From Octopus vulgaris (taxonomy: Eukaryota), in the NCBI GenBank assembly GCA_951406725.2, contig OX597824.1:11222001-11286000 (forward strand): a stretch of DNA of 64,000 nt, written 5' to 3'. The position numbers and the translations under genes were made by a program. Under the pieces are notes generated by a model. The model did no database searches. It saw only the letters and a list, made by a program, of their open reading frames with translations, and had not been told where the DNA came from. Positions 1 through 64,000 of this stretch are shown here, piece after piece. Position 1 is the stretch's first letter. Every line of letters starts with the position of its first letter.

Positions 1-122
1 CACTTGTCAAACACCTCATGGAACCATGTGTGTGTGGGTGTTAGCTGACAAACTAATATCAAAGTAAGAATTAATATTTATACAGTTTATCATATGATTT
101 CATTAGACTGCAGCCAGTAACG

Positions 123-166
<44 letters not shown>

Positions 167-312
167 GAATTTACAAAAAAATAAAAGACGGGTGTGTAAA
201 CAGTAAACAGATGTTTAACGCTCGGGAAGTGAGGGAATCTTTGTTTCGAGCCTACGCTCTTCGACAGAAAGGAACACAGAAATAAACACATATATATACA
301 TATATATATGTA

Positions 313-360
<48 letters not shown>

Positions 361-729
361 CTAAAATCTTCGACATCGATTTTATTCTATCCAAGATATT
401 AGTCATAATAAGCGCCAATTTGAGACAGAAAACGGATAAATAGCTGACTGACGGAATTCGAACCCAAGCAAGCAATAGGCATCTCACTGGGTCCGTTATT
501 TGTTGCTTTTTATCTCTGGTTGGTGCTTATAGCATATAAAACACACACACACATACATACATACATACATACATACGCGCGCGCGAGATGGTGTGTGTAT
601 AGGAATTCATAGGTATAAATATCTATTAAAAAAATGCAGGGCTATTTGATTAAATAACTTCAGGAAGAAAAGTAAAACGCCAGCAATAATAATTGATAAT
701 GAATGTATAAAGAAATAAAAGAAAAATAC

Positions 730-1317
730 CCTTTTTCGACGCGACTTCAATTTCTTATCGATTTTGGCGGAAGACGGAGTAATTTCTTCGATTGGGACTT
801 CGACATCTGGAGATGTCTGGCATTGCTTGATATGGTCGGAGCTTCCTTTATGTTCGGAAGTTGCTGTACATTCTAAGTTTACACTTTGGTAACCGACTTG
901 ACCTAGCACTTCGATTTTATCTGCTTCTTCTTGAACATGATGGTAAGACGGTCTCTTTGCAGAGAGTGCATTTTTAATATCCGTAATTGTAGAATTCTTT
1001 GTGGGGGTGATGGAAGATGGATATGCTATCGGAAAGTCCGAACGATGAAAGCCAGCATCAGGTTCATCAAACCCTTGTCTCATGGACATCGCGGAAACAG
1101 AGGAATTAGGTGTTTTGTTTTCAATCCTGTTAACATTTGGGGGTTCGTTGGAGATAGAGGTATCGGTAACACTAGCACAGTAAACGCCTGTTGTTGACAT
1201 CTCTACTTCACTTTCATCACAGATTTCTTTCAGTTTCGAATACGGTGCGCGATTCCAAACAGGCCTAATGTATCTTTTGTGGAAACCTACAGCCGTATCC
1301 CAGATTTTATGCCACAT
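730..1317 (-). CDS. Probable first coding exon of an unidentified gene (MWHKIWDTAVGFHKRYIRPVW...KKLKSRRKR), continuing left
   Basis: ATG at 1317; 196 non-repetitive codons; AGG|GTATTT donor at 730/729, after which the sequence turns T-rich. Product not recognised and no downstream exon identified. Confidence 0.6.
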
Positions 1318-2199
1318 TATAAAATATGAAGGGTCAAGTTAAGCAATGCATTGAATGGTTATTAGATTTCAGCACAAAGAAAAGTCAGCAGCGAACTCGA
1401 AATGGCAAAAAAAGACTGAAAATATTTTTTGTTAAAATGCGTGTTTTACTGTCGTCTTCCCAGCTAATTACAACAAAAACAGGTGAAAGGAGATCAAATC
1501 CTGTGCATGTAATCCACCTGTAACTCCGATTGTTGACTCAATAGCGAAAAACCAATTAATACAACCATAAATATAATGTTCTCTCTTTATCTTCTAATTA
1601 ACAATTTTCTCTCACACCATTTAGAGATATAAATTGCGAGAATGAATTAAGGTAAATAAATAACAGGTGTGACGTAGAGGGTAAAATCAATGAATACACA
1701 CAAACCAATTAGTATGACAATCCACGTGCTTTAAGAAAAAAGGAAGATTGAAAAAAAATTGTTGGGGGGAGGGGAAGAAATCGACTGCTATCTTTGTTGA
1801 CTATTTTCCCTTCTTTCATGTAAAAAATGCTTCCACTGATATTTTTTCTGCTGTATTTATGTGCGCGAGTTTGTCTGTGGCGAGGCTTCGCTTACTTTAA
1901 CAGCGATCTCAAAAATATAGAAGATGGTAATGTCTTCGACTTAAAAATGTATAGAAATCACACATATATGTAGATATATATCTATCGCTTTCTTCTTCTT
2001 CTGTAGGAACACAAATAAATATAGATTTACAAAATGTTGTGATGAGAAGCAAGTGAGGTAAAATGTAATGTGTGTTGGTGTGGCAGTAGTCGAAAAAAGA
2101 TTACAATGTCCTGCTAGTACCAGCTCCGCCGCCGCCGCCGCCAACACAACACTGCTACATATGTTAACTAGACATGTAAGCCACACCCACCTCTCACAT

Positions 2200-2531
2200 A
2201 CCATCACCACCACTACCACCACTACTAACCACTACTACTACTACTACTAACTACTACTAACTACTACTACTACTACTACTACTACTGCTACTACTACTAC
2301 TACTACTGCTGCTGCTACTACTACTACTACTACTACTACTAATAATAATAATAATGATTAATAATAATAATAATTGATGGCATGCACTGCTCTCTCAATA
2401 ATAATAATAATGATAATAATAATAATAATAATAATAATTAATAATAATAATAATAATAATTGATGGCATGCACTGCCCTCTCTCTCTAATAATAATAATA
2501 ATAATAATTAATAATTAATAATAATAATAAT

Positions 2532-2580
<49 letters not shown>

Positions 2581-2622
2581 TGATGACATGCACTGCCCTC
2601 TCTCTCTCTCTCTCTATCTATC

Positions 2623-2657
<35 letters not shown>

Positions 2658-2672
2658 GTAATAATGATAAAT
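2200..2672. repeat. (ACT)n/(AAT)n microsatellites with three embedded copies of TAATTGATGGCATGCACTGC(C)CTCTC
   Basis: Direct reading. Confidence 0.9.
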
Positions 2673-3008
2673 AATACTGAGCTATAGCATAGCCGATGTT
2701 TATCAACAGGTACACATCGCGAAAGTCGGCTAAATAGATTCAAGGTTCAGAGACAAAAAACAGAATAAATAGATAAATAAACCCGAGTGTACTGTTAACA
2801 TCACTCGTGAGTATTTGCCACCCCTCCTCTGGCACCCACCCTTCTGCAGATAGACCTGTTATTTATCATTATTACCACTGTTGTTAGTTATGTATTATTA
2901 GAAACTGCAAGAAAGGGAACCTGAAATATATATATATATTCTGCTGCTTTTATTCGTTTTGCTTTCTTCTTTCTTTCATACAATTCTCTCAACTCGTGAA
3001 CACATTGT

Positions 3009-3135
3009 ATCTATCTATCTATCTATCTATTTGTCTGTCTATCTATCTATCTGTCTCTCTCTCTCTCTATCTGTCTATCTATCTATCTATCTATCTGTCT
3101 GTCTGTCTGTCTGTCTCTCTCTATCTGTCTATCTG

Positions 3136-3213
<78 letters not shown>

Positions 3214-3366
3214 GTCTCAGTCTCTCTCTCTCTCTCTATCTGTCTGTCTGTCTATCTGTCTCTATCTATCTATCTATCTATCTGTCTGTCTGTCTGTCTA
3301 TCTATCTGTCTCTCTCTCTCTCTCTATCTATCTATCTGTCTATCTGTCTATCTATCTATCTATCTG

Positions 3367-3417
<51 letters not shown>

Positions 3418-3450
3418 GTCTCTGTCTATCTGTCTGTCTATCTGTCTCTG

Positions 3451-3511
<61 letters not shown>

Positions 3512-3545
3512 GTCTGTCTGTCTGTCTATCTATCTGTCTATCTGT
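3009..3545. repeat. (TATC/TGTC)n microsatellite
   Basis: Direct reading. Confidence 0.95.
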
Positions 3546-5459
3546 AATGCGTGTGAACACAGTGTATATTTGCTGACATAATCTTAAAAATTGCTAATAA
3601 TTTTCAGCAACGATATATATATATATATATAAATGAGAAGAGGTCTGTGTTTACGTGAAATTGTTCATCACTTAGCCTTAAGGCGCGCACACGCACACAC
3701 ATGACACCTTTTTTGCACAATTTTTTTTTTTCATGTAAAAATAGCAAAGCATGCATTATATTATCCATCAGACGTGTTTTGTTTATATCAAGACTGTGTT
3801 TTTATTTATTTATCTTATTTATAATCACGCTGGTTTTTTTCAGTGTTATTTTCATCTTCTGTCTGCACTAGGCCATGCTAAGAAGAGATGGAAAAATGAG
3901 TTGATGTGATATTTATGTTTTAACATCGTAAATAACGAAGCGATTCCAAAGAACTGGAACCTGCCACTGTTTCCGCTTTACCGTTAACGTACCCCGGTAC
4001 CTAGTGACAGTTCGTTCACTCACCGATCGTATAGGAAGAACAGGCAATACCTATTATATTGTGTTCGATAATTTTGCATTACAACAATTCAAATCTTGCT
4101 AATATTACCATAAAATAAATTAACAACAACCAGCTCTCACAGTCTTCATATCGAAAAATCTCAATTGATGACAGACACATCTTTTTTTTCTTTTTAATGA
4201 CATATCTAATAATGAACAGAAATAATTGGGAAGTGGGTTAATCGAGTGGTCGAATACATGGGATAGTTTTAAATGCTTCATGACAATGTTAGGTTACAAA
4301 ATATGTTGTGGCTTCAAATTTCACCGCGGTTGTATTTGCCTTATAAACCCACTCAAAGTTCGATAAAATATAGTTATGCACTAAGGACGATTCACTCTGC
4401 TGTATCGCGCCCGTCTGTAATATATGAGTGGTCTTGTGACAATATGAGAAATATTTATATTGATATTTTTGTTGTGGTGGTCGTTGTTATGTAACCCCAA
4501 CAGTATTACGGTATTACGGGCAGAGACGAACGACTTAGCTGCGCCCCACATACAGATCCGCATTTTCCTCACAGCGTAGAGGGTAAGGTAAGCTTTTGTG
4601 AACCAACAGGGCAATCCTATGTTCTGTCGCTCGATACTCCAGAAACAGCAACCAAATTCCCTCGAATCATCTCCTACCGTCTTAAAATAAGAAGGATACA
4701 CTGATCAATATACTCAGGTATAATCAAGGCCTGTAGGTCTACTTCATCATAGTTGACCTGGGGGTAAACAACAATAGCAAGTTGGTTTTCTGCAAGACCC
4801 TTTGCAAACAGGTTTCAATCCTCGCTTAAGGCTGTTTCTTTCCGTTATTGCACTTACGCCGAAAATTGGAGAAAAGAATGGATGTCACAACCCTTTAGCT
4901 CTGAAATTAAATTTCGTGGTTGTTCAAGTAACGATATTAAATATTTACCGAAAAAGAAAATATTAAAATTGGTATTTTCTGCAAGTCATGTTGTCTCAAT
5001 AAACTTGACAAGTCTCAACAAAAAATTGTTTCAAACATAACATTCCCCAACAAAATATAGTTTGTTATATAAAACTGCTTTCCGCAGCTGACGGTAATAA
5101 ATTTTTGTGGATACATTTAATTTCCGCAATAAAAGGAAGTTCTGCCTCTCTAAAAGTACAGTACATTTGTGTTGTCAAAAACAAATTACAATTTATTCAT
5201 CTGACAAAGTAGAAACTCATAGCAAAGTACAGGATTACTGAGTGTTTAATTTACTTGTTAAATTCGATTAGGGGTGTCTATCAGATTGAGTAAAAAGTAA
5301 GCAACGTTTTGAACCATGAAGGACTTGTACCGGATTTTTGCAGAGTTTTGAATATTTTAAAACAATTTTTTGCAATTGCCTGATAATACAGAGACTGGCT
5401 CAAATGCTTCAATAAATTAACATCGATATTTTTTTTCCACCGTCACTACACTCATCTAA

Positions 5460-6245
5460 GGCGGCGAGCTGACAGAAACGTTAGCATGCCGGGCGAAATG
5501 CGTAGCTATATTTCGTCTGCCGCTACGTTCTGAGTTCAAATTCCGCCGAGGTCGACTTTGCCTTTCATCCTATCGGGGTCGATAAATTAAGTACCAGGTA
5601 CCAGTTACGCACTGAGGTCGATGTAATCGACTTAATCCGTTTGTTTTGTCCTTGTTTGTCCCCTCTATGTTTAGCCCCTTGTGGGTAGTAAAGAAATAGG
5701 TATTTCGTCTGCCGTTACGTTCTGAGTTCAAATTCCGCCGAGGTCGACTTTGCCTTTCATCCTATCGGGGTTGATAAATTAAGTACCAGGTATCAGTTAC
5801 GCACTGAGGTCGATGTAATCGACTTAATCCGTTTGTTTTGTCCTTGTTTGTCCCCTCTATGTTTAGCCCCTTGTGGGTAATAAAGAAATAGGTATTTCGT
5901 CTGCCGTTACGTTCTGAGTTCAAATTCCGCCGAGGTCGACTTTGCCTTTCATCCTATCGGGGTCGATAAATTAAGTACCAGTAACACACTGAGGTCGATG
6001 TAATCGACTTAATCCGTTTGTTTTGTCCTTGTTTGTCCCCTCTGTGTTTAGCCCCTTGTGGGTAGTAAAGAAATAGGTATTTCATCTGTCTTTACGTTCT
6101 GAGTTCAAATTCCGCTGAGGTCGACTTTACCTTTCATCCTTTCGGGGTCGATAAATTAAGTACCAGTTGCGTACTGGGATCGATCTAATCGGCTGGGTCC
6201 CTCTCTAAAAATCTCGGGCCTTGTGGCTTGACCAGAAAAGATTAT
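5460..6245 (+). mobile_element. tRNA-derived SINE family A, four-unit tandem array
   Basis: Head GGCGGCGAGCTG.CAGAAACGTTAG, B box GAGTTCAAATTCC, core GCCTTTCATCCT.TCGGGGTCGATAAATTAAGTACCAG (resembles Deu/Nin domain). Units restart at 5699, 5891 and 6076; the last unit has a different tail. Confidence 0.9.
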
Positions 6246-6386
6246 TACGATCATCTGGAATGCTGCACGAAATGTGCCGATTGTGAACTATTTGAGATTT
6301 GTTCTCCTCGCTTTTTGAGTTGGACGCGGGGTTTCAGAAAACTTATTAAGCTGCTTGTTGTTTTAAGTGCGTTATATTGTTGAACT

Positions 6387-6771
6387 GTGGAGGCGCAATG
6401 GCCCAGTGGTTAGGGCAGCGGACTCGCGGTCGTAGGATCGCGGTTTCGATTCCCAGACCGGGCGTTGTGAGTGTTTATTGAGCGAAAACACCTAAAGCTC
6501 CACGAGGCTCCGGCAGGGGATGGTGGTGATCCCTGCTGTACTCTTTCACCACAACTTTCTCTCACTCTTACTTCCTGTTTCTGTTGTACCTGTATTTCAA
6601 AGGGCCGGCCTTGTCACTCCCTGTGTCACGCTGAATATCCCCGAGAACGACGTTAAGGGTACACGTGCCTGTGAAGTGCTCAGCCACTTACACGTTAATT
6701 TCACGAGCAGGCTGTTCCGTTGATCGGATCAACCGGAACCCTCATCGTCGTAACCGACGGAGTGCTTCCAC
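6387..6771 (+). mobile_element. tRNA(Arg-like)-derived SINE family C, full length
   Basis: A box TGGCCCAGTGG, B box GGTTTCGATTCC; 13-bp TSD ATATTGTTGAACT at 6374-6386 and 6772-6784. Confidence 0.9.
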
Positions 6772-6785
6772 ATATTGTTGAACTC

Positions 6786-7186
6786 TCTTACTCTTTACTC
6801 TTTTACTTGTTTCTGTCATTTGACTGTGGCCATGCTAGAGCACCGCCTTTAGTCGAGCAAATCGAACCCAGGGCTTATTCTTTGTAAGCCTTGTACTTAT
6901 TCTATCGGTCTCTTTTGCCGAACCGCTAAGTTACGGGGACGTAAACACACCAGCATCGGTTGTCAAGCGATGTTGGTGGGGGACAAACACAGACACACAT
7001 ACATATATATATACATATATACGGCGGGCTTCCTTTCAGTTTCCGTCTACCAAATCCACTCACAAAGCTTTGGTCAGCCCGAGGCTATAGCAGAAGACAC
7101 TTGCCCAAGGTGCCAGGCAATGGGACTGAACCCGGAACCATGTGGTTGGTAAGCAAGCTACTTACTACACAGCCACTCCTACGCCA
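6786..7186 (-). mobile_element. SINE family B (CORE-like GGCACCTTGGGCAAGTG, AAAGAGT tail)
   Basis: Similar to copies at 12.3k, 17.2k, 17.6k, 39.6k and 52.4k. Confidence 0.85.
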
Positions 7187-7320
7187 ATAAACTGTCGTGT
7201 TTTTAAAAAACACATCGTTTTTCCCGCGCGAGCGGGACTGTTGTTACCGTCCCCCTTGTTTGAAGGGGGAAGCGTTGTTTAACCTTTAAAATGCAATAAG
7301 ATAATATCAGTACGTCCGAC

Positions 7321-8022
7321 ATGGCCTTGTCGGAGGAAGAGTTGGAGAGATGCTTAATCAATATAGAGAAGGAGCTGGCGAGGAGAAGAGGGGAAACCGA
7401 TTTGAAAAGTGGTAAAAGTTTTGCAGGCGTGACCGGAGTTAAGAAGGAAGGAAGGAATTTTTATATGTAGGAGTTTAATGAAAATGGAGGAGTACGAGGT
7501 GGTACTGACTCCTTCCCAGTGAAGTAACGAAAGAAACAGAGAGAAAAACAGTGGTATTCAAATCATTTTCAAAGAGAGAGAAATAGGTAGAGATTGCGGA
7601 GAGAAAAGAAATCGAGAAGTGTTTGGCATCCATCTGGCCGGAAATAACTTACCTGACCAGGGTTGCCAAATATTCCACAGTGGAAGTGAGTTTCTCATCA
7701 GAGGAAAAGACCAGGCAACACTCCGTGGCCTCATTGTCTTCGGACAATATCATCCTCCTACTCTCCTACTTTGGAAGACGGGCATCCAAGGTGAGGGTAG
7801 AAGAGATACCTCCAGAGGTGGATGTTGCCTGGTTAGCGGTGACAATTCTATTGGGCCTGGAGGAGAAGGTAACAATCCTCCATGCCGTGAGAATACTTGA
7901 AAGGAAATGGCTGGAGCAAGGTCTGGAAATGGTCATCCAGGCTACCCCAGGAGACCTAAATGCTATCACAGGTACCATTGTGGTGGGTAATAGGAAATTA
8001 AGGGTAATGGTGGAAGGCAGAA
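7321..8022 (+). pseudogene. Degenerate, 3'-truncated non-LTR ORF1 related to the 46394 ORF
   Basis: SFAGVTG, KTVVF, EIEKCL, SYFGRRASKVRVEEIPPEV..WLA and VMVEGR align with TYAGVTG, KTVTY, EIEKCL, SYKGRRGVRVKIPNIPPEI..WLA and VIVEGR; stops and a frameshift present. Confidence 0.85.
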
Positions 8023-8377
8023 CGTGTTATTGCTTAACCGGACATAAGCTGGGGTTTGATCAACTCTGGTTGGGTGGCGTAGGTAAGGGTATTTGATGAT
8101 TGAAGGACCCAAACACCCAAGTAACAACCAATGACGATGTATCCAAGTGTAAGACAAGATGATGTATGAAAAAAAACCTATACGTGAATGATAAAGACTA
8201 CACTTCCAAACCATCAAAGACTTCAAGCAGCCAAAACTTAAAAGAAGACGAAGGTTAACTGCATTTAATGAAAGCAGAAGGAATAGGTGGTGTGATTGGT
8301 ATCACTGAAAATCTTTCAGTCCTAGAACGCTGATTCTGTTCCCGTGATCAGCTATACTGTAGAGCAACTTACAGAAA

Positions 8378-8768
8378 TCTCTCTCTATATTGAGCTGAAG
8401 TTGTCTGTGTATGGCAGGTTTGGTAGCCTTCAGCTAACGCTATCTCCTCCGAGACCCTGCGGCGCAAGTTGACCAAAATTGAGAGTATGATAGAAGAAGG
8501 CTTGCTCTTCATTCCGTACAAGAAAAAATTCAAATCGGACCATGTTAACACCAAAAATTATTTACATCAGAAAGGTGCTTTTCTCTATGAAAATCCCTAT
8601 TTTTTACGATCTTTTGACTGCTGTGTCGCCACTTTTCGGTGTATTTCAACCAGAAAAATGTTCACTTAAAGAGAATAACAAGCTACATAATGCAAAAGTT
8701 TTACTTTTCAAAAATTCCAATTCTAAAGGGTCGAAACAAACCCGAGCAACGCCGGGCGATACTGCTAG
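8378..8768 (+). mobile_element. Non-autonomous Helitron, copy 1
   Basis: A|TC 5' end, 3' hairpin CCCGAGCAACGCCGGG, CTAG|T end; close copies at 11505 and 43914. Confidence 0.85.
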
Positions 8769-10679
8769 TAATTGATAGAGATAGATGATGTTGAAGAGTT
8801 TTACCATCATGAAGAAAGAAATGTTTCTCAACACTGTTTTTAGAGTCATTTTACGGATCCGTTGAATGTCATTTTGAGCGTAGAACATTTTTTAGGCAAA
8901 CTTGCGCACACCTGGTAACACTAGATAATAAAGTGTGTGGTGATGTATCTGGTTTATTCTATCCATATTTTAGAATCAAGGGGCAAGAACAATATAACTT
9001 CCAGAAAAAACGTAATTGGCAAAAATTAAATGCTTTTTAAGGGCCATACAAGAAAAATAAGCTGCCGCTTTGTCTACTTATCAGAAATCTTAATTGAAGA
9101 CATAACTAAGAAAAAACAAAAATATTGCAGACAAGCATAATGCAATCTTGAATAGATAAGCATGTGTTGCACCGAGGAGCTGTGGCGAAAATTTTGCCAT
9201 GAATCTTCTTCATATCTACCTACACTCTCTTTTGACGAGTCAACTTCTGCACCGAATCACATTTGTTGACATGCATTGGAAACTAATCCAGTTAACGATT
9301 TAAGTGGAGATGAGGTCTTATCGACACTAGGTACTTATGAGTTCGTTCTTATTGATCGTAGAGCACTGATTCACACTCTACGTGGAACAACAATTCAGAG
9401 AAGTCTCGTAAATATTTCGTTCAAGTTCTTTACCCAAGGATCCAACATGATTTTAAAAAAGCGTCGAGAGTAGATAGATATTGTCTGAGATCAGTACCAC
9501 ACATTGATATCATAAACATAATATCTGGGTGAATAAATAAATGTAAATCATTAATTATATACTTGCAGATCTTCATTTGAAAGAAAATAATTCTAAATAT
9601 TTCGTTTTTGGATTTGGTATGCAAGATTCTTTATATGAGTTCGTGTGTTGAAGCATTTCAGTAGTCTTGACTATTGAAAAGGTTGCAAGACGCAACGAAA
9701 ATTTTAGGAAAATAAAATAAGAAATAAGTGGAAATTTTACCGGTGAGTGTGTTACATTATAAAGCACAAAAAGAAAATGACTCTCCCCAGACACAACAGA
9801 ATTCTAAATATGTTTCAGAAAAGATCATCAATTCAAAAGTTAGAACCGTTTGAATACTATTACTTTCCTTGAAAACAATATCTTATGCACTTCCTCTGGG
9901 CCTCGCATGCCCTCCATTGGACAACTCTGTTCGAAATTGTAACTGAGGCTGTATCTTAAATGCAATACCAACAGTTAAATTTGCATATAAATTTGAAATG
10001 AAAAACTGCAATTTTCGAAATTCGATACTCCGCTTAATACCACAAAGTCAAATTTAATCGATAAATTAAACACTCAGCTGTGACGTTTAATGCCTCACTA
10101 TAAGTTTTTATTTTATCTGATAAATAAACAGCTGTTCCTTTTAGAACACAAATAAACTACACCTTTATAAAGGGAAAGTTAATCAGATATTGTAACAATC
10201 ATTTTCCCCCCACAATAAGCAGCATCAGTGTAGTAGTGGAAATGGATGTGCTCAAAAGCGGCTTGCAAAACATCCTACAGAAAGTCAACTTGTTATTAGT
10301 CCCAAGTCAATCACATTGGAATAGACTTATTTCAGTCTTGAAATACTATGTGTTACTACTATTTTAAGACGGTGATAAATGATTTGAGGGCATTTAGTTG
10401 CTATACCTAGCATGTCAAGCGACTTAATATGGGGTCCACCGTTCTCTCACAACAGCTTTCTATTTTTGTCTGTATTGTCATGAAAAAGCGGATCTGTGTG
10501 ACGCAACTAGGTCTTTCAGCTGTGTGTTTTCTATAGGACTGGCCAATCAGATCTGAGCCGGGATTACATGACAACGTGCTTAGATAGCAATATAAATATG
10601 AATTTCTCGTATTGTTACGAGACCACGTATCTATTATGTGTGACAGGCGGACGGTGGGAATATAGTTAAGTAATGAGAA

Positions 10680-11279
10680 GGCGGCGAGCTGGCAGAAACG
10701 TTAGCGCGCCGGGCGAAATGCTTAGCGGTATTTCGTCTGCCGTTACGTTGTAAGTTCAAATTCCGCCGAGGTCGACTTTGCCTTTCATCCTTTCGAGATC
10801 GATTAAATAAGTACCAGTTACATTCTGGGGTCGATGTAATCGACTTAACCCGCGTGTCTGTCCTTGTTTGTCCCCTCTATGTTTAGCCCCTTGTGGGTAG
10901 TAAAGAAATAGGTATTTCGTCTGCCGTTATGTGTTCTGAGTTCAAATTCTGCCGAGGTCGACTTTGCCTTTCATCCTTTCGGAGTCGATTAAATAAGTAC
11001 CAGTTACGCACTGGGGTCGATATAATCGACTTAATCCGTTTGTCTGTCCTTGTTTGTCCCCTCTATGTTTAGCCCCTTGTGGGTAGTAAAGAAATAGGTA
11101 TTTCGTCTGCCGTTATGTGTTCTGAGTTCAAATTCTGCCGAGGTCGACTTTGCCTTTCATCCTTTCGGAGTCGATTAAATAAGTACCAGTTACGCACTGG
11201 GGTCGATATAATCGACTTAATCCGTTTGTCTGTCCTTGTTTGTCCCCTCTATGTTTAGCCCCTTGTGGGTAGTAAAGAA
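10680..11279 (+). mobile_element. SINE family A, three-unit array
   Basis: Units restart at 10911 and 11097; one TSD GAATATAGTTAAGTA (10658-10672, 11282-11296) brackets the array. Confidence 0.9.
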
Positions 11280-11504
11280 TTGAATATAGTTAAGTAGAGA
11301 ATTATCATTAGTATATAACGATATTTGTTCTAGTAAACTCGAAGGGTATACAGTAAATTCAGCTCTGGTCAAATTTGCAGTCATAACGTTTAGGAACCTA
11401 ATGAACATTACAACAAAACATTTAAAACTATTCCATATATTCAACCACTCAAGTAACCTTTATTTCTATTCTTTATTAGATGTGTCTATCATAAATTGGC
11501 ACAA

Positions 11505-11896
11505 TCTCTCTATATATAAAGCTGAAGTTGTCTGTGTATGGCAGGTTTGGTAGCCTTCAACTAACGCTATCTCCTCCGAGACCCTGCGGCGCAAGTTGAC
11601 CAAAATTGAGAGTATGATAGAAGAAGGCTTGCTCTTCCTTCCGTAGAAGATAAAATTCAAATTGGACCATGTTAACACCAAAAATTATTTACATCAAAAA
11701 GGTGCTTTTTTTCTATGAAAATCCCTATTTTTAACGATTTTTTTTACTGCTGTACGCCATTTTTTGGTGTATTTCAACCAGAAAATTGTTCACTTAAAGA
11801 GAATAACAGGCTACATAATGCAAAATTTTTACTTTTCAAAAATTCCAATTCTAAAGGGTCGAAACAAACCCGAGCAACGCCGGGCGATACTGCTAG
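11505..11896 (+). mobile_element. Non-autonomous Helitron, copy 2
   Basis: Same termini and body as 8378-8768. Confidence 0.85.
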
Positions 11897-11959
11897 TTCT
11901 GTATAAAAAAAAGTGTGCTCACATTCTCGTAATGTGAGTTACCTATCAAAATATAATAG

Positions 11960-12240
11960 ATATAGTACTTCTCAACCACTTTCAACATAAATATTCATTC
12001 TTGATGCTTTTCCAGTACCTATCATCAATGACTTAATATATACTATACCGCAGCATTTATATTTTAACGCGGTCGAAATGAAACATGACTGTCATAAAAC
12101 TACCATTATCAATTAAAGGGCGTCCTTTGGATTCAAGACGACAATTTGGTCTTACGAGTGGTGTGGAATATTTTCACCGAATCATGAACCAAAGTACCTC
12201 ACAATATAATCATGAATCTACACACACGTATTTAAATGAA
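11960..12240 (+). pseudogene. Highly decayed Ty3/gypsy reverse-transcriptase fragment
   Basis: ILDAFPVPIINDL ... QFGLTSGVEYFHRIMN resemble the gypsy RT motifs DAYPLP.I.DL and PFGL.N....FQR.MN. Confidence 0.6.
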
Positions 12241-12279
12241 TCTTTGGATCTTTTACTTTTTTCAGACGTTAGACGGCGG

Positions 12280-12626
12280 CCATGCTGGATGCATCGCCTT
12301 GAAAGATTCAGTCGAACAAATCGACACCAACTCTCAATTTTTTTTTTAAGTCTGGGAGTTATTCTATCGGTCTTTTTTTGCTGAACCACTAAGTAATGGG
12401 GTATACAAAAAATTCCAAAAGCCTGTTGGCAAGTGGTGGTGGGGAAACAAACACGAACACGCGCACACACATACATACGACGAGTTTCTCTTAGTTTCTG
12501 TCTACCAAATACTCACGACGTTGGCTCGGGGTTATAGAAGTCGCTTCCCCAAGGTGCCATGTAGTGAGACTGAACCTGGAACCATGTGGTTGGGAAGCAA
12601 GCTTCTTACCACATAGTCATGCCTGT
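12280..12626 (-). mobile_element. SINE family B
   Basis: Similar to 6786-7186. Confidence 0.8.
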
Positions 12627-12676
12627 ATGCAATTTCTCCAATGAAGATCTTAACAAAAATTTAATGTCAAGCAAAC

Positions 12677-12908
12677 CTATTTCTTTACTACCTACAAGGG
12701 GCTAAACACAGAGAGGACAAACAAGGACAGACAAGCGGATTAAGTCGATTATATCGACCCCAGTGCATAACTGGTACTTAATTTATCGACCCCGAAAGGA
12801 TGAAAGGCAAAGTCAACCTCGGCAGAATTTGAACTCGGAACGTAGCAGCAGACGAAATACCGCTTAGCATTTCGCCCGGTGTGCTAACGTTTCTGCAGAT
12901 TGCCTCCT
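12677..12908 (-). mobile_element. SINE family A monomer
   Basis: Head and tail present; TSD-like AGCAAAC(C)TAT on both sides. Confidence 0.85.
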
Positions 12909-13666
12909 TTAGCAAACTATGATCAAAAGTGTTCCAACCAGGACCTCCTTGACTTTGCACAATATCTGGGAATTCATTATCTAATGTGTCTTTCCCTTTC
13001 TCAAAACAACAGAAGACTTAGCTGCTATTTTTAGCATGTCGAGTGACCCCAGAGTAATCTCCTTGTTATTGTTGTTGGCGGTGGTGGTGGTTCGATAGTG
13101 ATGACTTTTGTTTATCATCAAGATTACAGAAAAGATAGATTTTCCATTTTGACTGTTTCACATCGATTTTCTTTTTTTTTTTTGACCATGTGAGCAAGTG
13201 GTTTTATAGCTGAATGTCCACTTATCAAGCTTAATTAACTGAACAATGCTCACATAAAAATGCACTCACATATATATGCATTTATTCATACATACTCAAA
13301 TGTGTGTGTGCGTGTGTGTGTGTGTGTGTGTGTATGGTGGTGGTGGTGCTGGTGCTGGTTGAGGTATTTTCATGTACTTATAAGTTTAAAAATATATAAC
13401 CTTGTTCAAAAATGTTTGGTATTTCCCCAAGTTCCCTGCAAAATATTGTAAGGGAGTAGAAAGACTAATTTTAGATTTATTAGCTTTCATCAACTTTTGC
13501 TGAAGTCTGCTGCTTTGCCATGAAATAATGGCTTACAGCTGCAAAGAAAATGCTACTAACCTCCAAGGTTCTTTCCTCATCTTGATTACTAATCATCATC
13601 TTGCATCTGTTTTTCCATGCTTGCATGGATCGGATGGGGCTTATTTAGCACAGCACCTCACCACTT

Positions 13667-14235
13667 ATTACAAATATCTTGGGTCATACATATCATCACC
13701 TGAAAAAGATTTTCTAACTAGAAAGGGTATGGCCTGGTCAGCCTGTAATGATATGCATAAGATCTGGTCATCAAATCTAAGTAGAGATTTCAAACTTAAG
13801 ATCTTCAAAGCCACAGTCGAACCAATTCTACTATATGGCTCAGAAACCTGGACGTTATCAAAGAAGCTTGAGAGGCGGTTGGATGGAACTTACACTCGCC
13901 TCCTTATGAGAGCTCAAAATATCTCATGGAAGCGTCATCCAACCAAAGTACAAATATATGGGGAAACTACCACCTGTATCATCTCTTGTGAAAGGTTGGA
14001 GAGTCCAGTTTGCTGGACATTGTTGTAGAGCTGAAAACGAGGTAATTTCTACTCTTCTCCTCTGGAAGCCATCTGCTCATGATACCAGAGGGCACACACT
14101 CTCCTACCCTGATGTAATCTCCAGGGATACAGGCATCCAGCAACAGGACCTCCGTAATGCTATGATGGACCGTGAAGTCTGGCGTAACATAGTAAATTCC
14201 ATTGTCTCGACCACGGTCGAACAATGATGATGATG
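13667..14235 (+). mobile_element. RTE-clade LINE 3' segment (~570 bp) inserted into an older antisense RTE end (13590-14385)
   Basis: YKYLGS...LLYGSETW...FAGHC...DREVWR, (TGA)n tail, TSD ACCACTT. Confidence 0.9.
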
Positions 14236-14607
14236 ACCACTTCTTCAGATCTTTGTCATCCCCTTCATGAACTTCAGTTCCCTCAGATTGGTTTCCACCA
14301 TATTTCCCCATATCTTCTTCAGTTTTCCTTTTCTGTAGACTTGCTAAATTTGGATTATTTGGTACTTCTTCATCCAACTGTCAGCCTTGTGGAGGCACAT
14401 GGTCTAGTGGTTAGAGCAGTGGACTCACAGTCGAGGGTTCGTGGGTTCGAATCTCACTGGAAAATCAAATTTTCCACTCATTCATGCTCGATAAATTATG
14501 GACCTGACTTGGAAAATAAATTTTTTAAACTGATTGATTATATCTCTTGTGTTTGTGCTATTAATAAATACTACAACCATAAATTGAGAATTTCTATACA
14601 ATTTCTT

Positions 14608-14745
14608 GGAGGCACATGGCCTAGTGGTTAGAGCAGCAGACTCACGGTCGAGGGATCGCGGGTTCGAATCTCAGACCGGGCGATGTGTGTGTTTATGAGC
14701 GAAACACCTAAGCTCCTCGCAGCTCCGGCAGAAGGTAATGGCGAA
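14608..14745 (+). mobile_element. SINE family C head fragment (another at 14390-14460)
   Basis: GGAGGCACATGGCCTAGTGG...GGTTCGAATC. Confidence 0.8.
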
Positions 14746-15597
14746 CATGGTTTCCTTGTTTTAGAAGAATAAATATATTATGGTATACTGTTTTTTGTAG
14801 TCTTTGTGTTAATTTAATAAAAAGAGAAATTTTAGTCAAATACCAATATGCAAGTTAGATAACCTTCTTGTAAGCTAGGCAATATTTTGAATATAGCTAT
14901 AGGAATATCACTGTAAAGTAACAGCTTGAAACAAGTGTCTACTTCTCAAAGAAAACATTGGAAAATAGCTTATGAAGTTATTTGTAACTACAATTGAAAT
15001 TATTGGTTTCTTTAAGACATTTTCACAAGGCAGAAATTCTCTGCAAACAGTTATTGTTTTGTATGTAAACACTAAGAAATTTTGGTTCTCTCAGTTCTTA
15101 ATCTACTAATGTTCTATGATAAAAAAAAAAAACCGAAACAAAACAAACAAAAACAAACACTTTCCACGAATTTCCTCCGTCTTTAATGAAATGCCTCTCT
15201 TCATAAAATGTTTAATTAATAAGTTAGTTATATCATGCTGACGGTTTCTTAAAAGAATGAAATAGTGCTATACATGATTACCAACAGAAAGTTACTAAAT
15301 ATGTGAAGTCTGCGTATCTATAATTTCTTTATTTCAATTTCTAATTTCTAATCCTGCTTCATAACATGAAGCAGGATTAATAGCTGTGACTGTTAGGAGG
15401 ATCACAAGTATATGTTTTTATTTCTCTGAAAGTTTGAAGCTGTTCTTTCTGTTAGCTATGACACATTACCAAAAGTTTAAGGTATACCTCCTGCTAAGGT
15501 ATATTCCACAAGATTAAATAGACTTTAAACACATAAAACATACTTTTTTATATTGAACATTTTTTTACCTCTCATACTGTGTTTGATATAAAAAGGA

Positions 15598-15627
<30 letters not shown>

Positions 15628-15628
<1 letters not shown>

Positions 15629-16880
15629 TTCAGGCTTTGCGCCTATTGTAGAAACAATTATTTATAGCATTATTTACTTCAAGACTCACCATTTCAAACA
15701 AGAATTATTTCAGATTCTTTTGAAATTTATAAATTCTTATGACATCGATGTGAAAAATATGATTTTAAATGTAGCTAAAATGCAGTTATAGTTTTGGAAT
15801 GGAGACAGCTTTCGCTAATTAGTGTAATTATGAAGCTTGGCTACAATGATAGCAAGCAGATTAATAGCTTATAAATCTTAACAGCTGAGTGGTTTATTTC
15901 AGTATAAAAGATTTTGAAGTAGCCTGGCTCTACAAGTAAAATTATGGATCAGTTAGACCATATATTAGGTTGTCCGGAAAGTTCATGCCGATTTTTAAAG
16001 GAAAGAAAAAGGTCAATAAATACTTGCCATTACATTTTTAATCGACCAAATATGAACCATTTTGTTGCACAATGCGTCTCCATCTTTCCTTTAACTTGAA
16101 AATACCCTCTTCCCAGAATTGAGGTGGTTTCATGGCAAAGAATTCATCAAGGTATCTTTTTACGTCATCTAAGGAATTGAAACTTTTACCATTAAGACTA
16201 TTCTGCAGAGACCTGAATAAATGGAAATCCGAAGGAGCAATATCTGGTGAATATGGAGGGTGAGGTAACACATCCCAGTCGAGCTGCAGCAATTTTTGTC
16301 TGGTTCCCAAAGCATCAAGTGCCGAAAATTAACTTTCTTATCTTGCCATTTTAAAGGGTTACAGAATTAACACAGGTTATAGGAACATAAACCTTCTTCC
16401 ATGAAAAGATAGCTTAAACTGTGCTCTAAATGGAGGTGTAGTCAAAAACTATTTTATGGACTCAACCATGTTCTAAAATAAGTTGAATGGTAAGCTACTA
16501 TAAATCGGCACAAACTTTCCGGACAACCCAATATTTTAATATTTGTAACAATACATAAAATTTCAATCCTTGTGCCTATTGTAGAAACAATTATTAATAG
16601 CTTTATTTACTTCAAGATTCACCATTTCAAACAAGAATTATTTCAGAGTCTTTCAAAATTTATAAATTCTTGACATTGACATCAAAAATATGATTTTAAA
16701 TGTAGTTAAAATGCAGTTATAGATTTGGAATGGAGACAACTTTTGCTAATTACTGTAATTATGAAGCTTGGCTATAAATCTTAGTAGCTGTGTGGTTTAT
16801 TTCAGTATAAAAGATTTTGAAGTAGCCTGGCTTTATAAGTAAAACTATGAATCAGAACATATGTTTTAATGTTTGTATCA
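15628..16880 (+). repeat. Old tandem duplication (~15628-15960 vs ~16561-16860) interrupted by the mariner
   Basis: Colinear similarity by eye; copy 2 lacks ~27 bp. Confidence 0.85.
15965..16531 (-). mobile_element. Internally deleted mariner transposon
   Basis: ~30-bp TIRs TT.GGTTGTCCGGAAAGTT..TGCCGATTT, TA TSD, HPPYSPDIAPSDFHLFRSLQ motif. Confidence 0.95.
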
Positions 16881-16896
16881 AGTATTGCAACAAATG

Positions 16897-16936
<40 letters not shown>

Positions 16937-17204
16937 TTTTTTTTAATTATTGGTGGAGAATCATCATCATCATCATCATCATCGTTTAACGTCCGCTTTC
17001 CATGCTAGCATGGGTTGGATGGTTCAACTGGGGTCTGGCAAGCCCGAAGGCTGCACCAGGCCAGTCAGATCTGGCAGTGTTTCTACAGCTGGATGCCCTT
17101 CCTAACGCCAACCACTCCGAGAGTGTAGTTGTAAAAAAGAACATTCCTATTTGTTGGTTGTTTATCAGTCTTTTTTATGTCATTCCATGCTTGTACATAT
17201 ATGC

Positions 17205-17930
17205 TCTTTTACTCTTTTCTTTCAGCCATTTGACTGCGGCCATGCTGGAGCACCGCCTTTAGTCAAACAAATCGAACACCAAGACTTATTCTTTGTAAGC
17301 CCAGTACTTATTCTGTCAGTCTCTTTTGTCGAACTGCTAGGTTACAGGGACGTAAACACACCAGCATCGGTTGTCAAGCGATGTTGGGAGGGGAGGACAA
17401 ACACAGACACACAAACATATACACACACACGTATATATACATATATGTATGATGAGTTTCTTTCAGTTTCTGTCTACCAAATCCACTCACAAAGCTTTGG
17501 TTGGCCTGAGGCTATAGTAGAAAACACTTGCCCAAGGTGCCATGCAGTGGGATTGAACCCAGATCCATGTGGTTAGTAAGCAAGCTTCTTACCACACAGC
17601 AACTCCTGGTAATTTTATGCTTTTTTTTCCCCAAGAATTGCAGGCATGGCTGTGTGGTAAGAATCTTGCTGTCCAAACACATGGCTATGGGTTCAGACCC
17701 ATTGTGTGGAACCTTGAGCAAGTGTCTCTGAAAGAAGCCGGTCATATATATATATGTGGTGGGGGGGATGTCCCCTACCCCTGCTTGACAACTGGTGTTT
17801 ACATCCCTGTAACTTAGCAGTTCGGCAAAGGTTTAAAGAAAAAACATAAACACCAAGGTCAATTCATTAAAAATTTCTTCAAAGCAGTGCCCCAGCATGG
17901 CCACAGCAGATGACTGAAAAAAGCCAAAGA
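17205..17930. mobile_element. Two head-to-head SINE family B copies (17205-17606 minus, 17641-17930 plus)
   Basis: Similar to 6786-7186. Confidence 0.8.
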
Positions 17931-18000
17931 ATTGCATATCTGATATTCAACAATTTCAAATTGGTGGTATTTTAAAGTTGATTGATCTAAAAACAATATA

Positions 18001-18216
18001 CAGGGTGGCCCAAAAGTAGGTTTATAGTTATTCAACTATCTCTTTCACATTCATATATTAACAGTTTAGATCTTAATTAATTATTAAAAAATATGAAACT
18101 ATTATTCTATGCTAATTCAGTTAATTGTAAGATAGAAATTTAAATGTAATAAAATGTTTTAAAAGAAATTTAAAGTGCCTACGTGATAACTGTAAACCTA
18201 CTTTGGGGCCACCCTG
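18001..18216. mobile_element. Tc1/mariner MITE
   Basis: TIR CAGGGTGGCCC.AAAGTAGGTTTA.AGTTA, TA TSD. Confidence 0.9.
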
Positions 18217-18593
18217 TAGAACAGTAGGACCAGAGTTGATTGAAATTGCTGGGAGTTTTACTGCTGGATACCCCAATATAATTATGGCATGTTTTTCAAA
18301 GTAGCTCATCTAAATTTCTTACCAAACAACTGTTTATTCATCAATCATTGAACTACCACTCAAACATCCAACAGTTTGCTTTGTCACTCTTTATTCTATC
18401 ATTCACTCTGGATAATTAATTTACAGATTTTACAAGAATATAAAGACTAGGCATGATGTGATGGTAAATTATGATGATGATGATGGTGATGACAGTGATG
18501 ATGATGGTGATGGTGATAATGGTGTTGATGATGGTTGTTGTTGTTGTTGTTAAGCAACAAGACGGGTAAGGGTCATTAGGTGATGGTCTAGGG

Positions 18594-18813
18594 CAGTGGT
18601 TTTCAACCAGGGTTCCTCGGAACCTTAGGGTTCCGCCAGTACAGTCCAGGGGTTCCACAAGAAGTTACAAAACTGCTAAAATTGGCAGTAATTTTTAATT
18701 CTCCTGTGCAGATTATGTGTGCATAAGACTATTGAATTATTGCACAGGGGTTCCTCGAGCCAGTGGAATGTTTCCTTGGGGTTCTGCTCCAGCAAAAAGT
18801 TTGAAAAGCACTG
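18594..18813. mobile_element. hAT (Charlie-like) MITE
   Basis: TIR CAGTG.TTTTCAA; 8-bp TSD (G/T)TCTAGGG. Confidence 0.85.
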
Positions 18814-19663
18814 TTCTAGGGCTTAGGGGTGGGAGACCCCAGACCTTGGGAAAAAAAACAAAAAAACATTAGTCGTCTTGTTGTAGTCGAGGGCTCTTCA
18901 TTAACGCCCGACACCACTGGGAGGTGTCCCTCGAAGTCGCTGGAAATGGAGATCTCCAGGTCCAAATTCTTGAACGGCTGTTGATGATGGTGAGGATGGT
19001 GGTGATGATTATGATGAAGAAATTTCAAAATTTCAGAGCAGGAAAAAAAAAAAATAAATAAATAAATAAAATAAAAACAACTACAAGAAAGTAAAAAGAA
19101 TGGAAAAAATTTTAATATCAAAACAAAATCTTCATTTGAAAATTGTCAATAAAATACAATATTATCACAGTATGACATGGTTCACCTTAGAGCTTTGTTA
19201 CAACAAATATTTTACATAGAATAAACAGTGTAATTTACATTGTTCCACTACTGTTGTATATACTGTTGTTATGACTAATGAAAGGTTTTATAGAGAATTA
19301 GAAAAGCTAAGGGGTAGTTCAAAGTATGAAAACCATGTGTGCATGTATGTGTCTGTATTTATATATGAATGTGTGTGTGTGTGCATGTAATTATTAGTAT
19401 ATGTATGTGTTTTGTATGAATGCCCATACTTTCTATATTTTCTAAAAATTTCAATAGTGATTATCATTACTATTATTATTATCATTATTATTATTATTAT
19501 TATTATTATCATTATTATCATTATCATTATTATTATTATTATTTGCTTCTTTTTACTTTCAGATTTTAATACTCCACCCTCTCACTGAAAGGAAGATTTT
19601 GTCTATTAATTACATAGATAATCTCTCTATATTGACAAAAATGAAACCCTACTGTGTGTGTAA

Positions 19664-19728
<65 letters not shown>

Positions 19729-19805
19729 CACACACACATGTACTCAAGTGTATGTATACACACACACTATATACATACATATATATATATATGTGTGTGT
19801 GTATG

Positions 19806-19899
<94 letters not shown>

Positions 19900-19920
19900 G
19901 TATATATATATATATGTATG

Positions 19921-19957
<37 letters not shown>

Positions 19958-20571
19958 TATCCCACAGGACTAAAAATATATTTCTTCAAGGAATTATTTA
20001 AAAATCATTTTCTCCTTATTCTCTTCTAAAATTCAATTTTACAGAATTTCCCTTGTTCATAATCTACCATATTATTTTGGCTTTTGTCCAAATTCCTTAG
20101 CTGTATGGCTTGCTAGTTTCCAATCTTCATATCAAAACGAACTTGACTAATATTGGTCATCTGTAAACCACTTACACTGCAAAATCTTTAAACTTTAACC
20201 CCAGTAAGTGTTTTAGTTGAATTCGGTCAAAAATGTTTGGCATTCATAACTTTATATTTGATTTAAAACAAGCGAACAAACCTGACCAATGTATACAGTA
20301 CTGGAACTCTTATCCAGCTTCCAGATATCTGGAAATACTGTGCAATATCATGCAATATATCCTGTATTGAGTAAAGTGAGCCTATTTTTGAAATTGGTTA
20401 ATTTGTATATGGTGTAAGAATAGTTTTGTTCTTTACTATTTTAAGTGGATTGATAAAAATTAAACATACTCTCCTTTAGAATTGTATTAATTTGTGCTTG
20501 TATCTGCTAAATAATGTCATGTTCTTTACTTTTCTACTTTTAATTTTCATCGTATAGAAATTATACCATAC

Positions 20572-20962
20572 TGTCACTTCACTGCTCATCAAACATTTAA
20601 AAGTCAATTGCAATTAATCTAATGAACCTGTTTCTATGGGAAGCCAGGTATGTCTACATTCACTAATAATATAGTTTTCATTTATATATTGTATTTATTT
20701 TAGGTGAGAAGGAGAGTATTATTTCCTGAAAAATATCACAATTTTTGTTTAAATAAATACATAAAATAATTAAGTTGGATATCAATATATTTTCTATTTA
20801 ACAAATTATCACCACAAATTGCTATTTTAGACAATTTTTTTTTTTAATCAGAGAATATTATTTAATTAGTATACAATTTAAATCTTTAATCAAGTCACAG
20901 GAATATATTAAAAATTGGCAAATATATGTATACAAGTTTATGAAATTTTGTAATGTATAAGT
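20572..20962 (+). repeat. ~390-bp near-identical direct duplicate of 22938-23333
   Basis: Only a few differences by eye; lies within an old CAGTACTGGA-ended element (~20296-21164). Confidence 0.9.
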
Positions 20963-23559
20963 ATGATGTATTTTAAGTGGAGTAATTTATATCAGACAAA
21001 TCCTGATTTAGAATTTGAATCTGTTAGGTACAATTTAACTCTTTACTTTTTATAGTTTAATTATATTTTAAGTATATATTTAGACCGTCTCCAGAATGCT
21101 AGAAAATCCAGAAATCCAGGACACTTCCAGTTCCAAGCTTACCAAATAATCGATCCAGTACTGCATACATTAATTTGTTTAGTTTTACTACAGGTATAAT
21201 TAATTTATTGTTACAAAGACAGAAAATATCATATGGATATTTAACTTTCATATAAATTTAATTTCGTTAAAATTTTCCCTCAAACATTGTAGCAGACAAA
21301 ACATATCTTGAATTATTAAATGAAACATTGCAATATATTTTAAAATAAATAAATAACTGATGATATATAAAGAAAAAAACACACACACAAAAAATGTACA
21401 ATGATAATGATAACAGATTTGGATTCAATTAACATATCGATTGTTTTTTAGGAATTAAAAAAAATATATTTTATCATGTCTAAAATCTCAACATTTTTTG
21501 GAGTATAAACTTAGTAAACTAGTAAGAATGAACATTTTTGAAAGTAATAAGGAATTGATAGCAAGCTAGAAATGGGATTCACTTTCCTTGTTTAACCATT
21601 TGTTGCTATATTTTTGTTGAAAAACCCTACTTTTGTTTCAACTAATTTTAGTAAAATAACTGTTATTAATAAATTGATGTTTAAAAAATAAACTAACAAG
21701 AAATATTGATGCACAGTCTTAATTCAGATTACTTTAAGAAAGAAAGATTGTATCATAGAATGAGGGGATGGTCTCACATGGGTTGGTATCAAAAGGGTTA
21801 AACTACAACATCTTAACAGACATGTTATAAAGGTTTGCAATATTTCAAGTGAACATATTACTTTTCAAAACAAAATTTTTTTTTTAAATGTTTTTTTTTA
21901 TCAAATTTAATTAAACCCGTCACAGTTGAGAAATTGAAATTATATGAAGTCTGGGAGAGAGAAATAAACTTTCCCATCCTCCAACGATAGCTCTGGAACT
22001 GACAAAAAAAAAAAGATAGGTATCTGCTATGCATTATATAATTCAAATCGTAAAGATGGCAAGGACCAAAATTGAGAATATTGGCTGAATTTGTACATAT
22101 TTCAAATTTCATATTTCTAAAAGACTCCAAACATTTGAGAGTAATTAAATTAACTTTATGACATAAATGAAATAAACATAGCATCTGTGAAAAAAAAAAT
22201 TACATAAGCTTCTTTGTATAATTTATAAGGAATGGAAGTCAGTGTATTTTAGTCAAGTAGACTAATAATCTGGGAAAACTAGAGCATTGTAAGGTATGCA
22301 AATATTTAAAAGATGGAAGTGGCATAGCTCACAATTCAACATTTTTATTTTTAATGCATCAAAGTATAAAATGGCCATGTGGAATTATCATATGGTTTAT
22401 TGAGATCACTTGAGGCCTTGCTTAGTTGAAATGACCTCAGTTAGGATTCAGCTGTTGAAAATTCATAATTTATTTAATCAAAATACATGGAATGTTTTAG
22501 AAGATAACAAACACAACAAAATTCTAATAAATATTTAACATTGATTTTCTTTGCTTTCTCATGCAAGACTCTGCAACATTACTGTTCTGTAATATATATA
22601 TAAAGAGATGTTATAGTTTTAGTTTCATGCAAGTATAGAAAATACAAAATGATGTCAACCTCTTCAAATTTCAGTGTACAAAGATACACTGCAAAGTTAG
22701 TAAACAAATACAGCTTTATATTTTACAGCTATTGATAAATATATATACACACACACTCATACACACACAAACATTTTCAATGACATTGACTTTCTCAAAT
22801 TGCGGCCTATGTCACCTCGAGAAAGTCCATATTTGGTGATAGCTTTAAATGGAAGCTTATTAGAAGTTGCTGTTGACTCAAGCAATGAACCATTGAGAAA
22901 AAGGACAATTTTATAGTTTTTTTCTCTGCCAACCTTTTGTCACTTCACAGCTCATCAAACATTTAAAAGTCAATTGCAATTAATCTAATGAACCTGTTTC
23001 TATGGGAAGCCAGGTATGTCTACATTCACTAATAATATAGTTTTCATTTATATATTGTATTTATTTTAGGTGAGAAGGAGAGTATTATTTCCTGAAAAAT
23101 ATCACAATTTTTGTTTAAATAAATACATAAAATAATTAAGTTGGATATCAATATATTTTCTATTTAACAAATTATCACCACAAATTGCTATTTTAGACAA
23201 ATTCTTTTTTTTTTTTTATCAGAGAATATTATTTAATTAGTATACAATTTAAATCTTTAATCAAGTCACAGGAATATATTAAAAATTGGCAAATATATGT
23301 ACACAAGTTTATGAAATTTTGTAATGTATAAGTGAATATAGATATGAGATTATATTTCCTGTGTTCAGTATATATGATAGCCATGAGAGACAATTTCAAT
23401 ATATATGGAATCTTTCAGCTTTCAATTTCAAAAATAAAATGATACCAGATGCAAAAATGACCCTTCTAAATATCTGTCATTAGGCTGATGGTCTGTAGCC
23501 TTCCTTGAAATTTAAATGAGTAAAAATGATTATTTTTCTTAATGGGAATTATAGTGTTA

Positions 23560-23870
23560 TGTCATCATCATCATCATCATTGTTTAACGTCCGTTTTCTG
23601 TGCTAGCATGGGTTGGACAGTTCAACTGGGGTCTGGGAAGCCAGAAGGCTGCACTAGGCTCCAGTCTGATCTGGCAGTGTTTCTACAGCTGGGTGCCCTT
23701 CCTAATGCCAACCACTCCATGAGTGTAGTATGTGCTTTTTAAGTGCCACCGGCACAGGTGCCAGGGGAGGCTGGCAGCGGCCACAACCAGTTGGTGCTTT
23801 TTACATGCCACAGGCACAGAAGCCAGTCAAGGTGGCGCTGGCATCGACCACGTTCGGATGGTGCTTTCCA
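23560..23870 (-). mobile_element. RTE-tailed SINE/LINE 3' end with TGCCACCGGCAC minisatellite (also 16962-17130, 38570-39090, 49320-49450, 56585-56970)
   Basis: (CAT)n GTTTAACGTCCG..TTCCATGCTAGCATGGGTTGG shared between copies. Confidence 0.8.
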
Positions 23871-26105
23871 CAAGAGAGAGAGACAAGGAAAACATTTTTT
23901 TATCTAATCTGAGAAAGCATGTTAATAGATTACTGTTGTTGATTAAAAATTGAAAGTGGGTCAATCAACCAGCATTTTAAAGTTGAGGGCTTTTGTTTTA
24001 GCTATTTTATTTGACCTATTTTTCTCAATATGTTGCCTTTCATTTCTTAATTAGCACCATAGGATATTAAACAGGAAGCTTATAATAAAGTCTATTACAA
24101 ATACTCTATTTTCATTGTAGGCAAAAAACTTCATTATAGGAAAATATTGATTTCAACCACAGATGACAACGCTTCAAATTTGGGGAAGTATATAGTAGTA
24201 CAGTTGATTAATTTGACACCAATACTTGACTGGTGTCAAATTATTGACTCTGGAAGGATGAAAAGTCAACCGTGAAACCGGAACTCGGCTCTGAATGAGA
24301 TCTTAAAGCAATGTTTCTAAATACCACAAAGCAATTTGTTCATTAGCCTATTAATTTTGCTAATTGCTTTTGTTACATATTATTCTGTGTTCTGAATACT
24401 TTTATTTTAATAAATGTTGCTTACTGCAAGTTATGGATGATTCTTTTATGACTTCATTGCTTTCAGGCTTAGCTTAAGGTGTTTTCGTGCCTGACATCAC
24501 AAAATGCGTCTGAATAAACATTGCCGGACAGCAAATAGAGACTCGGACATTGTTTAGAAAATATCTTTCATTTTTAACCTCGTATATAGTATGCACTAGG
24601 GATTTTGACCTTTAAATTTGGGGGGAAAACTGCAGATTATACTCAAGGATTTATGGTATCTAGGTGCATACAATAGTTTATATGCTTCAACATGTTGTTC
24701 TAATGAACAAGTTATTTACACCTAACCTTTGATCAAAAAACCTACAATCAAATACATTTTGGCTGCTACCATTTTGTATTTTGTACTCAGATATAATATC
24801 CCAATGCTATACTATACCCAACTCAGTTGAGGGGGTCTTGTATTGTGGCTGCTTGGTGACCTCACTAGTGCTGGTGTCACATAAAAACTACTCAGTACAT
24901 CCTGTGAAGTGGTTGGCATTAGGAAGGGCTTCCAATTGTAAAAACCATGGCAAAGCAGACCAGTGAATGGAACAGCCCTCTGGCTCATCTGTTCATGTTG
25001 AACCATCCAAGTGATGCCTGAAAAGGGGGACATTAAATGATGACGATGATGATAAGTGAGACTATATTATGCAACTTGTCCTTTCTTTTTTTTATGACTG
25101 TAGACTGTAATTTGAAAGTGATTTAGCTGCTATTTCTTGCAACCACTTGAAAACTTCCTCATTGCCTCGTTGATTAGCTATTGATAGTCAACTAGACAAG
25201 AACAGTGTCAGTTTTAAGTCATAAATAAGATAGTTATAAATAAGGAATCAAACCAGAGGTTGTGACTTGGGTCTTCCTCAACCACTCCTCTCTACTTTAT
25301 TGTGCTCGTCTCTGTCACTTAAATATTATAAATAACTTCCTTGTATTAGTACTAAAGATTTCTTCATCAAGATGAATTATGTAGAAATAATTGTTCAGCT
25401 CAGAGACATTATAGACTTCCTGTAATGGTCTATGATACCATCACATCATGATTTATTATCAGTAATTAAATATATTAGCCATTTAAACACCTCCACCACC
25501 AATTCTAGGAAATGCTTGCTAAGCTATCATTTAGAAAAATTTTTTCTGCTTTTTTTTTTTTTGTTTTTATAAATTAATAAATCATCTTATAAATATAAAT
25601 GAATACTAATTACTGCAATATAATATTTACACCATCCATTTATTTAACTTCACTGAATTGACCAAACTGTCAGATGTCGTTATATATTGCTAGTAACGGA
25701 GTGTTTCCTTTCATTGTAACATCTTTTGAATGATGCCACTCCATTGGCTAAGCGGGGAGGCCAACATTTTCCCAGAATAGGATTCTAGTCTGTTGCAGGG
25801 TTACCCATTAATAGCTTAGACTGGAGCAATGTGAAATGAAATGTTTTGTTCAAGAATACAAGGCACTGCCAGTCTGGGAATTGAAACCACAATTTTTTGA
25901 TTCTAGGTTCAGCACTCTGACCACTTGGCCGTATGCCTTATTCAACATATTGATCCATAATTGAAGCACAATGTGTCGAAGACAACTATCCTGTAGTTTT
26001 CAATAAAACTGCTTCAAAATATTTGATATTTGTTATGAATCAATCGTAATTAAAGAAACCACATAATTAAAACAAAATCTGATACTTTAAAAATACTGAT
26101 GTTGG

Positions 26106-26387
26106 CACTGGCTCGGGAGTGAAATTTGTTTAGGGGGTGCAAATCCAGGTCCAACATTTTTTTACAAACAAGGTCTTATTGTTTTTATTTATTTATTTAT
26201 TTATTTATTTTTGTTTTTGTTTTCTTTGAGAAGAAGCATAACTTCAAGCTACTTTTCACAGATCACTTTTTATGCCGTTTTTACGTCTGTGAAACGTAAG
26301 TAGGGGGTGCAAATTTTGATTTAACAGCCACCAAAAATTTTAGGAGGTGCGCTTGCATCCACTGCACCCCCTGTTCCTGGGCCCATG
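26106..26387. mobile_element. hAT-type MITE
   Basis: 8-bp TSD GATGTTGG (26098-26105, 26388-26395); short imperfect TIRs; internal GGGGGTGCA repeats. Confidence 0.75.
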
Positions 26388-26950
26388 GATGTTGGAGAAT
26401 GAAGTAAATGATTATCTGCACTCAAATCTGAAACTGCTAATTGACAAAGTCTATAAAATCCATAGGAAAAGAAAAATGGTTTATGCTTCAAGACCAAAGC
26501 AATAAATTAAGTACAAGTTTCACTCTTAGAATTTAAAAATCCATTGTTTTTCTCAGCAGATCCTTATACACCTGCAATTTCCCCCAGGTGCTAAAATAAA
26601 CATTCCCCACCTCCGCTTTGAGAAGATCAACTCATTATTTCTTTCTGTCTTTTTCTGACAATCTGATTTGTTGAGTTAACTTAGAATATTCTCATCTTAC
26701 ATTCACAATGACTGCTTTTTTTTTTGTTGTTTTGTGAATGAGAAAGGGCGACAGAGTAAACGGGTAGGTGTAGCAGTAATATAAGTGGGTTGAGCACAGA
26801 TCTTTCCCCCCACCATTTATTATTATTATTAATACTACTTAATTTGGGAAACCATACGGTAACAACATTTCAGCTTAGAAATGTGATCCTAATAAATTAA
26901 CCAGATGCTACAAACTGTAAAACATAGCTAGTCTAACTCTGTACTATCTC

Positions 26951-26969
26951 AGTAGTAGTAGTAGTGGCG

Positions 26970-27028
<59 letters not shown>

Positions 27029-27038
27029 GGTGGTGGTG

Positions 27039-27103
<65 letters not shown>

Positions 27104-27142
27104 GGTTGTAGTAGTAGTAGTAGTTGTGTAGTAGTGGTGGTG

Positions 27143-27192
<50 letters not shown>

Positions 27193-27201
27193 TGGTAGTA
27201 G
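26951..27201. repeat. (AGT/GGT)n microsatellite
   Basis: Direct reading. Confidence 0.95.
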
Positions 27202-27493
27202 TTTCTACTATAATCTTCATGGAATTGGAGTGGTCATGGCTGGCAGCATCTTTCTGATGACCGCCCTTTCTCTTCTTGGGTCAATATTGCATCACAGGGA
27301 ATAGCATTAAATTTTCAATGCCCCAGTCCATAATTATGTGAATAAGAAACGGCAAGAGGGAAGTTTACAGTGCTGGTATTTCGTTAGCTGACAGTGCTGA
27401 ACAAAGTAAGGTTTCCACTGGGTTTATCTAATACAGAAAGAAGAAGAGAGATAGAGAGAAACAGACATATATATATATATATAATATATATAT

Positions 27494-27550
<57 letters not shown>

Positions 27551-27747
27551 CAGAGGCATTTGTATCTTTTGATACATTTGCATAGGGACAAAGTGTTCAG
27601 TGAGGTCCCAAGAATATAATGTAAAGTGTAGGTACCTCATGGACAATGAAGTGGTATTTTTTTTTAAAGACAGATACACTACTTAGATGTGAGCAAAATC
27701 TTTCCTTGGTTAGGACAACAGTCTACCGCAGGTGACATTCTCAGATG

Positions 27748-27811
27748 ATCTGGTACCTATTCCTCACATCTGGTACCTATTCCTCACATCTGGTACCTAT
27801 TCCTCACATCT
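27748..27811 (+). repeat. 3 x 20-bp perfect tandem repeat ATCTGGTACCTATTCCTCAC
   Basis: Direct reading. Confidence 0.95.
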
Positions 27812-28431
27812 GAGTCATTGTAGAATTCAGTGTACTACACCATACCATCACATACACACAACCAAAGTGCCTGAAGAGAACTTGAACTCAATACCTTTGT
27901 GACGGTGGCAACACAATATCATAGCTAATCTACTTGACTATTTCACTTGGTAACAACTTAGTAGTTTACGAAAAACAAACTTAAGGTTACCTGTATGACC
28001 ACAGTAATAGATGAGAGATGAGAGTCTACAAGCAGAAGAATATCATGGTATGGAATGTGATAAGATGCTTTTGATGAATGTTTACTCTCAGAATGTTTCT
28101 GCAGTAAACATTACAAGAATGCCGGCATAGAAAAGCCCAACACATCTCCCTCAGTGCTAGTGCCAAGTAAACAGCTCTTTGGTTAAGGTTTCATCTTTGA
28201 GTGAGAAACAAACAGTAGAAACAGAACTAAACGTAGTAACAAACAAAATTGAAGTCTAATGGGTTGAGGGTGTCACCCTTTGGCATTTTGGAATGGAAAC
28301 AATGGAACTCTTCAAGAGTTTTTGTTATTTATATTCAGACAGAACAAGGAGAGGTGAAGAGATGGAAATCAAACTGATTTCACTGTTTTGTAGAATGTAC
28401 GGGCCTCTGTGTATGTGAGATTTTCTGTATC

Positions 28432-28470
<39 letters not shown>

Positions 28471-28582
28471 GTTGAACTCAAGAAAAGGAAGCATGAGAGA
28501 GGAAGGGGTGGTGCAGAGGAGGAGTGGAATGGTGTAGAGTTATGGAGGAGGGGGGCAGTAAATAACTAGAATAATAGAGATG

Positions 28583-28614
<32 letters not shown>

Positions 28615-28892
28615 GTGGGGGTGTGGCATTGTGATGGTTGAAAAAGGATTGGTGTGAAGGGGAATGATAGATAAGTATAAATTACAGAAGAAAAAAGAAA
28701 AAAAAGAAAGAAACAAAACCCTGCCAAAAATAAAATACAAAACAACAATTAAGATGATATAAAAAAAACATGGCAAAAATATCAAATTAACAAAGCACAT
28801 CCTTGAAATATGTAGTTATGTATATGACATATATATATGTGTATGTATATGCATATATATATACATATATATATAATATATAATAATAATAC

Positions 28893-28923
<31 letters not shown>

Positions 28924-29100
28924 TTAGGGAGTATAACTCCAAACTTACAGGGAAAAATTCAATTTAGTATTAAATCAAATTGCACAATATAAATATATTG
29001 TGATCTAGTTATATGTTTTAAAATATATTTTATTTTTTATTTAAGATTTGGTTTATGCCTATCATTGTTTGAATTGCATAATAGTCGTTTTTCTCTAACT

Positions 29101-29139
<39 letters not shown>

Positions 29140-29175
29140 ATATCATGTATATATTACATATATCATATACATATA

Positions 29176-29211
<36 letters not shown>

Positions 29212-29733
29212 CATACATACATACATACATATACTTGTTATATGTTTTGTAAGTACTCCATAGGTTGCATCTATGCGTATGTGTGAGTGTGGGTGTGGGT
29301 GTGTGCATGTGTGCGTGGGTGTGTGCATGTGTGTGTGTGATAATGTGGATCAATGAGAAGACAGTCACAGTGAGTCAATATTGTTATTTCCCTCAATGTT
29401 CTGCTAATTAAATATATATCTATCTATATATATATATAAACAGATGTTAATAATTATAGAATTATTAGAATGATCAATATATGATCCACAGATATAGTCA
29501 TTACAAGGAACAAGTACACATGGAATAAGGACACTGTATGAATATGAACTATTTCAGAGTCACGCAAGTTTAAATTTGAGAAAAATTTCAGTGACATATT
29601 CAACATGTTTTTTCCCAGAATGCCTGTAATAAACAATGATGAGTTGTAAAATTAAAAGTTTTCCCTGGTATTTTAAATATTAACCTTTTCATTAAGGATA
29701 CATATATATATATATATATATACACACCCACGC

Positions 29734-29912
29734 TTTGTGTATTAAGGCTACCATTGGTTCCATGCTAAGGAAGCCTTTAGCAATTATCAAGCCTGTTACA
29801 TGGAATATTGGTGTTCACCTCCACTTTGAAAGTTTTAATCCAAAATGGAGATGACTTGATAATTGTAGAGGTATTCCTTAACATGAAACCAATGGTAGCC
29901 TTAATACACAAA
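29734..29912. repeat. Fold-back element with ~58-bp inverted arms
   Basis: TTTGTGTATTAAGGCTACCATTGGTT... and its reverse complement. Confidence 0.85.
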
Positions 29913-29993
29913 TAAATAATCTTTATCCCCCAATGCAGTGTTGAGCACTCATTTTCATTGTAAAATATTTATGTGTATGTGTGTGTATATATG

Positions 29994-30083
<90 letters not shown>

Positions 30084-30725
30084 AGTGTGTACATACACTT
30101 AAACACATACAATATATAATCAGCTCTAATTCAATATTTAAAGGAATTTTTCCTGTTTTTTTCTTTCATTCATATTCAGTAATTTTTTCTTTTCTCTGGT
30201 AATTAAGAAAATAATGAAAAGGAAAAGAAGATATTTTTCTTTTAAACAAACAATTCAAATTTGATTGGGACCGTCCATGACAAACTATCACAGGTTTTTT
30301 TTTTTTTTTGTCTTTTGCTTCTGAAAACTGATTTCATTAAACTCACTGACATTGAAGGTAATGAGAAACAACACAAAAGATGGATGAGGTGAAAGAATAT
30401 TACACAACCGATAATAGCAGGAAAAATTATAGCTTGGACTCAAGGAATATCTCAGTATAGTATAATAATGTAATAGAATCAGAAACTGAACATGTGCTTT
30501 TTGGCAAAATGATCTTTCTTAGATTGGCAAGGAATTAGTACATATCATGTATAGTATAATATAATATAATATGTAATATGTAATATAATATAATATATAA
30601 TATAATATAATATAATATAATATAATATAATATAATACAATACAATACAATATAGTATAATATACAATATGTAATATAATATAATATAATATAATATAAT
30701 ATAATATGTAATATAATATAATGTT

Positions 30726-30884
30726 GCTGAATTTTACATGAAACAAGAAAGCCCCCAGAAAGCAGAAGGATTTCTCTTGGATGCCATGAAAAGGTATAAA
30801 CAGGAAGGCTGGGATATTCTTGGTAACGGTGTTGCAGTACTTCTTGCTCAATGTCAGAAGAAACTCAGTAATCCTCTTAAATAT
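30726..30884 (+). pseudogene. TRAPPC10: Isolated TRAPPC10 coding fragment
   Basis: AEFYMKQESPQKAEGFLLDAMKRYKQEGWDILGNGVAVLLAQCQKKLSNPLKY matches recalled human AEFYMRKKAPQKAEIYLQGALKNYLAEGWALPITHTRKQLAECQKHLGQIENY; no canonical splice sites; preceded by (TATAA)n. Confidence 0.8.
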
Positions 30885-30934
30885 GCCATAATAATATGAT
30901 GTTATACACAAACTTATAAGTACAAAGTATGTCA

Positions 30935-31180
30935 GTACTCTACAGAAAAAGGAATTCTCAAATGCAGTGGGGCTATGAATGCAACCTTTTCTAAGTTGTA
31001 TCCTTGATTTTCTGTCGGGTAAATACTCTTTAGAAGACAGTAAAATGTGGCCAGCGGGCCTTCCCTTTGAAGGTTTGCTGGCCACATTTTACCATCTTCT
31101 AAAGTGCAAGTACCTGATTTTCTAAAGCCATATTCACAGCCCTCCTGCGTTTGAGAATTCCTTTATTTTCTGTAGAATAC
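30935..31180. repeat. ~245-bp imperfect palindrome centred near 31065
   Basis: TCTACAGAAAA.GGAATTCTCAAA and CTTTAGAAGA..GTAAAATGTGGCCAGC recur as reverse complements. Confidence 0.85.
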
Positions 31181-31368
31181 ATACCTACCTACCTATATAT
31201 ATACATACATACATACATACATATATACATAGATACATGTATGTGAGTACAGATACATACAAATATATCTATCTATCTACCTATATATATATATATATAT
31301 ACTGGAGTAAGCACATAAATGTGAAACAAAGTGGAAAAAAAGAGTACTCAAATACCAGAGGTAGAGTA

Positions 31369-32025
<657 letters not shown>

Positions 32026-32035
32026 CAAATAGACA

Positions 32036-32112
<77 letters not shown>

Positions 32113-32393
32113 CAGACAGATAGATAGATAGGTATGAACACTGATACAGGTATATGTCTGGGTATTTTCTGCATTCAACAAGATGCATACATTTACATCA
32201 AAAGATAACTTGGCAATTTGAGAAACAGAGACTGATAAAATATGTACCACAGTGAAATAAGTAAAATAAGAACTGGGATTGGTATGGTCAATAAAAAACA
32301 CCGAAGATGCACCAGTATGGTCACATTCCAATGACTGAAAACTGTAAAAGGATTTTAAAGAGTTTTGTGTGTGGATGTGTGAATGTACTTGGA

Positions 32394-32470
<77 letters not shown>

Positions 32471-32858
32471 TGTATGTGTGGTGTGTGTGTCAATGTGTGG
32501 ATGTGCTTATTGTATGTGCATGTGTGGATGTATATGGACTCTGTGTGTGTGTGCATCTGTGTGAGTGTGTGGTATGTGCTTAGAGTGTGTACTTGGTGTG
32601 TGTGTGTGTATGTGTGTGTGTATGTGTGTGTCTGTATGTGTGTGTGTGTGTGTCTGTGTCTGTGTGAGTGTGTGGTATGTGCTTAGTGTATGTGCTTGAT
32701 GTGTGTGTGTTTTGTGTGTGTGTGCTTGGTGTGTATGTGTATGTGTGTGCTTGTGTGTGTGTGTCTGTCTGTGTGAGTGTGTGGTATGTGCTTAGAGTGT
32801 GTGCTTGGTGTGTGTGAGCTTGGTGTGTATGTGTATGTGTGTATGTATGTGTGTGTGT

Positions 32859-32978
<120 letters not shown>

Positions 32979-33329
32979 ATGTGTGTGTGTGACAGTTCTT
33001 TATGTTCAGGCTCAGAGCACCATTACTTAACAAAAATGATTCACAGAAGAATAACAAGAACTGCAATCCAGTTAACAATTTAGATTTGCATTTGAAATAT
33101 ATGCCGAGGCAATTCTTCTGATAACTTGGAAAACAGAAGCAATAACAATCACTTGTAACAAAAAAAAAATAGTAAAAAGAAGTCCTTTTAATAATCTCTT
33201 TTCTTTTCTTCATTCAATTTTCTTGTCATCGAGTCTGACGTGTTTCTTTCCATTTACCCATATCAGTAATATATGTTAATATATGTTAAAATATGTTAAA
33301 ACAGCTATATGTTAATTTTTTTTCTTCTT

Positions 33330-33443
33330 TTAGTTTGGTAACGTATCTATCTGATGATTAGAGCTGTCGTCTGGCTTCTGAAGTAGCATCATGACTGGGT
33401 AGTGTAAATCTTTGTTGTAGATATTACTGTTGTGGCACTGTAG
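33330..33443 (-). CDS. CAMKMT: CAMKMT last coding exon (LQCHNSNIYNKDLHYPVMMLLQKPDDSSNHQIDTLPN*)
   Basis: CCCCTCACAG| acceptor, phase 0; IY...LHYP motif; TAA at 33332-33330. Confidence 0.93.
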   Translation of the reverse strand, partial: LQCHNSNIYNKDLHYPVMMLLQKPDDSSNHQIDTLPN

Positions 33444-33634
33444 CTGTGAGGGGGGGAAAATAAATATATATAAAAGTAAATAAATAAAAATACAAATAAA
33501 GGAAAAATACAGATTGACAACTAAAGATAATGAAGGAAATGGTGAATGTTTATCAAATTCTCTCTCTCTCCCTATATAAATGTGTGTGTGTATATATATA
33601 TATATATAGAATGTGTGTGCATATAAATATATAC

Positions 33635-33667
<33 letters not shown>

Positions 33668-33823
33668 ATACACATATATATATAATGTGTGTACATATAA
33701 ATATATACTATATATATATATATATATATGTATGTATATACACATATATATATAATGTGTGTACATATAAATATATACTATATATATATATATATATATA
33801 TAATGCGTGTACATATAAATATA

Positions 33824-33918
<95 letters not shown>

Positions 33919-35035
33919 TACACACACGTTCATATATATGTGTGTGCGTGTGTATATAAATATCTAATATATAATACACACACACATTCATACATATATG
34001 TATGTGTATGTATATGTATGAGATAAAATCAATACGTCTACACATTAATAGGATGATCTTGTTTTATTAGCTCATTGGAATGCTGAGTTAGTCAGAAGCA
34101 AAGATACACAGGTGTTTATGTGTGAGAGAGAAAGTGTGAACACATGTGTGTGTATGCATGTATATATCTATGTATATATATCGTAATCATCGTCATTTTT
34201 GTGTCCACTTTTCTATGCTCACATAAGTAAGAAGGAATTTGTTGAGGTAAGTTCTTTTACAGCTGGATACCCTTCCTGTAACCAACCCTAACTGGTTTTC
34301 TAGCAAGGTGATATTTCTCCATAGCTAGACATGTTTTTCACAGAAGACTCGAACTAAACAACCTTGTTATTATAGTGGTGATGCTCAATTACAACCATCA
34401 CATGATGACTAGATGAAGATTTGCACAAACCCTAACCCTAACCTTCCAAGAAGGAGGCCTTCCCATTGAGCATTTGTTGGCTTGGTTACAATTACAGATA
34501 ATTCAGGTACATCATTTATCATAGAAAATAGTTTAGTTGAAGGGAACACAATCTCTGAATTAATGGTGCTGTTACAAAAATAAAGAAATGTAATTGAATC
34601 TGTGACTCAAGAGATGTGAAGTAATTACACATGAGATTTTTAGATGAGAAAATATGGAAGGCTGGCAGAATCATTAGCATGCTTAGTGGTATTTTGTCTG
34701 TCTTTACATTCTGAGTACAGATTCAGCCGAGGTTAACTTTGCCTTTTAATCTCCAAACTTGGTTTAAAAATTCAACTGTTACTTGAGTATATACAGTGAT
34801 TTTATTTGATGCCAAGGATGTTGTTAAAAGGACACTATCAAGTAGAACCCAAATGATCTCTCTAGCTATCCCCCACTGGCAAATAGTACCAGCCAGCCAG
34901 CCAATGACTCCTCTATTGGAAGACATTTGATCCATGAGGTCTATCATAGACGTTGATGACAGACCAGTCTGATCCTATGCCTGCGAGGAGAGAAATAGAG
35001 GAAAGCGCTTAAGGTTAGAAATGAGTCCAACTTAC

Positions 35036-35164
35036 CTCCAGATGACGATTCCACACATCATCATCATACCTCTCTGCTACAGAACAAAGAAATACGGAAG
35101 ATGCTAAGTGAAGAAATTCATTAAAACTGTTTTTTCGTGTTGGAGCAAAGACAAGGGCTTCTCC
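35036..35164 (-). CDS. CAMKMT: CAMKMT exon (GEALVFAPTRKNSFNEFLHLASSVFLCSVAERYDDDVWNRHLE)
   Basis: 129 nt, TTTCTAG| and |GTAAGT; matches GKAMVFAPRRGNTLNQF. Confidence 0.95.
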
Positions 35165-35600
35165 CTAGAAAAACAAGAAGGGAAATATTAAATGTATTAT
35201 GTAGAATATAGTAATATTCAAAGAAAGTGGAAAAACTTTGATAATTTTAGAATGTTCAAGAGCTAGAAATGTCATGTTACCAGAAGCCATCTATTGACTG
35301 GGCATGAAGTATTTTAGCACAGCCATTTTGGTGCTGCCTATTTAGTGTTGCCCTTTTGGTACCACCTATTTTGGTGTCGTTGATTCGACACTAACTTAAT
35401 TTGAAATCAGGTATTTTAATGTTTCTCTCATTCTCTTTTCATCTCTCTTTCTGTTTGTGTGTACGAGCATCTAAGTTATGTTTGTATGTATGTATAGTGT
35501 CTCTCTCTCTCTCTCTCTCTCTCACTCACACACTCTCTCTTTCTCTATTCTTTGTATGTGTATATTTCTGTATGTGTGTATGTTTGTGTATGTTTGCTTC

Positions 35601-35828
35601 TTATTTCTTTATTGCCCACAAGGGGCTAAACATAGAGGGGATAAACAAGGACAGACAAAGGTATTCAGTCGATTACATCGACCCCAGTGCGTAACTGGTA
35701 TTTAATTTATCGACCCTGAAAGGATGAAAGGCAAAGTCGACCTCGGCGGAATTTGAACCCAGAACGTAACGGCAGACGAAATACGGCTACGCATTTTGCC
35801 CGGTGTGCTAACGTTTCTGCCAGCTCAC
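35601..35828 (-). mobile_element. SINE family A monomer
   Basis: Head, core and tail present. Confidence 0.85.
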
Positions 35829-37865
35829 TGCTGATGGCTTGTATTGGTCAACCACATGCCACATGGCCATGGCAGATTAGGAAGTATGTTGAGGAGATGG
35901 GGACTAACTGAGAGGTTGCTTGGTGGGTCACCTAGGAAGACCCAGGAATGTACCAACAAATGGTGACTGCAGCGATGCACTGCAATGGTGCATGTCCCCC
36001 ACATCCGACCTGACAGAATATGAAGACAACTTTGCATGTGAAACCTGTTATCTGCCTCACCTGCCTAAATGAGGAGAGTTACTACCAATATGAAATATTA
36101 GTATTGTTTGTAACTATGTTGCATCAAGATTAATTAAAGATAAGAAAGGGTTAAATAATTGTTTTTAAACTGACTTAAATCAAGCTGTTTATTTACATGT
36201 TTATTTATATTTGTTTATATATTTTTCCAAGGTCAATTTGTATTTACCAGATGTACTGGTTTGGCAAGAAGTTTTGTCTGAGGATGTGAGTAGAAACTGA
36301 AACATTCGCAGCATGGACAAGTCACAATGGCCATTTAAAATACACATATATATATATATATCACACAATTTCTACTCAGTGCACTTTCATATACATCCAC
36401 TTTTTCTGCTCTCCTATCCTATTCTGTCTCATATTCACCTTGTACCAGGGCCTCACATTTGTTTGTTTATTTGTTTGTTTGTTTCTTTCTTTCTTTCTTT
36501 CCTTCCTTCTGTCTTTCTGTCTTTCTCTTTCTCTCTCTCTTTCTTTCTGTCTGCCCCTCCCCCTCCCTTTACCCCCACCTCTCTTTCCAGGTAAGCAATC
36601 CATATATTCACATCTTCAGCAAGACCTCTGCTCCTGTCCCGCTATCATGGTTTTTTTTTTATCCCTCTATTCTACACCCACTCAATTGAGGGGCCTTATC
36701 TTGCAGATACTTTGGTGACCTCACCAGTGTTGGTGCCAGACAAAAAACATTCAGTACACTGAATGAAACCATGCTAAAGCAGGCATAGAATCTGGCAGTA
36801 CCCTCTGGCTCATCTGTTCTCGTTGAACCATCCAACCCATGCCAGCATGGAAAAGTAGGCATTAAATGATGATGATAATGAAGAGGAAGATGTGGAGTGG
36901 GAAGCGGGGAGGAGGATATACACACCATTTTATTTACTTTTGCTTTATGTCATATATTGTGGAGGCGCAATGTCCCAGTGGTTAGGGCAGTGGACTTGCG
37001 GTCGGAGGATTGCGGTTTCGATTTCCAGACCGGGTGTTGTGTGTGTTTATTGAGCGAAAACACCTAAAAGGTCCATGAGGCTTCGGTAGGGAATAGTGAC
37101 GACCCCTGTTGTACTCTTTCCCCACAACTTTCTCTCACTCTCTCTTCCTGTTTCTTGAGTAATGCTGCAATGGACTGGCGCCCTGTCCAGCTGGGGGGAA
37201 CACATACACCACAGAAACCGGGAAACTGGGCCCATGAGCCTGGCTAGGCTTGAAAAGGGTGACGTTTTTATCATTTTATGTAATATATTATAAAATATTG
37301 AGAAATATCTTTCAGTTATGGTATTGTGATTGATACCTTTCCCTGGATATATAGAACAAGCATTATATTTTTATCTTTTAGTCAGGTAGGAAGGCAGTGG
37401 CCATGACCTCTTGACCTTTAAGGAAGCTTTTGAGGCAGGTGGGAAGGATGGAGGAAGGAAGGTATCCTTGAACTGGAAGCCTGGTCAGAATGCTTGCAAC
37501 ACAGTGGCCTTTGCTAAAGATATCCAAAGTGCCAGGTGTTGGAATTAAACCAGGTGATGGATTAACTCTACCCACCCAAGATGTATGGAATATGCAGATG
37601 AGGTAAGTTTTCTGAAGATGGATACGCTCCCTGTTATGTTAGTAACCCTCACACATTTTCAAGTAAGGAAAAAAGAAGGAAAGAGGAGAAAAAAGACAAA
37701 AAGGTAAGAAAAAAGAGGGGAAGAGAGAAAGAAAGCAAAAAGACTTTTAGTGATGACCACACCACACCTGCTTTTTTTTTGAAGAGGCCACCATTCTTAA
37801 ACCCTTTCCAATACAATGGTAAATGGCTAAATAAATAAATGGTGAATAGGAAGAGAGATCCTCCT

Positions 37866-37903
<38 letters not shown>

Positions 37904-38510
37904 TCTCCCTCTTTCCATCCATCTATCAGCCTATCTCCCTACCTGTATTTCTATCTATCCATCTCCATTGTCAATGGAACCTCACCCAAAAAACAAAAAC
38001 ATTGTTCTCTTCTTCTAAACAAACCCGCCCCCAAAACATCTGTTTCATATAAATGCACAAGCTGTTTGTATATTCACAAAATTTTATTTGACAAGTTCAA
38101 GAAATGAAGGAAAAAGCACCAATAATAATGCAGAAATAAAAAGATTTTTTCCAAAATTCTGACAACTTTTTTTCTCAATATTCAATTTCTGTACATTACA
38201 CCTAACACTCTACACACACACACACACACACAATCCACACCCACACACACCCACACACATCCACCCACACAGATATGAATGTATGTATGTATGTATGTAA
38301 TATATATGTATGTATAAAAGAAATGGAAAGCAAAACAATGAATTGAACAATTAAATAATTTAATCATTAAATGATAAACTCAGTTCAATTTAATTATTTC
38401 ATACAAACAAATGACTCATCTCATAAAGTACAGCTGTTTCCACTTCATTAGTAAAATGAAGTTTAACAAGAATAACAAAATCCCGTTTAAATATATAATG
38501 AGGTTTCATC

Positions 38511-38571
<61 letters not shown>

Positions 38572-39368
38572 TCATCATCATCGTTTAACATCCGCTTTCC
38601 ATGCCAGCATGGATTGGACGATTTGACTGAGGACTGGCGAACCAGATGGCTGTACTAGGCTCCAATCTTGATCTGGCAGAGTTTCTACTGCTGGATGCCC
38701 TTCCTAATGCGAAACACTCCAAGAGTGTAGTGGGTGCTTTTTACATGCCACCGGCACAGGGCCAGTCAGGCAGTACTGGCAATGACCTCGCTTGAATGTT
38801 CTTTCACGTGCCACCAGCACAGGTGCCAGTAAGGTGATGCTGGTAACGATCACGCACGAATGGTGCCTTTTATGTGCCACCGGCACGGAAGCCAGTTAGC
38901 CGCTCTGGCAATGATCACGCTTGGATGGTGCTCTTACCACCCTACTAGCACTGGGCACAAGTGCCAGTAAGGCGACGCTGGTAACAATCACGCTCGAATG
39001 GTGCCTTTTATGTGCCACTGGCATGGAAGCCGGTGAGCCGCTCTGTCAATGATCACACTCGTATTGTGCTCTGTGCACTCCGCTAAACATATATATATAT
39101 ATATATGAATGACAAGCTTCCTTAAATTACTGTCTCCTAAATCCACTTAAAAAGCATTGATTGGACTAGGGTTATAGAAGAACACCCTTGTCCCAAGATG
39201 CCACATTGTGGAACTGAGCCAGAAATCATGTGTTTTGGGAAGCAAACATCTTAACACCACACATCTATGCCTGCACCTATCTATTACATTATCTTTATTT
39301 GCACCACTGTTTGGTAAATCTATCTTATTTCATTGAGATTAGGAGGATTAAGTCGAAATAATACTTAC

Positions 39369-39432
39369 ACCTGGTTTCAGTAAATAATTAATGGTATCAA
39401 TCAAATCCAGCCGAGCTTCTTCGAAGAACAGA
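39369..39432 (-). CDS. CAMKMT: CAMKMT exon (C-LFFEEARLDLIDTINYLLKPG)
   Basis: 64 nt, CTTTCTAG| and |GTAAGT, phase 2->0. Confidence 0.95.
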
Positions 39433-40209
39433 CTAGAAAGGCAAAAATGAAGAAAACTTATAATGCAATACAGGTACATAATGTCACATTTAACAGCACA
39501 AATAATATGGGTTTCCTTATATTTTAGTCACAAAACATGGAAGAATTACAAATTTGATTACATCTTGTCTTTTATCTTATTTTTTGGTTGTTTCAGTCAC
39601 TGGACTATGGCCATGCTGGGGCACTGTTTGATTTATCTGACTAAAACTCAAACAAATCAGACCCAGCACATAGTGTGTCAGTCTCTGTTGCTGAACTGCT
39701 TAGTGACAGGGATGTAAATAACCCAATGCTGGTTGTCAAGTGAGTGGTGGGGAGAGACACATACACACACACACACACACATACACATGTATATATGTAT
39801 ATATGTACATATATATTTGTATAGCCATCCATCCATCCATCCATCCATCCATATACACACACACACACACACACGATAAGTTACCACACAGTTTCTTTCC
39901 ACCAAATTCACTCACAAGACATTGGTTAGCCTGGGGCTATAGTGGAAGACATTTGCCCAAGGTGCCACACAGTGAGCTTGAAACTGAAACCATGGTGCTG
40001 TAAAATGAGCTTCTTCACCATGCAGCCATATCAAGTAAAACGATTGAGGAAGCTTCATAAATAACTAATTCAGTTCGCATATCCAAGCTTTACTCAATTT
40101 TCAAACAGCTGGATACTAAGTGTCCTGGTGATTGCTTTTTGTTCTGTCAGATCATATGAATATAAGCATACAAAATACAGACTTCTGAGAACACCAAATA
40201 TACAGACAG

Positions 40210-40654
40210 GGATCTTTTCGGTTTGAACGGCAGTTTTTAACATAATTTCTAGGTAACAAAAAATTCTAAACTTCGTATACTGGTAGAATGTGTTTATAAA
40301 ACATCTTTTTCTCTTGGCTTTCTTGAGAAAATTCTATAGTTTGTAAGATATTTGTTGTTTTTTTTCTTCAATTTCAACCAATCACTGACGTCTATTGAGG
40401 TAAAAAAGCATTCTGTGCCGTATGAATATGTCCCTCGTTTAAGAAACAGATTGGGTTTATTTACATTTGTGAAGAAAAAAAGATACCCTTCCCCCCACCC
40501 CTAACCTAACCCAAACCCTAACTCTAACTAACCCTAACTAACTCTAACCCTAAAATAGATTGAAATGCAATAGATCGATACTAGGGTCATAATTATGGGT
40601 GACAATTTCATATGACACTGCTAGAAAAAACTGCCGTTCAAACCGAAAACATCC
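40210..40654. mobile_element. MULE-type MITE containing telomere-like CCCTAA/CCTAA repeats
   Basis: TIR GGAT.TTTTCGGTTTGAACGGCAGTTTTT; 9-bp TSD TA(C/T)AGACAG. Confidence 0.85.
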
Positions 40655-41256
40655 TATAGACAGATACATTGAGAGTGGTTTATAAAAACCTAAAATACCT
40701 TATTTTTTTTATAAAATATAGCTTTATCTACACCTGATAAAAAATTCAGGAAAGTTTCCAGAGGATAAGGAAGATAAATAAATAAATTAATAAATTAATA
40801 AACATCTCAATTCTCATCCTAGAGTAAAACAAATAAGCATTCTTTATTAAATATTTTTCTAAACATGCCAAGTATTTTTGCCAAAGGAAGCTTAATATGA
40901 TAAACATAAACATTATCAGGATTTCAAAATTTAAATGCTGAGAGATACATTTTTTATAAAAGTGCAAAGTAAGTAGCTAAGTTTACATGTAAACAGAGAA
41001 GTGTGTGGCATACATGAAGTGAACACATGTGGCGTGTACTTATAAGTTGCAAAAAGAATAAGTATCCACAACTGTAATATGAGAGATCTAGGTTCAATTC
41101 AGGGCGAAGAAGGGAAGGAACTTTTTAAGGCGGTGCTTCACAACAATTAGGTCTCACAATCTAGAAGTAGTTATATTTATATCTATCTACACACATACAC
41201 TCACACACACATGTGCATATACATATATACATATAAATATATGCATATATACATGC

Positions 41257-41294
<38 letters not shown>

Positions 41295-41984
41295 AGCACT
41301 CCGTCTGTTACGACGACGAGGGTCCCAGCTGATACAATCAACGGAACAGCTTGCTCGTGAAATTAATGTGCAAGTGACTGAGCATTCCACAGACACGTGT
41401 ACCCTTAACGTAGTTTGCAAGGAGATTCAACGTGTCATAGGGTGTGACAAGGCTGGCCCTTTTTTTTCTTTGAAATGCAGGTGTTACTCATTTTTGCCAG
41501 CTGAGTGGACTAGAGCAATGTGAAATAAAATGTCTTGCTCAAGGACATAATGTGTGGCCGGGAATTGAAATCACAACCTTACAATCATGAGCTGAATGTC
41601 CTAACCACTAAACCATCATCATCGTTGTCATCATCACCACCATCATTTAACGTCCGTTTTCCATGGTGGCATGGGTTGGACTGTTTGACAGGAGCTACCC
41701 AGGCTCAAAGTCTGTTTAATGCAGGACACCACTACATGTATGCATGTACCTAACATAACCCAGACTGCAAAAACTGATGCAGCATGATAGGATGCACAAC
41801 ATCTCACCCATAAAGGACGGTTGCAGGATGGGTCGAAATGATCGTTGAATGAAATAAAGACTATCACTAAATCCATCTTCTGTTTCCTTAATCAATTATT
41901 ATATCAGGTCATTACGAATGAAATGTCAGATTTTGAACTGAAAGTTTATTTTACTTTATCTCAAAAAAAAAAAAAGCAATGCAG

Positions 41985-42301
41985 TTAATCAAAGTTTGCA
42001 CCTAAATTCTCAACACAATCTTGCCATTTTATCAGTAGCTTATTTATGGTGGCAGTGAAGAGTTCTAGAGAGCAAGAGGTGATGAAATTATGAAAGGCAG
42101 CTTTTGCATCTTCTTTAGATTTGAAGTTTTTTTCCTTGCAAAAAGTTGTCTAATGCCTGGAAAATGTGATAGTCAGTTGGTGCAAGGTCTGGTGAATATG
42201 TTGGATGACAGAGTACTTCCAAGTTCCATTCCTGTAACTTGAGTAACATTCTCTGTGCTAAATGTGGTCGAGCATTGTCTTGCAAGAGAATTGGTCTGTC
42301 T
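41985..42301 (-). mobile_element. Mariner transposase C-terminal fragment
   Basis: ILLQDNARPH...HPTYSPDLAPTDYHIFQALDNFL. Confidence 0.85.
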
Positions 42302-42734
42302 CAGGGGCATGCTTGTCTGTGGAGTGCTCAGCCACTTGCATGCTAATTTTACGAGCAGGCTGTTCCATTGATTGGACTAACTGAAATACTTGTTGTAACT
42401 GATGGAATACCAGTAGTGTATATCCATAACCAGTAATATACTACTCAACAATATAAATATATAACCACTCTATTTCTCATACTGAGAGAGAGAGAGAAAG
42501 AGAGAGAGAGAGTGTGTGCGTGTGTGTATGGCAATGTTGACATATACCAACTGGCAGTATTCTACCTATGTGATCAACACCACATTAATAACTATTTCAT
42601 TCAATCCATGCTTTCAGAATCACAACTCTCTTTTCACTACACTTATCAAACTGTAAACATACAAGCTAAACATCAATAACTTTACCAGCCTTCTTGATCT
42701 CCACCAGACTAAGTAATAATAATAATAATTGTAA

Positions 42735-43066
42735 TGGCTTCAAATTTGGGCACAAGGTCAGCAATTTTAGAGGAGAGACTAATTCAATTACATTAACCTC
42801 AGTACACAACTGGTACTTATTTTATTAATCTCCAAAAGATGAAAGGTAAAGTCAACTTAGGCAGAATTTGAACCCAGAACACAAATGGGACAAACAAAGG
42901 GATTAAGTCGATTACATAGACCCCAGTGCATAACTGGTACTTATTTAATCGATCCCGAAAGGATGAAAGGCGAAGTCAACCTTGGTGGAATTTGAACTCA
43001 GAACGAAATATCGGCAGACAAAATACCGCTAAGCATTTCGCCCATTGTGCTAACGATTCTGCTAGA
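42735..43066 (-). mobile_element. SINE family A dimer (new-tail unit then old-tail unit)
   Basis: Two cores in tandem. Confidence 0.8.
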
Positions 43067-43194
43067 TGAAACAGTGTATTAGTGATCAACTTGTAGATGT
43101 GTGATTAAAACTTTGGTAATAATATATTATTATTATTATTATTATTAATATTAATATTAAATAGCATTAAAGTGAAAGTATGTATAACTGAATG

Positions 43195-43600
43195 CATGTT
43201 CTATCATCCTGTCCTAATCCTAGTTCCACCCTTGCAGTTGACCTGTACATTAGGCCTCAAGACATCGTCAGTTATCCTGGTTTTGGGTGCAGTCGCTTGT
43301 ATCATCTTCGATTGCTTCAGATCTTTTTTGAAGGTGGCATGCCATGTCTTCTGGGGTCTCCCTTTTTTTTCTTCATCTCTTTAATGATTCCCACTGTACA
43401 GCTGTCTTGGGTTTTTGTTCTTTAGAAAACATAATTAGCAAGTCCCACTTTTCTTGTTGCCACAATCTCCTGCATGCTGTGCAGATTAGCTCTTAGCAGG
43501 ACTTCGGAATTGGTAACTGTGTCCCTGTAAGTGATCTTGAGTAATCTATATAGATACCATTGGGGGAACACATTCAACGTCTGAATGATCTTTCTCCTAG
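43195..43600 (-). mobile_element. Old RTE LINE 3' fragment
   Basis: RLLKITYRDTVTNSEVL...GRPQKTW. Confidence 0.75.
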
Positions 43601-43913
43601 ACAGACTGCTGTTGGCAGGACAACGCTCTGATTTACACTGTTCTATTTTATACACTGCCAAACTAATAAAACTATATGTTCCGTACAAGCTCCAAAAAGA
43701 ATTTTCAGACGAAAAAAACCTCAAATTTTTATTGTAATTTAAGCGCCAATGCATTTAATGTGGCTCCAAGAAAATTTTAATTAATTAAGACTAAGAAATT
43801 ATAAAACATTGGATCAACGCTGATATCTGCTTTAGACAAGCAGGGGAAGCAACTCCAGCACACTCACAAACCGAAATGAGTTGACTGTAGAAGAACCTAA
43901 AATTTAATTATTA

Positions 43914-44308
43914 TCTCTCTATATATATAAAGCTAAAGTTGTCTGTGTGTGGCAGGTTAGGTAGCCTTCGACTAACGCTATCTCCTCCGAGACCCTGCGG
44001 CACAAGTTGATCAAAATTGAGAGTATGACAGAAGAAGGCTTGCTCTTCATTCCGTAGAAGAAAAAATTCAAATTGGACCATGTTAAGACCAAATATTATT
44101 TACATCAAAAAGGTGCCTTTTTTCTATGAAAATCCCTATTTTTTACGATTTTTTTTACTGCTGTGTTGCCATTTTTCAGTGTATTTCAACCAGAAAAATG
44201 TTCACTTAAAGAGAATAACAAGCTACATGATGCAAAATTTTTACTTTTCAAAAATTCCAATTCTAAAGGGTCAAAACAAACCCAAGCAACGCCGGGCGAT
44301 ACTGCTAG
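43914..44308 (+). mobile_element. Non-autonomous Helitron, copy 3
   Basis: TC...hairpin...CTAG|T. Confidence 0.85.
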
Positions 44309-44660
44309 TTTCATTATAATTTAATAAAATTGAGAATAGGCTTGTAGTGAGAAGAAAAACAATCTAATCTATGACACTATGACAACGCCAGCCATGATTA
44401 TGTCTTATTAGATTTTCTCAACGAAGAATAAGAGAGAGATCTTTAATAAAGAATTACTATATGCATGTACAGTGACACAGACAAATTTACGTAACAGACC
44501 GAAGGAAAAATGTCCAGAGATGACATGTAGATGGGAAATAATTTGTAAAGTAAGATCTAAAACATTCAATGTGAGAAAACTTATGAGCTAATAAAAAAAA
44601 ATCTGTTCTTACTGAAATATTGTCGGTTGGAGATTACAGTTTAGACTTGGAGGAACTTAC

Positions 44661-44735
44661 CAGTCAGCACAGAGGATATAATCAAATTTCTCAGGGCATT
44701 TAAAGCTGTCTAAATCATTGTTCCACCGTAAAGAT
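44661..44735 (-). CDS. CAMKMT: CAMKMT exon (SLRWNNDLDSFKCPEKFDYILCAD-C)
   Basis: 75 nt, CCTTTCAG| and |GTAAGT; LRW and FD.I.CADC motifs of METTL21-type lysine methyltransferases. Confidence 0.95.
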
Positions 44736-44940
44736 CTGAAAGGATAAATAAATAAATAAATAAATAAATAAAGTGTAAATCATTTTTTTTTTTTAGTTTG
44801 GGACTAGCGTGAATTATCTCCCCTCGCATAACTCGTCTTGTAAGCGAAGTGATAGTAATTAGCACGACTCTAATTTCATTAAAAGTTTCTATTAATGATT
44901 TATAAATTTCCGTATTTATGTGGGACAAAAATATATTTAC

Positions 44941-45169
44941 TTCTTTATTGCCCACAGGGGCTAAACATAGAGGGGACAAACAAGGACAGACAAACGGATT
45001 AAGTCGATTACATCGACTCCAGTGCGTAACTGGTACTTATTTAATCGACCCCCGAAAGGATGAAAGGCAAAGTCGACCTCGGCGGAATTTGAACTCAGAA
45101 CGTAGTGGCGGACGAAATACCACTAAGCATTTCGCCCGGCGTGCTAACGAATCTGCTAGCTCGCCGACC
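44941..45169 (-). mobile_element. SINE family A monomer, little diverged
   Basis: TSD AAAAATATAT(T/A)TACT. Confidence 0.9.
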
Positions 45170-45378
45170 TAAAAAATATATATACTATAATTTTGTATTA
45201 TTCATCAAAAAACGGTTCTCAATACATTCCCAGCAGTGGAACGTAATTCAGTATGATTGTGTGTGTGTGCGCACACAGGCATGCAAGCTTCTTTGCGCGT
45301 GAGCAGACTTTTTAATAAAACCTTGACACTTAAAATACTTTGAATTCTTTATGCTAAGTGATACCATACCGAGATATA

Positions 45379-45421
<43 letters not shown>

Positions 45422-45704
45422 GAACACATTTCAAAGATAAGCCGAAGTGTCCAACTTTGTAGTGTGAAAAGAGCCTCTTTTGTTAACAATTAGATTCCAC
45501 ATTTAACCAAGCAAGTTATGACACTTGGAGAAGGCACCAGTAAAAACATAACAGTTATATACAGACTACTATTATATACATCTCTATATATATAAAACTG
45601 TGATCACCGTGACCAACCAGATGTTGCTACACATCGCTTGTCACAATGTACTTCGCATTGTTTTAGCCTTCAAATGACGCCACCCCGCTGGCTAAGCGAG
45701 CAGG

Positions 45705-45740
<36 letters not shown>

Positions 45741-46258
45741 TGAGAATGTGTGTGTGTCTGTTTGTCTGTCTGTGTGTTTTCCTAAAACTTGAGAACTACA
45801 CGACCAATTTCATTCAAATTTTACACATGCCTTACTTAGGGTCTGGGGAGTGTCATATTTTACTTTTTGCCTAGAGCGAGCCCATAGCAATATTATATCT
45901 TCTCCACTATTTCAGTATTACATGTTAAAAGTGAAACAAAAACATTTCTCTATTTTATGTCAGATACTTTCACTTTAACAATAAAAATAATACTAACAAT
46001 TGAATTATATGTAGTAAGTAATAATTAAAATCAAACTAAAGTATAATATTACCGTAACATAACAAAAGTAAAAATAGCAATTGGTATAAAATTGCATCAA
46101 TGACTTGAACTTGAATAAGTGGTTTCACATGAATGGGAATAAATTAAAAAATAAAATTAGCGTGCAGAAATGGAATAGTCCAGATGGATAATAAAAAATT
46201 AAATTAAAGAAAAGACTATTGTCTATACAATGTAGAGAAAAAAGAAGATTTGAACACA

Positions 46259-48036
46259 CGGCGGAAATCAATTTGCGTGTTGTTATCTGTGATTAGAAGT
46301 TGAAATTTTGTTGTGTAAAGTGATTAATATCGCGCGAGGCGTTTGCCTCCACGTTTGGAAACCTTCAGAAGAAGGTGAATTGACCCTCTAGTCATGGCGA
46401 CTTACGCGGGGGTCACGGGAAAGAATAATAATGATTCGGCAATAATCGTGAAGGATGTTTTCTTTGAGAAGAGTAAACTCAAAGAATACGAAAAGCTCTT
46501 CAAAAGGGAGGGTGATAGCGTGAAGCTAATCCCCCCCGCGAAAGCAAAAGAGGACAAAGAAAACAAAACTGTAACGTATAGAACCCAGGATAAAAGTACA
46601 AAGAAACTGGCAAGAGTGGAGATAGCAGAGATCGAAAAATGTCTGGGAGACATAATGGATAAATCGACCTACGTGAGTAGAGGAAAAAAATTTGGTACGG
46701 TGAAGGTGAGATGTGCAACGGAAGAAATTGCAGCCTCACTGGCTACCACTGTTCTAAGAGCGGAAACATTTATAATGTGGCCCTCATACAAGGGAAGAAG
46801 AGGGGTCCGGGTTAAAATCCCGAATATACCCCCAGAAATAAAAACAGAATGGCTGGCAACAGCTATTCTAGGAGCAGCAGAAGAGGAAGTGGAGGTGGAA
46901 TCCTTTAAGGAGTCCAACGCAGTAAATTGGAGAGGATATGGGGTAGAACTGTGTTTGATGGCCACAAAAGAGGACATTGAAAGGTTCCCCTATAGAATAG
47001 AAATCGAAGACGAGAAAACCCTCAGTGTAATTGTAGAGGGAAGAAAGCCAAACTGCTACTTGTGCGGGACAAGGGGGCACATTAAAAAAGAGTGCCCGTT
47101 ATATGAATTCATGGCGGAGTATGAGAAGGAAACTGAAGAAAAGAAGAATACGGTAAATGAAAAAGAAAACATAGAAAAGGAGACAAAACAACAAGAGAAA
47201 GGAAATAATAAGTCAACGAAGGAAAATAAATAAAAGAAAAGAAAGAAATAGAACCAAAACAGAGTCAGGAAAAGAAAAAGGAAAAAGAAATAACAGGAAA
47301 AAAACAAGAGAGAGAACAGAACCAAACGAAAAGAAAAGACGGCACACAAAAAGAAAAAGAAAAGGAACATAAAACACGAGAGAAAGAGAGAACAGACAAA
47401 GAACCAAAAAGACAAGAGAAGGAAGAAGAAAGAAAAGAAGGCAAAAAGAGAGAAAGAGAGAAACAAAGAGAGGAGAACAAGGAAGAAATAAGCCCGAAAA
47501 GAAAAACGAGAGAAAACGTAGGACGGAAACAAGATTACTACAAGTTAATAACCTTCCATTTCAGCCCCGAAATGAAGGAATTGACATGTAGTATGGAGGG
47601 ACATGTGTGGGTCAACAGGATGACTGATCAGTGGCAGGAGACTGCTCTGATCCCCGAAGAAAGAGTCGCTGAGTTCCTCAGAGCAGCTGGAGAGAGTGTA
47701 ATTTTTTACACGGGTGTTCGAGTGAAAGAGCGGCTGCCTGAGGGCTCAGTGATTGACTTTAGAGACTTGAAAAGTATTATGGAATACGTGTGAGATTGTG
47801 AGAGGAGAGAGAAGAAAGAAGAGAAAAAAGAAAAAAAAAATTGTGAACTATATGTGACGAAAATGTAACCTCTCGATTCCGGGGATCGAGTGGGCATTTG
47901 CATCTCATTGTAAATATTCTTTCATTTGTCATTTTTATTTTTATTTTTTTCCCTTCTTGTCATTTCGCTTTCTTATTTTAAGTTCCCCGATTGTATTGTC
48001 CCCTCTATGTTCGCCCCTTGTGGGTAGTAATAAAAT
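46259..48036 (+). mobile_element. ORF1-only non-autonomous non-LTR element
   Basis: 5'UTR, ORF1, ~240-bp 3'UTR, LINE/SINE-type terminus; flanked by CACA; splits an older ORF1 relic. Confidence 0.8.
46394..47793 (+). CDS. L1/Tx1-type ORF1 (RRM-like region, CYLCGTRGHIKKEC knuckle, K/E-rich linker, C-terminal domain); ~466 aa if one frameshift near 47230 is bridged
   Basis: ORF 46394-47233 plus a second open frame 47230-47793. Confidence 0.8.
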
Positions 48037-48350
48037 CACATGGAGGAAAGCACCATCGAAAAGTGTCTTGGTGCGACTATGAAAGATATCTAACCAGAGA
48101 CAGTAAATTCACCACAATAGAAGCAAGGTTTGAGTCAACGGAGCGTGCAAAAGAGTACTCAACTTGAACTTGCAAAGTGGAAATATTTTAGTTTTACTTT
48201 TATATCTGGGACATAGGACGTGCCAGATAAAAATTAAAAATGCCCCCCACCCACCCACCCCAGAAGTTGAAGTAGGCTGGATTGTAGCCACACTTCTATA
48301 CAAGAGGGAGGACAAGATACAATTGATCGAAATTGCAAGAGACGGGCTTA
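48037..48350 (+). pseudogene. Right half of older ORF1 relic (left half 46206-46258)
   Basis: Rejoined: KEKTIVYT/CREKRRFEH|MEESTIEKCLGATMKDI...YLGHRTCQIKIKN..PEVEVGWIVATLL. Confidence 0.8.
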
Positions 48351-48522
48351 CAATTCCAGTCTGTTATATATTTTGAGTATTGTTATCACTAGCGATATCA
48401 AGATATAACTTTGTATTTTGTATTTTATGTGTAGATGTATATATATAGATGTACATGTAATATTACACATATATATACACATATATACATGCACTAGCAC
48501 TATGACCCGGGTCATAATGCTA

Positions 48523-48583
<61 letters not shown>

Positions 48584-49159
48584 TAAATCTGTTTGTTATG
48601 GAGTCAGAGAGTGACCATTGCTTTTGCATCAATCTCAGTCGACCTCGGCGGAATTTGAACTCAGAAAGTAACGGCAGACGAAATATGGCTACGTATTTCG
48701 CCCGGCGTGCTAACGATTCTGGCGAATCGCTGCCTTAGTTTGTTGGATACCATTCTTTGAGGTTATTCTTCCTTATCTGTCATTATTCCAATTGATCTAC
48801 AGTAGACTTAACAAAATTTACATGATGTTTAGAGTGTTGTATCCAATTTCAAGCGATTTCATCGCTTCATAATTTCCCAATTTTTAATTAATTTAACTAA
48901 ATTTTGTAATTCACAGGCACGTTTATGTCTTTTACTGAAACATCCAATAAAACTCATTCTTGGTTTAAATTTAAAACTAAATTCTCAAAATAAATTTGTA
49001 CATTTTCATAAATATAAATAAAACAATTTAAGAACTGTTTAAATATTGATGTGAGTTACCTCCCTTGCGCATTGAATGAATCTTTTTTTTCATTCTTTTT
49101 AAATTTGAATCCGTGACCAATATGTTTAACTTTAGCCTTTTATTCAACTCTTTAAAATG

Positions 49160-49219
49160 TCTGGTTAAGAATGTGGGCTACTAACCCCAAGATTCTGAGT
49201 TCAATTTCAGGCAGTGACT

Positions 49220-49298
<79 letters not shown>

Positions 49299-49592
49299 TG
49301 ATAATAATAATAATAATAATCGTTTAACGTCCGTTCTCCATGCTAGCATGGGTTGGACGGTTCGACCGGGAATCTGGGAAGCCAGAAGACTGCATCAGGC
49401 TCCAGTCTGATATGGGAGTGTTTCTACAGCTGGATGCCCTTCCTAACGCCGAAAATACCTTAGGAATGAGAACCCAGGTTTAAAATTTCCCCAAGACACC
49501 TGATGAAGGCTGGAAGGTATATCAGCTGAAACGTGTTAACAACAAACAAGATGAGGACAAATATCTGTCAAATGTAAATAATGTAAATAATA
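49160..49592 (+). mobile_element. Hammerhead-tailed SINE (family D), 5'-clipped, interrupted by an RTE-tail fragment
   Basis: Same head remnant, (AAT)n and tail as 50881-51128; CTGATGA core at 49500; GTT cleavage triplet deleted. Confidence 0.8.
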
Positions 49593-49887
49593 TAAGTTAT
49601 TCCTTGTTAAAGTTGTCGTATTTGGGTAATTTCAACAAACTGTTTAATTAAAAAAAAATTAATTAAAAACTCAGTGAGCCAAACTGAACAGATTCGATAT
49701 ACAAAGTGTATATAAAGTGTATCATAAATCCAGGCTAACAGAACAGTGATGTCAGCCAGCCTCATGTCAAGAACCAGCTTATCATTTGTCCCGTAATCAA
49801 AATACAGAAATTTACTACAGCAGGCTGTGTAATATAATGTCAGGTTTAGTGGGAAAAGCTGAATTTCTACATAAAAGACAAGATTAC

Positions 49888-49954
49888 CTGGCATAGACTT
49901 CTGTGTCACCAAATATATTTCTTTTCTGATTATTCTTCACGATATGCCGGACAT
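49888..49954 (-). CDS. CAMKMT: CAMKMT exon (N-VRHIVKNNQKRNIFGDTEVYA-R)
   Basis: 67 nt, GTTTTAG| and AG|GTAATC, phase 1->2 fits both neighbours. Confidence 0.92.
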
Positions 49955-50019
49955 CTAAAACAGAAGCCAGAAACCCAATGAACCAACGTTAGGAAAGAAA
50001 AGAAAGATACAATACGATA

Positions 50020-50423
50020 ATTATAATAATAATAATAATGAAATTATTGTATACAGTGCTCAGGTGCACCACAACTTGTCAGAAAGTGCATATAAAGTAC
50101 ATGCAGCAATGTAGAAATGTCTGGAAAGTGAACATGTTTGTGTGTGTATGGAGGGGAGAAAATCAAGTGTAGTGTTGGCGAATCTCAGGAAGCATGGAAG
50201 TTTTGAAGGATGCAGTGCTCCGACAACTAACAACCGATGCCGGCAGTTTGTTCCACGCTTCAGCAACTCTTAGCGTGAAAAAATGTTTCCTGAAGTCATG
50301 GGAGCTGTGCTGTTTTCTTACTTTGTAAATATGTCCACGGGTGTTAGATGGGTGGAGTTTGAAGAGGTGCTCAGAGTTATTGTTTGTGCGATGGTTGATA
50401 ATTTTATGGGTGTCTGCCAAGTC
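50020..50423 (-). mobile_element. CR1/Jockey-group LINE 3' end
   Basis: NTRGH.YK...FFTLRVAEAWNKLP..VV...FK, (ATT)n tail; second copy 59672-60106. Confidence 0.9.
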
Positions 50424-50754
50424 TGGAATAAGGGTACATATTTAAGGAGGTGGGGGCAGGAAGGGGAATGGGGGATACAGGGGGTTCATAAGGGGTACAG
50501 GAGGGGTGGTAAGAAAGGGACAAAAAGGGGACAAGAGGAAGGACAGGGGAAGGTGTTTTTATCCTTTGTTGTTCACTTTTTGAAAAAAAGACACATTAGG
50601 CAATGTTACCCAGTGGCCATGCTGGAGTACCACATTCAAGGGTTTAGTTGAACAAGTTGACCCTACAGTTCTATATTTAAGAGATGAGGAATTATGTACA
50701 TTATTTACATTATTTACATTTGATGGATATTTGTCCTCATCTTGTTTGTTGTTA

Positions 50755-50798
50755 ACACAACGTTTCAGCTGATATACCCTCCAGCCTTCTTCAGGTGT
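50755..50798 (-). ncRNA. Minimal type-I hammerhead ribozyme
   Basis: ACAC-CUGAAGA-a-GGCUG(gaggguauau)CAGCU-GAAAC-GU-U-GUGU: stems I and II, full core, palindromic ACGU stem III. Confidence 0.8.
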
Positions 50799-50880
50799 CT
50801 TGGGGAAATTTCGAACCTGGGTTCTCATTCCTAAAGTATTTTTCAATGTTATTATTATTAGTATTATTCTTAACCACTAT

Positions 50881-51128
50881 GGGCACATGGCGTAGTGGTT
50901 AAGAGCGCATGCTACTAACCCCAAGATTCTGAGTTCGATTCCAAGCAGTGACCTGAACAACGATAATAATAATAATAATAACATCAAAAAGTACCTTAGG
51001 AATGAGAGCCCAGATTTGAAATTTCCCCAAGACACCTGAAGAAGGCTGGAGGGTATATCAGCCGAAATGTTGTGTTAACAACAAACAAGATGAGGACAAA
51101 TATCCATCGAATGTAAATAAGGTAAATA
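50881..51128 (+). mobile_element. SINE family D: tRNA head + (AAT)n + hammerhead tail, with inverted partial copy 50666-50880
   Basis: A box TGGCGTAGTGG, B box GAGTTCGATTCC; hammerhead at 51032-51075; TSD AAGTTGA(C/T)CCTA at 50654-50665 and 51129-51140. Confidence 0.85.
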
Positions 51129-51499
51129 AAGTTGATCCTAATCCTTATTTTTAAAGTCTGGTACTTACTTTATTGGTCTCTTTTGCTGAACTGCTAAGTT
51201 ATGAGGATGTAAACAAACTAACATCGGTTGTCAAGCAATGTTAGTAGTGAGAGGGACAAGCGCAAACATAAAGGTATACACATATACAAACACCATTACC
51301 ATCCATTGCTAAGTTAGGGGAAGCATTATACTTTCACTTTTTTACTGGTTCTGACTGGTTGGCTGTGTCCATTGCTGTGTTATTGTTGGGATGTCATAAC
51401 TCTTTGTTCACAGCCTTTATTTCTGTGAATTCACTGACTGTATCCAACCTTCAATTGTCTACAAAGCCATAACATTTCAACTGAACATTAACCACAGAT

Positions 51500-52045
51500 G
51501 ACATACACACATACATACATACATACATACACACATACATACATGCATACATACATACATGCATACATGCATACATACATACATACATGCATACATACAT
51601 ACATACATTCATACATACATACATACATTCATACATGCATGCCTGCATGCATGCATACATACATACATATATACATACATACATGCATACAAACATACAT
51701 TCATACATACATTCATACATGCATGCATACATACTTACATACATGCATGCATACAAACATACATTCATACATACATACATACATACATGCATTCATACAT
51801 ACATACATACATACATACATACATGCATACATACATACATACATGCATACATACATACATACATACATGGATGTATGCATACATACATACATACATACAT
51901 ACATGCATGCATACATACATACATACATGCATATATACATACATACATGCATACATGCATGCATGCATACATGCATGCATGCATACATACATTCATACAT
52001 ACACACATACATACATACAGACAGACAGGCAGGCAAAGACATACA

Positions 52046-52082
<37 letters not shown>

Positions 52083-52106
52083 GCGCGTGCACAAACACAC
52101 ACACAC
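51500..52106. repeat. (CATA/CATG)n and (CA)n microsatellites
   Basis: Direct reading. Confidence 0.95.
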
Positions 52107-52515
52107 AGAACTAAGCAGGGTGCAGTGAGGTGTGACTGAAATAATTATCTCCTTTCCTAGCTGACTAGGGCCTAATGAGATGTAACAGAGATGTCTAATG
52201 TCTGTTTCCGCTCAGCAGAATCCATTGATGTGTGACATGCATAAAACCCTCCTACTAACAGAATAGGCTTCAATGAAGTGTGACTGATGCATTGAAGAAC
52301 ACCAGGGTCTTACATATGTAATATACCGAGATAAAAATCTTTGATCATCTGAGCATGTCCAAACAGGTATAGCTGTTGTGGTAATAAGTCTGCTTCTCAA
52401 CCACATAGTTCTGGGTTCAAACTCACTGCATGGCACCTTGGGCAAGTGTCTTCTACTATAGCTCTGGGCCAACCAAAGCCTTGTGAATGGATTTGGTTGA
52501 CAGAAACTGAAAGAA

Positions 52516-52746
52516 GGTGGTGAGGTGGCAGAAACGTTAGCACACCGGGCAAAATGCTTAGCGGTATTTCGTCTGCTGCTACGTTCTGAGTTCAAATTCC
52601 GCCAAGGTCGACTTTGCCTTTCATCCTTTCGGGGGCGATTAAATAAGTACCAGTTATGCACTGGGGTCAATGTTATCGACTTAATACCTTTGTCTGTCGT
52701 TGTTTGTCCCCTCTATGTTTAGCCCCTTGTGGTCAATAACGAAATA
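52516..52746 (+). mobile_element. SINE family A inserted in a family B copy (52365-53020)
   Basis: 14-bp TSD AGAAACTGAAAGAA at 52502-52515 and 52747-52760. Confidence 0.9.
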
Positions 52747-53453
52747 AGAAACTGAAAGAAGCTCGTTACACACACACACATATGTATGTATATGCTTATG
52801 TGTGTGTGCCTTTGTGTTTGTATTGGTCTTGCACCACCGTTTGACAACTGATGTTGGTTTGTTTACATCCTGGTAACCTAGCAGTTCAGCATAACTGGCC
52901 GAGAGAATAAGTACCAGGTTTATAAAAACAAGTACTAGAGCTGATTTGTTTGATTGAACCCTTCAAGGCAGCGCCTTAGCATGGCTGCTGTCCAATGATT
53001 GAAACAAGTAAAAGATAGCAAGGATGTTGACAAAAATTCTCTTAAGGTAAACAAAAAACAAGGGAGATGACTCCTACAAGAACCTCTGGACATAAGTGAA
53101 TAAGTTATTTAAGAACCACGTACATTTCTTTTTTTTTGTTATATTCAAAAGCCACAATATGTGTTTAAAATAATATTTATATATAACAAGTTATACAGTG
53201 GCGTAGGTTACTGAGTTTTTATTTTTGCAGGTAATGCTTTAAAATATGGTTGGCAGAATGGTAAAGCTGTTTTAGGAAAAATAGCACTGAAACCCATTAT
53301 CTCAGGAGCTGCATGGAATAATTTTGGGAGCCATATGTAACCCACAAACCACAGCTGGGTTACCACTTAATGTAGAAAATGCAGATTGGAGTGGATCTGT
53401 TTTTCAAAATCACCTGGTCAAAGTAATGGGTATGTTTCATTATTATTTGATCT

Positions 53454-53866
53454 TGTAACAGGATGAGAGACTCCCACACTGGAGGGGTGCTGCTCGCATC
53501 CTTTACATCAAATATTAATTGAAGAAAGTGTCAAGATTTTCCATTAACTTCAACAGTATAAATATTTATTCTTTGAGTTGCAAATATAAACATTTCCTTC
53601 CTCTGGGTGAATCAGCAGTAGTCAAGTGGAGTGAGTCAATCCTACCCGTTCAAGTACAGCAGGGATGCGCCACGAGGTAGCAGCTCAAGAGAGCTGCTGG
53701 AGACACGCCTGTCTTGTTCAGCTGCTAGCGTCAAAGAGAGAGATATAAGAGAATTTCGCTGCTGCTAGTTTTTTGCGCATGTGCATGAGGGAACTTCCGG
53801 CAGGCCTCCCAGAAGGCTCCAGCCCTGTGCATGCGTGCTGGAGATTTCCAAGATGGCGTCACTACA
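53454..53866 (-). mobile_element. Solo LTR (gypsy-like)
   Basis: TGTA...TACA termini, 4-bp TSD ATCT, GC-richer body, minus-strand AATAAA at 53570-53565. Confidence 0.75.
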
Positions 53867-54640
53867 ATCTCCTCAGCAAAACATCAACAACTCATTTGGC
53901 AACATTAAGAGTGCTTAGCACACATACATAGGCAGATACATGTGTGTGCGCATGTGTGTGCATAAGTGAGTGTGTTCTGGGTATGACTTTAAACTGCATC
54001 TGCTAGTGGGGCCTTGATCTGGGAATCTTAGGGTTTCGGGAGTGTGGAAGCATCTCTTAGCCACTATTGTTCCAATGTTTACTCTGATCCAGAATAGTAG
54101 CACCTGTCAGGGTCCCAACTCTGGGTTAATTTTGCCAATTGCTACATTCTGAGTTCAAATTCCACCTGGGTTGACTTTGCCTTTCATCCTTTCAGGGTCA
54201 ACTAAATAAGTACCAGTTACACACTGGGGTCTATGTAATCAACTTAATCCCTTGCCCCAAATCTGAGGCCTTGTGCTTCCAGTAGAAAGGACTTTAGTTC
54301 ACTCTCTCCTTCAAATCGGCGTTGCCTGAACAGTATGCCAAATGCCAGGTGCTGAAGTGATTGCAGAGCAATGTGAGATGAAGTATTTTGCTCAAGAACA
54401 CAATGCACCACCTGGTCCAGAAATTGAAACCATGAACTTGCAATCATGAATGCAAACACCCTAACCACTAAGCCATGCATTCTCACTGCATATGTACACA
54501 TAAATACACATACACACTACTCATGTATGTTTGTGTGTATAAATGGATGTATAAATCATTTGCCAATGAGGGAGTAAGAAATGTAAAAGAAACATTAGTG
54601 AATCTGAGAAAAGAAAAGCTGAAATAAGGACAAAACTTAC

Positions 54641-54704
54641 TTTTTATGGAATTTTCATTGCCGTCTGTAATTTCAACGTAGGTGGCACTGCTTGATGCTG
54701 CTAC
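54641..54704 (-). CDS. CAMKMT: CAMKMT exon (VAASSSATYVEITDGNENSIK)
   Basis: 64 nt, TTTACAG| and |GTAAGT; TDGNE motif. Confidence 0.95.
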
Positions 54705-55022
54705 CTGTAAATGACAAATAATTTTTTTAGTTATTAATAACAATCACTGAATAGCTAATGTTAATGGTTGTGGTTATTGTTGTTGTGTTGTCTAGATCCT
54801 ATTTAGCCCTGAGTAGCCCTATGATCATGGGTATTCCAACTGTGACAAGCTTGTCTTTTTAGGGCAATCTAGGACTACATTATCTGGTATAGCCCTATAT
54901 AGTCATAAAGGGCATAATTTGAGGGAATTTTGGCTGTTCTTCCAAGCTAGTTGAGTGACCAAGGATGTTGATGTTGAGTTGACCCCCAAGCATGAGCTGA
55001 TTCAGCAGATCTATGGTCAATA

Positions 55023-55405
55023 AGGCGGCGAGCTGGCAGAAACATTAGCACACCGGGCGAAATGCTAAGTCTGTCGCCACGTTCTGCGTTCAAATTCTGC
55101 CGAGGTTAACTTTGCCTTTCATCCTTTCGGGGTCGATTAAATAAGTTCCAGTTATGCACTGGGATAGATATAATCGATTTAATCCATTTGTTTGTCCTTG
55201 TTTGTCCCTTCTGTGTTTAGCCCCTTGTGGGTAGTATATAAATAGGTATTTCGTCTGTCGCTATATTCTGAGTTCAAATTCTGCCGAGGTCAACTTTGCC
55301 TTTCATCCTTTTGGGGGTCGATTAAATAAGTACCAGTTACGCACTGGGTTTGATATAATCGACTTCATCCGTTTGTCTGTCCTTGTTTGTCCTCTTTGTG
55401 TTTAG
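55023..55405 (+). mobile_element. SINE family A dimer
   Basis: Second unit restarts at GGTATTTCG, 55245. Confidence 0.85.
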
Positions 55406-55668
55406 TACTTCATTTCACATGGCTCCAGTCCACTTAGCTGTAAATGGATCACCTTGTCACAGACTAGCTTTCCGATCAGAAGAAATGTTGGCCTGTTTGC
55501 CAGTCTAGTGGAGTGGCATTGTTTGAAAGCTAAAACAATGCAAAGTGCATTGTGACCAGCGATGTATAACAACATCTGATAGTCTGGTTGATCACGTGAT
55601 CACTATATATATATCTATATATTTATACATACATACATATTATATATATATATGTATATATAATGTAT

Positions 55669-55705
<37 letters not shown>

Positions 55706-55737
55706 TTTATTTTAAGCAGCAGAAAATTCAACAAAAT

Positions 55738-55775
55738 CTGTTACTCTGAGTTTCTCGTTGCCGTTCATCAGACAG
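55738..55775 (-). ncRNA. Minimal type-I hammerhead ribozyme (second family, Penelope-type)
   Basis: CUGU-CUGAUGA-aCG(gcaa)CGa-GAAA-CUC(a)GAG-UA-ACAG; first stem-II pair mismatched. Confidence 0.7.
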
Positions 55776-56170
55776 TTTTTGCTAGAATGGAACATATATA
55801 TTAATTCAATCTATACTCTTACAAACGCTACACCTTTAAAAAGAAATGGACTTGTTTGATTGGCCCTTTAGAAAAAACGGTCAATCTTCGAGCGATAAAC
55901 AAAAAGGTCAAAAATATATGTATATATATATAAAAAACTTATAAAATTATAAAATCCGAGGAAAAAACCGAGGAAAAAACCTATTGCCGTTAATGAAGAC
56001 AGTACAAATTAATGCATAGAAATTAAACCTGTTATAAATACTGCAATACATATTTATATTAAAATCCACATATATATATCAACATACACAAAAGGATGCG
56101 CGTAAACGCCATACATACATATACAGACGTATGAATATGAATCTATATATATATATATACATATATGTAT

Positions 56171-56213
<43 letters not shown>

Positions 56214-57976
56214 CATACATATTATATATATATATAACTATATATAATGTATATTATATACATTCATACATAGTATATATACTTACATACATATTATTTC
56301 ATTTCATTTAAGAAAAATGTTGTTCTATGCTAGCATGGGTTAGATGAATATATTGCTGAAGCAGTGTATTACAGCTGGCTGCTCTTCCTGTTGCTAACCC
56401 TTATTTGTTTTCCAAGTGAGGAAGAGATTTCTTATCCCAAATGTCTTCAAAGGTGCAAAGCCAACAGACGATTTGTTGACAAGGGAAAGAGAACAACATC
56501 ACAGCTTCTAGCAAAATAATTTTCAGAGAAGCACAGATGTAAAGAAATGCATAGACACACACATGCACATACACCCTCATATACATCATCATCATCATCA
56601 TCATCATTGTTTAACGTCCGCCTTCCATGCTAGCAGGGGTTGGACGATTTGACTGAGGGCTGGCGAACCAGATGGCTGTACCAGGCTTCAATCTTGATCT
56701 GGCAGAGTTTCTACAGCTGGATGCCCTTCCTAATGCCAACCACTCCGAGAGTGTTGTGGGTGCTTTTATGTGCCACCGGCACGGGGGCCAGTCAGGCGGT
56801 ACTGGCAATGACCTCGCTCGAATCTTTTTACACATGCCACCGGCACAGGTGCCAGTAAGGCGACGTTGATAATGATCACGCTCGAATGGTGCCTTTTATG
56901 TGCCACAGGCAAGGAAGCCAATTAGCTGCTCTGGCAACGATCACGCTTGGATGGTGCTCTTAGCATGGGCAGAAGTAACAGAGTGACCCAAGGGCTGAGA
57001 GTTTCAAGTACTGACATTTACCAAACTAGTTACCAAATCTGTACATACAAATATATATTGTACAGTGGGCTGTTTTCAGTTTCTGTCTATCAAGCCAACT
57101 CATCGAGCTTTGGTCAGCCTGGGGCTAAATTAGAAAGCACTTTCCCAAAGTTTGGCACAGCAGGTCTGATTCTGAAACCACATGTTTTGCCTGTGTCTCC
57201 ATGCAACAATACACCAATCAAGCTGAGTCTTGAGGAAGAATATACTTCCCTTATGATTTCTAATAAGACCAGATCTATTCCACTCTGCTGTGTCTCTATT
57301 CTTAGCATATTTTGATCGTATTACAGTTATTTCCCTTGCTTGCTGTTTTCAGATTTTAAACATTCTTGAAATAAATAAATAAATGCGCCCTTTTTTAAAG
57401 CCTAGCCAGGCTCATGGGGCCAGTTTCCCGGTTTCAATGGTGTATGTGTTCCCCAGCTGGACGGGACGCCAGTCCATTGCAGCATTACTCATTTTTGCCA
57501 GCTGAGTGGACTGGAGCAACGTGAAATGAAGTGTTTTGCTCAAGAACATAACGCGTCGCCCGGTCCAGGAATCGAAACCACAATCTTACGATCATGATGC
57601 TGACACCCTAACCACTAAGCCACGCACCTCCACTTTAAACATTGTTAGAAGGAGTTTTTGTCTACTAATCACTAGGATAACTTTACTTGATCTGAATTTT
57701 ACTACCCATGATATTATATTTGTGGGGCCCTACCAAATTCATCCCTCCTGTACATCAGCTCCCAAACATGTTGATTCTTCCTCACAAGAACTATATCAAC
57801 ACACTAGACTCCTATCCTTGACCAAGTTTTTCTTGCAGTCGTCAACTTCCAGATGGTTAAGTCAAAGATGTTAAATTGAACATCAACTGTACTGAACTCA
57901 TTAATTTAGGCTCATGAGTGATGTATTTCTTCTCTAACTAAATTTCTATCTATCTATCTATCTATATATCAGTCTT

Positions 57977-58034
<58 letters not shown>

Positions 58035-58111
58035 CATCTATCTATCTATCCATCTATCTATCTATCCATCTATCTATCCATCTATCTATCTATCCATCTA
58101 TCTATCTATCT

Positions 58112-58992
58112 GGACCTATGGACAACTTCCAGAGATCCCTGGCCTGGCAGTGCTACCGAGAAGCGCTACCCGTTCAGGATAAGCTCTATAGGTATGGCTC
58201 GAGAAACACAGGGCTGACCTGCCCGAGATGTGGGCAGAGCGACGAAACCATTCTGCACGCAATCGTGCAGTGTCCAACAATCTCCGACCTGTGGGCATAT
58301 GTCGAACGACTGCTGTCACATGTGGGACGTGTCGGTTTATCAGCCGAGTCTATCGTTAATGTCGTCACGCCTCCTTCCTTCAAACGGGAAGGAAGAGCTA
58401 TTTTCATCATCCTTGTGGCTATGGCGAAAGAATGTATCTGGTGGACTCGCCTAAAAGGATTAGAGACAAACACTTTCCTCTCTGGTCAATCTCTCATCAA
58501 CTTCTTCAAGTATCACTTGAAGAGAAAAGTGAGAGTAGAGAGGCAAGTTTTGTCTAGTGAATGTTTTAAAAAAAGATGGGTGAATGTAGCAAGGATGGCA
58601 CGTATGAATGACGAAGCCACCTTGACTATGATCCTATGAACCGTAAAAATTAATACAGAGAGTTGCTTATTTGTAAAAAGAAATATAACATGTGATTTCA
58701 TTGACCGAGGTTACTGTGGTCTTTTCCGTAGGCTTTTCTTTCCATGGGTAAACCTCACCTGTCCTCCCCTTTACACTTTATATTTACATTTCTGTGATAA
58801 TGATCCCTATTGATCGATTTTTTTCCTTTTCCTTTTATTTTCTATCCCACCCCCATTTTTTGTCTTCTTTCTTTCCTTTTACGATCCCTTTTGATCGAAA
58901 ACCAAACCCCCTTTTTTTACCCCCAAAAGAAAAGCTCTACCTTGTAATTTGTCCTGTCTGTGTGCAGCCCTGTGTGGCTAATAAAGAAACAT
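58112..58992 (+). mobile_element. 5'-truncated Tx1/L1-clade LINE (ORF2 C-terminus 58118-58639 + 3'UTR) inside (ATCT)n
   Basis: zf-RVT-type W....ALPV...CPRCGQSDETILHAIVQC....LW; (ATCT)n on both flanks. Confidence 0.9.
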
Positions 58993-59092
58993 ATCTATCT
59001 ATTTATCTATCTATCAATCCATCTATTTATCTATCCATCTATCTATCCATCTATCTATCTATCAATCTATCTATCCATCTTTCTATATATCC

Positions 59093-59161
<69 letters not shown>

Positions 59162-59163
59162 AA

Positions 59164-59194
<31 letters not shown>

Positions 59195-59671
59195 CTCTCT
59201 TTCTCCATCTCTCAATCTCCTGCAGTAAGTTTGAACATAAACAACAGCATAAAAAAAGAAAATCAATGGCACCATGTGATGAAGACAGGAAGCTATTGGC
59301 TCCATGTGCCAAGATTGAAGTATCGGCTCAGTGTGAGATTGTGAAGGAAAGCAGAGAGGCAGAGAGGCAGAGGTAGAGATAGACAGAGAGTGAGAGAATG
59401 AGAGGGGGAAACAATGTGACAGAAAAAAGGCAACAAAGATGAGAGATGAGAGATAAAGATGGCCAAAAAAAGATGGAAGAAGTGATAGACAGAAAAAAGC
59501 AGATAAACAGAAAGGAATGAAGAAAATAAAAGGTGTAGGTGAGGGAGAGGGAGCAGTATGGTTTATTATGCACACAGTTTATATTTCTGTGTTTAATTAA
59601 TTCATTTCCATTAATTAGTGTCACAGCTTAATGCTTGATGACTTGGTAAGACTGTCTTGAAGCAGAGATGC

Positions 59672-60106
59672 AAACTCCGACATCTGGCAGCTGACTTGGC
59701 AGACACCCATGAAATTATTAACCATCTTACAAACAATAACTCTGAGCACCTTTTCAAACTCCACCTGTCCAACACCCGTGGACACGTTTACAAAGTCAGA
59801 AAACAGCACAGCTCCCATGACTTTAGGAAACATTTTTTCACGCTAAGAGTTGCTGAAGTATGGAACAAACTGCCGGCATCGGTTGTTAGTTGTCGGAGCA
59901 CTGCATCCTTCAAAACTTCCATGCTTCCTGAGATTCGCCAACACTACACCTGATTTTCTCCCTCCATACACACACAAGCATGTATCTGACTCATACACTG
60001 TTCACTTTCCAGACATTTCTACATTACTGCATATGCTTTATACGCACTTTTGACAAGTTGTGGTGCACCTGAGCACTGTATACAATAATTTCATTATTAT
60101 ATTATT
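59672..60106 (+). mobile_element. CR1/Jockey-group LINE 3' end, copy 2
   Basis: Near-identical to 50020-50423, inverted. Confidence 0.9.
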
Positions 60107-60220
60107 ACATGCAGCATTTCTGAACTTTCAGGGGTTCAGTTTCTGAAAGTTTTAGGGAACACTGTGTAACTGATGGGAGTTTTGTTAATTTCCAGCGTGA
60201 GATCAAATCCCACTTTAGAT

Positions 60221-60441
60221 ATGTTTCTTTATTAGCCACACAAGGCTGCACACAGGTGGGACAAATTACAAGGTAGAGCTTTTCTTTTGGGGATAAAAAA
60301 AAGTGGGGTTGGTTTTCGATCAAAAGGGATCGCAAAAGGAAAGAAAGAGGAAAGCAAAAGAAAAAAAAAGTGGTGGGGGGGAATAAAAATAAAAGGAAAA
60401 AGAAAAAAATCGATCAATAGGGATCGTTATCACAGAAATGT
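60221..60441 (-). mobile_element. Tx1/L1 LINE 3'UTR, copy 2
   Basis: Matches ~58786-58992. Confidence 0.9.
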
Positions 60442-60709
60442 CAATGTCGACCACTCTATACAAAACTGGTGCCCTATCCATAGTGATGTCACTCAACCAC
60501 TTCCTGATAATTTCCAGAACACTGCCAGCATCTTGTAGTAATGACAGCGGCAGATAAAACAAAAAGTAAAAGACACATTCAACTTGTAGGATGTGGACAT
60601 TTTTTTATCTTTTACTGCTTTCTGCAATTGGACTGTGGCCATGCTGGGGCACCACTCTGAAGACATGTAATTAATCGTGTCAGCTCCAGTACTTATATGA
60701 GTCCAGTAG

Positions 60710-61210
60710 GTGCAGGCATGGCTGTGAAGTGGAAAAAGCTGGATTCCCGGCCGTATGGTCTCAGGTTCAATCTCAGTGTGCAGCACCTTGTGCAAGTGTC
60801 GTCTTCTATTGCCCTGGGCCAACCAAAGCCTTGTGAGTGGATATGGATGGCAAAAGCTGAAAGAAGCTTGTTGTATAAATATGCATATGTGTGTATGTGT
60901 GTGTGTGTGTGTGTGAGTGTGTGCATGCATGTGCACATGTGTGCGTGTATGTGTGATTGTGTATACCCTTGTCTTGACATCACAAGATGGTTGTGAATGA
61001 GGATCGGTCACGCAAATGATGTTGTTCACTTCTAGTTTTCTGTGAGATACACATCTGACCAAAGGGAAAATATTGCCTTACTTGGAAACAGGCGAGGGTT
61101 GGTGACAGGAAGGGCATCCAGCTGTAGAAAACGCAACTCAACAAATTCTACCTGACCCATGCAAACATGAAAGTGGATGTTAAATAATAATAATGATGTC
61201 GATGATGATG
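60710..61210 (+). mobile_element. SINE with family B head and RTE-type (TGA)n tail
   Basis: Head as 17641; tail GGAAGGGCATCCAGCTGTAGAAA...GATGTTAAAT..TGATG. Confidence 0.75.
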
Positions 61211-61256
61211 TATACTTATTTTAACACTTGAAGCACATCGTCCAGTGGTTAGGATG

Positions 61257-61863
61257 TTAGTTAGTTAGTTAGTTAATTTTTTGGCTCAAAAAGCAAAAAG
61301 CAAGGCCATGTAGGGGGATATGGAGTTATGTACAGGGTGGTGTTCATGTAAAGAGTTCAGGCCACTTCTGGTCAAGAGAGACTTTGAACTGAGCGGTCGT
61401 CGGCATCTTCACTATCTCGTCCAGCAGCTTATCCCATGGATCTGCAACCCGGACGGAGAAAGCCAGCAGTTGTGCTGGGACACATTTTCAGTTGAGTATA
61501 TCTGAGCAGCATGAAATGATGCCCCTTGCTCAAGAATACAATACATTGTCCAGTTCAGGAATTGATCCCATGATCTTATGATAGTAACCCCAACGCCTTG
61601 GTGATCTCATTCTTGCTCACATCATAAGCGGAAAGTGTAACCTCTTGAAAGAGCTGTTCTTCACTCCTGCTCCAGAGTGTCGGCTGCGGGGTCACTCCAA
61701 TTGAGCTGCGGGGTCACTCTTCAATTGAGATGAAATCGTTACAGATAGAGCTTTTTGGAGTGACCCCGCAGCCGACACTCTGGAGCAGGAGTGAAGAACA
61801 GCTCTTTCAAGAGGTTACACTTTCCGCTTATGATGTTGTGAGCAAGAATGAGATCACCAAGGC
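61257..61863 (-). mobile_element. Second CR1-group LINE 3' end, split by an inverted duplication
   Basis: LGDLILAHNII...LRGHSKKL (61863-61720) continues as AFSVRVADPWDKL...FKVSLD (61462-61347); (TAAC)n tail. Confidence 0.8.
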
Positions 61864-61995
61864 GTTGGGGTTACTATCATAAGATCATGGGATCAATTCC
61901 TGAACTGGACAATGTATTGTATTCTTGAGCAAGGGGCATCATTTCATGCTGCTCAGATATACTCAACTGAAAATGTGTCCCAGCACAACTGCTGG
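61463..61995. repeat. Near-perfect inverted repeat, arms 61463-61700 and 61755-61995
   Basis: Arms identical by eye except one 3-nt indel; 54-bp spacer. Confidence 0.95.
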
Positions 61996-62136
61996 TGCAG
62001 CTCTTTCTGCCTCCAGATGTTACATCCTTGGCATCCCACGGGGTCAAGAATGGGTGGGCCAAGGGTATGTCTGTGTCTGCTTGTGACTACATAAGAACCT
62101 AAAACAATGAGTAAAGGTATGGTAGAAGCTGCCAAG

Positions 62137-62712
62137 TCATCATCATCATCATCATTGTTCCACCGTGGTTGAGACAATGGAATTTACTATGTTACGCCAG
62201 ACTTCATGGTCCATCATAGCATTACGGAGGTCTTGTTGCTGGATGCCTGTATCCCTGGAGATTACATCAGGGTAGGAGAGTGTGCGCCCTCTGGTATTGC
62301 GAGTAGATAGCTTCCAGAGGAGAAGAGTAGAAATTGCCTCGTTTTCAGCTCTACAACAATGTCCAGCAAACTGGACTCTTCTACCTTTCACAAGAGATGA
62401 TACAGGTGGTAGTTTCCCCATATATTTGTACTTTGGTTGGATGATGCTTCCACGAGAGATTTTGAGCTCTCATAAGGAGGCGAGTGTAAGTTCCATCCAA
62501 CTGCCTCTCAAGCTTCTTTGATAACGTCCAGGTTTCTGAGCCATATTGTATAATTGGTTCGACTGTGGCTTTGAAGATTTTAAGTTTGAAATCTCTACTT
62601 AGATTTGATGACCAGGTCTTATGCATATCATTACAGGCTGACCAGGCCATACCCTTTCTAGTTAGAGAATCTTTTTCAGATGATGATATGTATGACCCAA
62701 GATATTTGTAAT
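62137..62712 (-). mobile_element. RTE 3' segment, copy 2
   Basis: Same extent as 13667-14235; TSD-like ATGACT. Confidence 0.9.
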
Positions 62713-62897
62713 CAGTCATACTCATCTGCAAATGGAAGCTAAGCTTTTCCTTCATTTTATTTCATCATCATTATCATTTAGCATCCATGTTCTCCACTGG
62801 AATGGGCTAGACTGTCATTTATAATTTATTCTTAATTTATTTTACTAATTTCTGTTCACTGAATGGCTAAGTTACCTTTCAATTAAAGGGGATACAA

Positions 62898-63106
62898 AGG
62901 TGGTGAGCTGGCCAAATCGTGAGCATGCCAGGCAAAATGCTGAACAGCATGCTACCCATCTTAATGTTCTGAGTTCAAATTCCACCAAGGTCAAATTTTA
63001 TCCTTTCGGGGTTTTTAAGATAAGTACCAGTTGAACACTGGAGTCAATGTAATTGACTTACCCCTCCCCCTGAAATTGCTGGCCTTGAGCCAAAATTTGA
63101 AACCAA
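62898..63106 (+). mobile_element. SINE family A, old-tail type
   Basis: Diverged head and core; tail CCCCTCCCCCTGAAATTGCTGGCCTTG. Confidence 0.8.
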
Positions 63107-63949
63107 TGAAAGGAGACAAAACTCAACACATCCCTTTTACACCTGTCTATATGCATATCTATTACATAAAATCTGTTCTGTCTATCAGTGTGTGTGTCTT
63201 CTAGGATCTCAGGCATCCTCCATCCAATTGCGCAGAAATTTGATATGTAGATACCGATGGTATCAGGGCTTGTAAAAGTCTTGAAAAACTTACAAAAATT
63301 GATTCCAGGTGAGAATGCGATCAATAAAGCCGTTTTTGTCCTGCTTTTCTTCCATCAACCTGTACATAACTGCACCTTCCATTTTTTTGTTGTTTTTGTC
63401 CTGCTTAAAGGCACGTTTCTTTCCTGCCAAGCTTACTGTTTAAACCATGTTTGTGTTCTCCCAGTCAAAAGCCTTATCATTACTGGTACTTTAAACTCTT
63501 CGGTTGCATACTTGTGTGAATAAAATCGTTTTTCTTTGGAATAGAAAAAAAGTCTATCTTTATTTCTTCTTTTGCTGGTGTCTCAAATTTAGGCTATATC
63601 AATGTTTCTCAAAGGGGAGGCCTATGGAACGGTCGGACAAGTTGTTTTGAGAAAATTTGGTTTAAATGTTTGACAACTCAGCACCGTCCATTGGACGCGG
63701 GGGGAGGGGGGCTTTTGCTTGTATATTTATATGATGAGTTTCTAAAATGGCACTACCTTCTAAATTCCACTCACAAAGTAATAATCAACTTGAGACTATG
63801 GCAGAAGACACTGACTCAAAGTGCTGTGCATTAGAATTGAACTCTGGACCATAACCAAACTTTATAACCTCATAGTATGTTCCTGCAGCCATCAATAAAT
63901 AAAATAAATGACAAAAATTTTTAAAAAGAAAAGAGAAATGGTTACTTAC

Positions 63950-64000
63950 ACAGATTCCTGCAAGACATGTCATCCCACCACCAAGTTCACAGATCCTTTT
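63950..64000 (-). CDS. CAMKMT: CAMKMT exon, partial (KRICELGGGMTCLAGIC)
   Basis: SAM-binding motif I CELGGGMTCLAG; |GTAAGT donor; exon runs off the window edge. Confidence 0.95.

Follow-up and report, generated by a model that had tools for sequence, protein, structure and literature searches.

Among non-autonomous LINEs that carry an ORF1, HAL1, HeT-A and Ag-Sponge have been described, from the clades L1, Jockey and CR1 (PMC5786205). HAL1 (half-L1) of mammals is non-autonomous, encodes ORF1p alone and has several origins (PMC5753468 and PMC5786205). The protein of HeT-A and Ag-Sponge is thought to multimerise with that of the partner element (PMC5786205 and PMC6581046). Mammals and insects already offer examples of ORF1-only elements that borrow the copying enzyme. 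The mammalian L1 ORF1 protein is built as coiled coil-RRM-CTD (Transposase_22), and HAL1 has a poly(A) tail. Poly(A) recognition by mammalian L1 is covered in PMC3747384; according to the same source, the last ~45 nt are common to parasite and LINE in stringent SINE/LINE pairs.

For Octopus vulgaris, PMC13282606 has 80 consensus families of L1-Tx1, and its Table 1 gives 13 recently active L1-Tx1 families with 421 insertions. In the accessible text of this repeat paper and in one supplement, the terms ORF1, HAL1 and non-autonomous are absent. Our literature search turned up neither an ORF1-only Tx1 derivative nor the octopus ORF1 family reported here; subscription journals, Repbase Reports and Dfam are largely outside its scope, and the family may already be catalogued in one of them.

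The window (the whole stretch of 64,000 nucleotides of O. vulgaris DNA that was analyzed) is eukaryotic and repeat-rich, and neither a tRNA gene nor an Rfam family was found in it. It contains an element with an ORF1 and without ORF2. With moderate confidence, we assign this element to a young family of non-autonomous elements, ORF1-only parasites comparable to HAL1 and HeT-A and independently derived from Tx1.

An insertion into an older ORF1

The element and its target site have the following features.

46203-46258 (+): interrupted older ORF1, left piece (by translation and junction scoring)
46255-46258 (+): left target-site duplication (TSD), CACA (by sequence)
46259-48036 (+): ORF1-only element, 1778 bp (both ends placed from the interrupted ORF1 and the CACA copies)
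46259-46393 (+): 135-nt CpG-rich leader, a putative 5' UTR and internal promoter
46394-47233 (+): ORF1, N-terminal frame, 279 aa (ATG at 46394, frameshift-induced stop at 47231-33)
47222-47233 (+): 1-nt frameshift private to the window copy (decay or assembly error)
47230-47794 (+): ORF1, C-terminal frame, with an E/K/R-rich linker and a C-terminal domain of ~85 aa
47795-48036 (+): 3' UTR, 242 nt, without ORF2 remnant
48037-48040 (+): right TSD, CACA (by sequence)
48041-48346 (+): remainder of the interrupted ORF1 to the right of the element, decayed and truncated (by HMM)

Positions 46259-48036 are a real insertion that arrived as one unit, as had been claimed in the preliminary description: CACA is present on both sides, and the interrupted ORF1 is rejoined when the element is excised together with one CACA copy. 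Junction variants were scored with a family HMM, which was built from 50 relatives and from which the element and a near-identical copy were left out. The one-CACA join reached 16.6 bits and was tied with the best (16.7) among 169 variants. That ORF1 homology continues to the right of the element (HMM matches at 48084-48194, iE 2e-6, and 48149-48346, iE 2e-8) and that this join is tied for best argues for a single event. The older host ORF1 is itself frameshifted, on either side of the junction. Since five offsets produce the same join, the ends of the element can be placed no more precisely than the CACA ambiguity allows. The earlier view that both ends are fixed has to be relaxed to this extent, while the in-frame junction peptide on which it was based was reproduced. 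With 4 bp, the TSD is short; the insertion is of the retrotransposition type, with the host frame restored.

The length of 1778 bp, the 5' UTR (the 135-nt leader), the CCHC knuckle and a 3' UTR of ~240 bp were all confirmed. In the leader, CpG occurs at 0.059 per nt, versus 0.017 in the window. The reported absence of endonuclease and reverse transcriptase (RT) holds for the window copy, where 11 ORF2 proteins gave a best tblastn E of 0.2; six of the same proteins match a Tx1-like LINE fragment at 58.1 kb with E 1e-62 to 1e-78. The element had further been said to carry one ORF1. An ORF1 with a CCHC knuckle is indeed present, but its frame is broken by a 1-nt frameshift that had been overlooked. 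The N-terminal frame is 97% identical to O. vulgaris gene model P0012 over 189 aa, and the C-terminal frame is 98.9% identical to models P0012 and P0028. Because 19 of the 31 fetched models from O. vulgaris keep the frame at this position, the frameshift is private to the window copy. When it is read through, ORF1 comprises ~465 aa and extends to the last stop at 47792-94. Unless the frameshift is an assembly error, the window copy cannot make full-length ORF1p.

Within ORF1, three domains were delimited.

46535-46798 (+): predicted RRM-like domain 1, aa 48-135 (AF2 pLDDT 91; VIA)
46799-47047 (+): predicted second RRM/ferredoxin-like domain, aa 136-218 (Foldseek; VIA)
47051-47098 (+): CCHC zinc knuckle, aa 220-235 (Pfam PF00098, E 6.2e-5, above cutoff)

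ORF1 is thus predicted to fold as RRM-RRM-CCHC. AlphaFold, run on 52 sequences, gave a pLDDT of 91 for aa 1-239. By VIA, domain 1 resembles nucleolin (Z 9.2) and La (Z 9.1), with an rmsd of 2.1-2.5 over 77-82 aa, and domain 2 reaches Z values up to 8.1. The top Foldseek matches of ORF1 are tandem RRM proteins (E 5.5e-5, with low TM-scores), and zf-CCHC is its sole Pfam match. For the C-terminal domain, neither a Pfam match above cutoff nor an Atlas match was obtained. The single-sequence model of this domain is unusable (pLDDT 42), and its homology to an 89-aa module (P0015, see below) or to distant C-termini is not significant (E 0.3-1).

In agreement with what had been proposed, profile comparison supports an origin of ORF1 from L1/Tx1 LINEs; the match is to these and not to mammalian L1 ORF1. 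HHalign matched the ORF1 profile to the ORF1s of six RT-bearing elements (97%, E 5e-11) over 135 columns covering the RRMs and the knuckle; the assignment of these six to L1/Tx1 is a reading of them, not a tree. A scan that used a relative of the Tx1-like ORF2 in the window as query fetched 80 loci, from which these six were picked for a long ORF ahead of ORF2. The ORF2 domains (APE-RT-zfRVT) were seen in L001 and L013. Direct matches of the family HMM to the 80 loci are weak (best iE 1e-6; 8 of 80 under 0.1). The Atlas neighbour of ORF1, a cluster with ZCCHC3 RBD1/RBD2 at 0.90, serves as a lead only. Mammalian L1 ORF1 is absent from the matches of the fold and PDB sequence searches, an absence that is no exclusion.

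Two further ORF1 relatives in the window, neither with an adjacent ORF2, had been put forward as pointing to an old family. One is the interrupted host ORF1, the other lies near the start of the window.

7321-8045 (+): second ORF1 relative, decayed, cut off at the knuckle and tailless

The homology is real (for the second relative, 35% identity with E 7e-25, and HMM iE 4e-60 at 7509-8036). Both relatives are, however, truncated and tailless, so that the missing ORF2 is uninformative and an ORF1-only structure cannot be derived from them. The sequences downstream of the two score 26.5 and 23.5 for the tail, which is background level. The leaders of two ORF1 relatives do not align. A motif common to these leaders, CGCGCGAG (at 46331 and 7225), is found in a simple repeat as well (at 580) and was dropped.

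The 3' tail and a candidate helper

Four features bear on the 3' end of the element.

47861-47899 (+): predicted hairpin in the 3' UTR (-16 kcal/mol, z -2.5)
47990-48036 (+): terminal tail, common to a SINE and a Tx1-like LINE (AATAAA at 48029-34)
10676-11281 (+): tail-sharing SINE, head-to-tail trimer with a 15-bp TSD
58113-58990 (+): 5'-truncated Tx1/L1-like LINE with ORF2 C-terminus, 3' UTR and related tail (zf-RVT, E 4.5e-8)

The element ends in AATAAAAT, without a poly(A) run. Over its last 47 nt, the element agrees in 42 of 47 columns with the tail of a SINE that is abundant in the window and in 35 of 48 columns with the tail of the Tx1-like LINE fragment; in both comparisons, none of 2000 shuffles was as good. 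When 716 window tiles were scanned, the Tx1 tail tiles ranked next after those of the element and the main SINE tail. The LINE-type terminus and the link to Tx1, both part of the preliminary description, are borne out by this tail, which the element and the LINE fragment have in common. The SINE end is in register with 48036 and thus provides an independent check on the 3' end of the element. Between stop and tail lies a UTR body of 195 nt with a layout as in the Tx1 3' UTR (purine-rich, hairpin, T-rich). The alignment of this remaining 3' UTR with the Tx1 fragment is not significant (57 of 1000 shuffles as good). The hairpin comes from one of six pieces that were folded, and 3 of 200 shuffles were as good; the fold of the tail is no better than that of its shuffles (z -0.4).

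A tail held in common with a Tx1-like LINE points to the helper, and the fragment at 58113-58990 is a candidate for the helper lineage only, since the tail is nearer to the SINE than to Tx1 and the UTR body does not align; the lineage is represented by this fragment. Following established LINE biology, transcription would start from the CpG-rich leader, and the element RNA would be coated in cis by its own predicted RRM-RRM-CCHC ORF1p. A borrowed Tx1/L1 helper ORF2p would then recognise the common 3' tail and copy the RNA into the genome by target-primed reverse transcription.

The tail-sharing SINE has TSDs of 7-15 bp in four of five copies checked, versus 4 bp at the element. It forms head-to-tail arrays at 5456-6194, 10676-11281 and 55019-55405, each with one full and several 5'-shortened units that are joined at the same point. 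In the trimer at 10.7 kb, one 15-bp TSD encloses the whole array. The octopus SINE families OK, OR1 and OR2 are cited in PMC4758252. The LINE fragment is surrounded by a (TCTA)n microsatellite, which may reflect a target preference. At its ORF2 end, it shares 62-71% identity with RT-bearing ORF2s on short contigs from metagenomes and MAGs, one of which is labelled Herbaspirillum and is probably host DNA. At 7589-7696 of the fetched locus L004, the 3' end of a full-length Tx1-like LINE adjoins U2 snRNA (Rfam E 2e-9). Keno elements have their 3' end next to U2 snRNA.

Several other repeats and ORFs were noted in the window. Two fragments (13663-14236 and 62143-62716) are 96% identical, with a weak DUF6451 match, and presumably come from the 3' portion of an RTE-like ORF. 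An ORF2 C-terminus at 50150-50450 (-), identified by motif, is taken by us to be CR1/L2-like. A repeat of ~395 bp is present in three copies at 92-94% identity (8376-8769, 11503-11897 and 43916-44309), and we assume its ends to be Helitron-like; another 396-bp pair (20572-20962 and 22938-23333) is 98% identical. The 236-aa ORF at 607-1317 (-), without Pfam match, is possibly a host exon.

The ORF1 family in octopods and rival explanations

Judged from protein sequences, the ORF1 family is young and multicopy; to this level, the multicopy family that had been postulated was borne out, and the ORF1-to-tail junction was read in one copy only. The closest proteins to the window ORF1 are O. vulgaris models (81-98% identity). 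Of the 31 models fetched, 18 (22 accessions) end at the same C-terminal residue. These are spread over six contigs of chromosome scale plus one unplaced scaffold and are 87-99% identical to the C-terminal frame of the window, the window copy being 97-99% identical to its nearest model. A tree resolves at least two ORF1 subfamilies. By phmmer, 494 ORF1 relatives were found, and eight of the 20 looked up belong to Argonauta or to one of the species O. vulgaris, O. sinensis and O. bimaculoides. Accession numbers that follow one another (CAI9715245-49 and -51; CAI9739099-101) point to clustering of copies, some of which may be isoforms.

Among 187 sampled words of the element, 63-77% are present in 20 of 24 sequencing runs listed (9 studies, 2 organism codes); one of these runs may be the window's own source, and the words, being spread over the element, do not locate the junction. 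None of the runs listed as holding element words is an RNA run. No DNA copies were found, by protein or tail motif, in the metagenome, prokaryote and viral collections, and an ORF2 scan of the genome contig collection returned nothing. Long ORF1-ORF2 fusions were absent among proteins of 1508-4305 aa, which is weak evidence. In the O. vulgaris gene set, none of eight matches is an ORF2 model, and with an annotation that lacks any ORF2 model, the ORF1-only accession runs are no proof of a missing ORF2. Four Logan contigs, 1849-1930 bp long, carry a distant ORF1 relative (P0092, P0204-P0206). This length would fit another ORF1-only element but may merely reflect unitig breaks.

O. vulgaris also has a young multicopy ORF module of 89 aa without Pfam match (P0015-P0022, P0029-P0031, P0003). 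It is spliced upstream of a family ORF1 in models P0018, P0019, P0031 and P0003, and the module variant tracks the ORF1 subfamily in all four. In four other models (P0016, P0017, P0021, P0030), it is joined to unrelated exons, and it is absent from the window. In P0186 of O. bimaculoides, a Tx1 ORF2 C-terminus is joined to a downstream ORF1 of the element's family; in the window, the same ORF2 end goes directly into the tail, with no ORF1 between. The module link may mean that a longer form exists, which would explain it; so would insertion in tandem. Host gene models fused to pieces of retroelement ORF1 or ORF2 (P0098, P0106, P0118 and P0187; astacin/ShK, LDL-receptor A, RhoGEF) are probably annotation artefacts.

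The ORF1-only family is probably real. Our interpretation builds on the insertion with its 4-bp duplication, the lack of an ORF2 remnant, the many close ORF1 relatives and the tail sharing. It presumes that the other copies would lack ORF2 as well. The window copy might instead be a one-off derivative of an autonomous Tx1 LINE, generated by internal deletion of ORF2 or by a template switch from a SINE/LINE tail to an ORF1 RNA. We give this a low probability, although such an origin would suit a junction that was seen once, an annotation that is generally devoid of ORF2 models, a tail that is closest to the SINE and a short TSD. In four intact Tx1/L1 elements (on metagenome contigs L001, L004, L008 and L013), ORF2 overlaps the ORF1 stop or starts within ~40 nt of it, so that a chance deletion would be expected to leave a remnant in most cases; none is seen at either side. 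Moreover, a UTR body with Tx1-like layout sits between stop and tail. The sequencing runs with up to 77% of the words argue weakly in the same direction, as the words do not locate the junction.

We consider it unlikely that the window copy is the 5'-truncated 3' part, or a monomer, of a longer element with an upstream ORF that ends in the 89-aa module and possibly with an upstream ORF2. The four models that link module and ORF1 with matching subfamilies, together with P0186, would speak for it, as would the fact that ORF1 residues 1-87 are absent from every gene model. These links are, however, also explained by tandem or clustered insertion, as seen in the SINE arrays and the ORF1 accession runs, and the gene models are probably automatic predictions. 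The lack of the module in the window, its splicing to unrelated exons elsewhere and the Tx1 ORF2 end that runs into the tail without an ORF1 argue against a longer element, and the leader resembles a genuine 5' end in being rich in CpG. ZCCHC3 is a domesticated host gene derived from ORF1. The RRM-RRM-CCHC layout resembles ZCCHC3-type clusters and some copies are clustered, which might indicate a domesticated host gene family that multiplied by processed retrocopies or segmental duplication. This is very unlikely, given the LINE/SINE-type tail, the many frameshifted or truncated copies, the dispersal of near-identical copies and a closest O. bimaculoides relative that is just 50% identical. 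Returning to the ORF1-only parasite, a bolder version of it is conceivable, which we regard as rather doubtful: several long-lived Tx1-derived ORF1-only lineages might use one stringent tail with the dominant SINE and the helper LINE, some as gag-gag dimers or tandem arrays, and parasite and SINE would compete for one RT.

Comparison with known ORF1-only elements

The element had been called HAL1-like. This fits its proposed way of working, and the likeness consists in an ORF1 without ORF2 (in the window copy). Strictly, it is no HAL1: the ORF1 is of the Tx1 type (RRM-RRM-CCHC, with only zf-CCHC in Pfam), the element occurs in an octopus, and the common tail has no poly(A) run. HeT-A of Drosophila and Ag-Sponge of Anopheles are ORF1-only like the element but belong to different clades (Jockey and CR1). 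HeT-A is telomere-specific, whereas the octopus copy lies within an older ORF1, at an interstitial site. With the L1-Tx1 LINEs of Octopus, the element has ORF1 homology and a related tail in common, but the copy lacks ORF2. Many members of the Tx1 clade have a sequence-specific target; the octopus element is known from one insertion site. In contrast to the stringent SINE/LINE pairs, the octopus tail would be used by two different parasites, one of them a SINE and the other protein-coding. As the SINE is protein-free, the common tail would permit a direct test of why parasites keep ORF1, with the same helper and with or without ORF1p. Some two dozen O. vulgaris gene models that are annotated as "uncharacterized" are copies of a retroelement ORF1. 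If confirmed, this young family would represent a fourth independent origin of ORF1-only parasites, from Tx1 and in a mollusc, beside those from L1, Jockey and CR1.
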